From: Treponema sp. | GTDB lineage: Bacteria > Spirochaetota > Spirochaetia > Treponematales > Treponemataceae | NCBI GenBank assembly: GCA_023231445.1 | Contig: JALNVF010000002.1 | Location: 481-64,480 of the forward strand | DNA length: 64,000 nucleotides | Reading direction: 5' to 3' | In this document: positions 1 to 64,000 of the stretch, piece by piece | How the letters are laid out: each line of letters starts with the position of its first letter | Numbering within the stretch: position 1 is the first letter of the stretch | The notes under the pieces: generated by a model | What the model saw: only the letters and a program-made list of their open reading frames with translations | Databases searched by the model: none | What the model was told of the DNA's origin: nothing | Program-made: the position numbers and the translations under genes

Positions 1-881
1 ATGACAGAACATCCTTTTATTTCTGAGAGTTTTTTAAGAAAATCGTGTGTATACTTCTGCTGCTGAATAGCTCGTTCTGCAGCCTGAATATTTTTTTTGT
101 TTATATAATACCGCTCGAGACATTTTGAAAAGGCAAGTGCTCCATAAATGTTTTCCGTACCGCTCCGTATATTTTTTTCCTGCCCGCCTCCCCGCAGAAA
201 CGGTTCAACGGGGTCTGAAAGGTACAAAAGACCTGCTCCCCGGGGACCGCATATTTTATGTGCACTAAAAGCAGCGCTGTCTATTCCTGCATACGAAAGA
301 TCCAGCGGTATTTTTCCTGCTGCCTGTACACTGTCGACGTGCAGTTTTGCACGTCTTTTACCTTTAGCAGCATGTGTAAGGGCATCCGCTATTTCGTATA
401 CCGGCTGAATAGCACCTGTTTCATTATTTACTGCCATAACACAAACAAGTACAGTATCGTCTGTCAGTTTTGAGATAACTGCGTCTGCTGTAATTATTCC
501 TGCCTCGTTTGAGGGGATAATTGCTACTTTCCATCCGCATTTTTTGAGTTCCTCTGCCTCGTTTCGTATAGCAGGATGTTCAAGCGAACTGATAAGGACA
601 GTACCTTTTTGTGGTCTGTTGAGTACAGAAAGCAGTGGAATATGGTCGCTTTCTGTACCTCCGGACGTAAAAAAAAGCTTATCAGACGAAACTTCCAGTA
701 CGTCCGCACACCGCTTTCTGACAGATTCAAGGAGTCCGCGAGCTTCTTTGCCTGTCGTATGGATACTGGATGCATTTCCCCATACAGCGAGTGTTGTTTC
801 AAGAGACGAGCGGAGAATATCTTCATCGGCGGGACTTGTTGCTGCCCAGTCAAAATAGTGTTTAATATTTTTCTGATACAT
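1..881 (-). CDS. iscS: Cysteine desulfurase, group I NifS/IscS family (3' end truncated by window edge)
   Basis: Not in the ORF track; translated by hand from ATG at 881: MYQKNIKHYFDWAATSP...FTSGGTESD...EHPAI...AVNNETG...HVDSVQ...SAHKICGPRG...GGGQE...RSGTEN. PLP lysine in SAHK. The frame stays open to base 1. Confidence 0.93.
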   Translation of the reverse strand, partial: MYQKNIKHYFDWAATSPADEDILRSSLETTLAVWGNASSIHTTGKEARGLLESVRKRCADVLEVSSDKLFFTSGGTESDHIPLLSVLNRPQKGTVLISSLEHPAIRNEAEELKKCGWKVAIIPSNEAGIITADAVISKLTDDTVLVCVMAVNNETGAIQPVYEIADALTHAAKGKRRAKLHVDSVQAAGKIPLDLSYAGIDSAAFSAHKICGPRGAGLLYLSDPVEPFLRGGGQEKNIRSGTENIYGALAFSKCLERYYINKKNIQAAERAIQQQKYTHDFLKKLSEIKGCSV

Positions 882-883
882 GA

Positions 884-2002
884 TTACTTCAAAACGGTGA
901 GTATTTTATCATCACTGATTTCCTGAATAAGCGTTTCTGTAAGTCCTTTCTGCAGAATTAGTTTTATGGTGTTTCCTGAGTTTTTCTTATCTTTATGCAT
1001 GTTTGCAAGAAGTCTGTCGCCGACTCCGCCGCCTTTTACGATTTTTGGAAACGGGCTTGTCTCCCATCCGTAAGACTCCAGAACAGAAAGAACTTCGTCT
1101 CTGTACGCTGCATTACACAGATCAAGGTTATTACTCAGCATGATTGCACGTCCTATACCCCATGCTACAGCATCTCCATGTGTAATATTTCCCAGTCCTA
1201 CAAGAGATTCAAGCGCATGTCCGAATGTGTGACCGAAATTCAGAAAAGCCCGTTTATCTTTTTCCATAAGGTCCTGTTCGACAACTTCTGATTTTACTTT
1301 TATGCAGTGCCGGATAAGTGTTTCATTTATGCTTTTGTCGCGTTTTTTTATTTTTTCACTGTTATCTCTGAAAAGTTCATATAATTTTTTATCATATAAA
1401 AGTGCCGTTTTGAATGCTTCCGCAAGTCCTGAACGGTACTGATCGTCTGAGAGGGATTGTATAAATTCAGGGAAAATATGCAGCGATTGTGCAGGAAAGA
1501 ATGTGCCGATCATGTTTTTATAATTATCGAAATCACACCCAGTCTTTCCTCCTATGGCAGCATCAACCATCGCAAGCAGTGTTGTCGGAACGAATTCCAC
1601 CGCCGCTCCGCGTTTGAATAATGATGCAGCGAAACCTGTGATATCACAGATAACCCCCCCCCCGATACCAATAAATTTGTCCTTACGTGTATAATCCGCT
1701 TCAAGTGCTGCTTTTATGATAGTTAGAACACTTTCGATCGTTTTATACGGTTCTCCGGAACCGAGAATAAGAATGTTATCTTCGTTACATTTTCCGTCAT
1801 CAAATTTTTCGATGAACGGCAGAACGACCGGTAAGGTGGCTACCGTAGCGTCTGTAACAAAAAAACGGCGGTGACCGTCTTCGTGAGTCACACCCGGATG
1901 CAATTCGGAAATAAGGTCGAGTCTGCCGGAATTAAACATAACACGTGTCGAATCAGTACCGGGATGAACCGGAGAATATTTTATATTGAACTCATTTTCC
2001 AT
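884..2002 (-). CDS. aroB: 3-dehydroquinate synthase
   Basis: GGGVICDITGF, PTTLLAMVDAAIGGKTG, NFGHTFGHALE and HGDAVAWG motifs. Confidence 0.95.
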   Translation of the reverse strand: MENEFNIKYSPVHPGTDSTRVMFNSGRLDLISELHPGVTHEDGHRRFFVTDATVATLPVVLPFIEKFDDGKCNEDNILILGSGEPYKTIESVLTIIKAALEADYTRKDKFIGIGGGVICDITGFAASLFKRGAAVEFVPTTLLAMVDAAIGGKTGCDFDNYKNMIGTFFPAQSLHIFPEFIQSLSDDQYRSGLAEAFKTALLYDKKLYELFRDNSEKIKKRDKSINETLIRHCIKVKSEVVEQDLMEKDKRAFLNFGHTFGHALESLVGLGNITHGDAVAWGIGRAIMLSNNLDLCNAAYRDEVLSVLESYGWETSPFPKIVKGGGVGDRLLANMHKDKKNSGNTIKLILQKGLTETLIQEISDDKILTVLK

Positions 2003-2014
2003 AATATGGATATT

Positions 2015-2644
2015 TTAGTAGTTTTTTGTATTCATTGCAAGGAAATCATTTCGAACTTTTGTTACCCGTGCGATTTCACGGTTAAGCATTTTTCCATAAT
2101 CAAGATTTCCTGTTTTTATTCGCTCCCTTTCATCTTCCCAGCTCTGTTGATCAGTGATAAACAGAAAATCAAACGATGACGCATTTGCTTTTTCAGCCCA
2201 AAGCTGGGCTTCCTGCCAGTAGTACAAACCTGCCTGATAGCATGAAAGGGTTTTATTGAGATCGTTTACGTATTCGTCTTTCCACGGTGCGTCGTAAAAA
2301 TGAGCGACCTGTTTGTCGTATGTTCTGCCCAGACGAAGATGCTGTTCAATCAGTTTCAGATTGATATGCATCTGGAAAAGATAGCGGTATTTTTCCCATT
2401 GTTTTTCAGTATCAATTTTTGCATCAGCATAAAGCGGATTGCAGAAATCAGCTTGTGCTGCCTTTTCGAGCCAATAGATATTTTCGATGCAGTCATCAGG
2501 ATACTGCTGATAATGGACATGGTAGAGACGATAGAAATCCTCTTTATATTTTACCATGTATGCATCGGCCGGTATTGTACAGACCGACTGGAGAACAAAT
2601 GCGAAAATAAGTATATATATACTATGCTGCACTGATTTTTTCAC
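2015..2644 (-). CDS. Hypothetical exported, mainly helical protein
   Basis: 209-aa ORF with a signal-peptide-like N-terminus; overlaps the tmk stop by 4 nt, suggesting one operon. Confidence 0.8.
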   Translation of the reverse strand: MKKSVQHSIYILIFAFVLQSVCTIPADAYMVKYKEDFYRLYHVHYQQYPDDCIENIYWLEKAAQADFCNPLYADAKIDTEKQWEKYRYLFQMHINLKLIEQHLRLGRTYDKQVAHFYDAPWKDEYVNDLNKTLSCYQAGLYYWQEAQLWAEKANASSFDFLFITDQQSWEDERERIKTGNLDYGKMLNREIARVTKVRNDFLAMNTKNY

Positions 2645-3270
2645 GACTTCAATATCGACATATTTTTCAGGTAACTCCAGATAATTTCAGCTGTTTCTTC
2701 TATAGGTTTTGCTGCATCAAGTGTAATAAGTTTCATTGTTTCTGCGGAAGGAGTTCCGTTGTATTGCTGCATGATTTTGTCATACAGTATTGCCGCTTTT
2801 TGTTGAAAGTCGACTTTTTCGTAGATTTCTGTCTTTTCTCCGCGCGAAATCACACGCCCGAAAGAAACTTCGGGATTTATGCGGAAGTAGAAAAGCAGTT
2901 CCGGCAGCGGAAATAGACTGTTAAGCATACGGGGAAGTTCGTTACCGCACGAGACAGACTGATAAGCGAGTGTCGAAAAAAAATATCTGTCACTTACTAC
3001 GAGCCTGCCTGCGTTCAGATTTTCGACAATGCCTCCAGTCCCGAATACATGTTCGCATCTGTCTGCGCCAAACAGATATGCAGCAGTTTTTTCATCGACA
3101 GAGAATTCCCCCCTGAGCATCCGCCGCAGGAAGATACCAGTCGGGAGATCTGTAGGTTCTGAGGTAATAAAAAGTCTGCTGCTGCTGACTTTTTCAGCAA
3201 GCTTTTTTAATTGAGTAGAGGTTCCGGCTCCATCAATGCCTTCAAATACAATAAAATTGTGCAATACCAT
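2641..3270 (-). CDS. tmk: Thymidylate (dTMP) kinase with variant P-loop
   Basis: FIVFEGIDGAGTSTQ, TSEPT, DR..H, VSDRYFFSTLAYQ and PELLFYF motifs. Confidence 0.9.
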   Translation of the reverse strand: MVLHNFIVFEGIDGAGTSTQLKKLAEKVSSSRLFITSEPTDLPTGIFLRRMLRGEFSVDEKTAAYLFGADRCEHVFGTGGIVENLNAGRLVVSDRYFFSTLAYQSVSCGNELPRMLNSLFPLPELLFYFRINPEVSFGRVISRGEKTEIYEKVDFQQKAAILYDKIMQQYNGTPSAETMKLITLDAAKPIEETAEIIWSYLKNMSILKS

Positions 3271-3297
3271 AGAATATACCTGTAATTATGCCGATAT
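3270..3297 (+). promoter_or_regulatory. Candidate sigma28 (FliA)-type promoter upstream of tamB
   Basis: TAGA(3270-3273)-N16-GCCGATAT(3290-3297), compared with the consensus TAAA-N15/16-GCCGATAA. Confidence 0.4.
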
Positions 3298-3321
3298 TCT
3301 GATAAGATAGACTTCGCGAAT

Positions 3322-6300
3322 ATGAATAAAAGGTCAGTCGTAAGCAGTATATACATCATGATATTTCTCTTGTTCCTCTTTATATCACTGCTGAGCGTCA
3401 GTCCTGTGTACAAGTCTCTTACAGAACTGATTTCCGTCCGCGTGAATGCAATTCGTACTGAACTTGAGAATAAAACCGGTCTTACTTTTTCCTATTCATC
3501 GATGTCACCGTCTATTTTAACAGTATTCAGCATAAAAGGTATAGTCCTGAAATCTGCGGACGATCAGTCTGATATTATAAAAATCCGTAAAGTCGTTCTC
3601 CGGTACAGTCTTGCCCGGTTGCTGAAGGGAGATATGCAGCATGTATTAACAAGTCTTACAATCGATGGAATCAGTCTTGACTACAACGATGATTCTGACA
3701 GAGTGATTGTGGAGAAACTTGCAGAGATGATGCATAAGAAGGCTGCCATTACAACATCCGATATGATGAATATCTCGGTTGAAATCCCTGTCGACATTAT
3801 TATCAAGAATATTTCAGTTCATTACGGTGGAGACGGAACTGATGTTACCATTAAATTAAGAAAAGTTTCTGCAAAATATGATCATATCGATGAAACTCTT
3901 GAACTATATGCAGCTGGAAGTGCAAAATGTCTGTTCGGACAGATGAAAGGAACTCCTCTGTTCGGGAGATTTTCTATTGAGGGCAGCATTAAAAATGGTT
4001 TCGAAGGCAGTTCTCTTCTGGCCCGTTTTGCCAATATGACTGGCGGCGATTTTTCTTTTGGAAAGCTTAATTTTCTTTTTTCATACAACAACCGCTGCAT
4101 ATCGATGAGAACAATTCAAAATTCATATCCCCTTATGCTTCTGTGTTCATACAGTATTGATTCCGGCCTTGTTGACTGTACGTTCCGTTCAACGAAACTT
4201 TCCCCGTCAACCTTTATATCAACAGCCGGTATGCGTAGAAAATTCCTGCCGAAGCTGGCTTCAGTCAATCTTACGGTAAATGTACATGCAGTTTATAACA
4301 CAAAAACATCAGATTTTGAATATTCATCAAACGGTACTGCATATCTGGCTGATACACTTGTCCCCGGAGCCCTGAAAGTTTTATTTAAACTTTCAGGAGA
4401 CAAACAGAATGTACATGTTTCCAATCTTTCACTCACAGGGAAGAACTGCGACGTAGATATGTCCTTATCGTATGAATTCGAGGGGATGCGTTTATCCGGA
4501 ACAGCAGATGTCCACCGTGTTGCTCTTTCTAACGGATGTGTAATAACAACCGAGCTTTTTTTTGATCCGCTTAATCGTGGTTTTCAGTGTTTCTCACCAC
4601 AGGTATTTATTAATGATAAAGCTTTTACTGCATTGCAGCTTACTGTTATTCCACACAACGAATCGATTGATTATCGGTTTGAAGTATCAGATTATTCGCA
4701 TACAGAAGCTGAAAATCCAGGAACAATTCAAATAGACGGAAGTTATTTAGTAAAGACAAAATATGTTCAGGCCGGTGTGTACGTTTCAAATATATATCTG
4801 GACAGTATTGCAGAGGTTGTTTCTTTTTTTACTCCGGAAAAAGTGTCCCATACATTTCTGTCTGCTGCTTCAGGGGTGAAACCGTATTTGTTTTCAGGCG
4901 AATTTTATTTATCGTCTGACATGAAATCGATTTCCTACAACATTCCGTATGCAATCGTTGCAAATACAAAAAAAGATAATCAGTTTTTACTTATGTCACT
5001 CGATGGTAATGAGTTATCGCTTCAGATAACGCAGTTTGATTTTATTTACGGTAAAAATACCGTACATGCATCAGCGGAAGTTGACAAGTCACCTGATTTG
5101 GAGGGGTATTTTGTAACCCTTGATGTGAATGCAGGGGCTGTCCCGTATCATTTTACAGCGAATATCATGGATAATTTCGTATCCGTTACAGGTGATTACG
5201 GAACATCTGTGCAGATACAAAGATTGAACGACGGCAGCTTTGATGGGACTTTGTTGTGTAATAATTTCCCTGTAAGTTCAGCAGGTACTATTTTTATGAT
5301 GTCTGCAGAATCCGGATTTTCATATACGTCGAATGACGGATTTACGATGAATGTTTCACGTTTTGAGGCCGAAGAAGCCGGTTCAAAATTTTCTTTTGCA
5401 CCGAAAATTCAGCTTGCAGGTAAAATTACCAGATATGGAGCTTTTTTTGAATCTGTCTCATATTCAGACATTTATTCGGCATTAAACGGAAATGCACAAC
5501 TTATTATTAATATGAATGATAATTTGTTCAGTTCAGCCCATTTTAACCTTTTACTTAAGAATCCGCTGTCAAATGAGCAGATTACTGCATCGGCCGATGT
5601 CAATAATCCCGATTCATTGCCATTATCCCAGGATACTATTAAAAATAATCTTTATTTCAATGCTCAACTTTCCTGTAAGGATTTCGGACTGAATAGATTC
5701 GTTGTAGAGCAGAGCGATAACAACTCTCTTTCTGCATCTTTAACTGCGACAGGTACACTTGATAAACCTTATGTTGCTCTTACTGTTGATTCTGCCGGAA
5801 TAATGGTCGGCGGGATTCAGTTTTCTGCCGGTGGTAACGCCTCTCTTGTCGAACATGCACTTACGATCGATACGATGCACTTAAAATACGGGTCTGTAGA
5901 AATTAATAATATTAAGTCAGATATGTCACTGGAAACATTTGAAGGAACAGCGTCTGCGGAGCTTGATGCAGATACAGGAAGTAAAACTTTTCTAATGCCC
6001 TTGAATTTGACAGTTTCGGACACGATGTTAAAAAAAGACAGCCTTGTTCCTGAATCGTTTGTAGCAACTATTTCTTCTCCGGGGGCGACGGGAACTCTGT
6101 TAAAAAAATCGTTTCCTTTTTCTCTTACTCTGCTTCGTGGGAACGGACGTACATCTTTGTTTTCATCGGAGAATCTTGGTTTTTCGGGATATATAAGCAG
6201 TAAAGGCGAATTGAATTTTACGGTTTCGGAGGATAAACCGTTTCATTGTAATATCGTCGGCAGACGCGAAAAAAAACAGCTTGATGTCAATATATCCGGA

Positions 6301-7713
6301 ATATATGCAGATTTAGGTGAGTTGCTGTCATATTTTCCTGATGATTATTTCAAAATGTACAGTGGTATTCTCAATGGTGCGGTAAAAATCAGCGGGCTAC
6401 AGACTGATCCGGAATTTACAGGGGCACTTTCGATAATGAAACCTGATTTCAGCCTTCCTAAGATTATTCCATCGCATATTACAACTGACAAGATACTTAT
6501 TACCATGCTTCATAATGAAATATTGATACCCGAAGTAGCTCTTAAAGATCATAACGAGAATGTATTTGCCAAGGTAAAGATTTATTTTGACAGATGGTTA
6601 TTCGACAGATTGGAGGGGTCTGTAAAGACCGTACAGGGGCATGTAGCAGCAGCGGATCTTGATGCTGAAGTAGCCGAGTTTAAAGGTTTTACTGCCGTTG
6701 ATTTAGGTCTTGTTTTTCAAAATAATATTCTTGATATAACGGGAAATGTATATGTAGAGAATGTGAAGGCAACTATACGTGCATCTGAAATTGCATCCGC
6801 ATTGAATGATAAACTCGATAACAGTACACCGTTCTATATTAGAACAAATCTTGATATTACGACAGGACCCCACGTGAATATTGTGCTTGATCCGCTGCTT
6901 CGGTGTGTGCTTGTTCCGAATACTTCAGTGAATCTGACAATGGATCAGTCAGAAAATACGTATGCAATGAAGGGCGATATTGGCTTGAAATCGGGTGACG
7001 TTGCATATTTGAACAGAAATTTTTATATAAAACAGGGAATTCTGAAATTTAACGACACTGACGGACGCATTAATCCCCGGATAACAGTACAGGCTGAGAC
7101 TCGTGAACGCGATGAAAATGGAGAAGAACTCCGTATCATTCTTTCTGCAGAAAATCAGTATTTGTCTGATTTTAATCCGCAGGTTACATCGATACCGGCT
7201 AAGTCGGAAACGGAAATACGCGAGCTGCTCGGGTTGATGGCAGTCGGTGATTCAACAAATGTAAGCAGTCTGTTATTTGCAGCAAGTGATTATGCCGTCC
7301 AGTCTACAATCGGTCGTGCTGTCGAGAATAAGTTGCGTGATTTGCTGAATTTTGATATATTTTCAGTACGTACAATGGTTTTGCAGAACACGTTGAAAAT
7401 GGGATTTGCAGGCACCCTTACTCCTTCAAAGATGGCAGCCGGTAACTTTCTTGACAATTCAACTGTTTATATTGGTAAATACTTCGGAAGTGCAGTGTAT
7501 GTCGATGCGCTTATGCATCTGTCATATGATGAGACAAGAGTTGACGATAATACTACAGCGCAGGGGCTTACGTTTCAGCCTGAATTCGGTCTGGAACTGG
7601 AATCTCCTTTTGCTAATATACGTTGGAATCTAGCTCCTAATATTGATGCAATGCTGAATAATGAGATAGTTACGTCGACGTCTCTGACACTTTCATGGAA
7701 ATTTTCATTCTAG
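3322..7713 (+). CDS. tamB: TamB/AsmA-like translocation and assembly module protein
   Basis: 1463 aa with an N-terminal membrane anchor, a long beta-rich body and a DUF490-like C-terminus (YLNRNFYIKQG...NPRITVQAE), ending WKFSF; directly upstream of bamA. Confidence 0.85.
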   Translation: MNKRSVVSSIYIMIFLLFLFISLLSVSPVYKSLTELISVRVNAIRTELENKTGLTFSYSSMSPSILTVFSIKGIVLKSADDQSDIIKIRKVVLRYSLARLLKGDMQHVLTSLTIDGISLDYNDDSDRVIVEKLAEMMHKKAAITTSDMMNISVEIPVDIIIKNISVHYGGDGTDVTIKLRKVSAKYDHIDETLELYAAGSAKCLFGQMKGTPLFGRFSIEGSIKNGFEGSSLLARFANMTGGDFSFGKLNFLFSYNNRCISMRTIQNSYPLMLLCSYSIDSGLVDCTFRSTKLSPSTFISTAGMRRKFLPKLASVNLTVNVHAVYNTKTSDFEYSSNGTAYLADTLVPGALKVLFKLSGDKQNVHVSNLSLTGKNCDVDMSLSYEFEGMRLSGTADVHRVALSNGCVITTELFFDPLNRGFQCFSPQVFINDKAFTALQLTVIPHNESIDYRFEVSDYSHTEAENPGTIQIDGSYLVKTKYVQAGVYVSNIYLDSIAEVVSFFTPEKVSHTFLSAASGVKPYLFSGEFYLSSDMKSISYNIPYAIVANTKKDNQFLLMSLDGNELSLQITQFDFIYGKNTVHASAEVDKSPDLEGYFVTLDVNAGAVPYHFTANIMDNFVSVTGDYGTSVQIQRLNDGSFDGTLLCNNFPVSSAGTIFMMSAESGFSYTSNDGFTMNVSRFEAEEAGSKFSFAPKIQLAGKITRYGAFFESVSYSDIYSALNGNAQLIINMNDNLFSSAHFNLLLKNPLSNEQITASADVNNPDSLPLSQDTIKNNLYFNAQLSCKDFGLNRFVVEQSDNNSLSASLTATGTLDKPYVALTVDSAGIMVGGIQFSAGGNASLVEHALTIDTMHLKYGSVEINNIKSDMSLETFEGTASAELDADTGSKTFLMPLNLTVSDTMLKKDSLVPESFVATISSPGATGTLLKKSFPFSLTLLRGNGRTSLFSSENLGFSGYISSKGELNFTVSEDKPFHCNIVGRREKKQLDVNISGIYADLGELLSYFPDDYFKMYSGILNGAVKISGLQTDPEFTGALSIMKPDFSLPKIIPSHITTDKILITMLHNEILIPEVALKDHNENVFAKVKIYFDRWLFDRLEGSVKTVQGHVAAADLDAEVAEFKGFTAVDLGLVFQNNILDITGNVYVENVKATIRASEIASALNDKLDNSTPFYIRTNLDITTGPHVNIVLDPLLRCVLVPNTSVNLTMDQSENTYAMKGDIGLKSGDVAYLNRNFYIKQGILKFNDTDGRINPRITVQAETRERDENGEELRIILSAENQYLSDFNPQVTSIPAKSETEIRELLGLMAVGDSTNVSSLLFAASDYAVQSTIGRAVENKLRDLLNFDIFSVRTMVLQNTLKMGFAGTLTPSKMAAGNFLDNSTVYIGKYFGSAVYVDALMHLSYDETRVDDNTTAQGLTFQPEFGLELESPFANIRWNLAPNIDAMLNNEIVTSTSLTLSWKFSF

Positions 7714-7732
7714 ATACGAAATAGGAGAATGT

Positions 7733-10165
7733 ATGTATTCAGTAAACCGCGTTTTTTCCCGATTCCTGCTTCTTACTGCTTTTTTATTTTTTGTCTGTCT
7801 GCCGCTTGCCGCTCAGGACAGTACAACAGAAGATCCGAACTGGTTCTGGGGAAAGACAATTTCAGAAATATCATTTGAAGGGTTGAAGAACGTTAAAAAA
7901 TCCGAACTAACCGGTATTACGAGTGCATTTATCGGAAAACAATTTACCGAGGACGAATACAACAATCTTGTTGACCGTCTTTATGGGCTTGATATGTTTA
8001 CTGACATTACTCCGTATGCAAAGCATGATCCAAAAACTGCGGATGAAATTCTGCTTGTATTCAAGGTAAAAGAACGACCTGTCATCAAGGCAATAAATTT
8101 TGAAGGCAATAAAAAAATCCGGAACGGCGAACTGCGTGAAAGTGTGACCATAAAGACGGACGACATTTATCTCGAGAGCAAGGTTCTGCTTGATGAACGT
8201 GCTCTGCGTGATGTGTATTTGAAGAAAGGATATACAGATGCAAAAATAACTCACAAAACGGAAGAAACTGCTCAGGGTATAAAACTTACATTTGTTGTTG
8301 ATGAAGGTGCAAATACTGTCATAACTTCAATCCGTTTCAGCGGAAATACTGTTGTTTCCGAGCGTACTCTTAAAAGTAAGATTTCTCTCAAGGAAGCCGG
8401 CTTTATGAAGGACGGTGCCTTTCAGAAATCTTCTCTCGAAGCAGATAAGCAGACAATCATAACCTATTATCAGGATCGTGGATATGCCGATGCTAAAGTT
8501 GTCGACGTTATGCAGACTACTAATCTCAATGAGAAAAAGAACAGAAATGAACTTACACTCACGTTTGTTATTCAGGAAGGTGCTCAGTATACATACACCG
8601 GTACTACGATCAAAGGAAATGAAATATTCAAAGCTGATAAACTTATTTCATATATAAAACTAAAGGAAGGGGCTGTCTATAATCAGACGAAATATCAGGA
8701 AGGAATGCAGGGAATTACAAGTTTGTATGCAGAAAACGGTTATATGTCAAACCAGTATATTCCTGAAGTTAAAAAAGATGCAGAACGAAAGACGATTTCT
8801 TTTGCTCTTACGATAATTGAACGTTCACGCAGTCATATTGAGAATATTATTATAAAAGGAAATACGAAAACTAAGGATTATGTGATTCGTCGTGAAATCC
8901 CACTCGAACCAGGCGATGTGTTTTCGCGTGATAAAGTAATGTCCGGATTGCGTAATTTGTATAATCTTCAGTATTTTTCAAGCGTTGTTCCCGAACCTGT
9001 TGCCGGGTCCGAATCGGGACTAGTCGATCTTGTGATTACGGTAGAGGAACAATCGACGACATCTCTTGAATTCGGAATGACGTTTTCCGGTGTATCAAGT
9101 CCTGATGAATTTCCTGTATCTCTTTTTGCAAAATGGCAGAATTCGAACTTGAAAGGTGAGGGGAAAACTGTTTCTGCTAGTACCACGATTTCAAGTACGG
9201 ATCAATCCGTAAGCGGATCGTACGGACAAAACTGGCTGTTTGATCTGCCTGTAGGTATAAGTGAGTCACTTTCCGTTTCACACTCAAAGGATTCTGCATT
9301 ACGTAACGTATGGCTGCCTGACGGGGTTCTTGATAATGATTCATATTACATGCAGTATGAAAATTATTCGGTTACTCTCAGCTCTTCTCTTGGCAGACGA
9401 TGGACTCCGAATTTTGCTATTCTTTCACTGAGTGGCGGTGTTTCCTCAACTTTAAGCAACAATGTTTACGACGAGTCACTGTATACTCCGCTCGATTCAA
9501 GCGTGAATCAGACTGTAAACAGATTCGGGCTTAACAATTCACTCTGGACCAGCTTTTCTATGGATAATCGTGATATTAATTATGATCCATCAAAAGGGTG
9601 GTTTACGAGTCAGCGTATAGCGTGGTGCGGACTTATACCCGGCGTGGAAAAAGAGTTTTTCTTGAGAAGCGATACAAAACTTGAGTTATATGCTACATTA
9701 TTCAATATTCCGTTCGGTGATAAATGGTCTCTAAAAGGCGTACTTGCTGATTACACAGGCTTTACAACTATATTTCCGGTTCCAGGGTCTTTGCTCGGCG
9801 ATTCAAATAAGGTATACATTGACGGTATGTTCAATGCCCGCGGATGGACAAGCATTTACAATTCGACGCGCGGAAAAGCGATGCTCAGCAACAGACTTGA
9901 ATTTCGTGTTCCTCTCGTACCGAATGTCTTAGGGGTGGACGCATTTCTGGATGCTGCGGCTGTTAAGAGTGAGGTTTCTTCGATGTTCAGCAGTTTGTCT
10001 CTGAGTGATTTTTATTACAGTACGGGACCGGGAATCAGATTTCTTCTCCCTCAGTTTCCGCTGCATTTGTTGTTTGCAAACACGTTTAAGTACGACAAAA
10101 CTGACGGATTCTACTGGGTTAACAGCTGGCAGTTTGTTCTATCATTCAATATTACTAATAAATAG
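7733..10165 (+). CDS. bamA: Outer-membrane protein assembly factor BamA
   Basis: Signal peptide, POTRA repeats (ISFEGLKNV, INFEGNKKI, IRFSGNTVV, IIIKGNTKTKDYVIRRE...LYNLQYF), beta-barrel with an ARGW L6 motif. Confidence 0.95.
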   Translation: MYSVNRVFSRFLLLTAFLFFVCLPLAAQDSTTEDPNWFWGKTISEISFEGLKNVKKSELTGITSAFIGKQFTEDEYNNLVDRLYGLDMFTDITPYAKHDPKTADEILLVFKVKERPVIKAINFEGNKKIRNGELRESVTIKTDDIYLESKVLLDERALRDVYLKKGYTDAKITHKTEETAQGIKLTFVVDEGANTVITSIRFSGNTVVSERTLKSKISLKEAGFMKDGAFQKSSLEADKQTIITYYQDRGYADAKVVDVMQTTNLNEKKNRNELTLTFVIQEGAQYTYTGTTIKGNEIFKADKLISYIKLKEGAVYNQTKYQEGMQGITSLYAENGYMSNQYIPEVKKDAERKTISFALTIIERSRSHIENIIIKGNTKTKDYVIRREIPLEPGDVFSRDKVMSGLRNLYNLQYFSSVVPEPVAGSESGLVDLVITVEEQSTTSLEFGMTFSGVSSPDEFPVSLFAKWQNSNLKGEGKTVSASTTISSTDQSVSGSYGQNWLFDLPVGISESLSVSHSKDSALRNVWLPDGVLDNDSYYMQYENYSVTLSSSLGRRWTPNFAILSLSGGVSSTLSNNVYDESLYTPLDSSVNQTVNRFGLNNSLWTSFSMDNRDINYDPSKGWFTSQRIAWCGLIPGVEKEFFLRSDTKLELYATLFNIPFGDKWSLKGVLADYTGFTTIFPVPGSLLGDSNKVYIDGMFNARGWTSIYNSTRGKAMLSNRLEFRVPLVPNVLGVDAFLDAAAVKSEVSSMFSSLSLSDFYYSTGPGIRFLLPQFPLHLLFANTFKYDKTDGFYWVNSWQFVLSFNITNK

Positions 10166-10189
10166 TGTTTTGTAGGAAGGTTTGGAAAA

Positions 10190-10720
10190 ATGCATAAGAC
10201 AGGTAAAATAATCAGTGTTGCAATTGCGGCTGCAATTTTTGCATGTGCCGCTGTTTCTGCTCAGCAGATAACTAAATTCGGTGTTGTTGATACGGCGAAA
10301 GTGTATAATGCATATTTTCGTAGTTCTTCAGCCGTCCGCAATTATGATAAGAAAAAGGCAGAATACCAGCAGGAAATAAATACCCGTACGCAGGAACTGC
10401 GTGATCTTCAGCAGAAAAAACTTGATTATCAGGCTGCCGGAGATGATGCAAATGCTCTTCGGGTTGAAAGTGATATTACTAAAAAAACTGAATATTTAAA
10501 TGAATATACAAACGCGAAGAATGTGGAACTTGCTACTATGCAGAAGTCTCTGCAGAATTCGGATGAATTCTATAAAAAATTATACAGTGTACTTGCAAAG
10601 ATTGCCGAATCCGGGGGGTACAGTATGATATTGAGTCTGCAGCAGGATAATGCCATACTCTGGTACAGCAGCTCAGTTGATGTGACGGAACAGGTAATAA
10701 CGGAACTTGGGAACAATTAG
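10190..10720 (+). CDS. skp: Skp/OmpH periplasmic chaperone
   Basis: Signal peptide, KFGVVD start, coiled coil, IAESGGYSMIL...DVTEQVI end; follows bamA. Confidence 0.9.
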   Translation: MHKTGKIISVAIAAAIFACAAVSAQQITKFGVVDTAKVYNAYFRSSSAVRNYDKKKAEYQQEINTRTQELRDLQQKKLDYQAAGDDANALRVESDITKKTEYLNEYTNAKNVELATMQKSLQNSDEFYKKLYSVLAKIAESGGYSMILSLQQDNAILWYSSSVDVTEQVITELGNN

Positions 10721-10724
10721 TATT

Positions 10725-13319
10725 ATGGAAACAGGTCCGGAAAAAACACCGTTGATGGTGCAATACGATTCAGTAAAAGCAAAGTATAAGAATGAGGTAC
10801 TTTTTTTCCGGCTTGGAGATTTTTATGAAATGTTCAATGAGGATGCGGTAGAAGTATCGCGTCTTCTTAATTTAACGCTTACACACCGGGCAAGCAGCCC
10901 GATGTGCGGTATTCCATACCATGCGGCAAAAATTTATATTGCACGTTTGCTTCGTCTTGGAAAAAAAGTTGTCATCTGTGAGCAGGTTGGAGAGATTGCG
11001 CATGGAAAAGGTCTTACTGAACGAAAAGTAGTAGAAGTTATTACTCCCGGTACGGCCGTCGAATCAGAATATCTTGAAGGTAGTATAAATAACTATCTTG
11101 CTGCTTTATCTGTTTCACACGGTAAAACGGGATTTGCCTTTATTGATGTTACGACATCGTCTTTCAGTGCTACGTCATGGCCTGCATCCTGTATGGCGGA
11201 AGACTTCGCAAAGGAACTCGGGCGGTGTATGCCGCGTGAAATTCTTCTGCCCCAGTCGCTCAGGTCCAACGATAGTATACAGCGGGCGCTTGCGGAACTG
11301 CCTGATTTGTCGGTGTCATACTATCCCGACTGGGATTTTTCTTCCGATGTTTCGTATAAACGGCTTACGTCTCAGTTTAAAACAGTAAATCTCCTGTCGT
11401 TCGGTCTTACAAAAGAATCTCCCGAAGTGCCGCCGGCAGGTTTTCTTCTTGATTATCTTGAGAAGACAACGAATACAGATGTTCCTCATGTAAGCGGTAT
11501 AAAAATATATCAGGATAATCAGTTTCTTATCATAGACGATTCATCCCGGCGTAATCTTGAGATTGTGGCAAATCTTCGCGATGGAAGTGTTCAGTACAGT
11601 CTGCTGGAATGCGTAAATTATACTAAGACCGCGATGGGGAACCGCATGATACGTTCATGGCTTCTGTATCCATTGACAGATTCTGCAAAAATACAGGCTC
11701 GACAGGAACATGTTGCACTCTTTGTAGAAAACAGGACACTGCTTGATAAGGTGCGGAATCAGCTTGAACCGGTGCTCGATATAGAGCGTCTTGCAGGACG
11801 TATAGCAATGGACCGGGCGCATCCAAAAGATCTACAGGCCCTTCGTGCAAGTCTTGAAAGTTGCCTTTCGGTACGAAAATCCCTTGAACAGTATGATTTT
11901 TCGTCAATATCGTCAGAACCGGCTGAAAAAATAATCAATATTATAAAAAATGCGATTCTTGATGATCCTTCAACAAGTATTACTGACGGAGGAATCATAA
12001 AGGATGGCTGGTCGAAGGATCTGGATCACTGGCGCGAAATACACAATAACTTTGGGAAAATTCTCAGCGAATACGAGACGGAAGAAAGAACAAAGACAGG
12101 CATAAGTTCTCTGAAAATTAAGTATACTAATGCGTCCGGATATTTTATCGAGATCAGTAGAGGAAAACTATCATCTGTTCCTTCTCATTTTATCATGCGC
12201 CGCGCACTTGTGAACGGCGACAGATACACAACAGAAAAACTTCAGGAACTTGAGCATGAGTTGAATGAAGCAGGTACGAAGATTCTTGAGCTTGAACGCG
12301 ATCTCTACGTGGAAATCCGCAGTCAGCTGCACGAATTTGTACCATATCTTATGCAGGCAGCTGGTGAGCTTGCATATACAGATGCTGCCGCATCTCTTGC
12401 AGAGGCTGCTATACTTCACAATTGGGTGAGACCTGTTGTTGATACTGGCACTGAATTTGTGGTAAAAGAAGGACGGCATCCTGTTGTAGAATTTCATATG
12501 CCTACTGGAGAGTTTGTACCGAATGATCTTGAAATAAGTGCAGAAGACAGCGATAAACCTTCTTTTGCACTTATAACAGGTCCGAATATGGCGGGAAAAT
12601 CTACTTACCTCAGGCAGAATGCTCTTATTGCTCTGCTCGCTCAGACAGGTTCATTTGTTCCAGCTCAATCTGCAAGACTTGGAATAGTTGACCGTATATT
12701 CTGTCGTGTCGGTGCAAGCGACAATCTTGCACGCGGTGAGTCAACGTTTCTTGTCGAGATGACAGAAACTGCAAATATTCTGCGTTCTGCGACCGGAAAA
12801 TCTCTTGTCATTATGGACGAGGTAGGACGAGGAACATCGACAGAAGACGGTCTTGCTATTGCATGGGCTGTCTCTGAATATCTGCTTGATGTGATAAAAT
12901 GCAAGACTCTTTTTGCAACGCACTACCATGAACTTACACGGATGGAACACTCGTCACTGAAAAAGCTTTGTATGGATGTGACTGAACAGAATGGCACTGT
13001 AGTCTTTCTGCGTAAGATAAAGGAAGGGGCAGCAGAAGATTCGTACGGTATACATGTTGCCCGTCTTGCAGGCGTTCCTCAGCAGGTCACAGATCGTGCG
13101 GATGTGATTCTTGCTCACATCCAGGCAGTAGCCTCTGACCGTCCTGTTCTTGAGTCTGTTCCGGTTCCGCCGCAGCAGACTGTTATGCAGTCTCCCGGAT
13201 TATTCAGTGACGAAGAAATAGTTCTTGATGAAATTCTTTCATCAGATCCCGATTCAATGACGCCACTTGCAGCCCTTCAGACAATTGCACGCTGGAAAAA
13301 AACGTTGTCCGGCCGGTAA
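10725..13319 (+). CDS. mutS: DNA mismatch repair protein MutS
   Basis: TPLMVQY, FFRLGDFYEMF, GIPYH, ITGPNMAGKSTYLRQ, STFLVEM, DEVGRGTST, FATHYHEL, SYGIHVARLAG. Start placed at ATG 10725. Confidence 0.97.
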   Translation: METGPEKTPLMVQYDSVKAKYKNEVLFFRLGDFYEMFNEDAVEVSRLLNLTLTHRASSPMCGIPYHAAKIYIARLLRLGKKVVICEQVGEIAHGKGLTERKVVEVITPGTAVESEYLEGSINNYLAALSVSHGKTGFAFIDVTTSSFSATSWPASCMAEDFAKELGRCMPREILLPQSLRSNDSIQRALAELPDLSVSYYPDWDFSSDVSYKRLTSQFKTVNLLSFGLTKESPEVPPAGFLLDYLEKTTNTDVPHVSGIKIYQDNQFLIIDDSSRRNLEIVANLRDGSVQYSLLECVNYTKTAMGNRMIRSWLLYPLTDSAKIQARQEHVALFVENRTLLDKVRNQLEPVLDIERLAGRIAMDRAHPKDLQALRASLESCLSVRKSLEQYDFSSISSEPAEKIINIIKNAILDDPSTSITDGGIIKDGWSKDLDHWREIHNNFGKILSEYETEERTKTGISSLKIKYTNASGYFIEISRGKLSSVPSHFIMRRALVNGDRYTTEKLQELEHELNEAGTKILELERDLYVEIRSQLHEFVPYLMQAAGELAYTDAAASLAEAAILHNWVRPVVDTGTEFVVKEGRHPVVEFHMPTGEFVPNDLEISAEDSDKPSFALITGPNMAGKSTYLRQNALIALLAQTGSFVPAQSARLGIVDRIFCRVGASDNLARGESTFLVEMTETANILRSATGKSLVIMDEVGRGTSTEDGLAIAWAVSEYLLDVIKCKTLFATHYHELTRMEHSSLKKLCMDVTEQNGTVVFLRKIKEGAAEDSYGIHVARLAGVPQQVTDRADVILAHIQAVASDRPVLESVPVPPQQTVMQSPGLFSDEEIVLDEILSSDPDSMTPLAALQTIARWKKTLSGR

Positions 13320-13372
13320 AATAAAGACAAAACACTGCATGAAAAAGTGAGTAACAAGCGATATAGTATTAT

Positions 13373-14143
13373 GTGAGACACTTTTTCTTTGAATGCAGAC
13401 AGTGTATTCTCCTTCTGTTGCGGGAACTTATTACGTTTTTTGCGGGAGGTGGAGAGTGTGCTGTTTGTGGAGCACGGTGCGGCGCGATTCCTGTATGCAG
13501 AACGTGCAGAACGACATATTTTACGCCGGTTCTGTCTGCGGATAAACGATGTCAAGTCTGCGGAAAAGAATTGATATCCGAACGTGGATTGTGTATGCAG
13601 TGTCGTACTGAAAAACTGCTTACGCATACCGATTTTGTACTTCCGTTGTATTCATACCGATTATGGAACAGCGTACTTTTGTTCCGCTGGAAAATTGATG
13701 GAGAGCGGACATTATCGCCTTTTTTTGCGGATAGGTTTGCATCGGCTCTTGCGGCGCTTCCCCGGCAGCTGGTTATAGTTCCTGTGCCGCCGCGTCCGGG
13801 AAAAATACGGAAAAACGGCTGGGATCAGATTGATGAAATCTGTATGTTTCTTGAGTTGCACTGGAAATACCGCGTATGCCGCATATTGGAACGAAAAACG
13901 ACGGAAGAGCAGAAAACGCTTGATCGTACCGAAAGATTAAAGACAATAGGCCGCGCATATTCATTAAAAACCGGCAGAAGGTTAAAAGAAGGATTGAGAC
14001 GTACAGACGGATTACTACCGCAGAATGTATGTCTTATCGATGATGTGATGACAACAGGTGCAACAATAGAGAGTTGCTCGGCGGTTTTAAAGACTGCCGG
14101 AGTAAGGAAGGTGTATGCAGTAACATTGTTTATCGTTGATTAG
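13373..14143 (+). CDS. comF: ComF family protein (double zinc ribbon plus PRTase domain)
   Basis: CxxC pairs (CAVC, CRTC, CQVC, CMQC), VPVP, LIDDVMTTGAT PRPP-binding loop. Start (GTG) is uncertain. Confidence 0.88.
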   Translation: MRHFFFECRQCILLLLRELITFFAGGGECAVCGARCGAIPVCRTCRTTYFTPVLSADKRCQVCGKELISERGLCMQCRTEKLLTHTDFVLPLYSYRLWNSVLLFRWKIDGERTLSPFFADRFASALAALPRQLVIVPVPPRPGKIRKNGWDQIDEICMFLELHWKYRVCRILERKTTEEQKTLDRTERLKTIGRAYSLKTGRRLKEGLRRTDGLLPQNVCLIDDVMTTGATIESCSAVLKTAGVRKVYAVTLFIVD

Positions 14144-14157
14144 ATGTATTCGTATTC

Positions 14158-14186
14158 TTGCAAAACGTTCGAATAAGGTGTATCCT
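14158..14186 (+). promoter_or_regulatory. Candidate sigma70 promoter for the cheW operon
   Basis: TTGCAA(14158-14163)-N17-TATCCT(14181-14186); SD GAGGA before ATG 14225. Confidence 0.55.
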
Positions 14187-14224
14187 TTAAGAGATAAAGT
14201 GTTTTTTTTAAGAGGAAGAGTAAT

Positions 14225-14704
14225 ATGGCTTCAGAAGATTCACAGTTTCAGCTTGTCACATTCCAACTCGGCGATGAGTTATACGGTGTCGATATTATGG
14301 ATGTAAAGGAAATCGTAAAAATACAGGATGTCCGTCCGATACCTAATGCACCGTACTATGTCGAAGGAATTATAAATCTCCGTGGAGAAATTATTCCGAT
14401 TATTGATTTGCATAAGCGGTTCAGACTTAAGGCGCTTGCAAAAATAAATGATTATGATGATTTCGAGGGCGGTTTTATTATTTTAAGTATTGAGGATAAT
14501 AAAATTGGTATTATCATAGATCGTGTTGCCCGTGTTGTTCCTGTGAAATTAAGCGAAGTTAAACAACCTCCTCAGATGTTAAGTGGTATAGGAACTGAAT
14601 ATATACAGGGCGTTATCCGTTCAGAAAGCGGATATCTTATCATGCTCAATATACGAAAACTATTCAACCCGAAAGAGCTTCAGAAAATTATTGATATACA
14701 ATAG
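14225..14704 (+). CDS. cheW: Chemotaxis coupling protein CheW
   Basis: QLVTFQLGDELYGVDIMDVKEI, PIPNAPYYVEGIINLRGEIIPIIDL, IGIIIDRV. Confidence 0.96.
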   Translation: MASEDSQFQLVTFQLGDELYGVDIMDVKEIVKIQDVRPIPNAPYYVEGIINLRGEIIPIIDLHKRFRLKALAKINDYDDFEGGFIILSIEDNKIGIIIDRVARVVPVKLSEVKQPPQMLSGIGTEYIQGVIRSESGYLIMLNIRKLFNPKELQKIIDIQ

Positions 14705-14710
14705 GTAGAA

Positions 14711-15766
14711 ATGATCCGTTCATACAGTACAACTATCAGACGTAAAGAGATGGATGCGGTGCTTACCTGCATGGTGGACGAAAAAATAGGTCCCGGTGAG
14801 CTTAACATACGTCTTATACAATCGGTAAAAGATTTTTTTAAATGTGACGGGGCGGTTGCATTCCGCAGCCCTGCGATTGCGCTCAAATATGTGCTTAAGG
14901 CACTTGATTCGCCTGTCGGCAGTTGTGTTATGCTTTCAGCCCTTGCTCCTTCATGGCAGATTGTTGCGCTTGAGGATCTTGGTTATGTACCCCTTGTACT
15001 TGATGTCGATGAAACTACAGGACTTGTTACGCCTGATATAGTTTCCGAAGGTATAAAAACCGGTGGTCGTTTTCTGCTTCTGCATGAAACGCAGGGAATT
15101 ATGCCGGATATGGATGCATTGACGGCTCTTGGCATCCCTGTTATCGAGGATATTTCGCAGAGCGCGGGTGCAGTCATTCCTGCCACAGATGAGAATGGAA
15201 ATCCTGTTGAAGGCCGTCGTGCCGGTTCATTCGGCGTGTTTACTATTCTTGGCCTTGAGGAACACGATGTTATAACAGCGGGCGGCGGAGCCGTCCTTAT
15301 GGCACCCGGAAGACGAGAATGGATTCCTCTTAAAAAATTTACAGATTCTGCTCCTTTGACGGAACTTCTTCCGGATTTGAACAGTGCACTTGCATGGGTT
15401 GAGCTGCGTGAATTTCCAAAAAATGAAATTGTGCGCAGGGAAATTTTTACATTGTTCCAACGGTCGTGTATGGCAGGACGGCATAAGCTCTTTGTCCGCG
15501 ACATGGAAGGGGCATCGACTATGTGTTCGTTCCCTGTAGTTCTTTCAAGTTCTTATAAAGAAGTGAAACAGTATACCGACCGTAAGGACGTTGAAATCAG
15601 ACCTGCATATGAGAATTCTGTTATAGCACTCCGTGACGAACAACTTTCCGCCTCATGTATACATGCAAAATCGCTTTATCTAAGGTGTGTGTTGTTTCCG
15701 CTGTATCCGCGTCTAACGCATTCCGAGACAGCAAAAATTGTGAAAGTTCTTGGAACACTGCCTTGA
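14711..15766 (+). CDS. DegT/DnrJ/EryC1/StrS-family protein lacking the PLP Schiff-base lysine
   Basis: Fold-type I motifs (F.SPAIAL, PLVLDVD, PVIEDISQSAG, ITAGGG, LFPLYP), but the FSFxxxK motif reads ILGLEEHD. Confidence 0.8.
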   Translation: MIRSYSTTIRRKEMDAVLTCMVDEKIGPGELNIRLIQSVKDFFKCDGAVAFRSPAIALKYVLKALDSPVGSCVMLSALAPSWQIVALEDLGYVPLVLDVDETTGLVTPDIVSEGIKTGGRFLLLHETQGIMPDMDALTALGIPVIEDISQSAGAVIPATDENGNPVEGRRAGSFGVFTILGLEEHDVITAGGGAVLMAPGRREWIPLKKFTDSAPLTELLPDLNSALAWVELREFPKNEIVRREIFTLFQRSCMAGRHKLFVRDMEGASTMCSFPVVLSSSYKEVKQYTDRKDVEIRPAYENSVIALRDEQLSASCIHAKSLYLRCVLFPLYPRLTHSETAKIVKVLGTLP

Positions 15767-15778
15767 CGAGAGGTGCTG

Positions 15779-16636
15779 ATGAAAAAATGTCTCATCGTCA
15801 TAAATACTCATAAAGAAGAGTCAAAATTTCTCGGAACTGAAATAGCACACTGGCTGCGTCAGAAAGAAATAGAGTCCTCGTTTTATCAGTTCAATGGTTT
15901 CAGTACGGAAAATCCGTTCGGCGGGTGTGATTTTGTTGTGACACTCGGTGGGGACGGTACCGTTCTTTTTGCTGCCCGCGGATGTGCTTCTCTTGGTATA
16001 CCGGTGTTTCCTGTGAATCTTGGAGAATTCGGTTTCATAGCAAGTATTCAAAAAACTGAATGGAAAGTTCATCTTGAACGCTTCCTTGATGGAACTGCCT
16101 ATATTGGTAAACGGAATATGGTTCAAGCTGCTCTCGTACGGGGCAAGTCTGCGGCCTTTTCGACTGTTGCGTTGAACGATATTGTCGTCAGTGCAAAAAC
16201 TGCTGCTCGTACTATTTCTCTTGATATTTCATATAACTGTGCTCCGCTCGGAGTGTTTAAAGCAGACGGTATAATAGTAAGCACTGCGACAGGTTCTACT
16301 GCATATTCGGCTTCTGCCGGTGGACCTATAATTGATCCTGAACTTGATGCGCTTGTGCTGACACCAATCAATTCATTTTCACTTTCCAGTCGCCCGCTTG
16401 TACTCAGCCCGAACGGTGAAATCGGAATTACGGTACTGCCTTCCCGTATCAGAGATATTATTATTACAGTAGACGGGCAGGAACCGGTAAATCTACAGGT
16501 CGGGGACTGTATAAAAATAAGAAAAACAACGGATAAGGTAAAGCTTATAGACTGCACAACAGAAAAATTCTATGATGCACTTCGTTCAAAGCTTAACTGG
16601 TCGGGAGGTCCCCATGCTGGAAGATCTGACAATTAA
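15779..16636 (+). CDS. nadK: NAD+ kinase
   Basis: TLGGDGTVL, VNLGEFGF, ALNDIVV, ADGIIVSTATGSTAYSASAGGP. Confidence 0.96.
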   Translation: MKKCLIVINTHKEESKFLGTEIAHWLRQKEIESSFYQFNGFSTENPFGGCDFVVTLGGDGTVLFAARGCASLGIPVFPVNLGEFGFIASIQKTEWKVHLERFLDGTAYIGKRNMVQAALVRGKSAAFSTVALNDIVVSAKTAARTISLDISYNCAPLGVFKADGIIVSTATGSTAYSASAGGPIIDPELDALVLTPINSFSLSSRPLVLSPNGEIGITVLPSRIRDIIITVDGQEPVNLQVGDCIKIRKTTDKVKLIDCTTEKFYDALRSKLNWSGGPHAGRSDN

Positions 16637-18365
16637 AGATTTTGCACTTATTGACCAGACGACAATAGAATTTTCACAGGGATTTACAGTACTTTCCGGT
16701 GAAACTGGTGCTGGAAAATCGATACTTATCGGTGCAGTTTCTTTTCTGCTTGGCGGGAAGTCCGATTCCCAGGTAATACGCGCAGGAACACATGAGGCGT
16801 CTGTCTCTGGTACCTTTCTGCTTGACGGTAAGACGGTTCGGAAGCAGGCTGCCGTCGCAGATGAAGACGGAGAAGAAGAATCTCTGTCGGCACAGGATTG
16901 GCTTGGCAGACACGGAATAGAAACTGAAAACGGACGTATTATTGTGCGGCGCACACTGCGTGACAGCGGTAAATCGTCTGCATGGATTGGCGGTACGCCC
17001 GTTACCCGTGCAGATCTTGCATCGTTTTCAACATTTCTGGTTGATATACACGGACAGCATGAACATCAATCTCTCATGCGCGTAAGTGAGCACCGGAAGT
17101 TTCTAGATGCGCGTGCTGGTATTGTGGATGAGGTGAACCGGTTTACCGTACTGTATGCGGCACTTGTAGCAAAAAGAAAACTGCTCGATCAGCTGAATAC
17201 ATCAAATGAAGACAGAAGCCGTCGTATGGAAATGTATTCGTTTGCGCTGCAGGAAATAAATGACGCAAAACTTAAGAGTGATGAAGATATACAACTTGAA
17301 GAAGAGGAAAGTAAACTTTCTTCGTATGAAAAACTCTATGCAGATATCGAGTCGATCACCGGAACTTTATCGGGAAATGACGGTTCTGTTATTTCTGCCC
17401 TCAGGCAGGTGAGACGTGACAGTATGCATGCTGTTGAAATGGATAAAGGTTTATCCGGACTTGATTCGAGGGTAGAGTCTTCATTTTATGAAATTTCAGA
17501 TATCGCTGATGAATTTTCTGCCTATAAAGAGAGACTCATATTTGATCCGGCCAGATTACAGGAAGTACAGGACAGGCTTTCTCTTATTTATAACCTTAAA
17601 AAGAAATATGCATCGTCTCCCAATGCATCCCTCTCGGAAGTTTTTAACTATGCAGCGGAAGCTCAGAATAATCTTGACAAACTCGGTGCAGGAAATATCG
17701 ATAAGGTCGGGCTGGAAAAAGATATTGCCTTATTGGAGAAGCAGGTATATATTGCGGCGAAAGCACTCTCAGAAAAACGTAAGACAGCAGGTGGAAAGAT
17801 GTCCGGTGAAGTGGAAACTGTTCTTTCCCTGCTGGGGATGCCCGGAACAAGATTCTCCGTAAATGTTACAGAAAAATCCGGTACAGGAATGGAACAAAAA
17901 TGCGGTCCGTACGGACTCGACAATATTGAATTTCTTATAAGTGCGAACCCGGGGTCTCCGCTGCTTCCTCTTGCACAAATAGCGTCGGGCGGCGAACTTT
18001 CACGCGTAATGCTTGCTTTGAAAACTATTTTTGCAGAAACTGATCCCGTAGAGACGCTCGTATTCGACGAGATTGATACAGGAATTGGCGGTGAAGTTGC
18101 AGTTGCTGTCGGGAGTCACATGAAGAATCTTGCGAAAAATAAACAGATATTGTGTATAACTCATCTGGCAAGTATTGCTGTTTATGCCGATAATCAGATA
18201 AAGATAGAAAAAGGTGTGTCAGACGGAAAGACATCTTCAGATTGTCATCCTGTTACCGGAGAAGAAAGGGTGAAAGAAATTGCCCGTATGCTTTCCGGAG
18301 AAGAATCAGAGGAATCGCTTGAACATGCCAGGTCTATGCTGAATAAATTCAGCGGAGGTGTCTGA
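16614..18365 (+). CDS. recN: DNA repair protein RecN
   Basis: SD GGAGG then ATG 16614; GETGAGKS, HGQHEHQ, ASGGELSRVML, LVFDEIDTG, ITHLASIA. Confidence 0.96.
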   Translation: MLEDLTIKDFALIDQTTIEFSQGFTVLSGETGAGKSILIGAVSFLLGGKSDSQVIRAGTHEASVSGTFLLDGKTVRKQAAVADEDGEEESLSAQDWLGRHGIETENGRIIVRRTLRDSGKSSAWIGGTPVTRADLASFSTFLVDIHGQHEHQSLMRVSEHRKFLDARAGIVDEVNRFTVLYAALVAKRKLLDQLNTSNEDRSRRMEMYSFALQEINDAKLKSDEDIQLEEEESKLSSYEKLYADIESITGTLSGNDGSVISALRQVRRDSMHAVEMDKGLSGLDSRVESSFYEISDIADEFSAYKERLIFDPARLQEVQDRLSLIYNLKKKYASSPNASLSEVFNYAAEAQNNLDKLGAGNIDKVGLEKDIALLEKQVYIAAKALSEKRKTAGGKMSGEVETVLSLLGMPGTRFSVNVTEKSGTGMEQKCGPYGLDNIEFLISANPGSPLLPLAQIASGGELSRVMLALKTIFAETDPVETLVFDEIDTGIGGEVAVAVGSHMKNLAKNKQILCITHLASIAVYADNQIKIEKGVSDGKTSSDCHPVTGEERVKEIARMLSGEESEESLEHARSMLNKFSGGV

Positions 18366-19168
18366 TGGCGAAAATATCGGAAGAAACACGACTGCAGCTT
18401 GGAACCGCGGTCATACCGTATCAGAAACAGATCGACGGATTACTCGCGAAAGAAAAAACAATGCTTTCTGTTATGCAGGGAGATAATTCCGGGCAGGCTT
18501 ATAAAAAATTGCAGCTTGCGGAGGATATGATTTTTATTTCAACATTATTCATGGCAGAAAACAGTCTTTCACTTAAAATTCTTGAAGTGAAAAATAATGA
18601 CGCATTGAATGAATCCCGTAAGACACTTTATAAAGCAATAATTTATCTGGAAGAAGTTGCTTCAAATTTTATAGATGTGTCATATGCAGATTTATCAGAG
18701 AGATGGGAAAAAATTGCAAATATTCCAGTATCGAAACGCTATCAGCTTATACGGAAGCTGGGGCTGGCGATTCGTCTTCTCAAAGACTCATTCGGAGAAA
18801 ACAGCAAATGGAAATGGTCTTTTGTTGAACTTGAGGGCCGTTTTACAGCAGTAGCCAAAAATCTTATTGACATGCGGAAGGGTGCAAAGGATTATTTTGA
18901 TCCGCGTTCACTTGATTACGAGATTACCGTTTTATATGTCCGTATGATGCAGCGTCTTCTTGACCAGTCGGCAAGCGGCTATCGTGATAAGTATGAATTA
19001 TCTACCCGTCGTATAGATGATATGCGTAACGCAATAAAATTTCTGCTTGCACGTCATAAACTATGCCTGGCGGTCGGTGATAAAACTAACGCAGAGGAAA
19101 TAAAGAAGAAGGCTGTTGTCTGGAAGGATAAAATGGATTCCGACCAGAAGTCAGGCTTAAGCACATAA
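18365..19168 (+). CDS. Hypothetical all-helical protein
   Basis: 267-aa ORF coupled to the recN stop (TGATG); no recognisable motif. Confidence 0.8.
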   Translation: MAKISEETRLQLGTAVIPYQKQIDGLLAKEKTMLSVMQGDNSGQAYKKLQLAEDMIFISTLFMAENSLSLKILEVKNNDALNESRKTLYKAIIYLEEVASNFIDVSYADLSERWEKIANIPVSKRYQLIRKLGLAIRLLKDSFGENSKWKWSFVELEGRFTAVAKNLIDMRKGAKDYFDPRSLDYEITVLYVRMMQRLLDQSASGYRDKYELSTRRIDDMRNAIKFLLARHKLCLAVGDKTNAEEIKKKAVVWKDKMDSDQKSGLST

Positions 19169-19172
19169 GACT

Positions 19173-20393
19173 ATGAACAAAAAACTTGCACTCAAAATAT
19201 TTGAAGGATTTTCAATACAAAGATGGAATGATCTTATACGACCTTTTGAACTTGTAGAAATGGACAAAGCGGGTGAAAAAATGGTCATTGCATATCTTTT
19301 TGGAAAATATGAAGAACATAAAGGTGTATTTATCGACTGGAAATGGATGGTATATGCATCGTTGTTTGATCTGTTGAAAAAAATAGCACTCTGTGATATA
19401 AAAGCCCCCGTACAACAGCTTTTAAAAAAAGAATATACACAGGAATATCTCCGTCTTGATGAATGGGTTCTTAATCAGTATCGTCCGCTTATTGATGACG
19501 ATGATTTGTTTTCGCAGTTCACGATTTATATAGGAGAAAAAGCCGGTACTATTCAGATTCCTGAAAAAAAAAGGGCCACGGCTAAAGTTTTTTCTGCAGC
19601 TCATAAATATTCGACAATGCGGGAACTTCAGATGCTTTCTGTAGTAAATGAACGGGAACGTTTAGTAAAGATAGAAACAGAACTGCAGGCCCAGATTCAG
19701 CCTTATCTTGATCTGGAAGGTCTTCAGATGATGATGACCCGTCAGCGGACGTTTGATTTTCTGTTAAAAATTGAGCAGCTGCGGTTCCAGACAAGGTGGA
19801 ATCAGACCCCCCGCGTGCCAAAGACAAGCGTACTCGGACACAGCTATTTTGTCGCAGTAATGACGTTGCTGCTGGGGAGAGACACAGGCATAAAAATGTG
19901 TTCCCGCCGTATAATCAATAATTTTTTCAGCGGCCTTTTTCATGATCTGCCGGAATCGGTCACTCGAGATATTATTTCGCCTGTAAAACAGGCAACTGAC
20001 GAACTTCCTGATATTGTAAAAAAAATTGAAGATGAGATTGTCGGACGGGAACTTGTGCCTCTGATGGAATCTTTTTTTGTCGATGAACTTATGTATTATA
20101 CAAGCAGTGAATTCGTAAACCGTATAAAAATTGACAATGGAGGAATGCGTGAAGTATCCTGGGAAGAACTCAATAATACGTATAATAACGATTCATTTGA
20201 ACCTGTTGACGGCAGACTAGTGCGTCTTTCTGACCATTTAGGGGCTCTTTTGGAGGCCGACAGTTCAATAAAACACGGTATCACGTCTGCGCATCTGGTT
20301 CATGGACGGGAAGGAATGCTTGCACATTATAAAGCAGGTGAAATTATAAACGGTATAGACGCCGGTTCTTTATTCAAAGAAATTGTAGAGTAA
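19173..20393 (+). CDS. HD-domain phosphohydrolase, tandem YfbR-like domains
   Basis: C-terminal half has QTRW...SVLGHSY...LFHDLPESVTRDIISPVK...LSDHL; N-terminal half is a degenerate copy (IQRWND...LFDLL...DIKAPV). Confidence 0.8.
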   Translation: MNKKLALKIFEGFSIQRWNDLIRPFELVEMDKAGEKMVIAYLFGKYEEHKGVFIDWKWMVYASLFDLLKKIALCDIKAPVQQLLKKEYTQEYLRLDEWVLNQYRPLIDDDDLFSQFTIYIGEKAGTIQIPEKKRATAKVFSAAHKYSTMRELQMLSVVNERERLVKIETELQAQIQPYLDLEGLQMMMTRQRTFDFLLKIEQLRFQTRWNQTPRVPKTSVLGHSYFVAVMTLLLGRDTGIKMCSRRIINNFFSGLFHDLPESVTRDIISPVKQATDELPDIVKKIEDEIVGRELVPLMESFFVDELMYYTSSEFVNRIKIDNGGMREVSWEELNNTYNNDSFEPVDGRLVRLSDHLGALLEADSSIKHGITSAHLVHGREGMLAHYKAGEIINGIDAGSLFKEIVE

Positions 20394-20433
20394 TACTCCT
20401 GAAAAGCCATTATTATGCCGATAATTTAAAAGT

Positions 20434-21333
20434 ATGATAGTCACCGGGAAAAAAATATGTAACTGCATCAAATATTTTTGCGCTGTAATTATAGTAGCTG
20501 CCGTATATCTGCCTGTGTTTGCAGATAGTTCGTATACTGTTCAGCGTGGTGATACTTTGTATTCAATAAGCCGGAAATATCAGCTCACCGTAGCTGAACT
20601 TCGTACTGCGAATAATCTGACTGATGAAGATGTTATAAAAGCCGGGCAGCGGCTTGTTATTCCGTCTGCCGATATTTCAAATGCAGCGGCCCTTTCCACC
20701 ACCCCTGATTCCGATCACAAAACAGAAGCGGTTCCGGGCGGAACATATACAGTTGTAAAGGGAGATACGCTTTACGGTATAGCAAGAAAGTATAATATGA
20801 AACTTGCCGAACTGCTTTCGTTAAACAATATGGGAAGCGACGCAGTTATAAAATCCGGTCAGAAGATTATAGTGAACGGCATTACATCTGCAGCGGGATT
20901 ACATAAAGATGATGTGCCGGTAAAGACCAGCCCCGACAGGAAAAACGGAAATGACGATGTTCAGAAGTCCGTCAGTTCTTCGCTTATGTGGCCTGTCGCT
21001 GATCCAAGTATAACATATATAAAGGGAAAAGTATCAGGTGTTGAACTTTCGGCAAAAAAGAACGAACAGGTAAAGTCTATCCGGGCGGGAACCGTCATGT
21101 ATACTGGTATGTACCGCGGATACGGCAGAGTAGTATTTGTTGAATCAAAGACAGGTCTTATTTATGCATATTCATGGCTGGGGGCTGTAAGTGTAAGAAA
21201 AGGTGACTATGTTGTTTGCGGTGATCCTGTCGGTACTGCCGGCAGGGATCCTGACACTGGGCGTCCGCGTCTTTCTTTTATGGTCTTTAAAAATGGTATG
21301 CCGATGGATCCTGCCGAAGCTCCCAGAGGGTGA
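20434..21333 (+). CDS. LysM x2 plus degenerate M23 domain protein (NlpD-like)
   Basis: YTVQRGDTLYSISRKY and YTVVKGDTLYGIARKY LysM repeats; C-terminal M23 fold (GYGRVV, VRKGDYV, VGTAG) without Zn ligands. Confidence 0.88.
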   Translation: MIVTGKKICNCIKYFCAVIIVAAVYLPVFADSSYTVQRGDTLYSISRKYQLTVAELRTANNLTDEDVIKAGQRLVIPSADISNAAALSTTPDSDHKTEAVPGGTYTVVKGDTLYGIARKYNMKLAELLSLNNMGSDAVIKSGQKIIVNGITSAAGLHKDDVPVKTSPDRKNGNDDVQKSVSSSLMWPVADPSITYIKGKVSGVELSAKKNEQVKSIRAGTVMYTGMYRGYGRVVFVESKTGLIYAYSWLGAVSVRKGDYVVCGDPVGTAGRDPDTGRPRLSFMVFKNGMPMDPAEAPRG

Positions 21334-21430
21334 CTTACAGAAACGACATCCTGTCGTTTCTGTAAGATTCGGTAATTCCGGTAAGCCGGAATTACCGACG
21401 ATCAGGGACGCGCATCCATGCGCTTGCCTG
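21334..21430. repeat. Cluster of three consecutive inverted repeats between convergent genes
   Basis: 15-bp IR 21334-21348/21352-21366; 13-bp IR 21369-21381/21386-21398 (loop TAAG); GCGCAT-CC-ATGCGC 21410-21423. No poly-U tails. Confidence 0.8.
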
Positions 21431-21506
21431 TGGTTGCAGTAATAGAGAAGAAATACGGTACAACGCTATCACTGTAAAACTGTATGAAACAGGGAAAAAT
21501 AATCGT

Positions 21507-22088
21507 TTATATCTTTTGTACGGATTCGGTATCCTTTATGCAGCGGAGAAAAATTTCGCTGCAGACACGGGCATCGTCACATGCTCTGTGTGCATCTTCT
21601 ACCTTTATATTCATTGCATTTGCCAGATATTGAAGTCCATGATGAGAAGATGAAGGGTACGCCCAACGGCTCAGATTGAGTGTATCTATAGCTTTATTTC
21701 CCATTGAAGGCATGCTGCATCGTTCCAGTTCCTTATTAAGAAACAATAGATCGAACGGAGCATTATGAGCAATCAGAATGGAATTACCGATAAAATTAAT
21801 AAATTCCGGCAGTACGGTTTTTATAACCGGTGCAGAAGCAACCATCGTATCTGTAATGTGGTTTATATTTGTAGAACCGGCGGGAATCGGCGATTCCGGA
21901 TTGATGAGCGTATTGAATGTGTTAATAATACCGGATTTATCAAATTGAACTGCGCCTATTTCAATAATACGGCATGTGTCGGGGGAAAGTCCGGTTGTCT
22001 CAGTATCAACTGCTGTAAAGACTGTTCCGTTATTTAATAAACGGAGCAGTCTTTTATAGTCTCTGAGCAGTTTATTTGGAAGCTGCAT
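21507..22088 (-). CDS. DEDDh 3'-5' exonuclease (DnaQ/PolC epsilon-like)
   Basis: AVDTETTG, AHNAPFDL, HRACDDA. Confidence 0.92.
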   Translation of the reverse strand: MQLPNKLLRDYKRLLRLLNNGTVFTAVDTETTGLSPDTCRIIEIGAVQFDKSGIINTFNTLINPESPIPAGSTNINHITDTMVASAPVIKTVLPEFINFIGNSILIAHNAPFDLLFLNKELERCSMPSMGNKAIDTLNLSRWAYPSSSHHGLQYLANAMNIKVEDAHRACDDARVCSEIFLRCIKDTESVQKI

Positions 22089-23856
22089 CGAGTGTAGCTT
22101 TTATCTCTGATACGATAGAATCACAGAGCGAAGCTGATTCTTTTCGTGCACGGGCAAGACCTGTCTCGTTGTGCTCTGCAACGGGAACTACGGTATTTAT
22201 ATAGAATTTGATTTTTGGTTCAGTACCTGACGGACGAGCACTCACAACGGTCCCTCCCTCGAGGAAGAACTGAAGGACGTTGCTTTTCGGCATATCGTAT
22301 GGTTTTACAGAAGCGGGATCCGCAGGATCAAATGTTACACTTCGTTCGACGTCCCGGATCATTATAACGCGTTTGCCACCGAGTTCTTTCAAACCATCAC
22401 TGCGGAGTTTTGTCATGATACCTGACATGATTTCACTACCGCTTGATCCCGGAAAATACTGAGAAATCGCACGGTCTTCAAAATAACCGTACTCTTTATA
22501 CATATCATCAAGGTGTTCAATCAGACTCTTCCCTCTGCTTCTCCAGTAGAGCGTCATTTCTGCACAAAGTGCAGCGGCAGAAATGCCATCCTTATCAAAT
22601 ACTTCTTTTTCGATTTTATATCCATAGCTTTCTTCAAGGCCGAATACATATTCGCCTGAGTGATCGGCTTCCATCTTTGCCTCAGCCGCAGCGATCCACT
22701 TGAAACCGGTAAGACATTCGATCATTGAAACACCGTATTTCTTACAGATTGCATCGCCAAAAGGTGAAGTAACGATAGAACGGACTACCGCCGGTTTTTC
22801 CGGCATTGTTCCGAGTTCTTTACGCGAAAGCAGTACATATTCCATAAGAAGAGCACCCATCTGGTTTCCGCTTAGAAGGATAAATTTACCATTTTCATCG
22901 GGAAAAGCAGTTCCGAAACGGTCTGCGTCCGGGTCTGTTGCCATAACACAGTCCGCATGTTCTTTTTCACCAAGTGCGACGGCCATTTTAAGCGCTGGTG
23001 CTTCTTCCGGATTCGGCTTTTCGACAGTCGGAAAATCACCGTCAGGTTTACGCTGTTCCGGAACAGTTATAACCTTGAGCCCAAGGTCCCCGAGTACTTT
23101 CTCGACATGCATTGCACCTGTTCCGTGAAGCGGTGTATAAACTATTTTTACGTCTTTTGCATGATCCCGTATTAACGACGGGCGGAAAAGCTGGCGTTTA
23201 CACATATCCCAGAACGGTTCATCAATCTGCTTATCAATGAAAACGAGTTTACCTGTTTTTACAGCTTCTTCCTTTGAGAGTTCCTTAACTTCTTTTATTG
23301 CATTTACTTCTTTGATAATACCGGTATCATGTGGTTCAATGACCTGCGCCCCGTCGTTCCAGTATGCTTTGTAGCCGTTATACATACGGGGATTATGGGA
23401 AGCGGTAACAACAACGCCGGTATCAGCATGAAGCGACCTGATAGCGAATGAAAGTTCCGGAGTAGGGCGTACTCCGGTGAACAGATATGCTTTGATACCG
23501 TTTGCAGCGAAGATACATGCCGTCGCCTGCGCAAAAATGTCCGAATTCTTACGACTGTCGTATGCAATTACTGCACTAAGTGTTCCTGCTTTTGCTTTAT
23601 CGGGGAATGCTTTAATAACATAGTTTGCAAGCCCCTGCGTTGCACGATTTATTTCAAGTGTATTCATGCGGTTTGTACCGCCGCCCATGATGCCGCGCAG
23701 GCCGCCTGTTCCGAATTCAAGCGTCTGATAGAAGCGGTCCTCAAGTTCTTTTATATCATTTTTGGCAACCAGTTCTTCCACCTCTTTACGGAAACATTCA
23801 TCCTTTTCCTCTGCAATATATGCTTTTGCACGTTTTAAGATCTCTTCCTTATCCAT
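22072..23856 (-). CDS. Phosphoglucomutase/phosphomannomutase
   Basis: FGTGGLRG, TASHNP (phosphoserine), DPDADR, GLEESYG, RPSGTEPKIK. Confidence 0.93.
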   Translation of the reverse strand: MDKEEILKRAKAYIAEEKDECFRKEVEELVAKNDIKELEDRFYQTLEFGTGGLRGIMGGGTNRMNTLEINRATQGLANYVIKAFPDKAKAGTLSAVIAYDSRKNSDIFAQATACIFAANGIKAYLFTGVRPTPELSFAIRSLHADTGVVVTASHNPRMYNGYKAYWNDGAQVIEPHDTGIIKEVNAIKEVKELSKEEAVKTGKLVFIDKQIDEPFWDMCKRQLFRPSLIRDHAKDVKIVYTPLHGTGAMHVEKVLGDLGLKVITVPEQRKPDGDFPTVEKPNPEEAPALKMAVALGEKEHADCVMATDPDADRFGTAFPDENGKFILLSGNQMGALLMEYVLLSRKELGTMPEKPAVVRSIVTSPFGDAICKKYGVSMIECLTGFKWIAAAEAKMEADHSGEYVFGLEESYGYKIEKEVFDKDGISAAALCAEMTLYWRSRGKSLIEHLDDMYKEYGYFEDRAISQYFPGSSGSEIMSGIMTKLRSDGLKELGGKRVIMIRDVERSVTFDPADPASVKPYDMPKSNVLQFFLEGGTVVSARPSGTEPKIKFYINTVVPVAEHNETGLARARKESASLCDSIVSEIKATLDAASK

Positions 23857-23886
23857 TTTTAAAACTCCTTAGATATACAATAATAT

Positions 23887-25650
23887 TCAGTTATCTGCTT
23901 TCCTGAGCATGTCTGTCTCCCATTCCAGTAATTCTCTTTCTTCACCTTCTGCGGAACCCTTTACATCACACATGATGCGGAATACAGGTTCTGTACCGGA
24001 GCCTCTCATCCAGATGAATGCACACGGTTTTTTCTCTCTGTCAGAGAAGATAATTTTGAGTCCGCCTCTGCCGCTTACGGAAAAATCTGCTGTATTTCGT
24101 ACTTCTGCCGTTCCGTTTGTAAGGATAGATTCGTACGTGAGTATACCATATTTTTTAGAAAATGTATCAGCCTTTATTTTCCATTCAGTTTCGAAAATTT
24201 TTTGGAATCTGCCTTTAAGCAGCGCATGATCGGCCGCTTTTATATGAAGTATGGCACGAGGTTCTGAGACTCCTGTTGTTGTATAGACCGGGATTGTACT
24301 GATGACATCGGTGAGCGTAAAATCTTCCTTGTATGTATGTCCTGATTTCCTGCACCATGTCCGGTACAGACCGTCAATATTTATGAGTTTGATAATGGCA
24401 AATACAGAGGAAAGCGGATCACGTACGGAAGACGGATGTGTTATGTTTCCTCCATTGCTTCCTTCTCCGCATATACGGACCGTATAGCCTGCATTACGGG
24501 CGTTACGGGCTGTATTTACGACGTTTGCCTCACCGACTTCCGCCCTGAATACTTTTGCTCCGAATACTTCGGCAATCTCATTAATCCTCATCGATGTAGG
24601 ACCATTTACTGCAACAGCCGGTTTATAATCTGCAGCGCTGCCGTAGAGCATGTCAGCATATGCAAGTTCTGCAAGAACGGCAAGAGCGAATACTTCCTGC
24701 GCTTTCAGTATGTCTGCCTTCTGTTTTTTTTCATCCCAGTACACAATATTTCCGCGGTCCCCGTCACAGTCCGGCATATAACCGATTACTGCATCAGTAT
24801 GACCTTCTGCCTGAAGCCGCTCCATTTCTTTTGCACACCAGACAAGGTTTTCCGCCTCAGGTATGATTTCATGTACGATATCGCCTGCGGTGTTGTTGAT
24901 TGCGTAGAATGATATTCCGTTTTCTGTAAAAAAATCTCTGTCAATAGAAAGTGTCCGTGCAGAACCGTTCATATCACATACGACACCGACGGGATGCTTT
25001 TCTGTTGATTTTCGTATCTGTGAAAAAACTTCATTTTGTTTTTCCGGTGTTTTAACCGCAGTAACAACTTCACGGATGAACGCTTTATAGGAAGAGAGTG
25101 CTTTTTGTTTACATTCGGGTGATTCAGCATATATCCAGTCGACATCGGACGTACTGCAGGAATTAAGGACTGTGGCAGCCTTCTGCATTGCCTGTAAATC
25201 AGCGCATTTTTCCGTAAATGACTTAACAAGTTTTTCGTTTTCTTCAGAGTTAAGAACGCCTCCGTCATTAAGACCGAATTTTAAACCGTTATGTCCGACC
25301 GGATTATGACTTGCAGAGATATAAATGAAACCATCCATTTTTTTTGCATATGCCATGATTTCAGGCGCAGCCGTAATACCGAGATAGCGTACGATGGTTT
25401 TTTTTGCAAGCAGCGTATGGATGACTGCGGAAGATATTGCGGGACCTGTCGGACGGGCATCCATTCCGCATACGATGACTGGTGACTGCTGCTTTGTTGC
25501 ATTACGAATATAATCTGCAAAAACTTCTGCAGCGATAACTGCTAATACCGTATTTTCTGCTCCGATTTCCGGTGTATTGTCCTGGGCTTCTCCTGATTTT
25601 GCAAATACCTTGCGCCATCCGGATGCCGAAAGAATCATGTTATGTTGCAT
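23887..25650 (-). CDS. Second, divergent alpha-D-phosphohexomutase
   Basis: LSASGWRKVF, SASHNP, PDCDGDR, GEGSNGG, RGSGTEP. Start placed at ATG 25650 (track gives 25707). Confidence 0.85.
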   Translation of the reverse strand: MQHNMILSASGWRKVFAKSGEAQDNTPEIGAENTVLAVIAAEVFADYIRNATKQQSPVIVCGMDARPTGPAISSAVIHTLLAKKTIVRYLGITAAPEIMAYAKKMDGFIYISASHNPVGHNGLKFGLNDGGVLNSEENEKLVKSFTEKCADLQAMQKAATVLNSCSTSDVDWIYAESPECKQKALSSYKAFIREVVTAVKTPEKQNEVFSQIRKSTEKHPVGVVCDMNGSARTLSIDRDFFTENGISFYAINNTAGDIVHEIIPEAENLVWCAKEMERLQAEGHTDAVIGYMPDCDGDRGNIVYWDEKKQKADILKAQEVFALAVLAELAYADMLYGSAADYKPAVAVNGPTSMRINEIAEVFGAKVFRAEVGEANVVNTARNARNAGYTVRICGEGSNGGNITHPSSVRDPLSSVFAIIKLINIDGLYRTWCRKSGHTYKEDFTLTDVISTIPVYTTTGVSEPRAILHIKAADHALLKGRFQKIFETEWKIKADTFSKKYGILTYESILTNGTAEVRNTADFSVSGRGGLKIIFSDREKKPCAFIWMRGSGTEPVFRIMCDVKGSAEGEERELLEWETDMLRKADN

Positions 25651-25740
25651 AGTTATTACTATAACATGAAAGTTTTGCCGGTTCAAGTTAATATACTGCA
25701 GGAACATATCTGAAGGGGGCCATTCCCTTAAAATGTTTTT

Positions 25741-26928
25741 TTGATTATAGTACGAATTGTGAACTTTACTGAAGAAAAATTGCCCCGGGAAGGGGATTCT
25801 GTTATTGTCGGAATGTCAGGCGGTATCGATTCAACCCTTACTGCGTTGATTCTCAAACAGAAAGGCTGCCGCGTTATTGGTGTAACTATGTCTCTGTGGA
25901 AAGGTGATCTGCCCGAACTTCCGGGAGGGCAGAAACTGCATTCATCGTGTTATGGTCCGGATGAAACGGAAGATATTGAAGAATGTACGAAATTTTGTGA
26001 AGAGCAGCATATAGAATATCATGTGATAGATGTAAAGAATCAATACCAGCAGCAGGTACTTGATTATTTCAAGGCAGAATACCGCGCCGGACGTACTCCC
26101 AATCCGTGTATCCGGTGCAACAGTTTTATAAAATTCGGTGCACTCCTCGATGGTGTACAGAAACAGGGAATAGAATATGATTATTTCTGTACCGGACATT
26201 ATGCAAAAATCGTGAGGCCCGATGAAGGTCTCTGGAATACCGGTGTACGTCCGGCAATGATTGCTGATTCACTCGACCGTACAAAAAATCAGACCTATTT
26301 TCTGTATCGCGTTCCCTCTGCAACACTGGAAAAAGTACGTTTCCCGCTTGCCGGTATTGAAAAAAAAGATGTGTTCCGCATGGCCAGAGAGGCAAAACTC
26401 AAAGCGGCAGAACGTACAGAAAGTCAGGATTTTATTCCGCCTGAGTACTTTGACATGCTGTTTGCAGACAGAGAATCTGTTCCCGGCAAAATAATCGATC
26501 TTGACGGTCACGTACTCGGAACACACAAAGGAATAGAGCATTATACCGTAGGGCAGCGGAGAGGACTCGGGGTGTCGGCAAATCGTCCGCTTTATGTTCA
26601 CTCCATTGATGCAGAAAATAATCTGGTAATTCTTGCCGACAACGAGGATCTGAATTCTTCTGCTCTTATAGCATCTGATTTTGTCTGGCCGGGTAATGTC
26701 GTGCCGGACACTGCTTTCGATGCAATGGTTAAGATCAGATTTGCATCCCGTCCGGTGCAGGCTCATATCGAGCGGTATACACCGGGAGAAGGGGAAAAAT
26801 TTAACGGAGAACCGTATAAAATTACGTTTGCTGAAAAAGAACGGGCCGTCGCTCCCGGTCAGTCTGTCGTCTTGTACCGCGATGGAGTTATAGCGGGCGG
26901 TGGTATTATTGGCAGGGCTCTTCCGTAA
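25741..26928 (+). CDS. mnmA: tRNA 2-thiouridylase MnmA (variant)
   Basis: MSGGIDS PP-loop, PNPCIRCN, TGHYA, GQRRGLG, APGQSVV. Start is TTG 25741 or GTG 25759. Confidence 0.93.
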   Translation: MIIVRIVNFTEEKLPREGDSVIVGMSGGIDSTLTALILKQKGCRVIGVTMSLWKGDLPELPGGQKLHSSCYGPDETEDIEECTKFCEEQHIEYHVIDVKNQYQQQVLDYFKAEYRAGRTPNPCIRCNSFIKFGALLDGVQKQGIEYDYFCTGHYAKIVRPDEGLWNTGVRPAMIADSLDRTKNQTYFLYRVPSATLEKVRFPLAGIEKKDVFRMAREAKLKAAERTESQDFIPPEYFDMLFADRESVPGKIIDLDGHVLGTHKGIEHYTVGQRRGLGVSANRPLYVHSIDAENNLVILADNEDLNSSALIASDFVWPGNVVPDTAFDAMVKIRFASRPVQAHIERYTPGEGEKFNGEPYKITFAEKERAVAPGQSVVLYRDGVIAGGGIIGRALP

Positions 26929-26963
26929 TTACATTTTATGAAATGGTTTTACCAAAATACCTA

Positions 26964-26993
26964 TTGACATAGTAGGTAATAAAACACTAAAGT
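26964..26993 (+). promoter_or_regulatory. Candidate sigma70 promoter for metQ
   Basis: TTGACA(26964-26969)-N18-TAAAGT(26988-26993); strong SD GAGGAGG. Confidence 0.45.
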
Positions 26994-27028
26994 ACGCATA
27001 TACTGCATAAAATCCTGAGGAGGAAAAT

Positions 27029-27841
27029 ATGAAACATGTATGGAAAAAGGCTGTATTGGCTGTTTTTGCTGCACTCATAGTTACAGGTGGCATTTTTGCA
27101 AAATCGAAAAAATCGAAACAAAACGTACTCACCGTTGGTGCAACTCCTGAACCGCACGCAGAGATTCTTAACCTGCTGGTCGATGATCTTGCAAAACAGG
27201 GCATAACACTCAAAGTTGTTGAGTTTACCGACTATGTGACACCGAACGAAGCTGTTGAATCAGGCGAGATAGATGCGAATTATTTTCAGCATAAACCGTA
27301 TATGGATTCTTTTAACAAAGAGAAGGGATACCATCTTGTGAGCGTTGTCGGCGTTCACGTTGAACCGCTTGCTCTGTATTCACATAAAATAAAACGTGCT
27401 GCTGATCTAAAGGACGGTTCTACAATTGCTGTTCCGAATGATCCGACCAACGAAGGCCGCGCACTGCTGTTACTTCAGTCTGCCGGTTATATTAAAATTG
27501 ATCCGAAAGCAGACCTTACGGCTGTTCCTGCCGATATTATCGAGAATAAAAAGAATCTGCAGTTCAAGGAAATCGAGGCCGCGTCACTTCCCCGTGTTCT
27601 CGACGATGTTGATGCTGCCGTCATCAACGGTAATTATGCACTTCCTGCCGGATTGACTGCATCGAAAGACGGACTTATTGTTGAAGGAAAAGATTCTCCA
27701 TATGTTAATATTCTTACGGTAAAAGACGGCATGCAGAATGATCCGCGCATTAAGGCTCTTGCAAAAGCTCTTACAAGTCAGAAAGTAAAAGATTACATCA
27801 CAAAGAAATATCCGAACGGTGAAGTCGTAGCTGTATTTTAA
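27029..27841 (+). CDS. metQ: MetQ/NlpA-family methionine ABC substrate-binding protein
   Basis: VGATPEPH, FTDYVTPN, DANYFQHKPY, VPNDPTNEGRALLLL, INGNYA, SPYVN. Confidence 0.93.
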   Translation: MKHVWKKAVLAVFAALIVTGGIFAKSKKSKQNVLTVGATPEPHAEILNLLVDDLAKQGITLKVVEFTDYVTPNEAVESGEIDANYFQHKPYMDSFNKEKGYHLVSVVGVHVEPLALYSHKIKRAADLKDGSTIAVPNDPTNEGRALLLLQSAGYIKIDPKADLTAVPADIIENKKNLQFKEIEAASLPRVLDDVDAAVINGNYALPAGLTASKDGLIVEGKDSPYVNILTVKDGMQNDPRIKALAKALTSQKVKDYITKKYPNGEVVAVF

Positions 27842-27873
27842 GGATACACTGATTTTCTGTCAGAATAACAATA

Positions 27874-27920
27874 CAAACAAAAAAAGGAGATGTTCACCGG
27901 ACATCTCCTTTTTTTGTTTG
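27874..27920. terminator. Bidirectional intrinsic terminator
   Basis: Perfect 20-bp IR CAAACAAAAAAAGGAGATGT / ACATCTCCTTTTTTTGTTTG between convergent genes. Confidence 0.9.
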
Positions 27921-27961
27921 TGCGGAAGAACCTGCCCCCTGCACCCGGGGAGGTCCTCTGT

Positions 27962-28822
27962 CTAGTAAATTGTTAAAGAATATGCAGATGTCGTTTCTTT
28001 CCCGAGTATGTCGGTAAGCGTCATGCCAAGCGTATTTTTTCCCGGAGTAAGTATAACTTCTCCGAGCAGTTGAAGCCGGTCGTCCGGATAGAGTTCTTCC
28101 TTCGGATAGTTTTTGCGTCCGGCAACACAGACGGTATTTCCGTCCCTGATCAGCTGATCATACGTAACAGTATCAATGATAATGCCGTTTATTGTTATAC
28201 GGGTTTTATACGGTATTGCAACAGGCTGTCGTAGTCTGTACACACGGTACAGACCGGAAGGTATTGTCCGTTGTATGAGAAGATCATAGCGTGTACCTGT
28301 TTTGTTTTCCAGTGTAATTCCTGTAAGCGTGAGGGGAAGTTCTTCACCGATACGGGGCATAAGCACGCGGGGATTGACTGCTGTATTGTTTTTTGTATCA
28401 ATAATCTGAAATTCAAGGCTGCTTCGTCCCTGCTGCCAGCCTGAATTTCCGCTTGATCCGAATACTGTACCGTTTTTTACAGAAACAGTGCTGTATATTG
28501 ATTTTGAAAGTGTTTCTCCGTCGATATTGCCGTATACCGTGAGCAGACTGCCGTTGTTCGCTACGATGACTGCATTTCCCAGAGATGAAGGAAAGAAACA
28601 GGAGTCGTCGTCGTATTCGTTAATAACAGCAATTATTTTACCATTTTCAGCTGCCCTGACATCAGATGTATCAGCGAAAACAAGCGACGTGCTGATTGTT
28701 CCGCCGCGAAGCTGTCCGAAATATGAATAAAAGGAATCGGACGTAATTTCTTCCTGCGGCCAGTCAAAGGCAGCAAGAGGAAATGATACAGCCAAAAGCA
28801 GAAGTAGTAAGTACTTTTTCAT
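27962..28822 (-). CDS. Exported protein with a degenerate M23-peptidase-like domain
   Basis: Signal peptide; VRAAENGKI, LGNAVIV, FGSSGNSG, LEFQIID...VNP; the HxxxD and HxH ligands are absent. Confidence 0.78.
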   Translation of the reverse strand: MKKYLLLLLLAVSFPLAAFDWPQEEITSDSFYSYFGQLRGGTISTSLVFADTSDVRAAENGKIIAVINEYDDDSCFFPSSLGNAVIVANNGSLLTVYGNIDGETLSKSIYSTVSVKNGTVFGSSGNSGWQQGRSSLEFQIIDTKNNTAVNPRVLMPRIGEELPLTLTGITLENKTGTRYDLLIQRTIPSGLYRVYRLRQPVAIPYKTRITINGIIIDTVTYDQLIRDGNTVCVAGRKNYPKEELYPDDRLQLLGEVILTPGKNTLGMTLTDILGKETTSAYSLTIY

Positions 28823-28839
28823 AAGTTTCCTCGAATTAT

Positions 28840-29901
28840 TTATTTCTTTTCAAGCGTGATCCGCGAGATAGTTGTATCCTTTCCTACGAACAGATTATTT
28901 CCGTCAGTACGAATAAAAGCGGATCCTGCATCAAATGAAAACGACCCGCAGAGAGTGTTGAATTTTTCAATTGCATAAACAGTATATGTTTTATTCTGTT
29001 TCGTAAGGAGGAATACCATATTTCCGGCTTCCTGCAGCGAAATCGCCTGCCCCTTAACCGGAATGTGAGAATGTTTTCTGCCGTTTGAATCTACAATCCC
29101 GAGTCCCCCGTTGAAATTATACCAGATTATATTGTTATCTCTGCTGAACTGTACAAGACGCTGATGAGGATCATTCTGTCCGACAAATTCATGAAAAATG
29201 ATTTTAGTATGTGTACCGTCCTTTTTTGCAAGAACGAACCGTTGTCTGCCCTGTCCGCTGACCGTAGCAACTGTCTGGCCGTCGGATGAAAGTGCCGCAC
29301 CGAGTATGACGGAATAGTCGCTTCCGCCGGGAACAAATTCCTGTAACGTTTTGCCGTATTTTGATATTTCACGGACAGTACCGTCTGCAAATCCTACGAT
29401 GCAGCCTGCTTCGGAAGAATCAAACGCGGTAATGGGGACTGTTCCTCCATACTGCCAGTTTTTTGATCCGTCCTGATTACACTGTACAATCGAGGACCCA
29501 CCCGGAAGAAACACGAAAATACGATTTTCCTCGAACAGAGGAAAACCGCTTTCCTCTATTGTACCGGCGTCGGAACCGTCTGCATGATAAAATTTAACAG
29601 ATGAGCTGTCTGCCGTGTAGGAAGTAAAATACGAATCAGAAATAGTTGCTTTGAACGGAAATGTCATAAGAGAGATAATTTTACCGCTTCCGGTGAAATA
29701 ACCCATAGTCTGACCTAAATGAAAGTATAATGGTTTTTCAGCAGGATCAGGAGACGAAATACTTTGTGCATTTATGTCTATTTTCCATTCAGGAATAAAC
29801 TGATACTCCGTTGTGAGTGGATGGGCTGCAAGTATTATATATGCGATGCAGAAAAGAATGCTCAGAAATACATAAAAACCAATGTTTTTTTTTGTCCTCA
29901 T
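28840..29901 (-). CDS. Membrane-anchored beta-propeller-like (WD40/PQQ-like) hypothetical protein
   Basis: N-terminal hydrophobic helix and short repeated beta-strand blocks (NWQY..., ITAFD..., VGFADGTV, ALSSDGQTVA). Start placed at ATG 29901. Confidence 0.7.
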   Translation of the reverse strand: MRTKKNIGFYVFLSILFCIAYIILAAHPLTTEYQFIPEWKIDINAQSISSPDPAEKPLYFHLGQTMGYFTGSGKIISLMTFPFKATISDSYFTSYTADSSSVKFYHADGSDAGTIEESGFPLFEENRIFVFLPGGSSIVQCNQDGSKNWQYGGTVPITAFDSSEAGCIVGFADGTVREISKYGKTLQEFVPGGSDYSVILGAALSSDGQTVATVSGQGRQRFVLAKKDGTHTKIIFHEFVGQNDPHQRLVQFSRDNNIIWYNFNGGLGIVDSNGRKHSHIPVKGQAISLQEAGNMVFLLTKQNKTYTVYAIEKFNTLCGSFSFDAGSAFIRTDGNNLFVGKDTTISRITLEKK

Positions 29902-29912
29902 ATTAAAAAATA

Positions 29913-29921
29913 TGCTATAAT
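29913..29921 (+). promoter_or_regulatory. Extended -10 promoter for cdd
   Basis: TGcTATAAT at 29913-29921. Confidence 0.6.
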
Positions 29922-29964
29922 AATCGGTAAAGACTGTCAAGAAAAAATGAAGAGGTTAAAAAAT

Positions 29965-30384
29965 ATGGATATAGCGAAAGCGCAGCTGAAAGAATTGTAT
30001 GAAGCTGCTGTATGTGCATCAAAAAATTCGTATTCACCATATTCCCATTTTCCCGTCGGAGCAGCACTTTTAATGCCTGACGGATCAATCATCAGTGGTG
30101 CGAATATAGAAAACCGTTCATTCGGGCTTACAAACTGTGCAGAACGAACCGCAGTCTTTACTGCAGCTGCGGCCGGGTGGCGGACTTTCTGTGCTCTTGC
30201 CGTTGCAACGCCGGAATCTGATTATCCTGTCGGACCATGCGGCGCATGCCGTCAGGTTCTTACAGAGTTTGCTCCGGCAGAAACTCCTGTTTTATTCGGA
30301 CCTCAATGGGATACTGTCGTACGCACGACGCTTGGGGAGTTATATCCATATGACAGTCTTCATGAACTTGCAGCTGACAATTGA
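29965..30384 (+). CDS. cdd: Cytidine deaminase (homotetrameric type)
   Basis: SYSPYSHFPVGAAL, GANIEN, CAERTA, PCGACRQV. Start placed at ATG 29965 after GAGG. Confidence 0.95.
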   Translation: MDIAKAQLKELYEAAVCASKNSYSPYSHFPVGAALLMPDGSIISGANIENRSFGLTNCAERTAVFTAAAAGWRTFCALAVATPESDYPVGPCGACRQVLTEFAPAETPVLFGPQWDTVVRTTLGELYPYDSLHELAADN

Positions 30385-30489
30385 TAATTATAACCCGGGA
30401 CTGGTGTACTGTAATTATTGACAAAATACCGCAAAGTATGCAAAATAAAGTATCGTTTGCAGATTGAAAATGGGAGCTTTTTTTAAATT

Positions 30490-31140
30490 ATGGAAGACAA
30501 TATTCTCACTATTGAAGAAGTAGCAAATTACCTTCGCGTTTCGGACCGGACTGTATATGACTGGGCCCAGAAAGGGGAAATTCCTGCCGGCAAAATCGGA
30601 ACCGTCTGGCGGTTCAAGAAGTCAGAAGTAGAGAAATGGGTAAATGAGAGGCTTTCTTCAGGAGCGCTGAATCAGACGGATGTCACTCCCGTGCAGGTAA
30701 AAAATATCCTTTCCCCTGACCGTGTTGTTTTTATAAAGCAGTCATCAAAGCATGATGCACTTGTTGAACTTGCTGATACACTTTCCACCGCACCTCAGGT
30801 AAAACATGCAGGAGAACTTGTTACAGAGATTCTTAAACGGGAGGAACTGATGTCGACGGCAATAGGCCGCGGTATCGCGATTCCTCATGTCCGTCTTTCG
30901 TCTGTAACTGATCTGGTAATGGCTGTGGGTGTGTGCCATACCCCGGTTACTGATTTTCAGACTATAGATGATGTACCGGTAAATCTTTTGTTCATGATTG
31001 CAGCCGCATATAATCAGCATTCGTATTATCTCAAAACACTTTCTTATTTCAGTGCGAAACTTAAGAAAAAAGAACTTCGTGACAGCATTATAGCTGCGGA
31101 GACGCCGAAGGATGTTTATAATCAGCTTCTACAGGCTTGA
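30490..31140 (+). CDS. Excisionase-like HTH fused to a PTS EIIA (Ntr/Fru type) domain
   Basis: LTIEEVANYLRVSDRTVYDWAQKGEIPAGKIGTVWRF (HTH_17-like); REELMSTAIGRGIAIPH (phospho-His). Confidence 0.9.
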   Translation: MEDNILTIEEVANYLRVSDRTVYDWAQKGEIPAGKIGTVWRFKKSEVEKWVNERLSSGALNQTDVTPVQVKNILSPDRVVFIKQSSKHDALVELADTLSTAPQVKHAGELVTEILKREELMSTAIGRGIAIPHVRLSSVTDLVMAVGVCHTPVTDFQTIDDVPVNLLFMIAAAYNQHSYYLKTLSYFSAKLKKKELRDSIIAAETPKDVYNQLLQA

Positions 31141-31148
31141 TGAACCCG

Positions 31149-31955
31149 CTATGTCAGCTGCTCTAACGAGTAGCGTGTCAGATTAAGAAACTGCCGTCTC
31201 AAAATCGGATTATAATTTATTTCTTCCGCAGATTTATCAAACTGTTTTCCCGCCGTATCGACGAGAAAGCTGATATCTTTTGAGGAAAGCGGTAAATGAG
31301 TGCCTATGAGTCTGTTTTCGAGCTCAAGACTTCTGAATGTAACAGGTCCTGCAAATGCAAGCTTTATATTTGTTATCATTCTTTTGTCGTTATCAGCAAG
31401 AAACGCAAATGATGCACTCGTATCTGTTATTTTATGTTCCGGTCCCAGCCTGCGGAATACAGAAATATCCCAGTCGTTAAGGGGAATGCGGATGTTCGAC
31501 AGAATAAATCCCTGAGGAACACCGGTAAAATTCGGCAGAGGTACGTACAGCGTTTCGACCGGACTGCGCAGTTCAAGATGCGTGTCAAGAGCGAGTAATG
31601 AGGCATACAGCGAAAGTTTTATACCGGGAGCGCATATGTTTCCGCCTATGGTAGCGATGTTGCGGACTATCGGATTCGCAACGCTCTGTACTGCATCAAG
31701 GAATATATCAGGAACACGGGAACGACCGAGCGTAAGAATATCGGAAAGAACAACACCCGGACCGCAGTCAAGATATCGTTCGTGTTTTGTTATTACAGCA
31801 AGATCCTGAATCCCCCGTATTGAAATCGCTTTATCAGGAACCGTCTCAATCCGCGTACACCCTCCCACGATTTGCAGACCTGAAACAGACTTGAGTTGAT
31901 AGAAGAGTTCTGAAATAGTTTTTGCAAAGAAGAATGTGTGCTCAGTTTTTAGCAT
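31149..31955 (-). CDS. XDH/CODH-family FAD-binding (medium) subunit homologue
   Basis: IVGGCT, RNIATIGGNI, ALDTHLEL, IKLAFAGP. ATG 31955 overlaps the upstream gene's stop region. Confidence 0.8.
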   Translation of the reverse strand: MLKTEHTFFFAKTISELFYQLKSVSGLQIVGGCTRIETVPDKAISIRGIQDLAVITKHERYLDCGPGVVLSDILTLGRSRVPDIFLDAVQSVANPIVRNIATIGGNICAPGIKLSLYASLLALDTHLELRSPVETLYVPLPNFTGVPQGFILSNIRIPLNDWDISVFRRLGPEHKITDTSASFAFLADNDKRMITNIKLAFAGPVTFRSLELENRLIGTHLPLSSKDISFLVDTAGKQFDKSAEEINYNPILRRQFLNLTRYSLEQLT

Positions 31956-32433
31956 TTTTCTGCACCCCCATGCGGTGTACCCTGAAATCGAATGCATATA
32001 ATATACCGTTAATTAGAGTGTCTGTGTTCGTACAGCACGGTGACAGATGATTGACCTCTTCATAAATCATCCGCCTGTCCGGTTTCATGGATGTGTTTAA
32101 AATATGCCACGCCGAAAAAACTTTTCCTGCGTTGCAGTAGCCGCACATATTTATACCGGCTTTTTTAAAACCGTTTATGATATCCTGGTAATCTTCCTGT
32201 TTTGAAAAATATTCGAGTGTTATTATGGTAGAATCTCGAGAAAGCGCTACAGGAATAATGCAGCTTGGTACAGGTTTTCCGTCCAGAAGTACGGTACACG
32301 CTCCGCACCGGCCTTCGCTGCATCCGCACTTTACTGAAAGCAGGTTCAGGCGGCGGAGAACATTGAGCAGTCTGTCGTTGGGTTCTGATTCAAGAACTAT
32401 TTTTGCATTGTTAAGTGTTACCGGAATTTTCAT
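31942..32433 (-). CDS. XDH/CODH-family [2Fe-2S] (small) subunit homologue
   Basis: KCGCSEGRCGACTVLLDG...SC; second cluster MCGYC...PCC. ATGA overlap with the large-subunit stop. Confidence 0.9.
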   Translation of the reverse strand: MKIPVTLNNAKIVLESEPNDRLLNVLRRLNLLSVKCGCSEGRCGACTVLLDGKPVPSCIIPVALSRDSTIITLEYFSKQEDYQDIINGFKKAGINMCGYCNAGKVFSAWHILNTSMKPDRRMIYEEVNHLSPCCTNTDTLINGILYAFDFRVHRMGVQKNAKN

Positions 32434-34682
32434 GCAGTATCTCCCTGCGAATAGATTGTTTCTGCCGTACACGGCAGGCTGCATATACGTGCACTCAGTG
32501 CCTGTGAAAGCGCTGATGAAAATGCGGCCGGAACGGTATTATGGACAATTTCACCGATCTGTCCCGGATTGTCTTCTGATTGTATGAAGGAAATATGAAG
32601 ACCGTCACAGACGATTGTTTCATCGGCAACAAGCTGGCTGAGTTCCTGCTGTATAGACAGACGGAGTGTGTTTTCTATTGCATGTAAGGAAAATATCCTG
32701 CCGCAGTCTACGGTAAGCCAGATTCCTTTGATCCGTTCTTTATATGTGTACGGATCAAGTTCTATTTCGACAACTGCGGCACCAAAGGAAGTCGTATGAA
32801 ACGGAATACCCCTGAAATCAGATTTATTCCACTGTTTTTTCATTGACGGGCCAAGTCCTTTTTTTACTGTTAGAGGCAGTTGTGTTTTTTCACGTTTTTT
32901 TGCAATCTCAAGACTGCACTGAGTGAGAAGGTGCGTCATTATACTGATGTTGCTGTAAATATTGTCGGGCAGCGGCATTACGTCATTTATTTCCATGTCG
33001 GGGGTGATTTTTACAGCGGACGGCGGAAGTTTCAGAATGGCTGACACCGTCTTTATCCAGATTTCTGAAATCGACGGGGAGGGTACCAGCGAATGTATTG
33101 TCACCGCATTGTCGGATTCCAGTGTGACTGCAATTTTCTGACTGCCTGAAAAAATATCGTTCCCGAAATAACCGGAACCGTCAAAGGCACAGGTAAGTCC
33201 GATACCGCGGATCGGCAGTGCAAAGAAAGTGTCTTCGGAATTACGATGCTGTTTTGCGTCAATACGGAATGTTGTATATTTACGGTTAAAATCACTCATC
33301 GCAATAACATTATTGAGTACACTTTCTGCTTTTTCCGTATGGAAAATAAAGGGCATTTTTATGTTCTTTTGATTTGAACAGATGTTTTTAAGGCGGATGT
33401 CGGCGGGCAGAATATTAGTCTCTTCGGCAATAAGCTGCAGGTGATTTTCAGCGGCAAAAAAAGCCTGGGAATCAATCATTTCAGGAAAAATTGATGTCGG
33501 CGGGTTTGTTGATGTTACCGCTTTCGCGGTAATACAGATATTCGGGATGTCATAAATATTACAGACAGCAATAACGAGTCTGTCCAGAATTTCCTGTGCG
33601 AACGGGTTGCATGATCCGACATCAATTGTTATGTCCGCCTTTACAGCTGTAATAGAACCGTCTTTCATAACAGCTGTACGGTAATGAATCTTTGCAGGAA
33701 CTCCGGATTTCATAAATTTCTGATGTTCATCACGTGAAAGCGTAAGTTTTACAGGCTTCCCGGTAAGATATGCGGCGACGGCTGTCTGTATTGCAAGCGT
33801 TGCATTCCGCCATATACCGTTTGCATCATGTCCGCTTGAATTAGTTTCTCTGATGAATATTTTTTCGTTGTCAAGATTGAGCGAAACTGACACAGCTTTC
33901 CGCAGGTAATTCGGCCACTGCGTCGGAGTGAAAATATTCATAATGCCGTTTTCCATAAAGCAGAACGCGCCGTTTGTTTCAGTCCATGACGGTTGTTCTG
34001 TATCCTGTACCCATGTTTCCGATATGTCAAAGTCTGCTGATTTGAATACTGATTCATATACGTTCGGTGCATCATCCGAGAACAGTCCTGTTTTTACAAT
34101 ACGCTGTGCGATTACGGCTCCGGTATTTTCGCTCTGCGACGGAATCCGGGGTTCTGCAGTAATCGCTGCAGGAGGTTGAACAACAAATGACGGATCAAGA
34201 TTCATTGCTTTTGTAATTTCCAGAATCTGTTTTGCATCCGGCTTTTGTTCAGTATCAGGAAGTTTGATTACCGGATGAGTATATTTTTTTGCAACAGACT
34301 CAAGCGCTGATTCCAGTGTTGAACTGTCAAATGTAACTTCTATTTCAGACGTCAGTTCGTATACCTGCGATTCGTCCGGTCCTGCGACGATTCCGATCGG
34401 TTCTCCGAAATAAGAAACACGGTCAGCGCAGAATACCGGAGTGTCGGCGTTCTGTGTACGCACCGTATTGCGTCCGGGAATATCACGCGCAGTAAAAAGA
34501 AAATAACCGTCGGGCATCTGCGGTATGGAAATATTCGTGATAATTCCTGATGCTGCAGGGCTCCGTATAAGTGCCGCATACAGCATACCCTGCCTGCTGC
34601 AGTCAGTATAATAATCAAGAGCCTGAAGAGTTGTGCGTGCTGTTTTTTGTGAACGGACACTTTTTGTACTGCTCTTAGGCAT
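32430..34682 (-). CDS. XDH-family large subunit homologue with degenerate molybdopterin-binding motifs
   Basis: Hammerhead domain (MLYAALIRSP, TARDIPGRN, GEPIGIV), TGKPVKL, RGIG, GAAVVEIELD, DCG, GQIGE. Confidence 0.82.
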   Translation of the reverse strand: MPKSSTKSVRSQKTARTTLQALDYYTDCSRQGMLYAALIRSPAASGIITNISIPQMPDGYFLFTARDIPGRNTVRTQNADTPVFCADRVSYFGEPIGIVAGPDESQVYELTSEIEVTFDSSTLESALESVAKKYTHPVIKLPDTEQKPDAKQILEITKAMNLDPSFVVQPPAAITAEPRIPSQSENTGAVIAQRIVKTGLFSDDAPNVYESVFKSADFDISETWVQDTEQPSWTETNGAFCFMENGIMNIFTPTQWPNYLRKAVSVSLNLDNEKIFIRETNSSGHDANGIWRNATLAIQTAVAAYLTGKPVKLTLSRDEHQKFMKSGVPAKIHYRTAVMKDGSITAVKADITIDVGSCNPFAQEILDRLVIAVCNIYDIPNICITAKAVTSTNPPTSIFPEMIDSQAFFAAENHLQLIAEETNILPADIRLKNICSNQKNIKMPFIFHTEKAESVLNNVIAMSDFNRKYTTFRIDAKQHRNSEDTFFALPIRGIGLTCAFDGSGYFGNDIFSGSQKIAVTLESDNAVTIHSLVPSPSISEIWIKTVSAILKLPPSAVKITPDMEINDVMPLPDNIYSNISIMTHLLTQCSLEIAKKREKTQLPLTVKKGLGPSMKKQWNKSDFRGIPFHTTSFGAAVVEIELDPYTYKERIKGIWLTVDCGRIFSLHAIENTLRLSIQQELSQLVADETIVCDGLHISFIQSEDNPGQIGEIVHNTVPAAFSSALSQALSARICSLPCTAETIYSQGDTA

Positions 34683-35910
34683 GATATGTTTCTCCTGTCT
34701 CCTTTACCGCCTGTATTACTTCGTCTGCCATGTCGTCTGTCATTCCGGGCCACAGAGGAATTGATATTGTTTCAGTATACTGTTTTTCTGCGTTCGGATA
34801 GTTTTGTGCAGTAAAATCAGGATACAGCTTTTTCCAGTACGTGAACCGGAAAAGCGGAATAAAGTGGACAGAAATGCCGATTCCTTTCTTCTGCAGTTTT
34901 TTTGCGAAATCATCCCGGTTTATGGTGAGTTTTTCCGGTTTAATGCGCAGAAGATACAGATGCCATGCGTTTCCCGTACCGTCCGGCGGCAGTGTCACAA
35001 AATCAAATCCGCTGAATGCCTTATTATATTTACTGACGATTTTTATACGTTCCTCATAAAATGTATCCGCTTTTTTGAGCTGCTCCACACCTATTGCTGC
35101 AAGTATGTCAGGCAGATTGAATTTGTATCCGGGCTCTATGATGTCATACTCCCATGATGCACGCGGAGACGTGTAACGGTCCCATGTTGTCCGGTCCATA
35201 CCGTGCATGCGCATAACCTGTATGCGTTTTGCAAGAGAGGAATCACGGACACATACCATGCCGCCTTCTCCTGTCGTGATTGTTTTCGTCACATAGAACG
35301 AAAACACACCTGCATCTCCTATTGAACCCGCATATCCGAGCGGTGTACAGGAAGGGAACGCGTGGGCCGCATCCTCAATTACTTTTACTCCGTATTTTTT
35401 TGCAAGTGCGCATATTTTTTCCATATTGCATATGTTGCCTGCAACATGTACCGGAATAACGGCGCGTACTTTATGAGCAGTGTCGCTTTTCAGTATGTTT
35501 TCGACTTTCTGTACATCAATACTGTACGAATTCTTTTCGATATCCGCAAAATAAACATCCGCACCCAGATGACGCGCACATGTTGCCGTTGAGACGAATG
35601 TATACGGTGTCGTTATTACGGCCGTTCCGGGGCGTACTCCGCATGCGTCCATCGCAAGAATCATGCCGCTTGTATTACTATTAACTGCGAAACTCACTGC
35701 CGGTGTCGTGTCCAGTCCTTTATTTTTGCGTTCGGTTATAATTTTATCAGACACGTCGTTTATTTTTTCCGAAAAATCTTTTTCAAACTGCAGGGCATAT
35801 CTTCCTGTCGTGAGCCAGCCGGAGCGGAGTACAGACAGAACTGCGTTTTCTTCCTCAGGGCCGATCGACGGACGCGAGAAAGCAACTTTGAGAGAATCAC
35901 AGTCAGCCAT
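34675..35910 (-). CDS. DegT/DnrJ-family sugar aminotransferase (intact PLP lysine)
   Basis: SGWLTTG, NSNTSGM, IEDAAHA, FSFYVTKTITTGEGG, GYKFNL, AWHLY, SIPLWP. Confidence 0.95.
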   Translation of the reverse strand: MADCDSLKVAFSRPSIGPEEENAVLSVLRSGWLTTGRYALQFEKDFSEKINDVSDKIITERKNKGLDTTPAVSFAVNSNTSGMILAMDACGVRPGTAVITTPYTFVSTATCARHLGADVYFADIEKNSYSIDVQKVENILKSDTAHKVRAVIPVHVAGNICNMEKICALAKKYGVKVIEDAAHAFPSCTPLGYAGSIGDAGVFSFYVTKTITTGEGGMVCVRDSSLAKRIQVMRMHGMDRTTWDRYTSPRASWEYDIIEPGYKFNLPDILAAIGVEQLKKADTFYEERIKIVSKYNKAFSGFDFVTLPPDGTGNAWHLYLLRIKPEKLTINRDDFAKKLQKKGIGISVHFIPLFRFTYWKKLYPDFTAQNYPNAEKQYTETISIPLWPGMTDDMADEVIQAVKETGETYHA

Positions 35911-37457
35911 TATTGAATTTCTCCTTCATATACAGCAGTTTTTGCATAGAAATCTGCAAGCGACGGCACTTCGTCTGAAAGCACCGAAATAAGATAATGA
36001 CGGTTGCGGAATTTATCCGGATCAATATCTATGTTTTCACCCCCGATACATACTGGCCGCAGTTTTTCAAGCAGCATGCCGAGACGGCTGTCTGTATACG
36101 GCATGTTTTTAAGCTGGAGAATTTTTTCGTACGACGTTTTCTGCGGGGCTTCTTCAGGGAGCCACAGCGGTTCCACGCTGCGTTCACCTTTTCGTGTACC
36201 GATAAATTTTATGTCAATGTCTTTATACGGTTCAAATCCGCTGAATCGTATTATCTGTTCGGCGATATCGACAATTTTTACCGGAGTCCCCATATCAAGC
36301 AGGTATGAAGAACCGTTCGTACCGACACCACCGGTGCGCAGAACAAGCGAGCATGCTTCGGGAATTGTCATAAAAAAACGTTCCATGCGGGGATCTGTGA
36401 CAGTTAAAGGGCCTCCGTTTTTTATCTGTTCCATAAAGAGGGGAAGAATCGATCCCCGGGATCCCAGAACGTTGCCGAACCGTACAAACATGAAAGCGTT
36501 GTCGTCCTGTGCTTTTTCCGCGTACGCAAGAACAAGCTTTTCACAAAGCATCTTTGATACTCCGTATACCGAAACAGGTGCAACAGCTTTGTCGGTGGAA
36601 ATAAGCACAAACCGGTGTACATTGTGTGCGATACACGCATCAAGAATGTTTTTTGTGCCAAATACATTGTTTTCGATCGCAGCGACCGGATTTTCCTCCA
36701 TCATGGGAACGTGTTTATACGCTGCACAGTGAAAAACAATATCGCAGTGCGTGTGAGAGATAATATAGTCGGTATAAGCCCTGTCTTTCATGTCGCCGAT
36801 GATCGGAACTATCGAAGCTTTTTCACCAACACCTTCTTTTTGAAGCAGCCGGAGTTCCCTGTCGATCTGATAGATTGAGTTTTCTCCGTGACCAAAAAGA
36901 TAGAGACGCTCTGCACCTCCCGAGAGGAGCTGGCGGGCAAGTTCCGAGCCGATCGATCCTCCTGCTCCGGTAATAAAGACGCGCTTTCCCCTCAGATAAG
37001 AAAGACTTTCCTTGAGAGAAATTGTAACAGGGGTACGGCCAAGAATATCAAGCGGATCAATTTCACGGGCCTGAACAAGATGTGCAGTTCCGTTTACGAC
37101 CTGACTTATCCCCGGCAGTATCTTTATGTGTGCAAAACCTCCTGCCTTGAGAATTTCATATATTTCCTTTATACGTTCTGTCGGTGCACTTGGAATAGCG
37201 ATTATCGCCTCGTCGTCTTCTGTACAGGATAAAAGTGATGCAATGTTGTCTATCGGGCCTATGACCGGTATTCCGTCGAATTCCTGGCCGATAAGCGCCT
37301 TGTCGTCGTCGAGAAAAGCCGAAACAGTACCGAATATCTTTTTCCGTTTTATATCATCGGCGATTGATATGCCGGCGAAACCGGCGCCTATGATATAAAG
37401 GTGTTTTTGGTTTTTATTCACATTTTTTACTATATCATACAGAATATGTTTCTTCAA
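35910..37457 (-). CDS. CapD/PglF-family UDP-sugar 4,6-dehydratase without N-terminal membrane domain
   Basis: ITGAGGSIGSEL, HCAAYKHVP, STDKAV, YGVSK, RFGNVLGSRGS, RFFMTIPEA. Confidence 0.93.
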   Translation of the reverse strand: MKKHILYDIVKNVNKNQKHLYIIGAGFAGISIADDIKRKKIFGTVSAFLDDDKALIGQEFDGIPVIGPIDNIASLLSCTEDDEAIIAIPSAPTERIKEIYEILKAGGFAHIKILPGISQVVNGTAHLVQAREIDPLDILGRTPVTISLKESLSYLRGKRVFITGAGGSIGSELARQLLSGGAERLYLFGHGENSIYQIDRELRLLQKEGVGEKASIVPIIGDMKDRAYTDYIISHTHCDIVFHCAAYKHVPMMEENPVAAIENNVFGTKNILDACIAHNVHRFVLISTDKAVAPVSVYGVSKMLCEKLVLAYAEKAQDDNAFMFVRFGNVLGSRGSILPLFMEQIKNGGPLTVTDPRMERFFMTIPEACSLVLRTGGVGTNGSSYLLDMGTPVKIVDIAEQIIRFSGFEPYKDIDIKFIGTRKGERSVEPLWLPEEAPQKTSYEKILQLKNMPYTDSRLGMLLEKLRPVCIGGENIDIDPDKFRNRHYLISVLSDEVPSLADFYAKTAVYEGEIQ

Positions 37458-37492
37458 TTGAAACAGTAATCAGCTGTTCAGATAAAAAAGAC

Positions 37493-37520
37493 TAAACACT
37501 CTTTTCCTTTAAGCCGATGA
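37493..37520 (+). promoter_or_regulatory. Candidate sigma28 promoter
   Basis: TAAA(37493-37496)-N16-GCCGATGA(37513-37520). Confidence 0.55.
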
Positions 37521-37554
37521 TCAGTAAGATAGAAATTGATTCGCGGGGTCAATT

Positions 37555-38067
37555 ATGGGGAAAAAACGGTTCTTTGCCGTAATACTGGTACTTTTGTGCA
37601 TGTTTTCCGGCTGGAGTGCAGAGTTGTCTTTCCAGATTGTTCAGCATGACAATGTGCAGGAAAAAGTATGTGAGCAGACTCTTGTTATAGAAGATGAAAT
37701 GCTCGATTATTTTTTCAGCAAAGGAAATATTGTGACGAATGAACCGGCGGTGTCTGTAAAAGACGGCGGAGACGAGGCAGTATGGAAGACTGCATTTGCC
37801 GGTGCTGCGGCAGGAGGATCCCGGTATTTCGTTCAGCTTCGTCTGTATTACGATACAGCAGCATCAACGAATCCTGAAGCGGTTTCGCTCAGTAATATTG
37901 ATTATGTGACATGGACGATAACCGACGTCCAGTCAGGAAAGACACTTTCCGATATGAAAGCAATGGTGGATAAACCGGCATCCGGTCAGGATGATGCTGA
38001 CAGTGTAAGAGAATATGCCGCAGAAATTGCGGAGCAGATACAGAAAACCTTGGAAGTAAATTCATAA
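37555..38067 (+). CDS. Hypothetical exported protein
   Basis: 170 aa with a signal peptide ending WSA; lies 12 nt upstream of the SPOR gene. Confidence 0.8.
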   Translation: MGKKRFFAVILVLLCMFSGWSAELSFQIVQHDNVQEKVCEQTLVIEDEMLDYFFSKGNIVTNEPAVSVKDGGDEAVWKTAFAGAAAGGSRYFVQLRLYYDTAASTNPEAVSLSNIDYVTWTITDVQSGKTLSDMKAMVDKPASGQDDADSVREYAAEIAEQIQKTLEVNS

Positions 38068-38079
38068 AGGAAGGGAAAT

Positions 38080-39735
38080 ATGAAAAATAAAATACAAATT
38101 ATTTTTGCAGTAGTCATAGGCTGTCTTATGTTTGCTTCATTCAGTCCGTCCCTTGACGGAAGGGCTGTTGTGGCTGACGAAGGAACTTTTCCTGAAGGTC
38201 TGTTTGCAAAGACTGTCGGCTATCTGCCGGGAGACAGCATTACCGTCTCGAATTTATCAACTAAAAAAACGATTGATATTCTGGTTGTAGGGGCTCTTGA
38301 TCCGTCAGAAGGAGTTGCAATCCTTCTTTCCCCGGAAGCAGCATTTGCTCTGGGAATCGAGAAGAATTCGAACAGTATCGTAAAGATTACCAAACGTTCC
38401 GGTCAGCTTGATGAAGCTGTATCCGGTACGGCTGTCATTGCAGAAGGAACGGCAGCAGCTCCGTCTGACAGTGCTCAGACAACTGCTGCAGATACTGCAG
38501 CTGCAGAGACGACGGAACCGCCTGCAGATTCTCCTTCAGATAATACCACTGAAACAGCAGGTGCGCCTGGTGCGGAAACGGCAGATGCAGGAGCAGCACC
38601 GGCTCAACCGGAAAAAACAGCGGATGAATCAGATGCGGAAACAATTTCTGCAACCGAAGCTCCGGTACAGCCGGAGTCCGCCGGATCTGAAACAGAATCA
38701 GTAACGTCCGGTGATGAAACTGCAGGGGAAACAACGCCTGCTGCCGGTGAAAAAATAGATGAGGAAACACCTTCTCCAGAAGAGACGGCAGAAAATTCTG
38801 GCGGCACACCGGAAACTTCTGCAGACGGAACGACTCCGCCGGCAGGAGAAATAATTAATGAAAAGGCTCCGTCAGAGGAAACTGCTGCAGTGCCGCCGGC
38901 AGCAGAACCAGAGAATACAGATGACGGTATGCCCGGTGAGTCAGAAGAGAAAGTTAATGATAAAATTCCGGAAACCACCGCTTCTTCAGCAGTACCTGTT
39001 TCGGAAGCTGCAGTCGACGATAAGGAAGCAGAAACTGAAACAGCAGCTGGCGAAAAAGTGGATGAAAATATTCCTTCCGCAGAGGAAACTCCGGAAAAAA
39101 CGTCAGACGCCCCGGCCGGTGAAGATACTGTTGCTGCGGAACCGTATGTTGAAAAACCTGATGAAAAACCTTCTGAAGATGTATCAGTTCCGGCCGAAAA
39201 AGTCGATGAACATCCTGCTGCGGAGGAAAAAACCACAGCTGCTGCAGAACCGGTACCTGATGAATCCGTGACGGAAAATACACCGTCTCCTGTTGAAAAC
39301 AAAGTGGCTGAACCTGATGCATATGCACCGATTATTCTTGTTCCCGCGGAGCCGAATCCACCTGAATCCGACAAAGGAACGCCGGAAACAAAGGCTGCAG
39401 AGGAGGCGTCTGCTGTTCCTGAAAATACTGCCGGAGAGACAGCTCCTGGAGATGCACCGTCTGAAGGAGAATTTGACAAATATACGGTGCCGAGCCTTAA
39501 GGCGCTTTCAAGCGGCAGATATTACATCCAGATCGGCGTCTATGCAGACGAAGCAAATATCCGCAAAGTTGTCAGAAAATATGCAGGTGCGTATCCGGTT
39601 ACGATCGTACCTCTCGTTTCGGGAAAGGCAAAACAACTGATGATCGGTCCTCTTTCCGTAGACGAGTATGCTGCAGTGATTGAACGGTTCAAGTCGTACG
39701 GATATAAAGATGCATTTTTACGGAAAATAAAATAG
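38080..39735 (+). CDS. RlpA-like N-domain, long acidic linker and C-terminal SPOR domain
   Basis: Signal peptide; ITVSNL...LLSPEAAFALGI; A/E/T/P-rich linker; YYIQIGVYADEAN...LMIGPL...GYKDAF. Confidence 0.85.
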   Translation: MKNKIQIIFAVVIGCLMFASFSPSLDGRAVVADEGTFPEGLFAKTVGYLPGDSITVSNLSTKKTIDILVVGALDPSEGVAILLSPEAAFALGIEKNSNSIVKITKRSGQLDEAVSGTAVIAEGTAAAPSDSAQTTAADTAAAETTEPPADSPSDNTTETAGAPGAETADAGAAPAQPEKTADESDAETISATEAPVQPESAGSETESVTSGDETAGETTPAAGEKIDEETPSPEETAENSGGTPETSADGTTPPAGEIINEKAPSEETAAVPPAAEPENTDDGMPGESEEKVNDKIPETTASSAVPVSEAAVDDKEAETETAAGEKVDENIPSAEETPEKTSDAPAGEDTVAAEPYVEKPDEKPSEDVSVPAEKVDEHPAAEEKTTAAAEPVPDESVTENTPSPVENKVAEPDAYAPIILVPAEPNPPESDKGTPETKAAEEASAVPENTAGETAPGDAPSEGEFDKYTVPSLKALSSGRYYIQIGVYADEANIRKVVRKYAGAYPVTIVPLVSGKAKQLMIGPLSVDEYAAVIERFKSYGYKDAFLRKIK

Positions 39736-39739
39736 ATAT

Positions 39740-39775
39740 AAAAAAGGACACTCTGCAGAGGAGTGTCCTTTTTTT
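39740..39775. terminator. Bidirectional intrinsic terminator
   Basis: AAAAAAGGACACTC-tgcagag-GAGTGTCCTTTTTT between convergent genes. Confidence 0.9.
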
Positions 39776-39791
39776 ACCGGAAAATCCCGGA

Positions 39792-40925
39792 TTATTTTAT
39801 TTCGTATATCCATCCTTTCGGAGCCGTCAGGCGGCCCATCTGGATTCCTGTAAGCGTGTCGTACAGTTTCTGCAGGACAGGCCCCATCTGGTTTTTACAG
39901 TCTTCAAATACAATTTCCTTACCGTGGTCGACAACTTTTCCGATCGGTGAAATGACTGCAGCCGTTCCGCAGAGTCCGCATTCGGAGAAAGAAGACAGTT
40001 CTTTTTTATCGATCCTGCGTTCTTCTACCGGAATATGCAGAATGCTTTCTGCGACATAAATAATCGAGCGGCGGGTAATCGACGGCAGTATGCTGTCCGA
40101 TTTTGGTGTGACAATACGTCCGTCTTTTGTTACGAACAGAATGTTTGCGCCGCCGGTTTCTTCAATAAAAGTATGAGAAGCAGGATCAAGGTACATGTTT
40201 TCAGCGAATCCGTTTTTATGCGCATCAACGATATTATGGAGACTCATCGCATAGTTAAGACCCGCTTTTATATCACCCGTTCCGTGAGGAGCTGCCCGGT
40301 CCATATCAGAAATACGGACTGTTATCGGTTTTACTCCGCCTTTAAAATACGGTCCGACTGGTGTGACAAAAATACGGAACTGATATTCATCGGCAGGTTT
40401 TACACCGATAACCGCGTTTGAACCAAACATGTACGGCCGGATATACATGGTAGCTCCGCTTCCGTAAGGAGGCACATATGCCTTGTTTGCTTTGATGACG
40501 GAAAGAACGGCCGCAATGAATTTATCTTTGGGAAATACCGGCATTTCAAGACGTTTGCACGAGCGCTCCATGCGTTCAGCATTAAGATCAGGGCGGAAAG
40601 TAACAATACGGCCGTCTTCTGTCGTATAAGCCTTAAGCCCTTCAAAACATGATTGAGAATACTGAAGAACGCCGGCACATTCGGAAATAACGACCTTATC
40701 ATCAGCCGAAAGCTTTCCTTTGTCCCATTTACCGTTTTTGAAATTTGAAACAAAGCGTTTGTCTGTTTTAATGTACGAGAAAGGCAGATTGCCCCAGTCA
40801 AGTTTTTTCCCTGCGGCTTTTTTCGCCTTTTTTGCAGGCTTTTTAACAGCTTCAGCTGTCTTTTTGACGGATTTTACAGCTTTTTTAGTACTTTTTGCTG
40901 TTTTTACAGTCTTTTTTATTGCCAT
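39792..40925 (-). CDS. ilvE: Branched-chain amino acid aminotransferase with Lys/Ala-rich N-terminal extension
   Basis: YSQSCFEGLKAY, FRPDLN, YIRPY, DIKAGLNYA (PLP Lys), EETGGAN, ILPSITR, GTAAVISP; SD AAGGAG before ATG 40925. Confidence 0.95.
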   Translation of the reverse strand: MAIKKTVKTAKSTKKAVKSVKKTAEAVKKPAKKAKKAAGKKLDWGNLPFSYIKTDKRFVSNFKNGKWDKGKLSADDKVVISECAGVLQYSQSCFEGLKAYTTEDGRIVTFRPDLNAERMERSCKRLEMPVFPKDKFIAAVLSVIKANKAYVPPYGSGATMYIRPYMFGSNAVIGVKPADEYQFRIFVTPVGPYFKGGVKPITVRISDMDRAAPHGTGDIKAGLNYAMSLHNIVDAHKNGFAENMYLDPASHTFIEETGGANILFVTKDGRIVTPKSDSILPSITRRSIIYVAESILHIPVEERRIDKKELSSFSECGLCGTAAVISPIGKVVDHGKEIVFEDCKNQMGPVLQKLYDTLTGIQMGRLTAPKGWIYEIK

Positions 40926-41019
40926 ATAGTACACTCCTTTATCATTTTTTTAAAACATGTCAAAGTCCCATACCAAAAAACATTCTTTATATTAGCGCGA
41001 CTATAGATATTTTACAAGA

Positions 41020-41060
41020 GTAAAAAAAGACTGCCCCCGGGACGGGCAGTCTTTTTTTAC
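41020..41060. terminator. Intrinsic terminator with A/U tracts on both sides
   Basis: 17-bp IR GTAAAAAAAGACTGCCC / GGGCAGTCTTTTTTTAC with a 7-nt loop. It lies between divergent CDS, so it should end an unannotated transcript. Confidence 0.85.
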
Positions 41061-41383
41061 GTGTAAATAAAAGAAAAAGCGGAGCTTTTTCGACAAACAG
41101 AAGACATCTTCCGGCTGTTCCTCCGCCTGTAACGCCCTGTTACCTTTGTCCGTATACCGCTCCGTACTGTGCCGTAACAGCCACCATACACTGTTCGTAC
41201 TTACCGGTACATACTGCACGCAGTCGTTCCTGTACAGTGTCCGTAATCGTACCTGAATACAGTGCGGTATATGCGTTACCCGCCAGGTAGGAAGGTGCCT
41301 GCCCGTAAGCTGGGATGGGTACTACCCGCTACTTAGGACGGCTGCTGCCCGTAAGCAGGGAAGGGGGCGTTCGGGAATTGTGC
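41020..41383 (-). ncRNA. Candidate structured ncRNA or cis-regulatory leader (unclassified)
   Basis: TATAAT at 41394-41389, two UACG hairpins, nested helices whose G-U wobbles work only on the minus strand, and a terminator at the 3' end. Confidence 0.5.
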
Positions 41384-41433
41384 AGGTAATTATACAATTA
41401 TATGTACGATAAGCTTACTAAACGACACAAAAA

Positions 41434-41442
41434 TGATATACT
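41434..41442 (+). promoter_or_regulatory. Extended -10 promoter for ribF
   Basis: TGaTATACT, ending 10 nt before ATG 41452. Confidence 0.5.
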
Positions 41443-41451
41443 TTCACCAGT

Positions 41452-42267
41452 ATGCTGATTTTGACATGGACACAGATTGAACGTATTTTTACAGAAAAGG
41501 AACAGGGGCCGGATATTTTTTCCGGAGGAAGTGCTGTAACGATCGGCAGCTTCGACGGTCCTCACATGGGCCACGAGGTACTTTTCAACGCAGTCTGTGA
41601 AGCATCCCGTTCCAACGGATATGCTCCGGGGGTTATCACATTTACGCATTCCGTCGGTGAATTTAAACGTCCTGAATCATATGAAGGTGATTTATCGACG
41701 CTTGCACAGCGGCTTGACGTATTCAGAGAGAAAGGTATGGCATTCACTGTTGTCATTGACTTTTCTGCCGAATTCAGTAAAATGAAAGGACAGGATTTTT
41801 TCTATATACTTAGAAAGAGCTGCGGTTTAAAGTTTCTGGCAGAGGGAAAAGATTTCCGCTGCGGATACCGCGGAACTTTCGGTATGAAAGAAATTCTAGA
41901 TTATTCCGTCTGCAACGGAATTACAGCGCAATTTCCTGAACCCGTTTTATACGGAAGCAGTCGTATAAGTTCATCGCTTATACGGTCCTGTATTATTCGC
42001 GGTGATTTTTCTTCTGCCGCAAAGATGCTGGGCCATAATTACACGCTTGACTGTTCAGAAACGGTCTGGAAATGCGAAGACAGTCAATTTACCGCTGAAA
42101 GGCACAGTTTTTTGCAGGCTCTGCCCGCTGACGGTACATATGATGTTGTGGCAATATTGCCGGAAAGCAGAATACATCTGAGTCTGAGTGCAGAACCTCA
42201 TTTCCTTCGCCTCGAGGTTCCGTACGAAAACACACTGTCCTGCATTAAGGCTGTAGAATTTATATGA
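41452..42267 (+). CDS. ribF: FAD synthetase (FMN adenylyltransferase) with truncated kinase domain
   Basis: IGSFDGPHMGH, GKDFRCG, ISSSLIR, LGHNY; the C-terminus lacks the PTAN motif. Confidence 0.85.
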   Translation: MLILTWTQIERIFTEKEQGPDIFSGGSAVTIGSFDGPHMGHEVLFNAVCEASRSNGYAPGVITFTHSVGEFKRPESYEGDLSTLAQRLDVFREKGMAFTVVIDFSAEFSKMKGQDFFYILRKSCGLKFLAEGKDFRCGYRGTFGMKEILDYSVCNGITAQFPEPVLYGSSRISSSLIRSCIIRGDFSSAAKMLGHNYTLDCSETVWKCEDSQFTAERHSFLQALPADGTYDVVAILPESRIHLSLSAEPHFLRLEVPYENTLSCIKAVEFI

Positions 42268-42288
42268 AATTGATTTAGGAGAATCTTA

Positions 42289-42558
42289 ATGGCACTTACA
42301 AAAGAAGCAACTGCTGCAGTTATCACAAAATTCGGTGATAAAGAGGGCGATACCGGCAACACAAAAGTTCAGATAGCACTGCTGACTGACCGTATCACAC
42401 AGCTTACCGCACATTCAAAAAACTTTCCCAAAGACAAGAGTTCAAAACGTGCGCTTATGAAGGTTGTCGGTGCACGCAGAAAGCTGTTAAAGTATTATGA
42501 ACGGATAAACCTTGAAGGGTATCGTGCGCTTATAAAAGAACTTGGTATCCGCAAGTAG
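42289..42558 (+). CDS. rpsO: 30S ribosomal protein S15
   Basis: DTGNTKVQIALLT.RI..LT.H...PKD..SKRAL.K.VG.RRKLL.Y; 89 aa. Confidence 0.98.
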   Translation: MALTKEATAAVITKFGDKEGDTGNTKVQIALLTDRITQLTAHSKNFPKDKSSKRALMKVVGARRKLLKYYERINLEGYRALIKELGIRK

Positions 42559-42565
42559 CATACTG

Positions 42566-42610
42566 AAAAAGCCTGCATGGCCGTGCACCGCGACGGCGGC
42601 AGGCTTTTTT
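42566..42610 (+). terminator. rpsO intrinsic terminator
   Basis: AAAAAGCCTGC...GCCGT-gcaccgcg-ACGGC...GCAGGCTTTTTT. Confidence 0.8.
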
Positions 42611-42718
42611 ATTCATGTGGCGCAGGCTGAACTTGACGGCATATTGAGGAGTCTGCGATTCGCACCGTCCATGGCGCGCGGGCTGCGGAAAAGAAAATAA
42701 AAGAACTAGAAGGAAAAG

Positions 42719-44821
42719 ATGGTACAAAGAGTAACTGCAAAGGTCGGTGACGCCGATCTTATCCTGGAAACAGGAAAAATCGGAAAGCAGACGAACGGCT
42801 GTGTTTATGCACAGTGGGGCGGAGCTGCTGTTATTGCGACAGTATGTGCATCTCATGATGTTGTTGAAGGCATGGATTATGTCCCTGTCACTGTTGACTA
42901 CAATGAAAAATTTTATGCGGCCGGTAAAATTCCCGGCGGTTTTGTAAAACGTGAAGGACGTCCGAAGGATAAGGAAATTCTCGTTTCCCGTCTTATTGAC
43001 CGTCCTATGCGCCCTCTTTTTGAAATGACGTTCGGACGCGAGATTCAGATTGTGCCGACCTGCGTTTCTGCGGACGGCGTACATACACAGGATATTCTTG
43101 CAGTTATCGCTTCTTCTGCAGCGGTAACTATTTCTGATATTCCGTTCCACGGCCCGGTCGCTGCATGCCGTGTTGCGTATCTTGACGGACAGTATATTGT
43201 TAACCCGACTTTTGCTGAAATAGAACGTGCTCAGCTTGAAATAGTTGTTGCAGGTACGGCGGACGGTTTTACAATGGTAGAAGGAGGTGCAAACGAAGCC
43301 TCTGAGGAAGTCATGCTCGGCGCGCTTGAAAAGGCACAGAGATTTATCACTGATATGTGCCGTCTGCAGGAAGAACTGCGGAAGCTCGCGGGAAAAGAAA
43401 AACTTCCTCTTGCTCCTCTTGATATTACGCTTGCAAATGCTGCACAGATTGAAGCTGAAGCGGTTCCGCTTATGCAGGATGCGTGTTTCAGACAGGGAAA
43501 ACAGGCACGCGGTACGGCTGTCGAATCTGTTAAAAAGGCTGTTGCTGCAAAATATGCAGACCAGCTTGCAGATCCTGTTCAGGCAAAACTTTATGCCGCT
43601 CTTATTGACGATATTCAGTATAAGCTTCTGCGGAAGTCCATTCTTGACCGCGGTGTCCGTATAGACGGACGTTCCTGTGACGAAATCCGCCCGATAACAT
43701 GCGAAGTTAATGTACTTCCCCGTCCTCACGGATCGGCATTGTTCACACGCGGCGAAACTCAGTCTCTTGCCGTTACAACACTCGGCACGTCTCTTGATGA
43801 ACAGGCGTATGATGATATTGACGGCGACCGCAGTGAACACTTTATACTGCATTATAATTTCCCGCCGTATTCTGTCGGTGAGGTTGGAAAACTTACGACC
43901 GGCCGCAGGGAAATCGGACACGGTAATCTTGCACGGCGTTCTCTGGCGCCAATGGTGCCGGGCCGCGATGAATTTCCGTACACAATCCGTGTAGTTTCTG
44001 AAATTATGGAATCAAACGGTTCGTCTTCTCAGGCTTCAACGTGCGGCGGCTGTCTTTCCATGCTTGCCGCAGGTGTACCGCTTAAAAAGATGGTTGCCGG
44101 TGTGGCGATGGGACTTATTACCGACGGACCGAAATATGAGCATTATAAGATCCTTTCCGATATTCTCGGAGAGGAAGATCACCTTGGTGATATGGATTTC
44201 AAAGTTGCCGGAACAAAAGACGGTATTACCGGATTCCAGATGGATATAAAGATTGCGGGTGTTTCCATGGAAATTATGAAGGAAGCGCTTGCACAGGCTA
44301 AGGCCGGACGTCTGCACATTCTCGGAATCATGGAACAGTGCATCAGTAAGCCGCAGCCTATCAGTCTGTATGCTCCGAAAATTCTTTCAATGAAGATTCC
44401 GGTAGATAAAATCGGTGCGCTCATCGGACCCGGCGGAAAGAACGTCAAGGCACTCTGCGCACAGTACGGTGTTACAATCAATACTGATGACGACGGAACT
44501 GTTACGATTTTCGGAAAAACCGGAAATGCAGCGGAAGAGGCAAAGAAAGCGGTAAAGGGAATTACGGAAGATCCGGAACCGGGGACTATTTACAATGGAA
44601 CGGTAAAACGGATTATGGATTTCGGAGCATTTGTCGAAATTCTTCCGGGAAAAGAAGGCCTTTGCCATATTTCAAAACTTTCGCATCAGCGGGTCGAAAA
44701 AGTAACTGATGTTCTCAAGGAAGGACAGCAGATTCCTGTAAAACTTCTTGAAGTTGACAAGATGGGGCGTCTGAATCTTTCATATATTGACGCTCTTGAT
44801 GAACAGGCGAAAAACAAATAA
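42719..44821 (+). CDS. pnp: Polyribonucleotide nucleotidyltransferase
   Basis: [63 protein letters not shown], plus KH and S1 domains. Confidence 0.98.
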
Positions 44822-44824
44822 ATC

Positions 44825-46138
44825 ATGACAACCGGACCGCAACCGGGAATAAGCCCGGTAAAGCTGCGGAACGGCGTCATACTCATCACGGAACCGATTG
44901 TAACAGGTAAAACTGCCGCAATCGGTTTCTGGTTTTATACGGGCAGCAGAGCCGAATGCGATGCGAACCGGGGTGTGACGCATTTTACGGAGCATATGCT
45001 TTTTAAGGGGACGACAACCCGTACCGCATTCGACATTGCCTGTGCGTTTGACCGCATGGGCGGGTATATTAATGCATATACGGAACGGGAGGATGTGTGC
45101 GTATACTGTGTAGTTCCTTCTTTAAAAGTTCAGGAAGCACTTACTATTTTATGTGATATGGCTGAAAATGCGGTATTTGACCGTGAAGAATTTGAGCGGG
45201 AGCGAAAGGTCGTTGAAAGCGAAATACTAACGTCTGCCGATGATCCTGAGGATTCTGCGCTTGACGCTGTTGAGAACGCGGTCTGGCCTCATCAGAAAAT
45301 CAGCGCCAGTATCAGCGGCACGGTTGAACAGGTAAAAGCTCTGCGTCAGGAAGATGTTTCATCCTGGTATAAGGACCATTTTGTACACGGCAGAATGTGT
45401 GTATGTGCTGCCGGCTGTTTCGATCAGAAGGCCCTTGAGGAACGCATTGCAGCACTTCCGCAGCATGAGGAGCTTCCTCTTGAAGGTGCAGACAAAGTTC
45501 TTGCAGCGTTCTATGCGGATCAGCGTCCGGTATGGAAAAGCGGAATTTCATTTATAAAATCTTCATTCCGGCAGGAACAGTTTTTCCTTCTGTATCCGCT
45601 CCGGTTTCCGGTAGATGAACGTACCTACTATACACTGGCTGTTATGAATGCACTTACCGGCGATACGATGAGTTCCCGTCTGTTTCAGACGCTGCGTGAA
45701 AAAGGCGGATGGTGTTACAGTGTGTACAGTTATTCGTCGTTTTATGCCGATACGGCATGCTGGTGTGCATACGCATCTTCGGCAAAACGAAGCAGCGGGC
45801 GTATTCTTACTGATCTGCATAGTGAAATGAAAAAACTTTTTGAGAACGGAGTGAGTGAAGATGAAGTTGATGCTGCGCGTGAACATTTGTGCGGTGAAGA
45901 ACTTATGGCTGATTCCGACATTGAAAACCGCATGAAGTTTCTTGAACGGTGCTATGACAGTGGTTATGGATTTGCACCGGTGGATGAACGTATTGAACTT
46001 ATCCGCAGTGTAACGAAACACGATATAAGGCATTGTTTACATGAACTGTTTGATGTAGAAAATAAAGCGCTTGTTGTCTACGGTCCCGGGCTTTCATTAA
46101 AAGAAAAAAAAGATATAATCACTATATATGGCAGATAA
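44825..46138 (+). CDS. M16 (pitrilysin) family zinc peptidase
   Basis: GVTHFTEHMLFKGT (HxxEH), INAYTERE, ERKVVESE, SSRLFQTLREK. Confidence 0.93.
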   Translation: MTTGPQPGISPVKLRNGVILITEPIVTGKTAAIGFWFYTGSRAECDANRGVTHFTEHMLFKGTTTRTAFDIACAFDRMGGYINAYTEREDVCVYCVVPSLKVQEALTILCDMAENAVFDREEFERERKVVESEILTSADDPEDSALDAVENAVWPHQKISASISGTVEQVKALRQEDVSSWYKDHFVHGRMCVCAAGCFDQKALEERIAALPQHEELPLEGADKVLAAFYADQRPVWKSGISFIKSSFRQEQFFLLYPLRFPVDERTYYTLAVMNALTGDTMSSRLFQTLREKGGWCYSVYSYSSFYADTACWCAYASSAKRSSGRILTDLHSEMKKLFENGVSEDEVDAAREHLCGEELMADSDIENRMKFLERCYDSGYGFAPVDERIELIRSVTKHDIRHCLHELFDVENKALVVYGPGLSLKEKKDIITIYGR

Positions 46139-46595
46139 TATGGAAAAACCAATCGAGATCAAATGTACAGCAGAAAAGGGAGCGTCGGTACCTGTATATA
46201 AAACTGACGGTGCCGCCGGTGCTGATATATGTGCGTTTATTCAGCAGCCCGTAACGCTTGCGGCGGGGACATCCGCACTTATTCCCACCGGTTTGTGTTT
46301 CGCCATTCCGCAGGGATATGAAATACAGGTTCGTCCCCGGTCGGGTCTTGCAGCAAAAAACGGTATTACCGTTCTTAATACGCCGGGTACTATTGACAGT
46401 GATTATCGCGGTGAAATAAAAATTATTCTTATAAATCTGGGACGGGATCCGTTTGTTGTGCATAACGGCGACCGGATAGCACAGATTGTCGTTGCCCCTG
46501 TAATACGGGGAAATTTTGTCCCTGCGGATATTCTTGAAGAAACCGTGCGCGGTACGGGTGGTTTCGGCTCCACCGGTGTCGGAGTCAGTGCATGA
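46128..46595 (+). CDS. dut: dUTP diphosphatase
   Basis: AAGAD, RPRSGLA, PGTIDSDYRGEI, GDRIAQ, RGTGGFGSTG. Confidence 0.97.
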   Translation: MADNMEKPIEIKCTAEKGASVPVYKTDGAAGADICAFIQQPVTLAAGTSALIPTGLCFAIPQGYEIQVRPRSGLAAKNGITVLNTPGTIDSDYRGEIKIILINLGRDPFVVHNGDRIAQIVVAPVIRGNFVPADILEETVRGTGGFGSTGVGVSA

Positions 46596-47881
46596 ATTTC
46601 AAACTGCCGCAGAATGAATTTTCACGAGAAACGGGGAAAAAGCTCAGCAGTATAAAAAAAAGTACAGCCTGTGCAGCCGGTATTGCAGCCGACTTTCTCA
46701 GGCTGTGTGCCGAAACTGTTTCAGATAAAATAGATTCGTTTCAGAGAAAGTATCTGCACAAGGGGGAACTCCGCGATCATGTTCTTGACAGATATCTGCT
46801 CCGCGAATTACTTTTGTATTTTGCAATATCGTTTCTCTTTTTCTTTATGGTTTTTTTTGTAAACCAGATTCTGCTGCTTGCGGAGAATATACTTAAAAAA
46901 AGGGTGCCGCTCTGGGATGTTATTAAACTGATTACATACTGTCTGCCCTTCATCATTGCGCAGTCAGCTCCGTTTGCAACGCTCGTTGGATTCCTTATGT
47001 GTCTGGGACGGCTGATGAGCGACAATGAGATAATAATCTTTCATGCTTCCGGCCTTGGGTACCGGATCCTGCTGCGTCCTGTTATTCTCCTTGGAATAGT
47101 CATTTCCATCGCTTCATTTTTTGTTAATGATTATCTGCTTCCTCTTGGTACAATACATTATAACAAACTGTACCGCTCGATTCTTGCATCGAATCCGACT
47201 GTGGAACTTGAGCCTCATTCGGTGAAGCGGCTTAATAATTCTACGCTTATAATCGGAAATGTTTCAGGCAGTGAAGTGTCGGATCTTGTTTTATTTGATA
47301 AAGGAAATGACAACCGTATCCGGATTATTACGGCGGGAAAATCAAAGCTGGTAAGCGCGAAGAAGGAGGGGGTTCTTATGCAGATGAGCATGACTGACAC
47401 GCTTGCGCTTTTTTTCGATGAAAAAAGATTCACCGATTATGATGTCCTTGATTCTGGAAAAGTTGTACTGAATATTTTTGATTCATCCTTTTTTAAGTCG
47501 GACACGACTGTCAGTCCGCGCGAAATGACATCGTATGATTTGGGACGGACTCTGCAGAAATTGAAAAAGGACAGTAATACGAACAAGCGTACGCTTAATT
47601 TGTATTCTCTTGAGTTTAATAAGAAATTTTCTCTTCCGTTCGGTTCTTTTTTCTTTGCAATTCTGGCTCTGCCTCTTGCTCTTTTGTTCGGAAAACGGAA
47701 CGGGCAGACGATCGGTATGATTCTGGGAATATTCATCTGCGTATTCTACTGGGCCATGATGATACTCGGACAGATTGCTGCAAGTCGTAACGGATTTAAT
47801 GCATTCTGGAGTATGTGGATACCGGATCTGGTAATAGGTGCGGCAGGCTGTCTGTTCTACATCAGATTGAGGCAGAAATGA
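46592..47881 (+). CDS. lptF: LptF/LptG-family permease
   Basis: LDRYLLREL, RLMSDNEIIIFHASG, periplasmic jelly-roll region, KKFSLPF...LPL, MWIPD. The F versus G assignment rests on gene order. Confidence 0.85.
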   Translation: MNFKLPQNEFSRETGKKLSSIKKSTACAAGIAADFLRLCAETVSDKIDSFQRKYLHKGELRDHVLDRYLLRELLLYFAISFLFFFMVFFVNQILLLAENILKKRVPLWDVIKLITYCLPFIIAQSAPFATLVGFLMCLGRLMSDNEIIIFHASGLGYRILLRPVILLGIVISIASFFVNDYLLPLGTIHYNKLYRSILASNPTVELEPHSVKRLNNSTLIIGNVSGSEVSDLVLFDKGNDNRIRIITAGKSKLVSAKKEGVLMQMSMTDTLALFFDEKRFTDYDVLDSGKVVLNIFDSSFFKSDTTVSPREMTSYDLGRTLQKLKKDSNTNKRTLNLYSLEFNKKFSLPFGSFFFAILALPLALLFGKRNGQTIGMILGIFICVFYWAMMILGQIAASRNGFNAFWSMWIPDLVIGAAGCLFYIRLRQK

Positions 47882-48954
47882 CACTTGTAAAATATCTGTA
47901 CAGAAGGTTTATGCCGGTTTTTGTAGGAGCGGTTGCTTTCTTTTCCCTTGTCCTTGTTCTTGTGGATCTTCTTATGAATTTATGGAAATACATTCAGAAT
48001 CAGGTACCGGCGACGCAGGTATTTATGCTTATGCTGTATTACGTTCCAAAGACAATATGGTATGCCGTTCCGCTGGGCATTCTTTTTGCAAGTTCGTTTA
48101 CACTCAGTAATTTTTATGCTGGCAACGAGCTTACTGCTGTGTTTGCGTCAGGTGTATCTCTTTTCAAATTTACATTGCCGCTGCTTGTTTTTTCATTCGT
48201 CATGAGTTTTGTTCTTTTTATCTTTGAAGACAACCTTGTTGTTAATACGTATGCAAAAAAAACCGAATTGCAGAGTCAGATGCTGAAAGAGAAAAAGTCT
48301 CTTAATAACGACAGAATAGTAGTTCTGGCCGAAGGTGGAAACGTCATCTATAAAGCTGACCTGTATGAGGATGCACAGAAACGTCTGTACAATGTGTATT
48401 TTATTTTCAGAGATGAACATCAGAACCTGCAGGCTGTAATACATGCAGATTCCGCAAAATGGGATACGGCGCAGAATATCTGGAAACTTCAGAATGCAAT
48501 GCAGTATACAAACAGAATCGGGACTATTGTGCTGGAAACTGTTTCTGCAGAATATACAGAACGTCTTGTTGAACCTGCAGAGACGTTCAGAAACAATACA
48601 ATTTCAGTTGAAGAAGTAACGGTCAAAGTGGCTAAAGAATATGTAGAGCATCTTATGAGAACAGGACTACCGTATAACGAATCGCTTTCGCTGTATTACA
48701 AGAAATTTGCCTTTCCGTTTGTTGTATTCATTGTGGTGTTTCTTTCCATTGGCCTTTCCGGACGGACTGCAAAGAACGTTATGCTCACAAGTCTTGCATT
48801 TTCAATAAGTGCCGCGGTTTTATTTTACGTTACGCAGATGGTGACAATGCTACTTGCTAAATTCGGCTATATTTCAGCATTTTCGGGAGCGTGGTTCCCG
48901 GTCATATTATTTACAGTAATAAGCGTAGGTTTACTGCGCGGTGCAAGGACGTAA
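47878..48954 (+). CDS. lptG: LptF/LptG-family permease
   Basis: YLYRRF, NELTAVFASGVS, KKFAFPF, GAWFP; ATGA overlap with the lptF stop. Confidence 0.85.
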   Translation: MTLVKYLYRRFMPVFVGAVAFFSLVLVLVDLLMNLWKYIQNQVPATQVFMLMLYYVPKTIWYAVPLGILFASSFTLSNFYAGNELTAVFASGVSLFKFTLPLLVFSFVMSFVLFIFEDNLVVNTYAKKTELQSQMLKEKKSLNNDRIVVLAEGGNVIYKADLYEDAQKRLYNVYFIFRDEHQNLQAVIHADSAKWDTAQNIWKLQNAMQYTNRIGTIVLETVSAEYTERLVEPAETFRNNTISVEEVTVKVAKEYVEHLMRTGLPYNESLSLYYKKFAFPFVVFIVVFLSIGLSGRTAKNVMLTSLAFSISAAVLFYVTQMVTMLLAKFGYISAFSGAWFPVILFTVISVGLLRGART

Positions 48955-48955
48955 T

Positions 48956-50098
48956 ATGCAGATATTCAGTGTGCAGCATAAAAGCGCAGAAAGTACGGGA
49001 ATACGGGCCCGTACAGGTTTACTTCAGCTTCCCCACGGAGTAGTGCATACGCCCGTATTCATGCCGGTCGGTACGAACGCAACGGTAAAAGCGGTTTCAA
49101 AAGAATCTCTTGAAGAAATAGGGTTTGAGATCATACTTGCGAATACGTATCATCTGTTTCTCCGTCCTGGCCCCGATTTGATAAAAGAGGCGGGCGGTCT
49201 GCACGGTTTTTCTCAGTGGAACAGAAATTTTCTGACAGATTCCGGCGGATTCCAGGTGTTTTCTCTTGCAAAACTGCGCAGAATTTCTATGGAAGGCGCT
49301 GAATTTCAGAGTCATATAGACGGTTCCCGTCATCTTTTTACACCCGAAAACGTTGTGCAGACTCAGGCGAAGTTCAACAGCGATATCCAGATGCAGCTTG
49401 ATGTTTGTACCGGCTGGGGGGTGGAACGGAAGGAAGCAGAGCGTGCACTTGTTGTTACGACAAGCTGGGCGGAACGTGCAAAAAATGAATGGCTTGTGCA
49501 GCAGGAAAACGGATACAAGGGAATGTTGTTCCCGATCGTGCAGGGTAATTTTTTTGAGGATCTGCGGAAAGAAAGCGCTCAGTTTGTATCTTCTCTTGAT
49601 ACTCCGGGAATTGCGATCGGAGGTCTTTCTGTGGGAGAACCTGCCGGCGAGTTTGCGCGGTTTCTGCAGTACACGATGCAGTATCTGCCGGAAGAAAAAC
49701 CTACATATGTTATGGGAATCGGAACGCCGGAATATATTCTTGAGGCAGTTGCTGACGGAGTGGACATGTTTGACTGTGTCCTTCCCACGCGCAATGCACG
49801 CAACGGATCATATTTTACGCGTGACGGAATGCTTTCAATCAAGCAGGAACGGTTCGAACATGATTTTACTCCCATAGACAGTGAATGTCACTGTAAAGTC
49901 TGCCGTACCTATTCCCGTGCATATCTCCGTCATCTGTATAAAGATCAGGAAATACTGAGTGCTATGCTTTCATCGTATCACAATCTGTATTTTCTGCATA
50001 ATATGCTCAGTGAGATCCGGAAGGCAATTGAAGAAGATGCATTTGTTCAGTACCGGAAGAATTTCCTTGCCCGTTTTGAGTCAGGAAATATCAGATAA
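48956..50098 (+). CDS. tgt: tRNA-guanine transglycosylase
   Basis: FMPVGT, ANTYHL, TDSGGFQ, LDVC, GGLSVGE, MGIG, DCVLPTR, Zn motif CHCKVC. Confidence 0.97.
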   Translation: MQIFSVQHKSAESTGIRARTGLLQLPHGVVHTPVFMPVGTNATVKAVSKESLEEIGFEIILANTYHLFLRPGPDLIKEAGGLHGFSQWNRNFLTDSGGFQVFSLAKLRRISMEGAEFQSHIDGSRHLFTPENVVQTQAKFNSDIQMQLDVCTGWGVERKEAERALVVTTSWAERAKNEWLVQQENGYKGMLFPIVQGNFFEDLRKESAQFVSSLDTPGIAIGGLSVGEPAGEFARFLQYTMQYLPEEKPTYVMGIGTPEYILEAVADGVDMFDCVLPTRNARNGSYFTRDGMLSIKQERFEHDFTPIDSECHCKVCRTYSRAYLRHLYKDQEILSAMLSSYHNLYFLHNMLSEIRKAIEEDAFVQYRKNFLARFESGNIR

Positions 50099-50123
50099 AA
50101 CAGTTCGTATACGGGAGAAATAT

Positions 50124-51680
50124 ATGAAAAGGGCAGTTCTGGCAGGTTTATGCATGATTGTATTTTGTTCCATGCTTGCGGCAGAAGATGTTACGGAAAG
50201 TACATCGGACGTCCCGGACCAGTCCGGAACTGCTGCTGTTCAGGAAAATACGCCGGATGATTCTGCTCCTGAGGAAAAGGCAGAAGCCGGAACAGCGGTT
50301 GTGCCTGCCGCAAAACGTCCGGCCGCACCGGATAAAGAGAAATGTGATCAGGCAGCGGCAAAAGACGACAGTCCTGACTCTGTTAAAGCGTATAAGGAAA
50401 CGCTGATGTACGGCATATCGCCGGAAATTGTTGAACTGCTTAAGAAGTTTATCGCGAACGATGATCCGCGCTTTGTTGACGAGGTATACGACCTGTTCCA
50501 TTCAACGAAATCGGCAGCGGTACGTGAAAAAATAATTGAATATTTTACGCATTTCAAAGATCCCTGTATAGAAGATTATGCGGTAAATATTCTCAACGAT
50601 CCGTATGATACGAATGCAGATACCGTTTCTCTTGTTTTTACGTATATTTCGGAAGTAAAATGTACTGCAGCGATTCCTGCGGTAATAACGCTTATTGATG
50701 CAGATAACGCGACTTTTTTTCAGGATGCGCTTACGACACTGGGGAATATAGGCGGTCCGCCTGAGGCTGTGTATCTTGCAGAATATATGGACCGGGATGA
50801 TCTGACTGTACCGCAGAAACAGGCACTTGCACAGGTGCTGGGAAAAATTCATGCGGTACAGACATGGAAAAAACTTGCCGCACTGGCGCAGAATAAGGAT
50901 GAGAATACATTTGTACGTATGTATGCGGCAGAATCTATCGGAGAAATGCAGAAGTCTGAATCTGTCCCGATTCTGATAAGCCTGTACGAGGAGAGAGATC
51001 CCAACCTCCGGCAGTACGTTATCAGGGGGCTTGCAAATTATCCCGGTAACAAAGATGCGGAAGCAGTTATCATTCAGGGTATAAAAGATGAATATTACAA
51101 GGTCCGGCTTGAATCAATCAGCGCTGTCGAAAAACTTTCGTTGAAAAATGCGGTCCCGTATCTTATTTACCGGACAAAGGCAGAAAGTGAAGAACAGGTT
51201 GTTAAGAATGCATGTTATCCGGTGATTGCGTTTCTTAATACAAGTGAGGGTAACGATTTTCTTGTCAGTCTGATTACCGATAAGAAAACTGCAGATGCGG
51301 TAAAAGGAAAAGCAGTCGATGCCCTGATAAAGGACAATAACGCAGGTGAAAAGGAAATACTGGAACTTGCCGGGGAGACGCTGAAAGACGACAGACGGAA
51401 ACAGCTGAGGTATACAATCGGTAAACAGCTTGCTGCATCCGGACGTCCTTCATATGCACAGATCTGCCGTGAGTATATTTTGTCAAAAGATGCGGCGACG
51501 GTAAGTCTGGGACTTGATATGTATAAAAAAGGAAGTTATTCTTCCGACTCCGATGCGGTAAAAAGTGTTGCGGAAGACAAAAGATCCGGCATCAACGGAA
51601 AAAAGGCGCGGAAGATTCTCGGAATTCCTGAAGAATCTCCTGCCTCTGATGTAAAAACTGCCGCTGCAGCGGCAGAATGA
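50124..51680 (+). CDS. Exported HEAT-repeat protein
   Basis: Signal peptide, low-complexity linker, then HEAT repeats (VRMYAAESIG, LRQYVIRGL, VRLESISAV). Start placed at ATG 50124. Confidence 0.85.
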   Translation: MKRAVLAGLCMIVFCSMLAAEDVTESTSDVPDQSGTAAVQENTPDDSAPEEKAEAGTAVVPAAKRPAAPDKEKCDQAAAKDDSPDSVKAYKETLMYGISPEIVELLKKFIANDDPRFVDEVYDLFHSTKSAAVREKIIEYFTHFKDPCIEDYAVNILNDPYDTNADTVSLVFTYISEVKCTAAIPAVITLIDADNATFFQDALTTLGNIGGPPEAVYLAEYMDRDDLTVPQKQALAQVLGKIHAVQTWKKLAALAQNKDENTFVRMYAAESIGEMQKSESVPILISLYEERDPNLRQYVIRGLANYPGNKDAEAVIIQGIKDEYYKVRLESISAVEKLSLKNAVPYLIYRTKAESEEQVVKNACYPVIAFLNTSEGNDFLVSLITDKKTADAVKGKAVDALIKDNNAGEKEILELAGETLKDDRRKQLRYTIGKQLAASGRPSYAQICREYILSKDAATVSLGLDMYKKGSYSSDSDAVKSVAEDKRSGINGKKARKILGIPEESPASDVKTAAAAAE

Positions 51681-51683
51681 TTT

Positions 51684-54260
51684 TCAATCGTACAGCGTAT
51701 TAAGAGATCTGTATAACTGATTTACCTTTTCCTTCTGTTCGGGAGTAAAGTCGGCATTTACATCATCGCTGAGTATTTCAAGTGAGGACAGACTTTCGTT
51801 CAGCGCCGTTACAAAACCGCGTGAAATTTTAAACCAGTATGTACCATTGCCGTCTGTGAAAAGACAGACGAAACCGTATTCTCTGCTTTTCTGTTTTGCG
51901 ACTGCTACCCGCAGAACCATATTCAGAGAATCTGCAAGTTTCGTCGTTGCCTCTTTGTCTGTCAGATTTATATTCAGTTTTCTGTCGAATTTTTTATCCG
52001 GTAACGGTTCAAGATTCAATGCCGCTGCAATTTTTACAATTTGTTCGATTTTCTCGCCTTCGAGCAGTGAAAAACCGTCCTGAAAAATGATTTTACCGTA
52101 GAGATTTGAAGAATCCTTTACCGGGGTTTCTTCCGTGTTTGACTGAAGCGCTGCTTTAAATTTCCCCCAGGGAAGAAAAACTGTTTTTTTACCCTTTATT
52201 TTTTTTACTTCAAAAAGCATCGTGCCGAATGCATATGCGTCTTCTTCCTTTGGTTTGTTTTCTTTTGAATTTTTTTCGTATTCAGCAGATTTCTTCTTCT
52301 TTGTTTCAGATTCGAAAGCTGCTGCCGTGTCCCGCGGAGAAATAACATGCTTTGAACGTTTATTCTCAAGTCTGTCCCGAAGTTCCGGATCAATCTGGTC
52401 AAGCAGTGTTTTCGTAAGAGGCGAGACGCTCATGGCGAACATACGGGATGTGCGTACGATTTCACCTGCTACGATATACAGAGGGTCCTGTCTGAACATA
52501 CTGCTCCCCGGATGGATGCAGATATGATCTGCGGTAAGGCTTCTGTAATTATCCCGGCCTTCTCTGACACACAGGAACTGAATCATACCGGATGCGATAC
52601 AGCACAGGTAGTTGTTCAGCGAACCGCCTCCGGTGACGGGAATCTGCATTTCATTGACAATCTGTGTCAGCTGTATATCAATGTTTTCGATTTCTGCCAT
52701 AACGCGTTCATCCAGATAACTGCTTTTACAGAATTTTTCTTTGTTTGATGCTCCTTCATATGAGCGGAATATGTGCAGGTACGATACAAAATCACCCTGT
52801 ACATCACGGAATGAGTGGTGAGCGCGGCGTGCAGCCATCTCATCTCCCGGGGGCAGCACGAACGGAGCGTTTGCGGACAGAAATGATGCAGCAATAAGAA
52901 CTTCTTCGAGTACGTCGGGGTACTGCATGATTGCCTCGACGATTATGCGGCTGATGCGCGGCTCAAGCGGGAAAACTACCATTAATTTTCCGACAGATGA
53001 AAGCGTGTGTTCCGGTGTAATAGCTTTGAGCATATTGAGTGTGTCTACGGCACCTGCGATTCCTTCCCGGCCCGGAGACGAAATAAAATCAAAATCATAG
53101 AAATTGGTAATCCCCAGTTCAGCCATCCGGAGAACTACTTCACTTAAGTCTGTGCGGTATATTTCTTCCGTTGTATACATCTGCCGGGTTTCATAATCTT
53201 TGCGCGGATACAGTCTGTAACACGTCCCCGGACAGGTTCGTCCTGCGCGGCCTTTCCGCTGGTTGCAGGATGCCTTTGAAATCGGAGTTTCATTAAGACT
53301 TGAAGTATATGCCTTCGGATTGTAAAAATTCAGTTTGGCAAGTCCTGTATCAATGACTGTTGTAATGTCACTTATGGTAACGGATGTCTCCGCTATGTTT
53401 GTGGAAATAACTATTTTCTTTTTACCGAACGGAGCCGGGTCGAATACCCGTTCCTGTTCTTCTTTCGGAAGTCTTCCGTAAAGCGGTATTGTATGGATTT
53501 TCCATGCAAAAGGTGCATGGTCAAGACGGTACAGACAGTCTTTGATGATTTTTTCGCCGGGAAGAAAAATAAGAATTCCGCCGTCTTCTTTGTTGTCCAG
53601 TACGCGTCCGACTGTTTCCTGTATTTTTACAAGCAGCGCATCGCAGGAAGCCGCACTCATGGTACTGGCAGAGATCGCCGGGGGATCATAAATCATTGCA
53701 ACAGGAAATGTGACGGTATCAATTGTTACAATAGGGCAGCCGTCAAAATAGGAGGAGAATGCTTCTGCATTCATTGTGGCGGACGAGATTATTACCTTGA
53801 AATCCTTTCGTTCTGCAAGGACCCGTTTTAGAAGTCCGAGTACGAAATCTATGTTAAGGCTGCGTTCATGCGCTTCGTCCACCATAATAACCGAATATTT
53901 AGACATCCACGGATCGAGCTTCATTTCCTGAAGAAGGATTCCGTCTGTCATTATTTTGATTCTTGTTGTTGTATCTGTTTTATCTTCAAAACGGAATTTA
54001 TATCCGACAAGACCCGGATATGTTGTGTGCAGCTGTTTTGAGATGAATTCGCTTACAGAGAGCGCTGCAATACGGCGGGGCTGCGTTACGGCAATGATAC
54101 CGCCTGCTCCGTATCCTGCTTCATACAGAATGACAGGAATCTGCGTCGTTTTTCCGGAGCCGGTCGGGCTTTGTACGACAATTACCTGATTTGAAGCGAG
54201 TGTGTCGAGTATGCGCTGTTTTTGTTCATATACAGGCAGTGAATGATAATCTATAGCCAT
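51684..54260 (-). CDS. hrpA: HrpA-like DEAH-box RNA helicase
   Basis: SPTGSGKTTQ, TQPRRIAA, MTDGILL, DEAHERS, SSAT, TNIAETSVTI, QRKGRAGR, HPGS. Confidence 0.93.
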   Translation of the reverse strand: MAIDYHSLPVYEQKQRILDTLASNQVIVVQSPTGSGKTTQIPVILYEAGYGAGGIIAVTQPRRIAALSVSEFISKQLHTTYPGLVGYKFRFEDKTDTTTRIKIMTDGILLQEMKLDPWMSKYSVIMVDEAHERSLNIDFVLGLLKRVLAERKDFKVIISSATMNAEAFSSYFDGCPIVTIDTVTFPVAMIYDPPAISASTMSAASCDALLVKIQETVGRVLDNKEDGGILIFLPGEKIIKDCLYRLDHAPFAWKIHTIPLYGRLPKEEQERVFDPAPFGKKKIVISTNIAETSVTISDITTVIDTGLAKLNFYNPKAYTSSLNETPISKASCNQRKGRAGRTCPGTCYRLYPRKDYETRQMYTTEEIYRTDLSEVVLRMAELGITNFYDFDFISSPGREGIAGAVDTLNMLKAITPEHTLSSVGKLMVVFPLEPRISRIIVEAIMQYPDVLEEVLIAASFLSANAPFVLPPGDEMAARRAHHSFRDVQGDFVSYLHIFRSYEGASNKEKFCKSSYLDERVMAEIENIDIQLTQIVNEMQIPVTGGGSLNNYLCCIASGMIQFLCVREGRDNYRSLTADHICIHPGSSMFRQDPLYIVAGEIVRTSRMFAMSVSPLTKTLLDQIDPELRDRLENKRSKHVISPRDTAAAFESETKKKKSAEYEKNSKENKPKEEDAYAFGTMLFEVKKIKGKKTVFLPWGKFKAALQSNTEETPVKDSSNLYGKIIFQDGFSLLEGEKIEQIVKIAAALNLEPLPDKKFDRKLNINLTDKEATTKLADSLNMVLRVAVAKQKSREYGFVCLFTDGNGTYWFKISRGFVTALNESLSSLEILSDDVNADFTPEQKEKVNQLYRSLNTLYD

Positions 54261-55459
54261 GTTTTTGTTTCCTTTGTTTTTTCCATAATTTTTTTTCGTT
54301 CCGAGATATACGATGACCAGTTAATGCGGCCGGCGTCTTTCAGATAATCTATAAAATCATCATTAAGAAATTTTATAACGAATTGAGATGCAGTATTTAT
54401 ATACGTTGTAATATAATAGGATTCCGTTTCCTCAAGTACTGCATGAGAGGAATCTCCTTTTTTTGTATAGGTCACTTTGTACAGCAGTCCGTCACCGGTA
54501 TATTCACGCTGTCCGTACGGAGCGTCTAACTTCGGATCTCTCCTCTGGCCGCTGATCGTATTTCCGTTTGCATACATTATTAATTTTGAGAAACCCCCTG
54601 TTCCTTCGATCCCTATAAGTTCACGTTCCTGAACGACGTGAGGATGATTTGCCCATACAATGTCAACACCACTGTTTATCAGTTCATAATAATATGTACG
54701 CTGAGAATCTGAAACTTCCCGGACGTATTCAGGTACTGCAGCATGAATTGAAAGAATTAAAAGGTCGCACTGATTTTGTTTTTTTATTTCCTGTAAATGC
54801 TTTTCGAATTCCCTGCGTGCTCTCTCGTTTGCAGGAACATAGTTCATATATTCTTTACAGTCATTTTTGTTAAGTATTTCAGTCACAGCACAGAACACAA
54901 TAGTCCACCGGTCTTTTTTGATAATGACGTAATCGACCGGTTCGTTTTTTTTATTGTGGAGCCCTGTAAAATAAACCGGTCTGCTGTTTCCGGCATACTT
55001 GTTTTCTGTTTCTTCTGCCCATTTTAAGGTGTGCATTATGCCTGCAAGGCTCTGGTCGTTTGCGTGATTATTGGTTAATGAAAATACATTAAACCCCGCC
55101 TGTATTGCTGCTTCCGGATATTCATGATGCATATTGAAAGCAGGGTAGGATGTGTACGGAATGTCATCGTCAACAGGAGATTCTATGTTGGCAAACGAAA
55201 AATCGGCGGATTGAATAACGGGAGCTGCATCATGCCAGATAACAGAATAGTCGTTGATTTTGAAATTTTGTACATGAGCCATAATGTCGCCGCCGAAAAG
55301 TAATGTTAATGTATCCGAAGGTGTTGTATTCGTAATCCCTTGTTGTTCCTGCGGCACAGTAACAACAGGGGATTCATATGAAGTTTTTTCAGGTACAGTC
55401 TTACAGGAAAACAGTAGGAGTAGAGCTGACGGAAATATTAGACTGTGCCTTAATTTCAT
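54251..55459 (-). CDS. CapA/PGA_cap metallophosphatase-fold lipoprotein
   Basis: Lipobox LFSC; GGDIMAH, ANIESP, TNNHAND, SIH, NHPHV. Confidence 0.85.
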   Translation of the reverse strand: MKLRHSLIFPSALLLLFSCKTVPEKTSYESPVVTVPQEQQGITNTTPSDTLTLLFGGDIMAHVQNFKINDYSVIWHDAAPVIQSADFSFANIESPVDDDIPYTSYPAFNMHHEYPEAAIQAGFNVFSLTNNHANDQSLAGIMHTLKWAEETENKYAGNSRPVYFTGLHNKKNEPVDYVIIKKDRWTIVFCAVTEILNKNDCKEYMNYVPANERARREFEKHLQEIKKQNQCDLLILSIHAAVPEYVREVSDSQRTYYYELINSGVDIVWANHPHVVQERELIGIEGTGGFSKLIMYANGNTISGQRRDPKLDAPYGQREYTGDGLLYKVTYTKKGDSSHAVLEETESYYITTYINTASQFVIKFLNDDFIDYLKDAGRINWSSYISERKKIMEKTKETKTWL

Positions 55460-55462
55460 TTA

Positions 55463-56533
55463 TTATTCCGCGCTTCCTGCCTGAACGAGTGTGATGGCTG
55501 ACGTAACAACAATATCGTCTACAGAACAGCCGCGCGACAAATCGCTGATCGGTTTTGAGAATCCCTGAAGGACCGGACCGTACGCGTCTGCATGAGCGAG
55601 CCGCTGGACAAGTTTATACCCGATGTTTCCCGCACCAAGGTTCGGGAATATAATCGTATTGACTTTTCCGCGGACCGGAGAACCGGGAGCTTTTTTATCT
55701 GTAACGGCCGGTATAAGAGCCGCATCTGCCTGCATTTCTCCATCGAGAAGCATGTCGGGCGCCTTTTCATGGGCTTTCTCCACAGCTTCCTGCACAAGCA
55801 GTACAGGAGGAAGTTTTCCGCCTGAACCTTTTGTTGAAAATGAAAGCATGGCAGCGCACGGTTCACATCCAAGAAGTGCCTTACAGGATTTTCCCGCTGC
55901 AACGGCAATATCGGAAAGCTGATCGCTGTCCGGTTCCGGAACAACAGCACAATCGGAAAAAATCATGAGGCCTTTATATCCCCACGAAGAGTCATGTGTA
56001 TCCATGACAAAACATGAAGAGGCTGTTTTACTTTCTGTTCCGATAATTTTCAGGCCTGCACGGAGGAGGTCTGCAGTAGCAGAGAGTGCTCCGCTTACCA
56101 TAGCATCTGCATAACCCTTCCGTACCATCATGGCACCGAAACTGAGCGGATCTTTCAACAGATATTTTTTACCCGCCTCTGTATCAGGCACTTCGGGCAT
56201 GTTTGTTTTCTTGTTGATTTTTCCCTGACGGAGTTCAAAATAAGTTTTTCCGAAATCATCGAGCCACGGAGAATCAGCAGGGTTAATAATTTCGATTCCT
56301 TTAAGATTTACATCGAAAGATTTTGCAACTTTTTCGACTTCGGAAGGAATACCGAGGAGTATGACTTTTTTTGCAATGCCTTTTGCTGCGATTTTTGCAG
56401 CAGCCTGTACCGTACGTTCTTCGGTTCCTTCCGGAAGAACGAGAGATTTCTGATATTCCTTAGCTTTTTTCAGCATTTCGCCAACAAAGTCCATTGTTTC
56501 TTTTTCTGCAGTTGTTTCATTCATGACAGCCAT
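55463..56533 (-). CDS. pta: Phosphate acetyltransferase
   Basis: VLPEG.EER, MVSGA, FSDCAV, MLSFSTKGS, DGEMQADAA, FPNL.AGNIGYK, DLSRGCS. Confidence 0.96.
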   Translation of the reverse strand: MAVMNETTAEKETMDFVGEMLKKAKEYQKSLVLPEGTEERTVQAAAKIAAKGIAKKVILLGIPSEVEKVAKSFDVNLKGIEIINPADSPWLDDFGKTYFELRQGKINKKTNMPEVPDTEAGKKYLLKDPLSFGAMMVRKGYADAMVSGALSATADLLRAGLKIIGTESKTASSCFVMDTHDSSWGYKGLMIFSDCAVVPEPDSDQLSDIAVAAGKSCKALLGCEPCAAMLSFSTKGSGGKLPPVLLVQEAVEKAHEKAPDMLLDGEMQADAALIPAVTDKKAPGSPVRGKVNTIIFPNLGAGNIGYKLVQRLAHADAYGPVLQGFSKPISDLSRGCSVDDIVVTSAITLVQAGSAE

Positions 56534-56588
56534 GATATTTCCTCGATTTTCCGAAAATTTCGTTCTGCTAAAATGCAGAATGCAATCT

Positions 56589-56617
56589 ATTATAAACCGT
56601 CAATAATAAAAACTCAA
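56589..56617 (-). promoter_or_regulatory. sigma70 promoter for pta
   Basis: TTGAGT(56617-56612)-N17-TATAAT(56594-56589) on the minus strand. Confidence 0.7.
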
Positions 56618-56636
56618 GGTTGATTCTTCCTATATA

Positions 56637-56665
56637 TTGACGATACAGCTCATTCCCGTTAAAGT
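56637..56665 (+). promoter_or_regulatory. sigma70 promoter for the bactofilin operon
   Basis: TTGACG(56637-56642)-N17-TAAAGT(56660-56665). Confidence 0.6.
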
Positions 56666-56671
56666 AGAACT

Positions 56672-57031
56672 ATGTTTGACGTAAAAGATACAGATCTTTT
56701 TGACTTGGAAGAAGAATCATTCGATACCGTTATAGAGCCGGATATTATCTTTTCCGGGAATATCAGATTTGCAAAGCCGTTTATGATCCGCGGGAAAATA
56801 AAGGGAAAAATAGAGGCTACAAGTGATCTTGTCGTAGACAGCAGCGCTGTGGTTGAAGCGGATATCAAGGCCGATCGTGTACTTATAAAGGGAATAGTTA
56901 AAGGAAATATTACCGCAAAAAAAATGGTATTTGTAACGGCAACCGGTTCTCTTGAAGGAGATATAACATCCGAACAGGTAGTACTTGAACCCGGAAGTGC
57001 TTTTTCGGGCAGGTGCACAATGGTAAAGTAA
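56672..57031 (+). CDS. Bactofilin (polymer-forming cytoskeletal protein)
   Basis: Beta-helix repeats IFSGNI, IRGKIKGKI, VEADIKA, IKGIVKGNITA, LEGDITS, LEPGSAFSGRC. Confidence 0.92.
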   Translation: MFDVKDTDLFDLEEESFDTVIEPDIIFSGNIRFAKPFMIRGKIKGKIEATSDLVVDSSAVVEADIKADRVLIKGIVKGNITAKKMVFVTATGSLEGDITSEQVVLEPGSAFSGRCTMVK

Positions 57032-57032
57032 T

Positions 57033-57740
57033 ATGAAAGTTGTAAAAATTCTGTTGATCGGAGTTTGTACCGTCTGTATTTATATAAATCAGATTTATGC
57101 ACAGGATGCATCTTCGGCAGCCGGCAGTCAGCCAGACTCGCAGTCCGTTGAGCCTGTTAAAAAAACTGTATCTGACGCAGATAAAAAGGATGCCCTTTTT
57201 TTATACCAGAACGGCGATTATGCAGGGGCGGTCAATGTATGTGAAAGCGAGCTGGCAGGTGATCCTTCCCGTGTTGAGTCGTATGTTGTCCTCTGCTGGT
57301 CACTGCTTAAAAATAAACAGTATGCTGAAGCAGAACAGCGTGCTAACGACGGATTGAAAGTCAGCCAGTATGATCTTCGTTTAATTGAAGTACTCGGCGA
57401 AGCAGAATACTATCTTGGAAAGAATACAGCTTCTCTTGAGCAGTTCCAGAAATATGTTGCAAGCGCACCTGAAAGTGCGGCCCGCGGAGGTGCAGCATAT
57501 TATTTTATGGGTGAGATATACATCAGACAGGCGCGGTATCAGCATGCGGATATATCGCTGTCTGCAGCAGTAAAAAAAGAACCACTGCTTGACCGCTGGT
57601 GGACGCGTCTCGGGTATGCACGTGAAATGGCGGGAAATTATCAGGAAGCTGCTGCTGCGTATGATGAAGCGCTTCACCTTAATTCAGCTTCGGCAGATGC
57701 AATGAGCGGCAAGAACCGGGTTACTGCTAAACTTCAGTAA
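57033..57740 (+). CDS. Exported TPR-repeat protein
   Basis: Signal peptide and TPR motifs (LYQNGDYAGA, LGEAEYYLG, YFMGEIY, LGYAREMAGNYQEA). Confidence 0.88.
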   Translation: MKVVKILLIGVCTVCIYINQIYAQDASSAAGSQPDSQSVEPVKKTVSDADKKDALFLYQNGDYAGAVNVCESELAGDPSRVESYVVLCWSLLKNKQYAEAEQRANDGLKVSQYDLRLIEVLGEAEYYLGKNTASLEQFQKYVASAPESAARGGAAYYFMGEIYIRQARYQHADISLSAAVKKEPLLDRWWTRLGYAREMAGNYQEAAAAYDEALHLNSASADAMSGKNRVTAKLQ

Positions 57741-57749
57741 GGTTTTATT

Positions 57750-59180
57750 TTGAACAGTGAGATTCTCTTTGAAACATTAGGCTGCAGGCTCAATCAGATT
57801 GAAAGCGAGTCGGCAGCCCGTTTTTTTGTTGATGCAGGTTTTTCGGTAACGATGGATGTTCCTTCTGCGTCGGATCCTGTCCTGGACAGTGTAGTCCTTT
57901 GTATTGTTAATACATGTACGGTTACGCAGAAAGCGGAGCAGAAGGCGCGCAGGGAAATACGGCTGCTGCTTGATAAATGCCCTCATGCAGCAGTTATCGT
58001 TACAGGCTGTTATGCACAGCTTGCCCCTGAAGAACTGCAGGCGCTCGGAACAAGGGTTGCTGTTCTTCCGGGACAGTGTAAAGACCGTCTTGCCGATGTG
58101 CCCCTTATACTCAAAATACTCAAAACGGAAAAGACTTTTTCTGCGCAGGGGGTTGCATCCTTTCTTCGGACTACACTGTTTGCAAAACCTCCTGAAAAAC
58201 GGGGTACCGCCGAACAGTCGTTCCGGCTGGCAACTGATACGTTTCTTGCGCATTCCCGTTCATCAATAAAAATACAGGACGGATGCGACAATTCGTGCTC
58301 GTACTGCGCTATTCATATTGCCCGGGGACACTCTGTATCGCTTCCTGTACAGGAGGTCATTAACCGTATCCGTGTTCTTCAGAAAGCCGGACAGCATGAA
58401 GTAGTATTTACGACGGTGAACATAGCACAGTACCGCGGAGAATATAACGGGGCCTGCCTTAATTTTTCTGAAATGCTTGCCGTACTTTTAAAAGAAACAG
58501 ATGACATTTCTTTCCGCATTTCAAGCATATATCCGGAACTGGTAGACGATCGTTTCTGTGAAGTTGTTTCCGACAGTCGTGTCCGTCCTCATTTTCATAT
58601 TTCTGTACAGAGTGGAAGCGATAAAATCCTTTCCGCCATGAACAGAAATTATCGGGCATCAGATGTTGTTCGTTCTGTCGAAATGCTTCGGCAGGCAAAA
58701 GAAGATCCGTTTTTAGCGTGTGATATAATTGCGGGTTTTCCCGGAGAATCTGATGACGATTTTGAGCGGACAATGGACTTGTGCCGTACATGCGGGTTTG
58801 CATATGTACATGTTTTTCCCTTTTCTGTGCGTCCGGGGACAGCAGCTGCTTTGCTTAAACCGAAAGTACCGCAGTCTGTTGCCCGCAGTCGTGTAAAAAA
58901 GTTGACTGATTTTGCCGTACAGAATAAAATTGCGTATATTAATTCATATAGGAATAGAACAGTACGTGCTGTAGCAGAGACAGCAAAACATCCTCTGTTG
59001 TATGCCGCCGGTGTAACAGGTGTTAACGTTGTGACGGAAAATTTTCTGCACTGCACTGCAAAATGCTGCGGAAAAAATGTACCAGTACCGGGAGATGAGG
59101 TCAATGTGCGCATTATACGCCCGCTCGAAGAGTCTGTACGCAGCGGTGCGGAAATAGACGCGGAGGCAGAGATTGTCTGA
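57750..59180 (+). CDS. mtaB: MtaB-type radical SAM tRNA methylthiotransferase
   Basis: TLGCRLNQIES, NTCTVT, TGCYAQ (auxiliary cluster); QDGCDNSCSYC; HISVQSGS; IAGFPGE; HVFPFS.RPGT. Confidence 0.88.
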   Translation: MNSEILFETLGCRLNQIESESAARFFVDAGFSVTMDVPSASDPVLDSVVLCIVNTCTVTQKAEQKARREIRLLLDKCPHAAVIVTGCYAQLAPEELQALGTRVAVLPGQCKDRLADVPLILKILKTEKTFSAQGVASFLRTTLFAKPPEKRGTAEQSFRLATDTFLAHSRSSIKIQDGCDNSCSYCAIHIARGHSVSLPVQEVINRIRVLQKAGQHEVVFTTVNIAQYRGEYNGACLNFSEMLAVLLKETDDISFRISSIYPELVDDRFCEVVSDSRVRPHFHISVQSGSDKILSAMNRNYRASDVVRSVEMLRQAKEDPFLACDIIAGFPGESDDDFERTMDLCRTCGFAYVHVFPFSVRPGTAAALLKPKVPQSVARSRVKKLTDFAVQNKIAYINSYRNRTVRAVAETAKHPLLYAAGVTGVNVVTENFLHCTAKCCGKNVPVPGDEVNVRIIRPLEESVRSGAEIDAEAEIV

Positions 59181-60528
59181 AACGACAAAACTATATTACG
59201 GTGAAGAAACAAAAAAGGCACTTGCAGTACTTGGCGGAGCCCGCATGCCGCGCATGCTTGTCAGGGCATACGGAGAAGTTAAACTTGCGACCCTGCGTGC
59301 CCAGCAGCAGACAGCCCGTATATATCCGGACGATTATTTTCCATTCCTTGAAAAGGCTGTACAAAATGTAATCGACGGTGTATATGACACCAGTTTTCCT
59401 CTGCCGCTTGCACAGGGAGGGGCCGGTACCAGTATTCATATGAATATCTGTGAAGTTATTGCCTGTGCGGCAAACGAAATGTATGCGGAGTCTTATCCTT
59501 CTTCAACGTTCCGGGCGCATCCGCTTGATCATATTGCACGGTTCCAGTCGACAAATGACACATTTCCTACTGCTGTTATTATCATGGTATACCGCGAACT
59601 CGAGGATATAGAAAACGGTATTATAAAACTTCAGGAGCAGCTTGTTCTGCGTGAAACGCAGTATGAGAACGTGCTTATAACCGGACGGACTGAACTTCAG
59701 GATGCGCTGCCGATGACGCTGGGACAGGTTTTCAGTGCATGGTCAGGACCTGTGGAACGTGACCGGTGGCGGTTCAATAAGCTCCGGGAACGATTAAGAA
59801 CAATACCTCTCGGAGGAACGGCCGTCGGAACTGGTTTTTCCGCTCCGGTAGAATATGTATTTGCAGCGGAAAAAGAACTCCGGCGCATAACAAAACTTCC
59901 GCTTTCCCGCAGCCAGAATCTGTGTGATCAGGTTTCACATACCGACAGTCTGGCCGAATGTGCGTACGGTATGGGGCTGTGTGCGGATAATCTGTGCAAA
60001 TTTGCCGGCGATCTGCTCCTGTATACTTCTTCGTTATGCGGCGAAATGAAACACGGAGAGGTTCAGTATGGCTCTACGATAATGCCGGACAAAGTGAATC
60101 CCGTCCTGCTGGAACTCATCAGAGGTAAATGTCTTGAATGCAGCGCCCTTGCAAGCCTTACCGGCGAATACAGCAGAGGCGGCCAGCTGCAGCTTAATGC
60201 GAATCTCCCGTTTATGGCACTTGAGTTTATCCGTATGAGCGAAGATCTGACGACGTCACTCAGTATTGCATCGGAGAAGCTTATGAACATGCTTCAGATA
60301 AACGACGGGATAATTGAAGCTCATCTTGCATCAAGCGGCGCGCTGCTGAACGTGTTCAAGGATGTGCTGAGTTATACGGAAATAAAGTCCATGCTGCCGG
60401 AAATAAGAAAAGCCGGTATTACGACAAAAAATGCACTTGCTGATTTTCTTGAAACTCATACGTCATTGAAGAGAGAAATTATCGACGAAAAACTTACTGT
60501 TACCAGTATGACAGGATACACTAAATGA
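59173..60528 (+). CDS. aspA: Aspartate ammonia-lyase/fumarase superfamily protein
   Basis: QGGAGTSIHMN, QSTNDTFPT, GRTELQDALP, GGTAVGTG, GSTIMPDKVNP, GQLQLN; TTG start after GGAGG. The substrate is not proven. Confidence 0.8.
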   Translation: MSETTKLYYGEETKKALAVLGGARMPRMLVRAYGEVKLATLRAQQQTARIYPDDYFPFLEKAVQNVIDGVYDTSFPLPLAQGGAGTSIHMNICEVIACAANEMYAESYPSSTFRAHPLDHIARFQSTNDTFPTAVIIMVYRELEDIENGIIKLQEQLVLRETQYENVLITGRTELQDALPMTLGQVFSAWSGPVERDRWRFNKLRERLRTIPLGGTAVGTGFSAPVEYVFAAEKELRRITKLPLSRSQNLCDQVSHTDSLAECAYGMGLCADNLCKFAGDLLLYTSSLCGEMKHGEVQYGSTIMPDKVNPVLLELIRGKCLECSALASLTGEYSRGGQLQLNANLPFMALEFIRMSEDLTTSLSIASEKLMNMLQINDGIIEAHLASSGALLNVFKDVLSYTEIKSMLPEIRKAGITTKNALADFLETHTSLKREIIDEKLTVTSMTGYTK

Positions 60529-61517
60529 TAAAAGCTGAAATTACCGGCAAAGATCTTAATAATCATCTTGTGTCAATTGAAAAAGACGGGATGACGCTGT
60601 TTTCGCTTGAGAACGGATTGTTCCGTGGAGCATTTTACAACGGAACATATATGGTGAATCAGATGCGCGCAAATCACAACCTTGGTATTCTTGAAACGAT
60701 GGTTCTCGGACAGGCGGAATTATGCGCGGCAATGCTTATTCCCCTTATGAAGGGAAGAGAACACATTACGTTCCGGTATGAAACAGACGGAGCCGCCAGA
60801 GGTTTTTCTGTAGAGGCCGACAGTGCCGGATATGTGCGGGGACATCTGCTGCAGGATACGATTCCGGTAGATAAACCACTTGAAAACTGGGATCTTGCTC
60901 CTTTTTTCGGGAACGGAACTGTCTCTATCAGCCGTATGAGTGATGGTATGAAACAGCCTCAGTCAGGAACAACCGAGATAAAATACAGGAATATAGCCAG
61001 GGACCTTACCTGGTATTTTGCTCAGTCTGAGCAGATACATACTGCCGTAAATACGGGGATTCAGTTTGACAGACAGGGAAATGTGATCGGTGCCGGCGGT
61101 CTTTTCCTTCAGGCCGTCCCTGATACGGGCGGAAATAAAAGCCCAGACGGGTTACTTGGACGCAGCGCCCAGACGGGAGCAGGCATGCAGAGTCCTGATG
61201 AAATCAATATACTTACTGAAAAAATTGAGAATGTGTTTCAGCTTGCACCGTCGCTCGGGCAATGGTTTGCGGAAGGTGGAAACAGAAACAATATTATAAT
61301 GGGGCTGTTCCGTGAATTTAAACCGGTAATACTTCTTGAACGTGATGTTATTTTTGATTGTCCGTGCAGTACCCGTTATTTTACTCAGCGGATAAAAAAT
61401 CTGGGGGAAAAGGATCTTAACGATATTATTAAGAATGATCCTGATCCGCTGGAAGTTATATGCCGGAACTGCGGTTCTGTCTATCACATTACGAAGCAGA
61501 TGCTTCAGGATGCATAA
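60525..61517 (+). CDS. hslO: Hsp33 redox-regulated chaperone
   Basis: YFAQSEQIHT, AGGLFLQAVP, C-terminal Zn motif CPC...CRNC. Confidence 0.92.
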   Translation: MIKAEITGKDLNNHLVSIEKDGMTLFSLENGLFRGAFYNGTYMVNQMRANHNLGILETMVLGQAELCAAMLIPLMKGREHITFRYETDGAARGFSVEADSAGYVRGHLLQDTIPVDKPLENWDLAPFFGNGTVSISRMSDGMKQPQSGTTEIKYRNIARDLTWYFAQSEQIHTAVNTGIQFDRQGNVIGAGGLFLQAVPDTGGNKSPDGLLGRSAQTGAGMQSPDEINILTEKIENVFQLAPSLGQWFAEGGNRNNIIMGLFREFKPVILLERDVIFDCPCSTRYFTQRIKNLGEKDLNDIIKNDPDPLEVICRNCGSVYHITKQMLQDA

Positions 61518-61518
61518 T

Positions 61519-62754
61519 ATGGACGAAACACCATTATCCGAATCAGTGAGCATTGTGCTGGCTGGAAACCGTAATGCGGGGAAGTCCTCACTTCTTAATG
61601 CAATATTCCGGAAAGACATCGCTATTGTTTCATCTACCCCGGGAACTACGACAGATCCGGTAACAAGGAAGATAGAGCTGGGCAGACTCGGTGCATGTTC
61701 GGTAACCGATACAGCAGGACTTGATGATGAGGGCGAACTGGGTGTTCAACGTATTGAAAAAACAAAGGAGCGGCTGACATCCGCTGACCTTGTTCTGTTT
61801 GTTTCTCCGCAGGATAAGCCTGTTACACAGAGCGAAAGGGAACTGTTGTCGTGGATTGAACAAAAGAAAATCGTATATATTGGTGTTAATACGTTTGCGG
61901 ACAGGGCGGCAGACGAAAGTAAAATGCATTTTTTCCCGTCAGAAAAAAAGGTAACGCTGTGTACTGCTTCGGGTACGCAGCCTGATATTGCTGTTCTTCT
62001 TGGAAAAATAGAGTCGATGGAGAATGCAATACGCAGAGAACTTACTCCTGTTGAGGGAATTGTTCATGAGGGAGAGTTCGTGATGCTTGTAACGCCGATA
62101 GATCTTGCCGCTCCTGCAGGACGCCTTATTCTTCCTCAGGTAGAAACGATCAGAGATCTGCTCGACCGAGACTGTTCCGCGCTTATAGTCAAGGAACGCG
62201 AATTATACGACATATATCACAGTATCGGACGGAAGCCGGAGCTTGTGATCACCGACAGTCAGGTGTTCAGCAAAGTTGCGGCGGATATAGACGACGATCA
62301 GAAGCTTACGTCCTTTTCAATATTATTTGCACGTAAAAAGGGCGATCCGCTGTACTTTATAGAGAGCCTGAAAGCGCTTTCTCATTTTCCAAAAGGCGGA
62401 AGGGTTCTTATTATGGAAGCGTGTTCCCATCACCGTCAGGCGGACGATCTTGGAACAGTCAAAATACCCCGTCTTTTTAGGCAGCTGGTCGATTCGGAAG
62501 CTGTGTTTGAACATACCCGCAGTATGCCTGAACATCCGGAAGCGTATGATATGATTATCCATTGTGCAGGATGCATGATAACGCAGCATATGATGAATGA
62601 TAAAATTGAAGTTTTCAGACGTAACCGCATACCGGTACTTAATTACGGTATGTTCCTTGCATGGGCAAACGGGCTTATGCCCCGCGCCCTTGAACCATTC
62701 TCTGATTTATACAGTGCGTACCGGCACAGCGACAGCATGATTATTGACAAATAA
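61519..62754 (+). CDS. hydF: [FeFe]-hydrogenase H-cluster maturation GTPase HydF
   Basis: GNRNAGKSS, GTTTDP, DTAGLDD, PIDLAAPAGRLILPQV, TDSQVF, TSFSILFAR.KG, CSH...HCAGC Fe-S motif. Start placed at ATG 61519. Confidence 0.95.
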   Translation: MDETPLSESVSIVLAGNRNAGKSSLLNAIFRKDIAIVSSTPGTTTDPVTRKIELGRLGACSVTDTAGLDDEGELGVQRIEKTKERLTSADLVLFVSPQDKPVTQSERELLSWIEQKKIVYIGVNTFADRAADESKMHFFPSEKKVTLCTASGTQPDIAVLLGKIESMENAIRRELTPVEGIVHEGEFVMLVTPIDLAAPAGRLILPQVETIRDLLDRDCSALIVKERELYDIYHSIGRKPELVITDSQVFSKVAADIDDDQKLTSFSILFARKKGDPLYFIESLKALSHFPKGGRVLIMEACSHHRQADDLGTVKIPRLFRQLVDSEAVFEHTRSMPEHPEAYDMIIHCAGCMITQHMMNDKIEVFRRNRIPVLNYGMFLAWANGLMPRALEPFSDLYSAYRHSDSMIIDK

Positions 62755-62849
62755 TACACTTTTTGTCAGAATGTATTTCTCTTTGTTTGAATGTGACAAA
62801 ATGTTCCAATATGTCACGTTGTTGTTCATGCAGGAGGAGAGAAATATAT

Positions 62850-64000
62850 ATGACAAAAATAGCAGCAGTTGAAAAAATAAAGTCGTTTTTTGATAAAACG
62901 ACCTCGGAATGTCTGCCGGAAAATCTTCCGCTTCTGCTGCGGCAACGTGCGCAGAATTGTCCCGACAACACACTTCAGGTAGTAAAAAATGAAGTAGGTG
63001 AATACGAATATCACAGTTACAAGCGTGTATATAACAGGACCGTGGAAATGGCCTGTGCTTTAAAAAAAATAGGAGTACACCGCGGAAGTCTGGTTGGTTT
63101 TATTGCCGATAACCGCCGCGAATGGCTTATTCTTGATATGGGAATTCTTTCGCTTGGTGCTTCAGACATTCCGCGTGGGTGTGATTCGACAGGAACAGAA
63201 ATCGCGTTCATTCTTAATTTTGTGAACTGCAGTATCTGTGTTTTCGAAAATCAGCGGCAGTTCAGAAAAATACTGGAATGCGGAGAAAAAGTTCCGTCAT
63301 TGAAGACGGTGATTTTTATTGATTCCCCCGATGACTCTGTAAGAAACGATGCGGAAAAACTGGGAATTACTATTTATAAATATGTCGATCTTGAAGACAG
63401 CGGGCGGTATGCGTCTGTTTCAGAACGCAAAGACGTGGAAGAAGAAATGAACCGGACCGGACGTAATGAAACTGCAACAATCATATTTACTTCAGGAACG
63501 ACGGGAATGCCGAAAGGTGTTATGCTTACTCATGATAATTACATAGCGCAGTGTGAAGCGGTAAAGACGGCGCTTCCGAATACGAAAGACGGAGATATAT
63601 GGCTTACTGTTCTGCCTGTATGGCACAGTTTTGAACGGGCATTTCAATATTTTATTATTACACTCAAGTCCGGCATGGCATATTCAAAGCCGGCCGCGTC
63701 TGTAATGCTGCAGGATATGAAGAACATTCATCCGAACTGGATGTGCGGTGTTCCCCGTTTGTGGGATTCTCTTGCACACGGAATTTTCAAGCAGATAAAA
63801 AAAGAAAACAAAGCATCCCGCTTCTCATTCGCAGCAGCAGTTTATATTGGAAAAATATTCACCAAATCACGCGATCGTGTATGCGGACTTGTCTGCCGGT
63901 ATAGAAAAGAAACACGTTTTTTTGATTTTTTGTACGGAATCATTCCCTTTATTTTATCTGCCCCGTTTTATGGTATATGCGAGCTTGTAATTTACCGCAG
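62850..64000 (+). CDS. fadD: Long-chain fatty-acid--CoA ligase (3' truncated by window edge)
   Basis: Not in the ORF track; SD AGGAGG, MTKIAAVEK...ADNRREW...IIFTSGTTGMPKGVMLTH...LPVWHSFER...GVPRLW. Confidence 0.93.
   Translation, partial: MTKIAAVEKIKSFFDKTTSECLPENLPLLLRQRAQNCPDNTLQVVKNEVGEYEYHSYKRVYNRTVEMACALKKIGVHRGSLVGFIADNRREWLILDMGILSLGASDIPRGCDSTGTEIAFILNFVNCSICVFENQRQFRKILECGEKVPSLKTVIFIDSPDDSVRNDAEKLGITIYKYVDLEDSGRYASVSERKDVEEEMNRTGRNETATIIFTSGTTGMPKGVMLTHDNYIAQCEAVKTALPNTKDGDIWLTVLPVWHSFERAFQYFIITLKSGMAYSKPAASVMLQDMKNIHPNWMCGVPRLWDSLAHGIFKQIKKENKASRFSFAAAVYIGKIFTKSRDRVCGLVCRYRKETRFFDFLYGIIPFILSAPFYGICELVIYR

Follow-up and report, generated by a model that had tools for sequence, protein, structure and literature searches.

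What is the role of a DegT-fold protein that lacks the Schiff-base lysine and is encoded between a chemotaxis gene, cheW, and the NAD kinase gene nadK? This question is raised by gene X (P0001; 14711..15766, + strand) in the window, the 64,000-nucleotide stretch of a Treponema sp. contig that was analysed here. The ORF is open throughout, encodes 351 aa and starts 6 nt past the stop of cheW at 14704. cheW (14225..14704, +; Pfam CheW, 114.5 bits) lies directly upstream, and X is followed on the + strand by nadK (15773..16636; Pfam NAD_kinase and NAD_kinase_C), recN (16572..18365; SMC_N and AAA_23), orf267 (18365..19168), encoding a 267-aa protein whose start overlaps the recN stop and for which the Pfam search gave no match, and an HD-domain phosphohydrolase (19173..20393; HD_3 and YfbR-like), the final gene of the tight cluster. 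The listed start of nadK is the GTG at 15773; judged by the sequence, the ATG at 15779 behind GAGAGG is likelier. X is transcriptionally packed into cheW-X-nadK-recN-orf267-HD. In one RNA run a fraction of 0.05 of the sampled words was present, which counts as evidence neither for expression nor for habitat. Coordinates and Pfam matches agree with the position 6 nt after cheW and before nadK-recN given in the earlier note on this DNA. Literature searches on the Treponema DegT/cheW locus, TP0439-TP0441, DegT pseudoenzymes and Treponema flagellin glycosylation returned nothing about X.

X scored 72.2 bits against the Pfam family DegT_DnrJ_EryC1 (PF01041), above the cut-off of 19.8, and stayed far under the cut-offs of all NCBIfam equivalogs (e.g., 43 vs 420 for LegC). 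An AlphaFold2 model built from a deep alignment reached a pLDDT of 97.3 and superseded an earlier model from 21 close sequences (pLDDT 78, Lys loop below 50). In superposition with ArnB, 338 of 351 residues were aligned (Z 40.8, rmsd 2.4 Å), and both the large and the small domain of fold-type I are complete in the model. The predicted structure thus confirmed a full-length DegT/ArnB-type fold. The canonical nucleotide-sugar aminotransferases ArnB (PmrH) and GDP-perosamine synthase (Per) led the profile matches, with E 5e-47 and 7.5e-45, and correspond to X in this two-domain architecture from end to end (Z 40.2-40.8). The three proteins have in common IED, LPDLNAA, Arg242, which is conserved, and FPLYP at the C-terminus, and the dimer mode predicted for X may be shared as well. 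X is, however, about 20-30 residues shorter and is encoded between cheW and nadK rather than in a sugar or LPS cluster.

The place of the Schiff-base Lys is occupied in X by His185-Asp186 (codons 15263..15268, +). The Lys was set on Asp186 of LEEH-D-VITAGGG by three HMMER alignments: X as a single sequence against 7l7x and against 1o61, and a profile of 138 family sequences against ArnB (K188) and Per (K186). This had been claimed beforehand from an ungapped alignment, with His185 as the neighbour one residue off. Across the family alignment (A2) position 186 holds D39, G23, S22, H16, N12, A6 and K5. Among 20 aligned Treponema relatives Asp is found there in all 20, and position 185 is occupied by H9, R7 and K4. 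A Lys at either position is carried by only 9/138 family members, and His at 185 likewise by 9/138. Because Asp186 is found in 20/20 Treponema sequences and Lys at 185 or 186 in only 9/138 members, the loss of the Lys is neither chance nor a sequencing error. The family alignment, which the earlier note had proposed as a check, also yielded no compensating Lys: none is conserved, and among the 138 members no Lys column is free of K/R exchange. Neither Lys nor His is conserved at or beside the Lys position across the whole clade.

The remainder of the cofactor site was compared with ArnB by means of the family profile, the roles of Thr, Ser, the aromatic residue, Asp and the trans Asn/Arg in a DegT-type site being taken from PMC11726168. 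Asp147 of IEDIS (codon 15149..15151, +), the equivalent of the pyridine-N Asp of DegT proteins, aligns to D160 of ArnB and is Asp in 136/138 members, and the earlier statement that this residue is retained holds. The directly preceding Glu146 is near-invariant, and Gln, His or Glu is common at residue 150. Apart from D160 (D147) and H163 (Q150), nothing of the audited ArnB site is kept. K188 is replaced by D186, T64 by A55, W89 by P80, E194 by G192, H329 by A299 and the trans K/N by T217/L219, and the phosphate Ser before the Lys corresponds to G181. Unlike ArnB and Per, X has therefore lost not only the Schiff-base Lys but also the phosphate Thr, the ring-stacking aromatic, the GEGG Glu, the substrate His and both trans phosphate ligands. 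All database names found for X and its relatives are those of aminotransferases, for example "perosamine synthetase" or "dTDP-4-amino-4,6-dideoxygalactose transaminase"; for the X clade this naming is almost certainly wrong.

A DegT fold without a Schiff-base Lys is also found in ColD and E1 (DdhC/RfbH), as the PDB titles of the variants E1 H220K and ColD H188N/H188K indicate, and both have the fold of X (Z 37.4-37.8). Together with the position of His185, one residue ahead of the aligned Lys, this speaks for the earlier suggestion that X acts like ColD and E1 as a PMP-dependent 3-dehydratase, with catalysis by His185. However, the catalytic His of ColD and E1 stands at the Lys position itself, where the profile alignments set Asp186 of X and not His185, and the latter varies both among the Treponema orthologs and in the family. 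In addition, the ligands of the PMP phosphate and ring are degraded or lost, and ColD and E1 are structurally farther from X than ArnB and Per. E1 carries a [2Fe-2S] cluster and the corresponding Cys motif. No such motif is conserved in X, with Cys20 as the only widespread Cys (104/138 members). The Pfam annotation of the neighbours shows neither a 4,6-dehydratase nor any other deoxysugar gene beside X. Because His185 is not conserved and the Fe-S motif is absent, a ColD/E1-type dehydratase is unsupported, and we regard it as very improbable. Likewise, no link was found between X and the XDH-like FAD/Fe-S module that had been proposed to serve it.

Loss of the catalytic residues might also be expected of a decaying gene without function. 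X was, however, found in 58/61 Treponemataceae genomes as an intact, stop-free ORF, in 43/43 of the high-quality genomes and in 24/24 genera, including a genome reduced to 1.14 Mb. Its dN/dS was 0.043 and 0.058 in two comparison pairs at dS 0.72-0.74; in one of these (L013-L014) nadK gave 0.11. X is a core gene of Treponemataceae under strong purifying selection. This conservation already refutes decay, to which we assign practically no likelihood. Since the cofactor residues were lost and strong selection nevertheless acts on the gene in spirochaetes, X is to be seen as a conserved "dead enzyme" with a new job. The earlier note had left the choice between a pseudoenzyme and a PMP-dependent dehydratase; the loss of the Lys and of most ligands under strong purifying selection favours the former, and the dehydratase half of that proposal finds no support.

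In the phylogenetic trees the Lys-less sequences (coreX and basalX) form a monophyletic clade (SH-aLRT 97) that spans several spirochaete families. coreX itself is separated with an SH-aLRT of 100 and a stem of 0.83 in the second tree, from which locus L002 was omitted on account of the very long branch of its longest ORF. Within the monophyletic clade the residue at the Lys position drifts freely. A further spirochaete group (f19), which we infer to be Brachyspira, carries mostly Arg at the Lys position and Lys in three clusters. Its matches were not accepted as members of the X family, as the second tree places them just outside the Lys-less clade; because they are included, the family count of 119/201 spirochaete genomes overstates the Lys-less clade. 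Closest to X in sequence are these R/K variants and a Lys-bearing DegT subfamily of short (~345 aa) proteins from Desulfobacterota, Omnitrophota and archaeal MAGs. This subfamily equals X in length and lies just outside the Lys-less clade, but it retains SFYATK...GEGG and all PLP ligands, and one example is located in a sugar-nucleotide cluster. By sequence relationship, the short subfamily and the f19 variants likely represent the ancestral stock of X.

The basal members of the clade differ from X in their cofactor site. L025-L028, L031, L034 and L036 retain N-S-x-T, the Ser and the His/Gln, and may therefore hold PLP or PMP non-covalently. X might accordingly still be an enzyme that binds PLP/PMP non-covalently, or another cofactor, and uses a different base for new chemistry on the DegT scaffold. 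The near-invariant Asp147 and Glu146, the frequent Gln/His/Glu at residue 150 and a dN/dS of about 0.05, which is typical of enzymes, would fit this, as would the basal members with most PLP ligands except the Lys. Against this, the core clade lacks the phosphate Thr, the stacking aromatic and the two trans ligands, its substrate-side Glu and His have become Gly and Ala, and neither at the Lys position nor beside it is any candidate base, Lys and His included, conserved. We therefore consider an enzymatic X unlikely.

How the emptied site may have been rebuilt is suggested by two family-specific features. In place of the N-S-G-T phosphate loop, X has Arg52-Ser53-Pro54-Ala55 (codons 14864..14875, +), with S53-P54-A55 aligned to S-A-T64 of ArnB, and at the position +2 from the phosphate Ser it carries an acidic residue, Glu183 (codon 15257..15259, +), that covaries with Arg52. 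Arg52 is present in 101/138 members, 100 of which also have Glu183. Prediction of an X homodimer gave an ipSAE of 0.89 vs 0.00 for the best control. Of the solved same-chain pairs 20/30 came up to this mark, as did 1/23 single chains, and X may pass because it resembles DegT dimers of solved structure. At least 97% of the contacts agreed between runs, and the partner pLDDT was 92. The predicted interface comprises residues 52-56, 80-82, 183-184, 189-193, 215-218 and 221-224 and is family-specific. X probably keeps the canonical homodimer, as far as the predicted complex can be taken as a guide. In this predicted dimer Glu183 contacts the partner chain at Gly27' and Thr217' and would thereby reach the former seat of a trans phosphate ligand. 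From the covariation and the predicted inter-chain contacts we infer that Arg52-Glu183 plugs the cofactor site: in the core clade, the vacated phosphate/Lys site at the dimer interface would be filled or rebuilt by this pair, with further changes of the site at Pro80, Gly192, Ala299 and, in the partner, the Gly27-Pro28-Gly29 loop.

Taken together, X is probably a homodimeric pseudoenzyme, an old spirochaete-specific offshoot of short (about 345 aa) nucleotide-sugar aminotransferases that would perform no Schiff-base (PLP/PMP) chemistry and whose cofactor site is self-filled or rebuilt. Against this reading, the near-invariant Asp147/Glu146 might reflect continued binding of a pyridine-like ligand. 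Within the pseudoenzyme reading we propose, tentatively and at somewhat less than even chances, that the X dimer has no catalytic role and takes up a small molecule, or with lower likelihood a protein, at the rebuilt interfacial site.

A Lys-less DegT-type protein can also serve as a partner subunit, as was demonstrated experimentally for Ser4 in the SerTA heterotetramer of Serratia sp. ATCC 39006, in which it has a non-catalytic role at the dimer interface (PMC11726168). Ser4 is shortened at its N- and C-terminus, its gene lies beside that of its catalytic partner Ser5, and it provides Asn189* and Arg191* to the PLP phosphate of Ser5 (PMC11726168). By analogy, X could form a heterodimeric aminotransferase with a canonical DegT protein and be its non-catalytic subunit. 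A candidate is present in the window: the Lys-bearing paralogue P0002 (34675..35910, - strand; PF01041 313 bits; motif FSFYVTKTITTGEGG), which groups with the canonical clade in the trees and had been named as a possible partner in the earlier note. At least one canonical DegT was found in every X-bearing genome inspected, and the sole lineage from which X was cleanly deleted has no DegT. As canonical DegT is near-universal in the phylum (196/201 sampled spirochaete genomes), the co-occurrence called for as a check was indeed observed but carries little information. X resembles Ser4 as a natural Lys-less DegT-type protein, but it is full length, and the positions of the trans Asn/Arg are Thr217/Leu219 in X, in columns that are not conserved as N/R in the family. 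In the window, 19 kb separate X from the canonical gene, which is on the other strand; in G024 the distance is about 380 kb, and in none of the genomes inspected did X adjoin a canonical DegT gene. The family-specific residues of the predicted interface likewise speak against such a pairing. No positive evidence for a heterodimer with the 34675-35910 enzyme was obtained, and this arrangement seems improbable.

The order cheW-X-nadK-recN is kept across the class. cheW-X is present in families f1, f2, f3 and f6 of the sample, X-nadK in these and in f13 and f26, and in the same six families orf267 was located after recN by tblastn. Other neighbours were considered as partners of X and rejected: the upstream genes of f13-type loci, whose GlmU-like gene was not found in the present genome with the f13 query and whose WecG is present in it but at another place, and a PTPS/QueD neighbour, which is restricted to f35/f28-type loci. 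In three small genomes (f4, taken to be Borreliaceae) X is cleanly absent and cheW abuts nadK, and canonical DegT was found in 0/3 of them. Some other spirochaete families have canonical DegT and no detected X. The co-loss of X and DegT in one reduced lineage is weak evidence; since this lineage kept cheW and nadK and has no canonical DegT, the metabolism of amino sugars by DegT-type enzymes may be a closer link for X than CheW or NadK.

A more specific form of the pseudoenzyme reading can be envisaged. In an ancestor shared by several spirochaete families, X would have been turned into a new kind of dimeric sensor or carrier. Its former PLP pocket, re-lined by the invariant family-specific Arg52, Glu183 and Pro80 and the Gly-Pro-Gly loop of the partner, would bind an amino-sugar or nucleotide-sugar metabolite or a protein client and so report the status of envelope or flagellar glycans. 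This is speculative and, in our view, rather unlikely in its full form. If true, the function would matter enough to have outlasted genome shrinkage in the 1.14-Mb Treponema and to be given up only where the amination of sugars by DegT-type enzymes was lost altogether. That X-bearing genome has the size of the syphilis-agent group, and because X is core, constrained and kept even at 1.14 Mb, it marks a function that Treponemataceae cannot do without. The protein is amenable to study in the genetically tractable Treponema denticola. Moreover, the X clade forms a graded series that runs from members in which only the Lys is lost and the PLP ligands are intact to members with a fully rebuilt site, and is therefore a good natural system for the transition from PLP enzyme to pseudoenzyme.

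The protein X (P0001), a DegT-fold protein that lacks the Schiff-base Lys, is encoded by an open frame of 351 aa at 14711-15766 (+). Its position behind cheW and ahead of nadK-recN, as stated in the earlier note, is read directly in the sequence, with 6 nt between the cheW stop and the X start (TAG gtagaa ATG). The best-supported reading is that X is a homodimeric pseudoenzyme whose cofactor site is self-filled or rebuilt. X matches Pfam DegT_DnrJ_EryC1 at 72.2 bits (cut-off 19.8), falls far under the cut-off of every NCBIfam equivalog and has no curated family model. The intact paralogue in the window, P0002 (34675-35910, minus strand), carries FSFYVTKTITTGEGG. In single-sequence HMMER alignments, the Schiff-base Lys of two solved aminotransferases falls on Asp186 of X (LEEH-D-VITAGGG), and a profile of 138 family members places ArnB K188 and perosamine synthase K186 on the same residue. 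The proposal of a Lys-less DegT-family protein was thereby confirmed; of the two replacements suggested, Asp in an ungapped alignment and His after a one-residue shift, the alignments choose Asp186. Internal aldimine formation is impossible for X. Another Lys in the PLP pocket had been named as evidence against the loss, and judging from the deep alignment (n = 138) no other conserved Lys column would provide it: Lys reaches half of the family or more only at columns 12, 291, 292 and 345. Arg alternates with it at 12, 291 and 345, His and Asn appear at 292, and 291, 292 and 345 belong to the C-terminal domain.

Replacement extends over most of the site. The family was compared with ArnB by profile alignment, with the roles of the canonical positions taken from a described DegT-type site (PMC11726168). 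Besides the Schiff-base Lys (K188 in ArnB, D186 in X), the phosphate-binding Thr (T64) is A55, the ring-stacking aromatic (W89) is P80, the GEGG Glu (E194) is G192, the substrate-side His (H329) is A299, and the trans phosphate ligands Lys and Asn (KYN before LPD in ArnB) are T217 and L219. The phosphate Ser (S183) is Gly181 in X and is Ser in 53/138 family members. The O3' ligand (H163) is Q150 and still polar. The pyridine-N Asp (D160) is retained as D147, so that the IEDIS Asp was correctly assigned in the earlier note. The core clade to which X belongs is very probably unable to hold PLP or PMP canonically. That some cofactor is still bound is an alternative we keep alive, as Asp147 is near-invariant in the family and basal members of the clade retain a fuller ligand set.

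Relatives of X at 63-93% identity are Treponema or Treponemataceae wherever named, and Asp186 is present in 20/20 aligned close relatives, with His, Arg or Lys at residue 185. Searched exhaustively with HMMER, 1.84 billion representatives gave 186 clusters at E <= 1e-30, mostly of 320-390 aa, and all named clusters among them are Spirochaetota. Across the deep alignment, position 186 is D39 G23 S22 H16 N12 A6 K5 C4 and position 185 is D39 E24 R12 N12 G11 H9; Lys occurs at either position in only 9/138 sequences. At least 90% conserved are D98, G129, E146, D147, G191, G193, D222, N224, R242 and P330. Arg52 and Glu183 are found together in 100/138 sequences, and neither is present in those basal lineages in which N-S-x-T persists.

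From 21 close relatives only a mediocre first model of X was obtained (pLDDT 78); with the deep alignment (138 sequences, identity down to 21%) pLDDT rose to 97.3, with pTM 0.94. This second model superposes on ArnB with Z 40.8 over 338 residues (rmsd 2.4 A) and on perosamine synthase, Spr1654, WecE, WbpE and PseC with Z 38.7-40.2; X is therefore a complete two-domain DegT fold and no fragment. Values for the Lys-less dehydratases E1 and ColD are lower (Z 37.4-37.8). The PMP-dependent dehydratase that the earlier note considered is not supported, since X fails the tests that define the ColD/E1 type.

The homodimer of X was predicted with ipSAE 0.89 against 0.00 for the best control. Among proteins solved as one-chain pairs 20/30 come up to this mark, and among those solved as single chains 1/23. 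At least 97% of contacts recur between runs, and pLDDT of the partner is 92. DegT homodimers have already been solved and the prediction for X may pass from this likeness; the interface is compatible with a dimer, and dimerisation itself is a prediction. The predicted interface holds the family-specific conserved residues 52-56, 80-82, 183-184, 189-193, 215-218 and 221-224, with confident inter-chain contacts 183-217', 183-27', 184-27', 54-217' and 191/192-27'/221'/223'. Glu183, paired with Arg52, would take the place of the PLP phosphate and bridge to the partner subunit. A heterodimer of X with the canonical 34675-35910 DegT, as proposed earlier, would be of the Ser4 type, and X departs from Ser4 in three of four defining features. 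Known Lys-less DegT-fold proteins are ColD, E1 and Ser4, and X differs from each, having no catalytic His, truncation, adjacent partner or trans ligands. The clade of X is large and all its named members are Spirochaetota. No paper on X was found in open-access text.

In a tree that adds to the family ten canonical spirochaete DegTs (the outgroup) and, from other phyla, its closest Lys-bearing relatives (quick search, SH-aLRT support only, root dependent on the outgroup chosen), the Lys-less core group and the basal loci (L023-L026, L028, L031, L032, L034, L036 and L037) form one clade (SH-aLRT 97). Support for the core group is SH-aLRT 100, and its stem is long (0.83 substitutions per site). 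Immediately outside lie a few metagenomic proteins, with Arg at the Lys position, and a group (f19) that is probably Brachyspira, with mostly Arg and with Lys in three clusters. The short DegT of f19 (L035:5986-7038, minus strand; also P0290-P0314) is near-canonical (PF01041, 228 bits), and, with Lys in P0300-P0302 beside Arg in most clusters, a catalytic position is naturally polymorphic (K/R) in this group. Further out are Lys-bearing DegTs of ~345 aa from Desulfobacterota, Omnitrophota and archaeal MAGs; the gene of one outer short DegT belongs to a sugar-nucleotide cluster that also encodes a radical-SAM/SPASM enzyme and an RmlD-like reductase. The tree points to a staged decay, in which the Lys alone was lost with the other PLP ligands retained, then the N-S-G-T loop, before the site was rebuilt in the core clade.

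The gene is not in decay. X was found in 58/61 sampled Treponemataceae genomes, never with internal stops; these cover 24/24 genera and 43/43 genomes of at least 90% completeness, and one of them is a single-contig genome of 1,139,633 bp. The orthologue in the 1.14-Mb genome G024 (L029:5941-7182) is a 413-aa open frame whose start, itself uncertain, overlaps the cheW stop; tblastn covers query residues 4-307 only, which indicates additional residues within the C-terminal domain or behind it. The proposal of a pseudoenzyme is supported, with the Lys and most cofactor ligands replaced and dN/dS of 0.043 and 0.058 in two congeneric pairs (unsaturated dS 0.72-0.74). For the L013-L014 pair, the only one computable for nadK, dN/dS is 0.111 for nadK and 0.034 for cheW; in the other pair cheW has 0.028. 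Between genomes, amino-acid identity of X tracks that of NadK and RecN. A phylum-wide count of X (119 of 201 genomes) also includes the Arg/Lys group that lies outside the clade, and divergent members close to the E-value threshold may have escaped it.

The order cheW-X-nadK-recN-orf267 is kept in four families of the class (f1, f2, f3 and f6), and X-nadK-recN-orf267 in f13 and f26, where rsmE, a WecG/TagA-type glycosyltransferase and a GlmU-like hexapeptide protein lie upstream of X. At f13-type loci (L037:3258-5925, L024:4808-5941) this is a glycan-type neighbourhood (GlmU-like protein of 377 aa), which is lost from the Treponema locus. In three same-class genomes of 1.0-1.5 Mb (L051-L053; G223, G238 and G177), probably Borreliaceae, cheW is followed directly by nadK and recN and X is cleanly absent; therefore, CheW and NadK function without X. 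DegT matches at E <= 1e-70 were absent from these three genomes and found in 196/201 sampled spirochaete genomes. X is clearly lost only once, in a reduced lineage that has also lost DegT-type sugar amination, and this is no more than a hint. The role of X might be tied to amino-sugar metabolism rather than to chemotaxis or NAD phosphorylation, and we give modest odds to non-catalytic binding at the rebuilt interfacial site. For the suggested link to the XDH-like module (31149-37457) no supporting evidence was found.

At f35/f28-type loci a PTPS/QueD gene follows X and an RlpA-like gene lies opposite. Loci of f28/f35/f48 type (L025, L026, L031, L033 and L034) have a same-strand ORF of ~125 aa after the Lys-less DegT-like gene; at L026, the one locus covered by the Pfam scan of these neighbours, it is a 6-pyruvoyl-tetrahydropterin synthase (QueD-like) and the opposing RlpA-like gene has DPBB and SPOR domains.

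In the window, the genes from cheW to an HD-domain phosphohydrolase are spaced by 4 to 12 nt or overlap, and promoter and terminator scans of the window gave no signal above shuffles. X ends 6 nt before the listed nadK GTG (15773); the likelier start is ATG 15779, behind GAGAGG, the listed one being probably too early. The listed recN start (16572) overlaps nadK (to 16636) by 65 nt and is probably also too early. The ORF between mutS and cheW (13373-14143, +, 256 aa) looks ComF-like, with weak matches to double zinc ribbon and phosphoribosyltransferase domains (E only about 1e-3). The gene orf267 (18365-19168, +, 267 aa, no Pfam family) begins on the recN stop codon and is directly followed by the HD-domain phosphohydrolase (19173-20393, +). 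It follows recN in six families (f1, f2, f3, f6, f13 and f26), with an orf267-type gene in this place at L020-L024, L029, L032 and L037-L039, and is a conserved recN companion.

Follow-up and report, generated by a model that had tools for sequence, protein, structure and literature searches.

An operon in Treponema joins two nucleotide-sugar enzymes to a three-subunit complex of the xanthine dehydrogenase (XDH) family that appears to have lost its Moco site while keeping its flavin and iron-sulfur sites. The large (XdhL), small [2Fe-2S] (XdhS), and FAD-binding (XdhF) subunits are an autonomous, ancient spirochaete module. We moderately favor the proposal that this trio is a molybdenum-independent flavo-iron-sulfur oxidoreductase with a new, family-specific site and an autonomous core role. 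Sequence comparisons show it to be specific to spirochaetes and descended from a three-subunit (large-small-FAD) XDH, with the Moco site and both catalytic residues (Gln and Glu) lost.

The window, the whole 64,000-nucleotide stretch analyzed here, carries the operon at 31149-37457 (Table 1). The first-pass annotation had described five minus-strand genes with overlapping starts and stops, and both the open reading frame (ORF) map and the Pfam identities agree: a dehydratase (CapD) and an aminotransferase (DegT) are followed by the XDH-like large, [2Fe-2S], and FAD subunits. The ORF map gives the first three genes the minus-strand extents shown in the table and the last two longer ones (31942-32484 and 31149-31997). 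On this map, CapD and DegT overlap by 1 nt and DegT and XdhL by 8 nt. Given an XdhS start at 32433, a type of start used in 73 of 81 orthologues, the XdhL/XdhS junction is an ATGA overlap; given an XdhF start at 31955, XdhS and XdhF overlap by 14 nt.

Table 1. Features of the operon and its upstream neighbors
Feature	Position	Strand	Description	Evidence
capD/pglF-like	35910..37457	-	soluble long-form UDP-HexNAc 4,6-dehydratase	Pfam PF02719 (7e-110)
degT	34675..35910	-	DegT-family PLP sugar aminotransferase	Pfam PF01041 (3e-99)
xdhL	32430..34682	-	XDH-family large subunit homologue, 750 aa	Pfam hammerhead, MoCoBD_1 (1e-39), and a short, partial MoCoBD_2 stretch
xdhS	31942..32433	-	small subunit, two [2Fe-2S] sites, 163 aa from conserved start	Pfam Fer2 and Fer2_2
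xdhF	31149..31955	-	FAD-binding medium subunit, 268 aa from conserved start	Pfam FAD_binding_5 (3e-19)
intergenic region	37458..37554	.	short, divergent; presumed promoter region	ORF map
small secreted protein gene	37555-38067	divergent from operon	first member of upstream neighbor pair	
SPOR-domain protein gene	38080-39735	divergent from operon	second member of upstream neighbor pair	SPOR match

We mapped the motifs of XdhL by aligning it to canonical relatives and, with HMMER, to solved XDHs. GGGFGGK is replaced by SSGHDANG, AFRGFG by SIFPEMI, EMGQG by VPSPS, PTAAS by PDNIYS, and GQxxGG by ENTLRLS, and each substitution listed in the first-pass annotation is present. Moreover, the apparently molybdenum-free character claimed for this one gene extends to its family: in 81 Treponema orthologues, every Moco-contacting motif has been swapped for another conserved motif. 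The catalytic Glu, which had been described as retained, is indeed present in this gene, where xGE reads GQIGE, but it occurs in only 27 of the 81 orthologues (E27/G20/K17/N6/D5/S3) and is a coincidence of this one sequence rather than a family trait. The position equivalent to Gln767 varies likewise (Q29/K27/R24). XdhL is thereby predicted to be unable, family-wide, to bind Moco in the canonical way.

The xdhL gene is not decaying, as evidenced by strong purifying selection (dN/dS of ~0.09 at dS 0.54), conserved new motifs, and a confidently predicted full fold. Structure prediction for XdhL returned the complete XDH large-subunit fold: the AF2 model (pLDDT 82, pTM 0.82) matches AOR, XO, and XDH by Foldseek at a TM score of ~0.71 and 15-18% identity, and a variable, disordered insert occupies residues 134-186. 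The family comprises >740 clusters (50% identity) at E<1e-30. Its conserved motifs at the former Moco loops are NGIWRN, NPFAQEIxDR, NPPTSI, DSQAFFAxEN, PS..I..IW, and GQIG, and such strong conservation at former active-site loops suggests a ligand site, not an empty pocket.

The FAD site and both [2Fe-2S] centers look intact from their conserved motifs. XdhS carries eight cysteine ligands (C55, C60, C63, and C75, together with C114, C117, C150, and C151, in long-ORF numbering), each conserved in 73-74 of the 74 orthologues having a residue there, and the solved structures of AOR and nicotinate dehydrogenase, when aligned, support this mapping. Distant clades also keep the eight cysteines, with CxC in place of CC. 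Both oddities noted earlier for this subunit are seen in the HMMER alignment: MCGYC replaces QCGxC, and PCC replaces CxC at the end of the second cluster (SPCC) through a one-residue deletion. The position of the pterin-contacting Gln is L, M, F, or P in orthologues and distant clades. For XdhF, a single-sequence search of the PDB gave no match, and Pfam did not recognize its C-terminal domain (no CO_deh_flav_C detected); the family profile, however, matches solved FAD subunits (4zoh_B at 5e-22, CutM, and NdhF), to which its conserved FAD motifs, GGxxxL and VRNxxTIGGN, align. The proposed electron path would connect a pyridine nucleotide (or ferredoxin) at the FAD with the two clusters and end at the new site lined by the motifs that replace the Moco loops.

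These observations also bear on whether the complex could be a noncatalytic pseudoenzyme, a structural or regulatory scaffold in which any bound Fe-S clusters and flavin would serve only for folding or redox sensing. Both classical catalytic residues are unconstrained among the 81 orthologues, the large subunit evolves faster than the neighboring genes, and the ROS-linked phenotype of a Borrelia trio, discussed below, could suit a sensor. We nevertheless judge a scaffold rather improbable, because the replacement motifs point to a ligand site, the eight cysteines and FAD motifs have been kept over very deep divergence, and the upkeep of a three-subunit assembly of ~1,180 residues is costly.

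Comparison with canonical three-subunit XDHs (PucD/E/C or XdhA/C/B type; e.g., the P0314 locus, L089) shows what was kept and what was lost. The trio has the same subunits in the same order, the same four-domain large-subunit fold, and the same eight Fe-S cysteines and FAD motifs, and its best NCBIfam matches are three-subunit XDH models (pucD, XdhC_XDHase, and XdhB_XDHase). It differs in that its Moco motifs are replaced, its catalytic Glu and Gln are not conserved, L/M/F/P stands for Q before CGxC, the Treponema core has CC for CxC, and a CO_deh_flav_C match is missing. Also, its operon partners are capD and degT, whereas P0314, its nearest canonical relative, combines intact Moco motifs and the same large-small-FAD order with purine-catabolism neighbors (uricase, HIU hydrolase, and an amidohydrolase).

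Could the complex still be a genuine molybdenum hydroxylase, a xanthine or aldehyde dehydrogenase that binds Moco in an unusual manner? Fold and Pfam place it in the XDH family, and databases name the family [quoted passage not shown] Mo/W enzymes are known from some Treponema. Among the ~45 ORFs of the window, however, a Pfam scan found no Moco, XdhC, or Mo-transport families, in agreement with the first-pass annotation, and no Moco riboswitch was detected in the window. Moreover, scores against the XDH, CODH, and Puc NCBIfam equivalogs fall 5- to 20-fold under their cut-offs. These results, together with the loss or relaxation of every Moco-contacting motif and both catalytic residues and the absence of purine-catabolism neighbors, make a molybdenum hydroxylase highly improbable. 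Because the Moco-holding motifs are all lost, annotations of this family as "xanthine dehydrogenase" probably misstate its chemistry.

A similar proposal has been made for Borrelia burgdorferi bb_0554-bb_0556 ("xdhACB"), which Phelan et al. (2023) found to be required for ROS resistance and infection and interpreted as a true xanthine dehydrogenase (PMC9993122). Effects of uric acid and allopurinol were reported for the locus, but the authors could not demonstrate XDH activity, and a Moco-domain model covers only 12% of BB_0554 (PMC9993122). Like the Treponema trio, this is a spirochaete three-gene operon of similar protein sizes (622, 155, and 289 aa), in which a large protein barely recognizable as a Moco domain accompanies an FAD subunit and a small protein of Fe-S-like type; unlike the Treponema operon, it has no reported adjacent sugar genes. 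Judging from its published description, it probably represents a module of the same type. If the two are orthologous, the core role of the trio may be redox or stress housekeeping. In a wider context, Peng et al. (2018) described "orphan molybdoproteins," XO-family homologues in genomes that lack a full Moco pathway, and raised the possibility of Mo-independent forms (PMC6147048). Their survey found no sequence features that set such proteins apart, whereas loss of the Moco motifs is explicit and family-wide in Treponema; the accessible part of its tables has no spirochaete entries.

CapD combines an N-terminal CoA_binding_3-like Rossmann domain with a Polysacc_synt_2 SDR domain, is 70-93% identical across Treponema, and has as its best solved relative Campylobacter jejuni PglF/WlaL (5bju/5bjy; 247 bits), with PseB 2gn4 at only 128 bits. 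DegT is predicted to be a PseC/ArnB-like aminotransferase acting at C4 of a nucleotide-4-keto sugar. Together, the two would convert their substrate to UDP-4-amino-4,6-dideoxy-HexNAc, as inferred from homology. As in PglF/PglE and related UDP-GlcNAc 4,6-dehydratase and 4-aminotransferase pairs (WbpM, CapD; PseB/PseC), CapD matches the catalytic fragment of PglF together with its linker (the 247-bit score), and the neighboring DegT aminotransferase has a PLP lysine. The Treponema CapD differs in being without a membrane domain (no hydrophobic segment; maximal KD19 of 1.18), DegT scores lower against PglE (82 bits) than against ArnB and PseC, and the operon has no neighboring gene for an acetyltransferase, glycosyltransferase, or NulO synthase.

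The first-pass annotation had likened the operon to the E1/E3 system (DdhC/DdhD, RfbH/AscD) of 3-deoxygenation in 3,6-dideoxyhexose synthesis, in which a DegT-fold gene also lies beside a flavin/[2Fe-2S] electron-transfer gene in a nucleotide-sugar pathway. This analogy is not supported. DegT keeps its Schiff-base Lys209 in 79 of 79 orthologues, scores better with PseC (325 bits; cut-off, 423.5) and ArnB (281) than with RfbH (149) among NCBIfam models, and in the PDB is closest to ArnB 1mdo (221 bits, against 108 for E1). Furthermore, E3 is of the ferredoxin-NADP-reductase type, whereas the Treponema reductase has XDH architecture (FAD_binding_5, two-cluster, and 750-aa subunits), and the trio also occurs without DegT. 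Of the earlier idea of a Mo-independent FAD/Fe-S module serving a sugar pathway, the lost Moco site and retained redox parts stand, and the E1/E3-style coupling is not supported.

Synteny gives the linkage to sugar genes a more nuanced standing: it is strongly conserved in Treponema but not obligatory. About 76 of 80 Treponema species, as well as deeper lineages, have the order capD-degT-xdhL-xdhS-xdhF, and so tight and translationally coupled an arrangement speaks for a genuine functional connection with the sugar pathway. Sphaerochaetaceae loci, however, read ligA / xdhLSF-dnaE-yggT-recG with capD and degT absent, and Treponema lineage L088 has the trio without degT. The trio's retention at the same chromosomal place without sugar genes suggests an autonomous core role; in a related lineage, capD-degT is inserted within this same ligA...dnaE frame. 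The Borrelia locus adjoins ligA too.

These patterns weigh on a further alternative, in which, broadly as the first-pass annotation had suggested, the Moco-less complex is a dedicated sugar-tailoring enzyme acting directly in the amino-sugar pathway. Electrons from its FAD and Fe-S centers might power reductive or radical chemistry, either on UDP-4-keto or 4-amino-6-deoxy-HexNAc or on an acyl group carried by its amine, with the former dinucleotide-cofactor pocket holding the nucleotide sugar. Besides the conserved gene order with its overlapping stops and starts, this idea draws on a paralogue of NusG, as is typical for polysaccharide operons, ahead of the five genes in three lineages, and on one five-gene locus directly after flgF/flgG. 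It also draws on the unusual 3-deoxy-hexonoyl N-acyl group of the T. denticola flagellin nonulosonic acid, whose biosynthesis is left unexplained in the available portion of the report (PMC13439194). Nevertheless, the trio persists without its sugar partners, DegT is an ordinary Lys-type aminotransferase, and the sugar genes (65-80% identity) evolve much more slowly than the trio (40-57%). Also, CapD lies nearer to retaining PglF than to inverting PseB, so a tie to a Pse-type flagellin glycan is not established. We therefore regard direct sugar tailoring as possible but unlikely, while recognizing that our preferred reading of the trio as an autonomous oxidoreductase module may underrate the sugar-pathway tie. 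Under that preferred reading, the linkage in Treponema would reflect coexpression and perhaps a secondary metabolic link instead of a required partnership of the E1/E3 kind.

Upstream of the operon, a promoter scan of the intergenic region gave no signal above the shuffled background. In T. socranskii, L083, L088, and a JGI contig, too, a divergent SPOR gene lies next to the operon.

The five genes overlap on the minus strand in the order capD-degT-xdhL-xdhS-xdhF, where capD encodes a dehydratase, degT an aminotransferase, and xdhL, xdhS, and xdhF the large, [2Fe-2S] small, and FAD subunits of a xanthine dehydrogenase (XDH)-like trio (xdhLSF). ORF coordinates and Pfam matches thus bear out the operon described in the first-pass annotation. 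Alignment of orthologues places the true starts of xdhS and xdhF at 32433 and 31955, which gives an ATGA overlap of xdhS with xdhL and a 14-nt overlap of xdhF with xdhS; capD and degT overlap by 1 nt, and degT and xdhL by 8 nt. No membrane segment was found in any of the five proteins, and a scan for an operon promoter and terminator gave no signal beyond shuffled background. The window derives from a landfill metagenome, and a search of sequencing runs returned the operon sequence from two landfill-metagenome runs only and from no RNA run. Neither tRNA genes nor Rfam families at gathering score occur in the 64-kb window. The reported absence of xdhC and molybdenum cofactor (Moco) biosynthesis genes from the window also stands (moaA-E, moeA, mogA, mobA/mocA, and xdhC were sought), and a Moco riboswitch is likewise missing from it.

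Coordinates of the operon genes and of other features in the window and in two related loci, L083 and L088
Feature	Sequence	Position	Strand	Details
CapD-type dehydratase (capD)	window	35910-37457	-	Pfam Polysacc_synt_2, 7e-110
DegT aminotransferase (degT)	window	34675-35910	-	Pfam, 3e-99
XDH-family large subunit (xdhL)	window	32430-34682	-	Pfam hammerhead; MoCoBD_1, 1e-39; MoCoBD_2, short stretch only
Small subunit (xdhS)	window	31942-32484 (ORF)	-	Pfam Fer2 and Fer2_2
FAD subunit (xdhF)	window	31149-31997 (ORF)	-	Pfam FAD_binding_5
XdhS Cys150-Cys151	window	31978-31983		end of SPCC
Small secreted-looking protein	window	37555-38067	+	precedes SPOR gene
SPOR-domain protein	window	38080-39735	+	~400-residue acidic Pro/Thr/Ala/Glu-rich low-complexity region
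cheW	window	14225-14704		
Second DegT-like ORF	window	14711-15766	+	351 aa; N-terminal half of Pfam DegT only, 72 bits
Phosphoglucomutase/phosphomannomutase-like tandem pair	window	22072-25707	-	
Upstream gene of that pair	window	23887-25707	-	domain I of family only
NusG paralogue	L083	4811-5353		immediately 5' of capD
NusG paralogue	L088	5194-5730		immediately 5' of capD
Gap between capD and xdhL	L088	7257-8000		745 bp; sole ORF 66 aa

The large subunit has kept its fold and is under selection. Pfam recognizes the fold domains PF01315, PF02738, and PF20256. The NCBIfam equivalogs for XDH, Puc, and CODH all score many-fold under their cut-offs (for pucD, 128 bits versus 784). An AF2 model of XdhL built with 69 family sequences (pLDDT, 82; pTM, 0.82) is disordered only in an N-terminal tail and a variable insert at residues 134 to 186. 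Foldseek matches this model over its full length, at a TM of ~0.71 and 15 to 18% identity, to 1sij, 1fiq_C, 1jro_B, 1t3q_B, and 1rm6_A (D. gigas AOR, bovine XO, R. capsulatus XDH, quinoline oxidoreductase, and 4-hydroxybenzoyl-CoA reductase). The family comprises 740 clusters (50% identity) at an E value of <1e-30, with the 150th best at 373 bits. Against the closest relative, the dN/dS of xdhL is 0.09 (dS, 0.54), comparable to the 0.04 to 0.08 of neighbour genes; xdhL is not a pseudogene.

The XDH family is regarded as strictly Moco-dependent. Like the XO/AO/CODH molybdenum hydroxylases, XdhL has a hammerhead and two Moco-binding-domain fold, and XdhS has eight cluster cysteines; unlike in those enzymes, the motifs that contact Moco are replaced and the catalytic Glu and Gln are not conserved. 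Motifs were mapped by aligning XdhL to solved structures with HMMER and by a joint alignment that included canonical relatives. In the window XdhL, GGGFGGK corresponds to SSGHDANG, the Arg880 region to MKSGVPA, AFRGFG to SIFPEMI, EMGQG to VPSPS, PTAAS to PDNIYS, and GQxxGGxxQG to ENTLRLSIQQ. The replacement first noted in this one sequence proved to be family-wide: GGGFGGK, (A/Y)FRGFG, GQG, (S/G)PTxAS, and GQxxGGxxQGxG are replaced in the window XdhL and in 81 Treponema orthologues, while they are intact in the canonical relatives of the joint alignment. Conserved in the orthologues instead are NG(I/L)WR, NPFAQEIxDR, NPPTSI, DSQAFFAxEN, PS..I..IW, and GQIG. The catalytic GE that had been read as retained is indeed present in the window sequence, as is the Gln, but not across the family. 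Over the 81 orthologues, the position of the catalytic Glu (bovine E1261) reads E27/G20/K17/N6/D5/S3 and that of the Gln contacting Mo=O (Q767) reads Q29/K27/R24, and this variability indicates that both catalytic residues are unconstrained. That the trio is nonetheless a true molybdoenzyme is highly improbable.

Deep-branching relatives (termite and other members of a Treponema clade, and Sphaerochaetaceae) have all lost GGxFGGK, GQG, and GQxxGG and retain remnants of the site, such as FxGFG and SGP..SR. This gradient suggests that function was lost early and that the site was then remodelled stepwise. The nearest canonical relative (P0314) has every Moco motif intact, the same large-small-FAD gene order as the trio, and a CO_deh_flav_C domain. 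Its neighbours encode an amidohydrolase, HIU hydrolase, and uricase and so identify it as an ordinary purine-catabolic XDH; the spirochaete family therefore descends from such an enzyme. Separately, an extra Fe-S site in XdhL was considered and rejected, as the family has a single specific conserved cysteine (C590) and bovine XDH has a Cys there too.

The electron-transfer subunits tell the other half of the story. All eight cysteines (4 + 4) of XdhS occur in 73 to 74 of the 74 Treponema orthologues with a residue at the position, and in distant clades as well; they align to known [2Fe-2S] ligands, with CC in place of CxC, and XdhS is therefore predicted to bear two [2Fe-2S] sites. The odd SPCC end of the second cluster motif, correctly noted at first pass, is the canonical CxC minus one residue. 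This CC form is limited to the Treponema core clade, whereas distant members have CRC, CAC, CTC, CPC, or CNC, with CxC retained in Sphaerochaetaceae and other deep members. The loss of the pterin-contacting Gln (QCGxC) was also rightly called; the residue is L, M, or F across Treponema and P in distant clades. XdhF is highly divergent, and as a single sequence it finds no match in the PDB. A family profile nevertheless aligns to solved FAD subunits (5e-22), including the motifs GGxxxL and VRNxxTIGGN. Both FAD motifs are thus present, as are the N-terminal domain and the middle one; CO_deh_flav_C has no Pfam match in XdhF, yet the profile aligns up to residue 251 of 4zoh_B. Judged by sequence, the trio has thus lost its Moco site and catalytic residues and kept its cluster ligands and FAD motifs under purifying selection. 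A non-catalytic scaffold is one reading of a complex without its original active site, and we consider it distinctly improbable.

Linkage to the sugar genes, which had been proposed from the window, is strong but not obligatory. With one genome scanned per species, relatives turned up in 264 species; the 80 best-scoring, all Treponema-type, were examined. The order capD-degT-xdhL-xdhS-xdhF recurs in about 76 of the 80 loci; of the others, two end at a contig edge and two have a non-adjacent capD. T. socranskii shares with the window both the cluster and its outer neighbours (SPOR protein, BCAT, ribF, and rpsO). The linkage also reaches deeper lineages. Among relatives' loci, L083 reads ligA-SPOR-x-x / nusG paralogue-capD-degT-xdhLSF-x-dnaE-yggT-recG (with a break after x-x), and L084 reads flgF-flgG-capD-degT-xdhLSF-ruvB; a JGI contig likewise holds all five genes, preceded by a nusG paralogue. 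The linkage fails in three Sphaerochaetaceae-type loci (L085 to L087), which read ligA / xdhLSF-dnaE-yggT-recG and lack both capD and degT. It fails also in a Treponema lineage (L088) that has capD and xdhLSF and is missing degT, of which tblastn found no remnant. The B. burgdorferi locus bb_0554-0556, named xdhACB, presumably adjoins ligA as the Sphaerochaetaceae loci do. Identity among relatives is 65 to 93% for the sugar genes versus 40 to 57% for the large subunit. Of the two units, the trio is therefore the more persistent. Among the protein-database matches listed, the only names are Treponema sp., T. socranskii, Spirochaetia, and Sphaerochaetaceae, with none named T. pallidum, T. denticola, or Borrelia. 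At the level of genome sequence, this operon structure and distribution are established.

Because of the Sphaerochaetaceae and L088 loci, we lean slightly toward an autonomous role for the trio. Sphaerochaeta is not known to have flagella; if capD and degT served flagella or the envelope and were lost there, and if the trio has an independent role, this would be expected. That the trio acts directly in the sugar pathway is a serious rival because the five-gene operon is so tightly conserved; weighed against the same exceptions, we regard it as possible and on the unlikely side.

CapD scores 247 bits against retaining PglF, versus 128 against inverting PseB and 147 to 161 against CapE and FnlA. 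As in PglF/CapD/WbpM pairs, a Polysacc_synt_2 SDR domain and linker adjoin a DegT with its PLP Lys; unlike the long-form enzymes of that group, the window CapD begins with a CoA_binding_3-like soluble domain (Pfam) and lacks the N-terminal membrane domain, with all 19-residue windows at a KD of ≤1.18. For DegT, ArnB is the best match among solved structures (221 bits, versus 108 for E1 dehydrase), and PseC scores 325 bits (under cut-off) in NCBIfam versus 149 for RfbH. The likely product of the two enzymes is UDP-4-amino-4,6-dideoxy-HexNAc, for which a nonulosonic acid, a bacillosamine-like sugar, and a glycolipid are candidate fates. E1 (RfbH/DdhC) has a His where the PLP Lys would be, works with PMP, and carries a [2Fe-2S] cluster. 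The analogy first drawn with E1/E3 (RfbH/DdhC with AscD/DdhD) was abandoned on the features of DegT, which retains its Schiff-base Lys209 in 79 of 79 orthologues and has PseC and ArnB scores far above those for RfbH and E1. Nor does the obligate co-occurrence of reductase and DegT-fold enzyme apply to a trio found without degT in L085, L086, L087, and L088. DegT also has an insert of ~20 residues (about residues 50 to 70) relative to ArnB and four cysteines (90, 111, 161, and 220) conserved in 68 to 78 of 81 orthologues; an Fe-S site in DegT was considered, but these map onto hydrophobic core positions of ArnB. The nonulosonic acid on T. denticola flagellins is Pse-configured and has a 2-methoxy-4,5,6-trihydroxyhexanoyl N-acyl group (PMC13439194).

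In the autonomous reading, the trio would be a Mo-independent flavo-iron-sulfur oxidoreductase in which XdhL provides a rebuilt ligand site. A bolder proposal, which we offer as speculative and rather unlikely in its entirety, is that the Moco/dinucleotide pocket of XdhL was rebuilt for another ligand, perhaps a non-pterin cofactor or perhaps a nucleotide sugar, and that a wire from FAD to two [2Fe-2S] clusters drives one-electron chemistry at that site. This would define a molybdenum-free enzyme class on the XDH scaffold, common to Treponema, Sphaerochaeta, and probably Borrelia, that in Treponema feeds or modifies the 4-amino-6-deoxy-HexNAc pathway.

Published work on B. burgdorferi describes a locus that fits this family. 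The products of bb_0554-0556 (622, 155, and 289 aa) are required for ROS resistance and for tick and mouse infection, and the name xdhACB rests on fold prediction (12% coverage of the Moco domain), rescue by uric acid, and sensitivity to allopurinol; the authors could not detect enzymatic activity (PMC9993122). By that description, the gene order and sizes match those of the trio. A comparative-genomics survey also noted "orphan" XO-family proteins in genomes without a Moco pathway; it identified no sequence feature that sets them apart, and the table rows covered list no spirochaete (PMC6147048). In the window family, such features are explicit.

Annotation as Moco-dependent XDH extends to hundreds of spirochaete genes, some of them in pathogens and in Treponema that abound in gut and rumen. 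If our interpretation is correct, a large selected clade that kept the electron wire and dropped the molybdenum site would clearly exemplify the reuse of a scaffold, and the virulence-linked Borrelia "xanthine dehydrogenase" would need reinterpretation. The data may also point to an uncharacterised redox activity, near-universal in Treponema and probably co-expressed with an amino-sugar pathway.

Several further genes around the operon and in the window deserve mention. A NusG paralogue precedes capD in the deeper-branching L083, L088, and one JGI contig, where it heads the five-gene set, whereas neither the window nor T. socranskii has it; its placement resembles that in polysaccharide operons under specialised NusG/RfaH-like factors. 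Downstream in L088 are genes for a Wzm/Wzt-type ABC transporter and for glycosyltransferases. Elsewhere in the window, the second DegT-like ORF, with cheW on one side and a gene for NAD kinase on the other, is possibly an aminotransferase that has been truncated or has diverged, and a tandem mutase-like pair is also present. Divergent from the operon, the small-protein and SPOR gene pair again adjoins it in T. socranskii, L083, L088, and one JGI contig.
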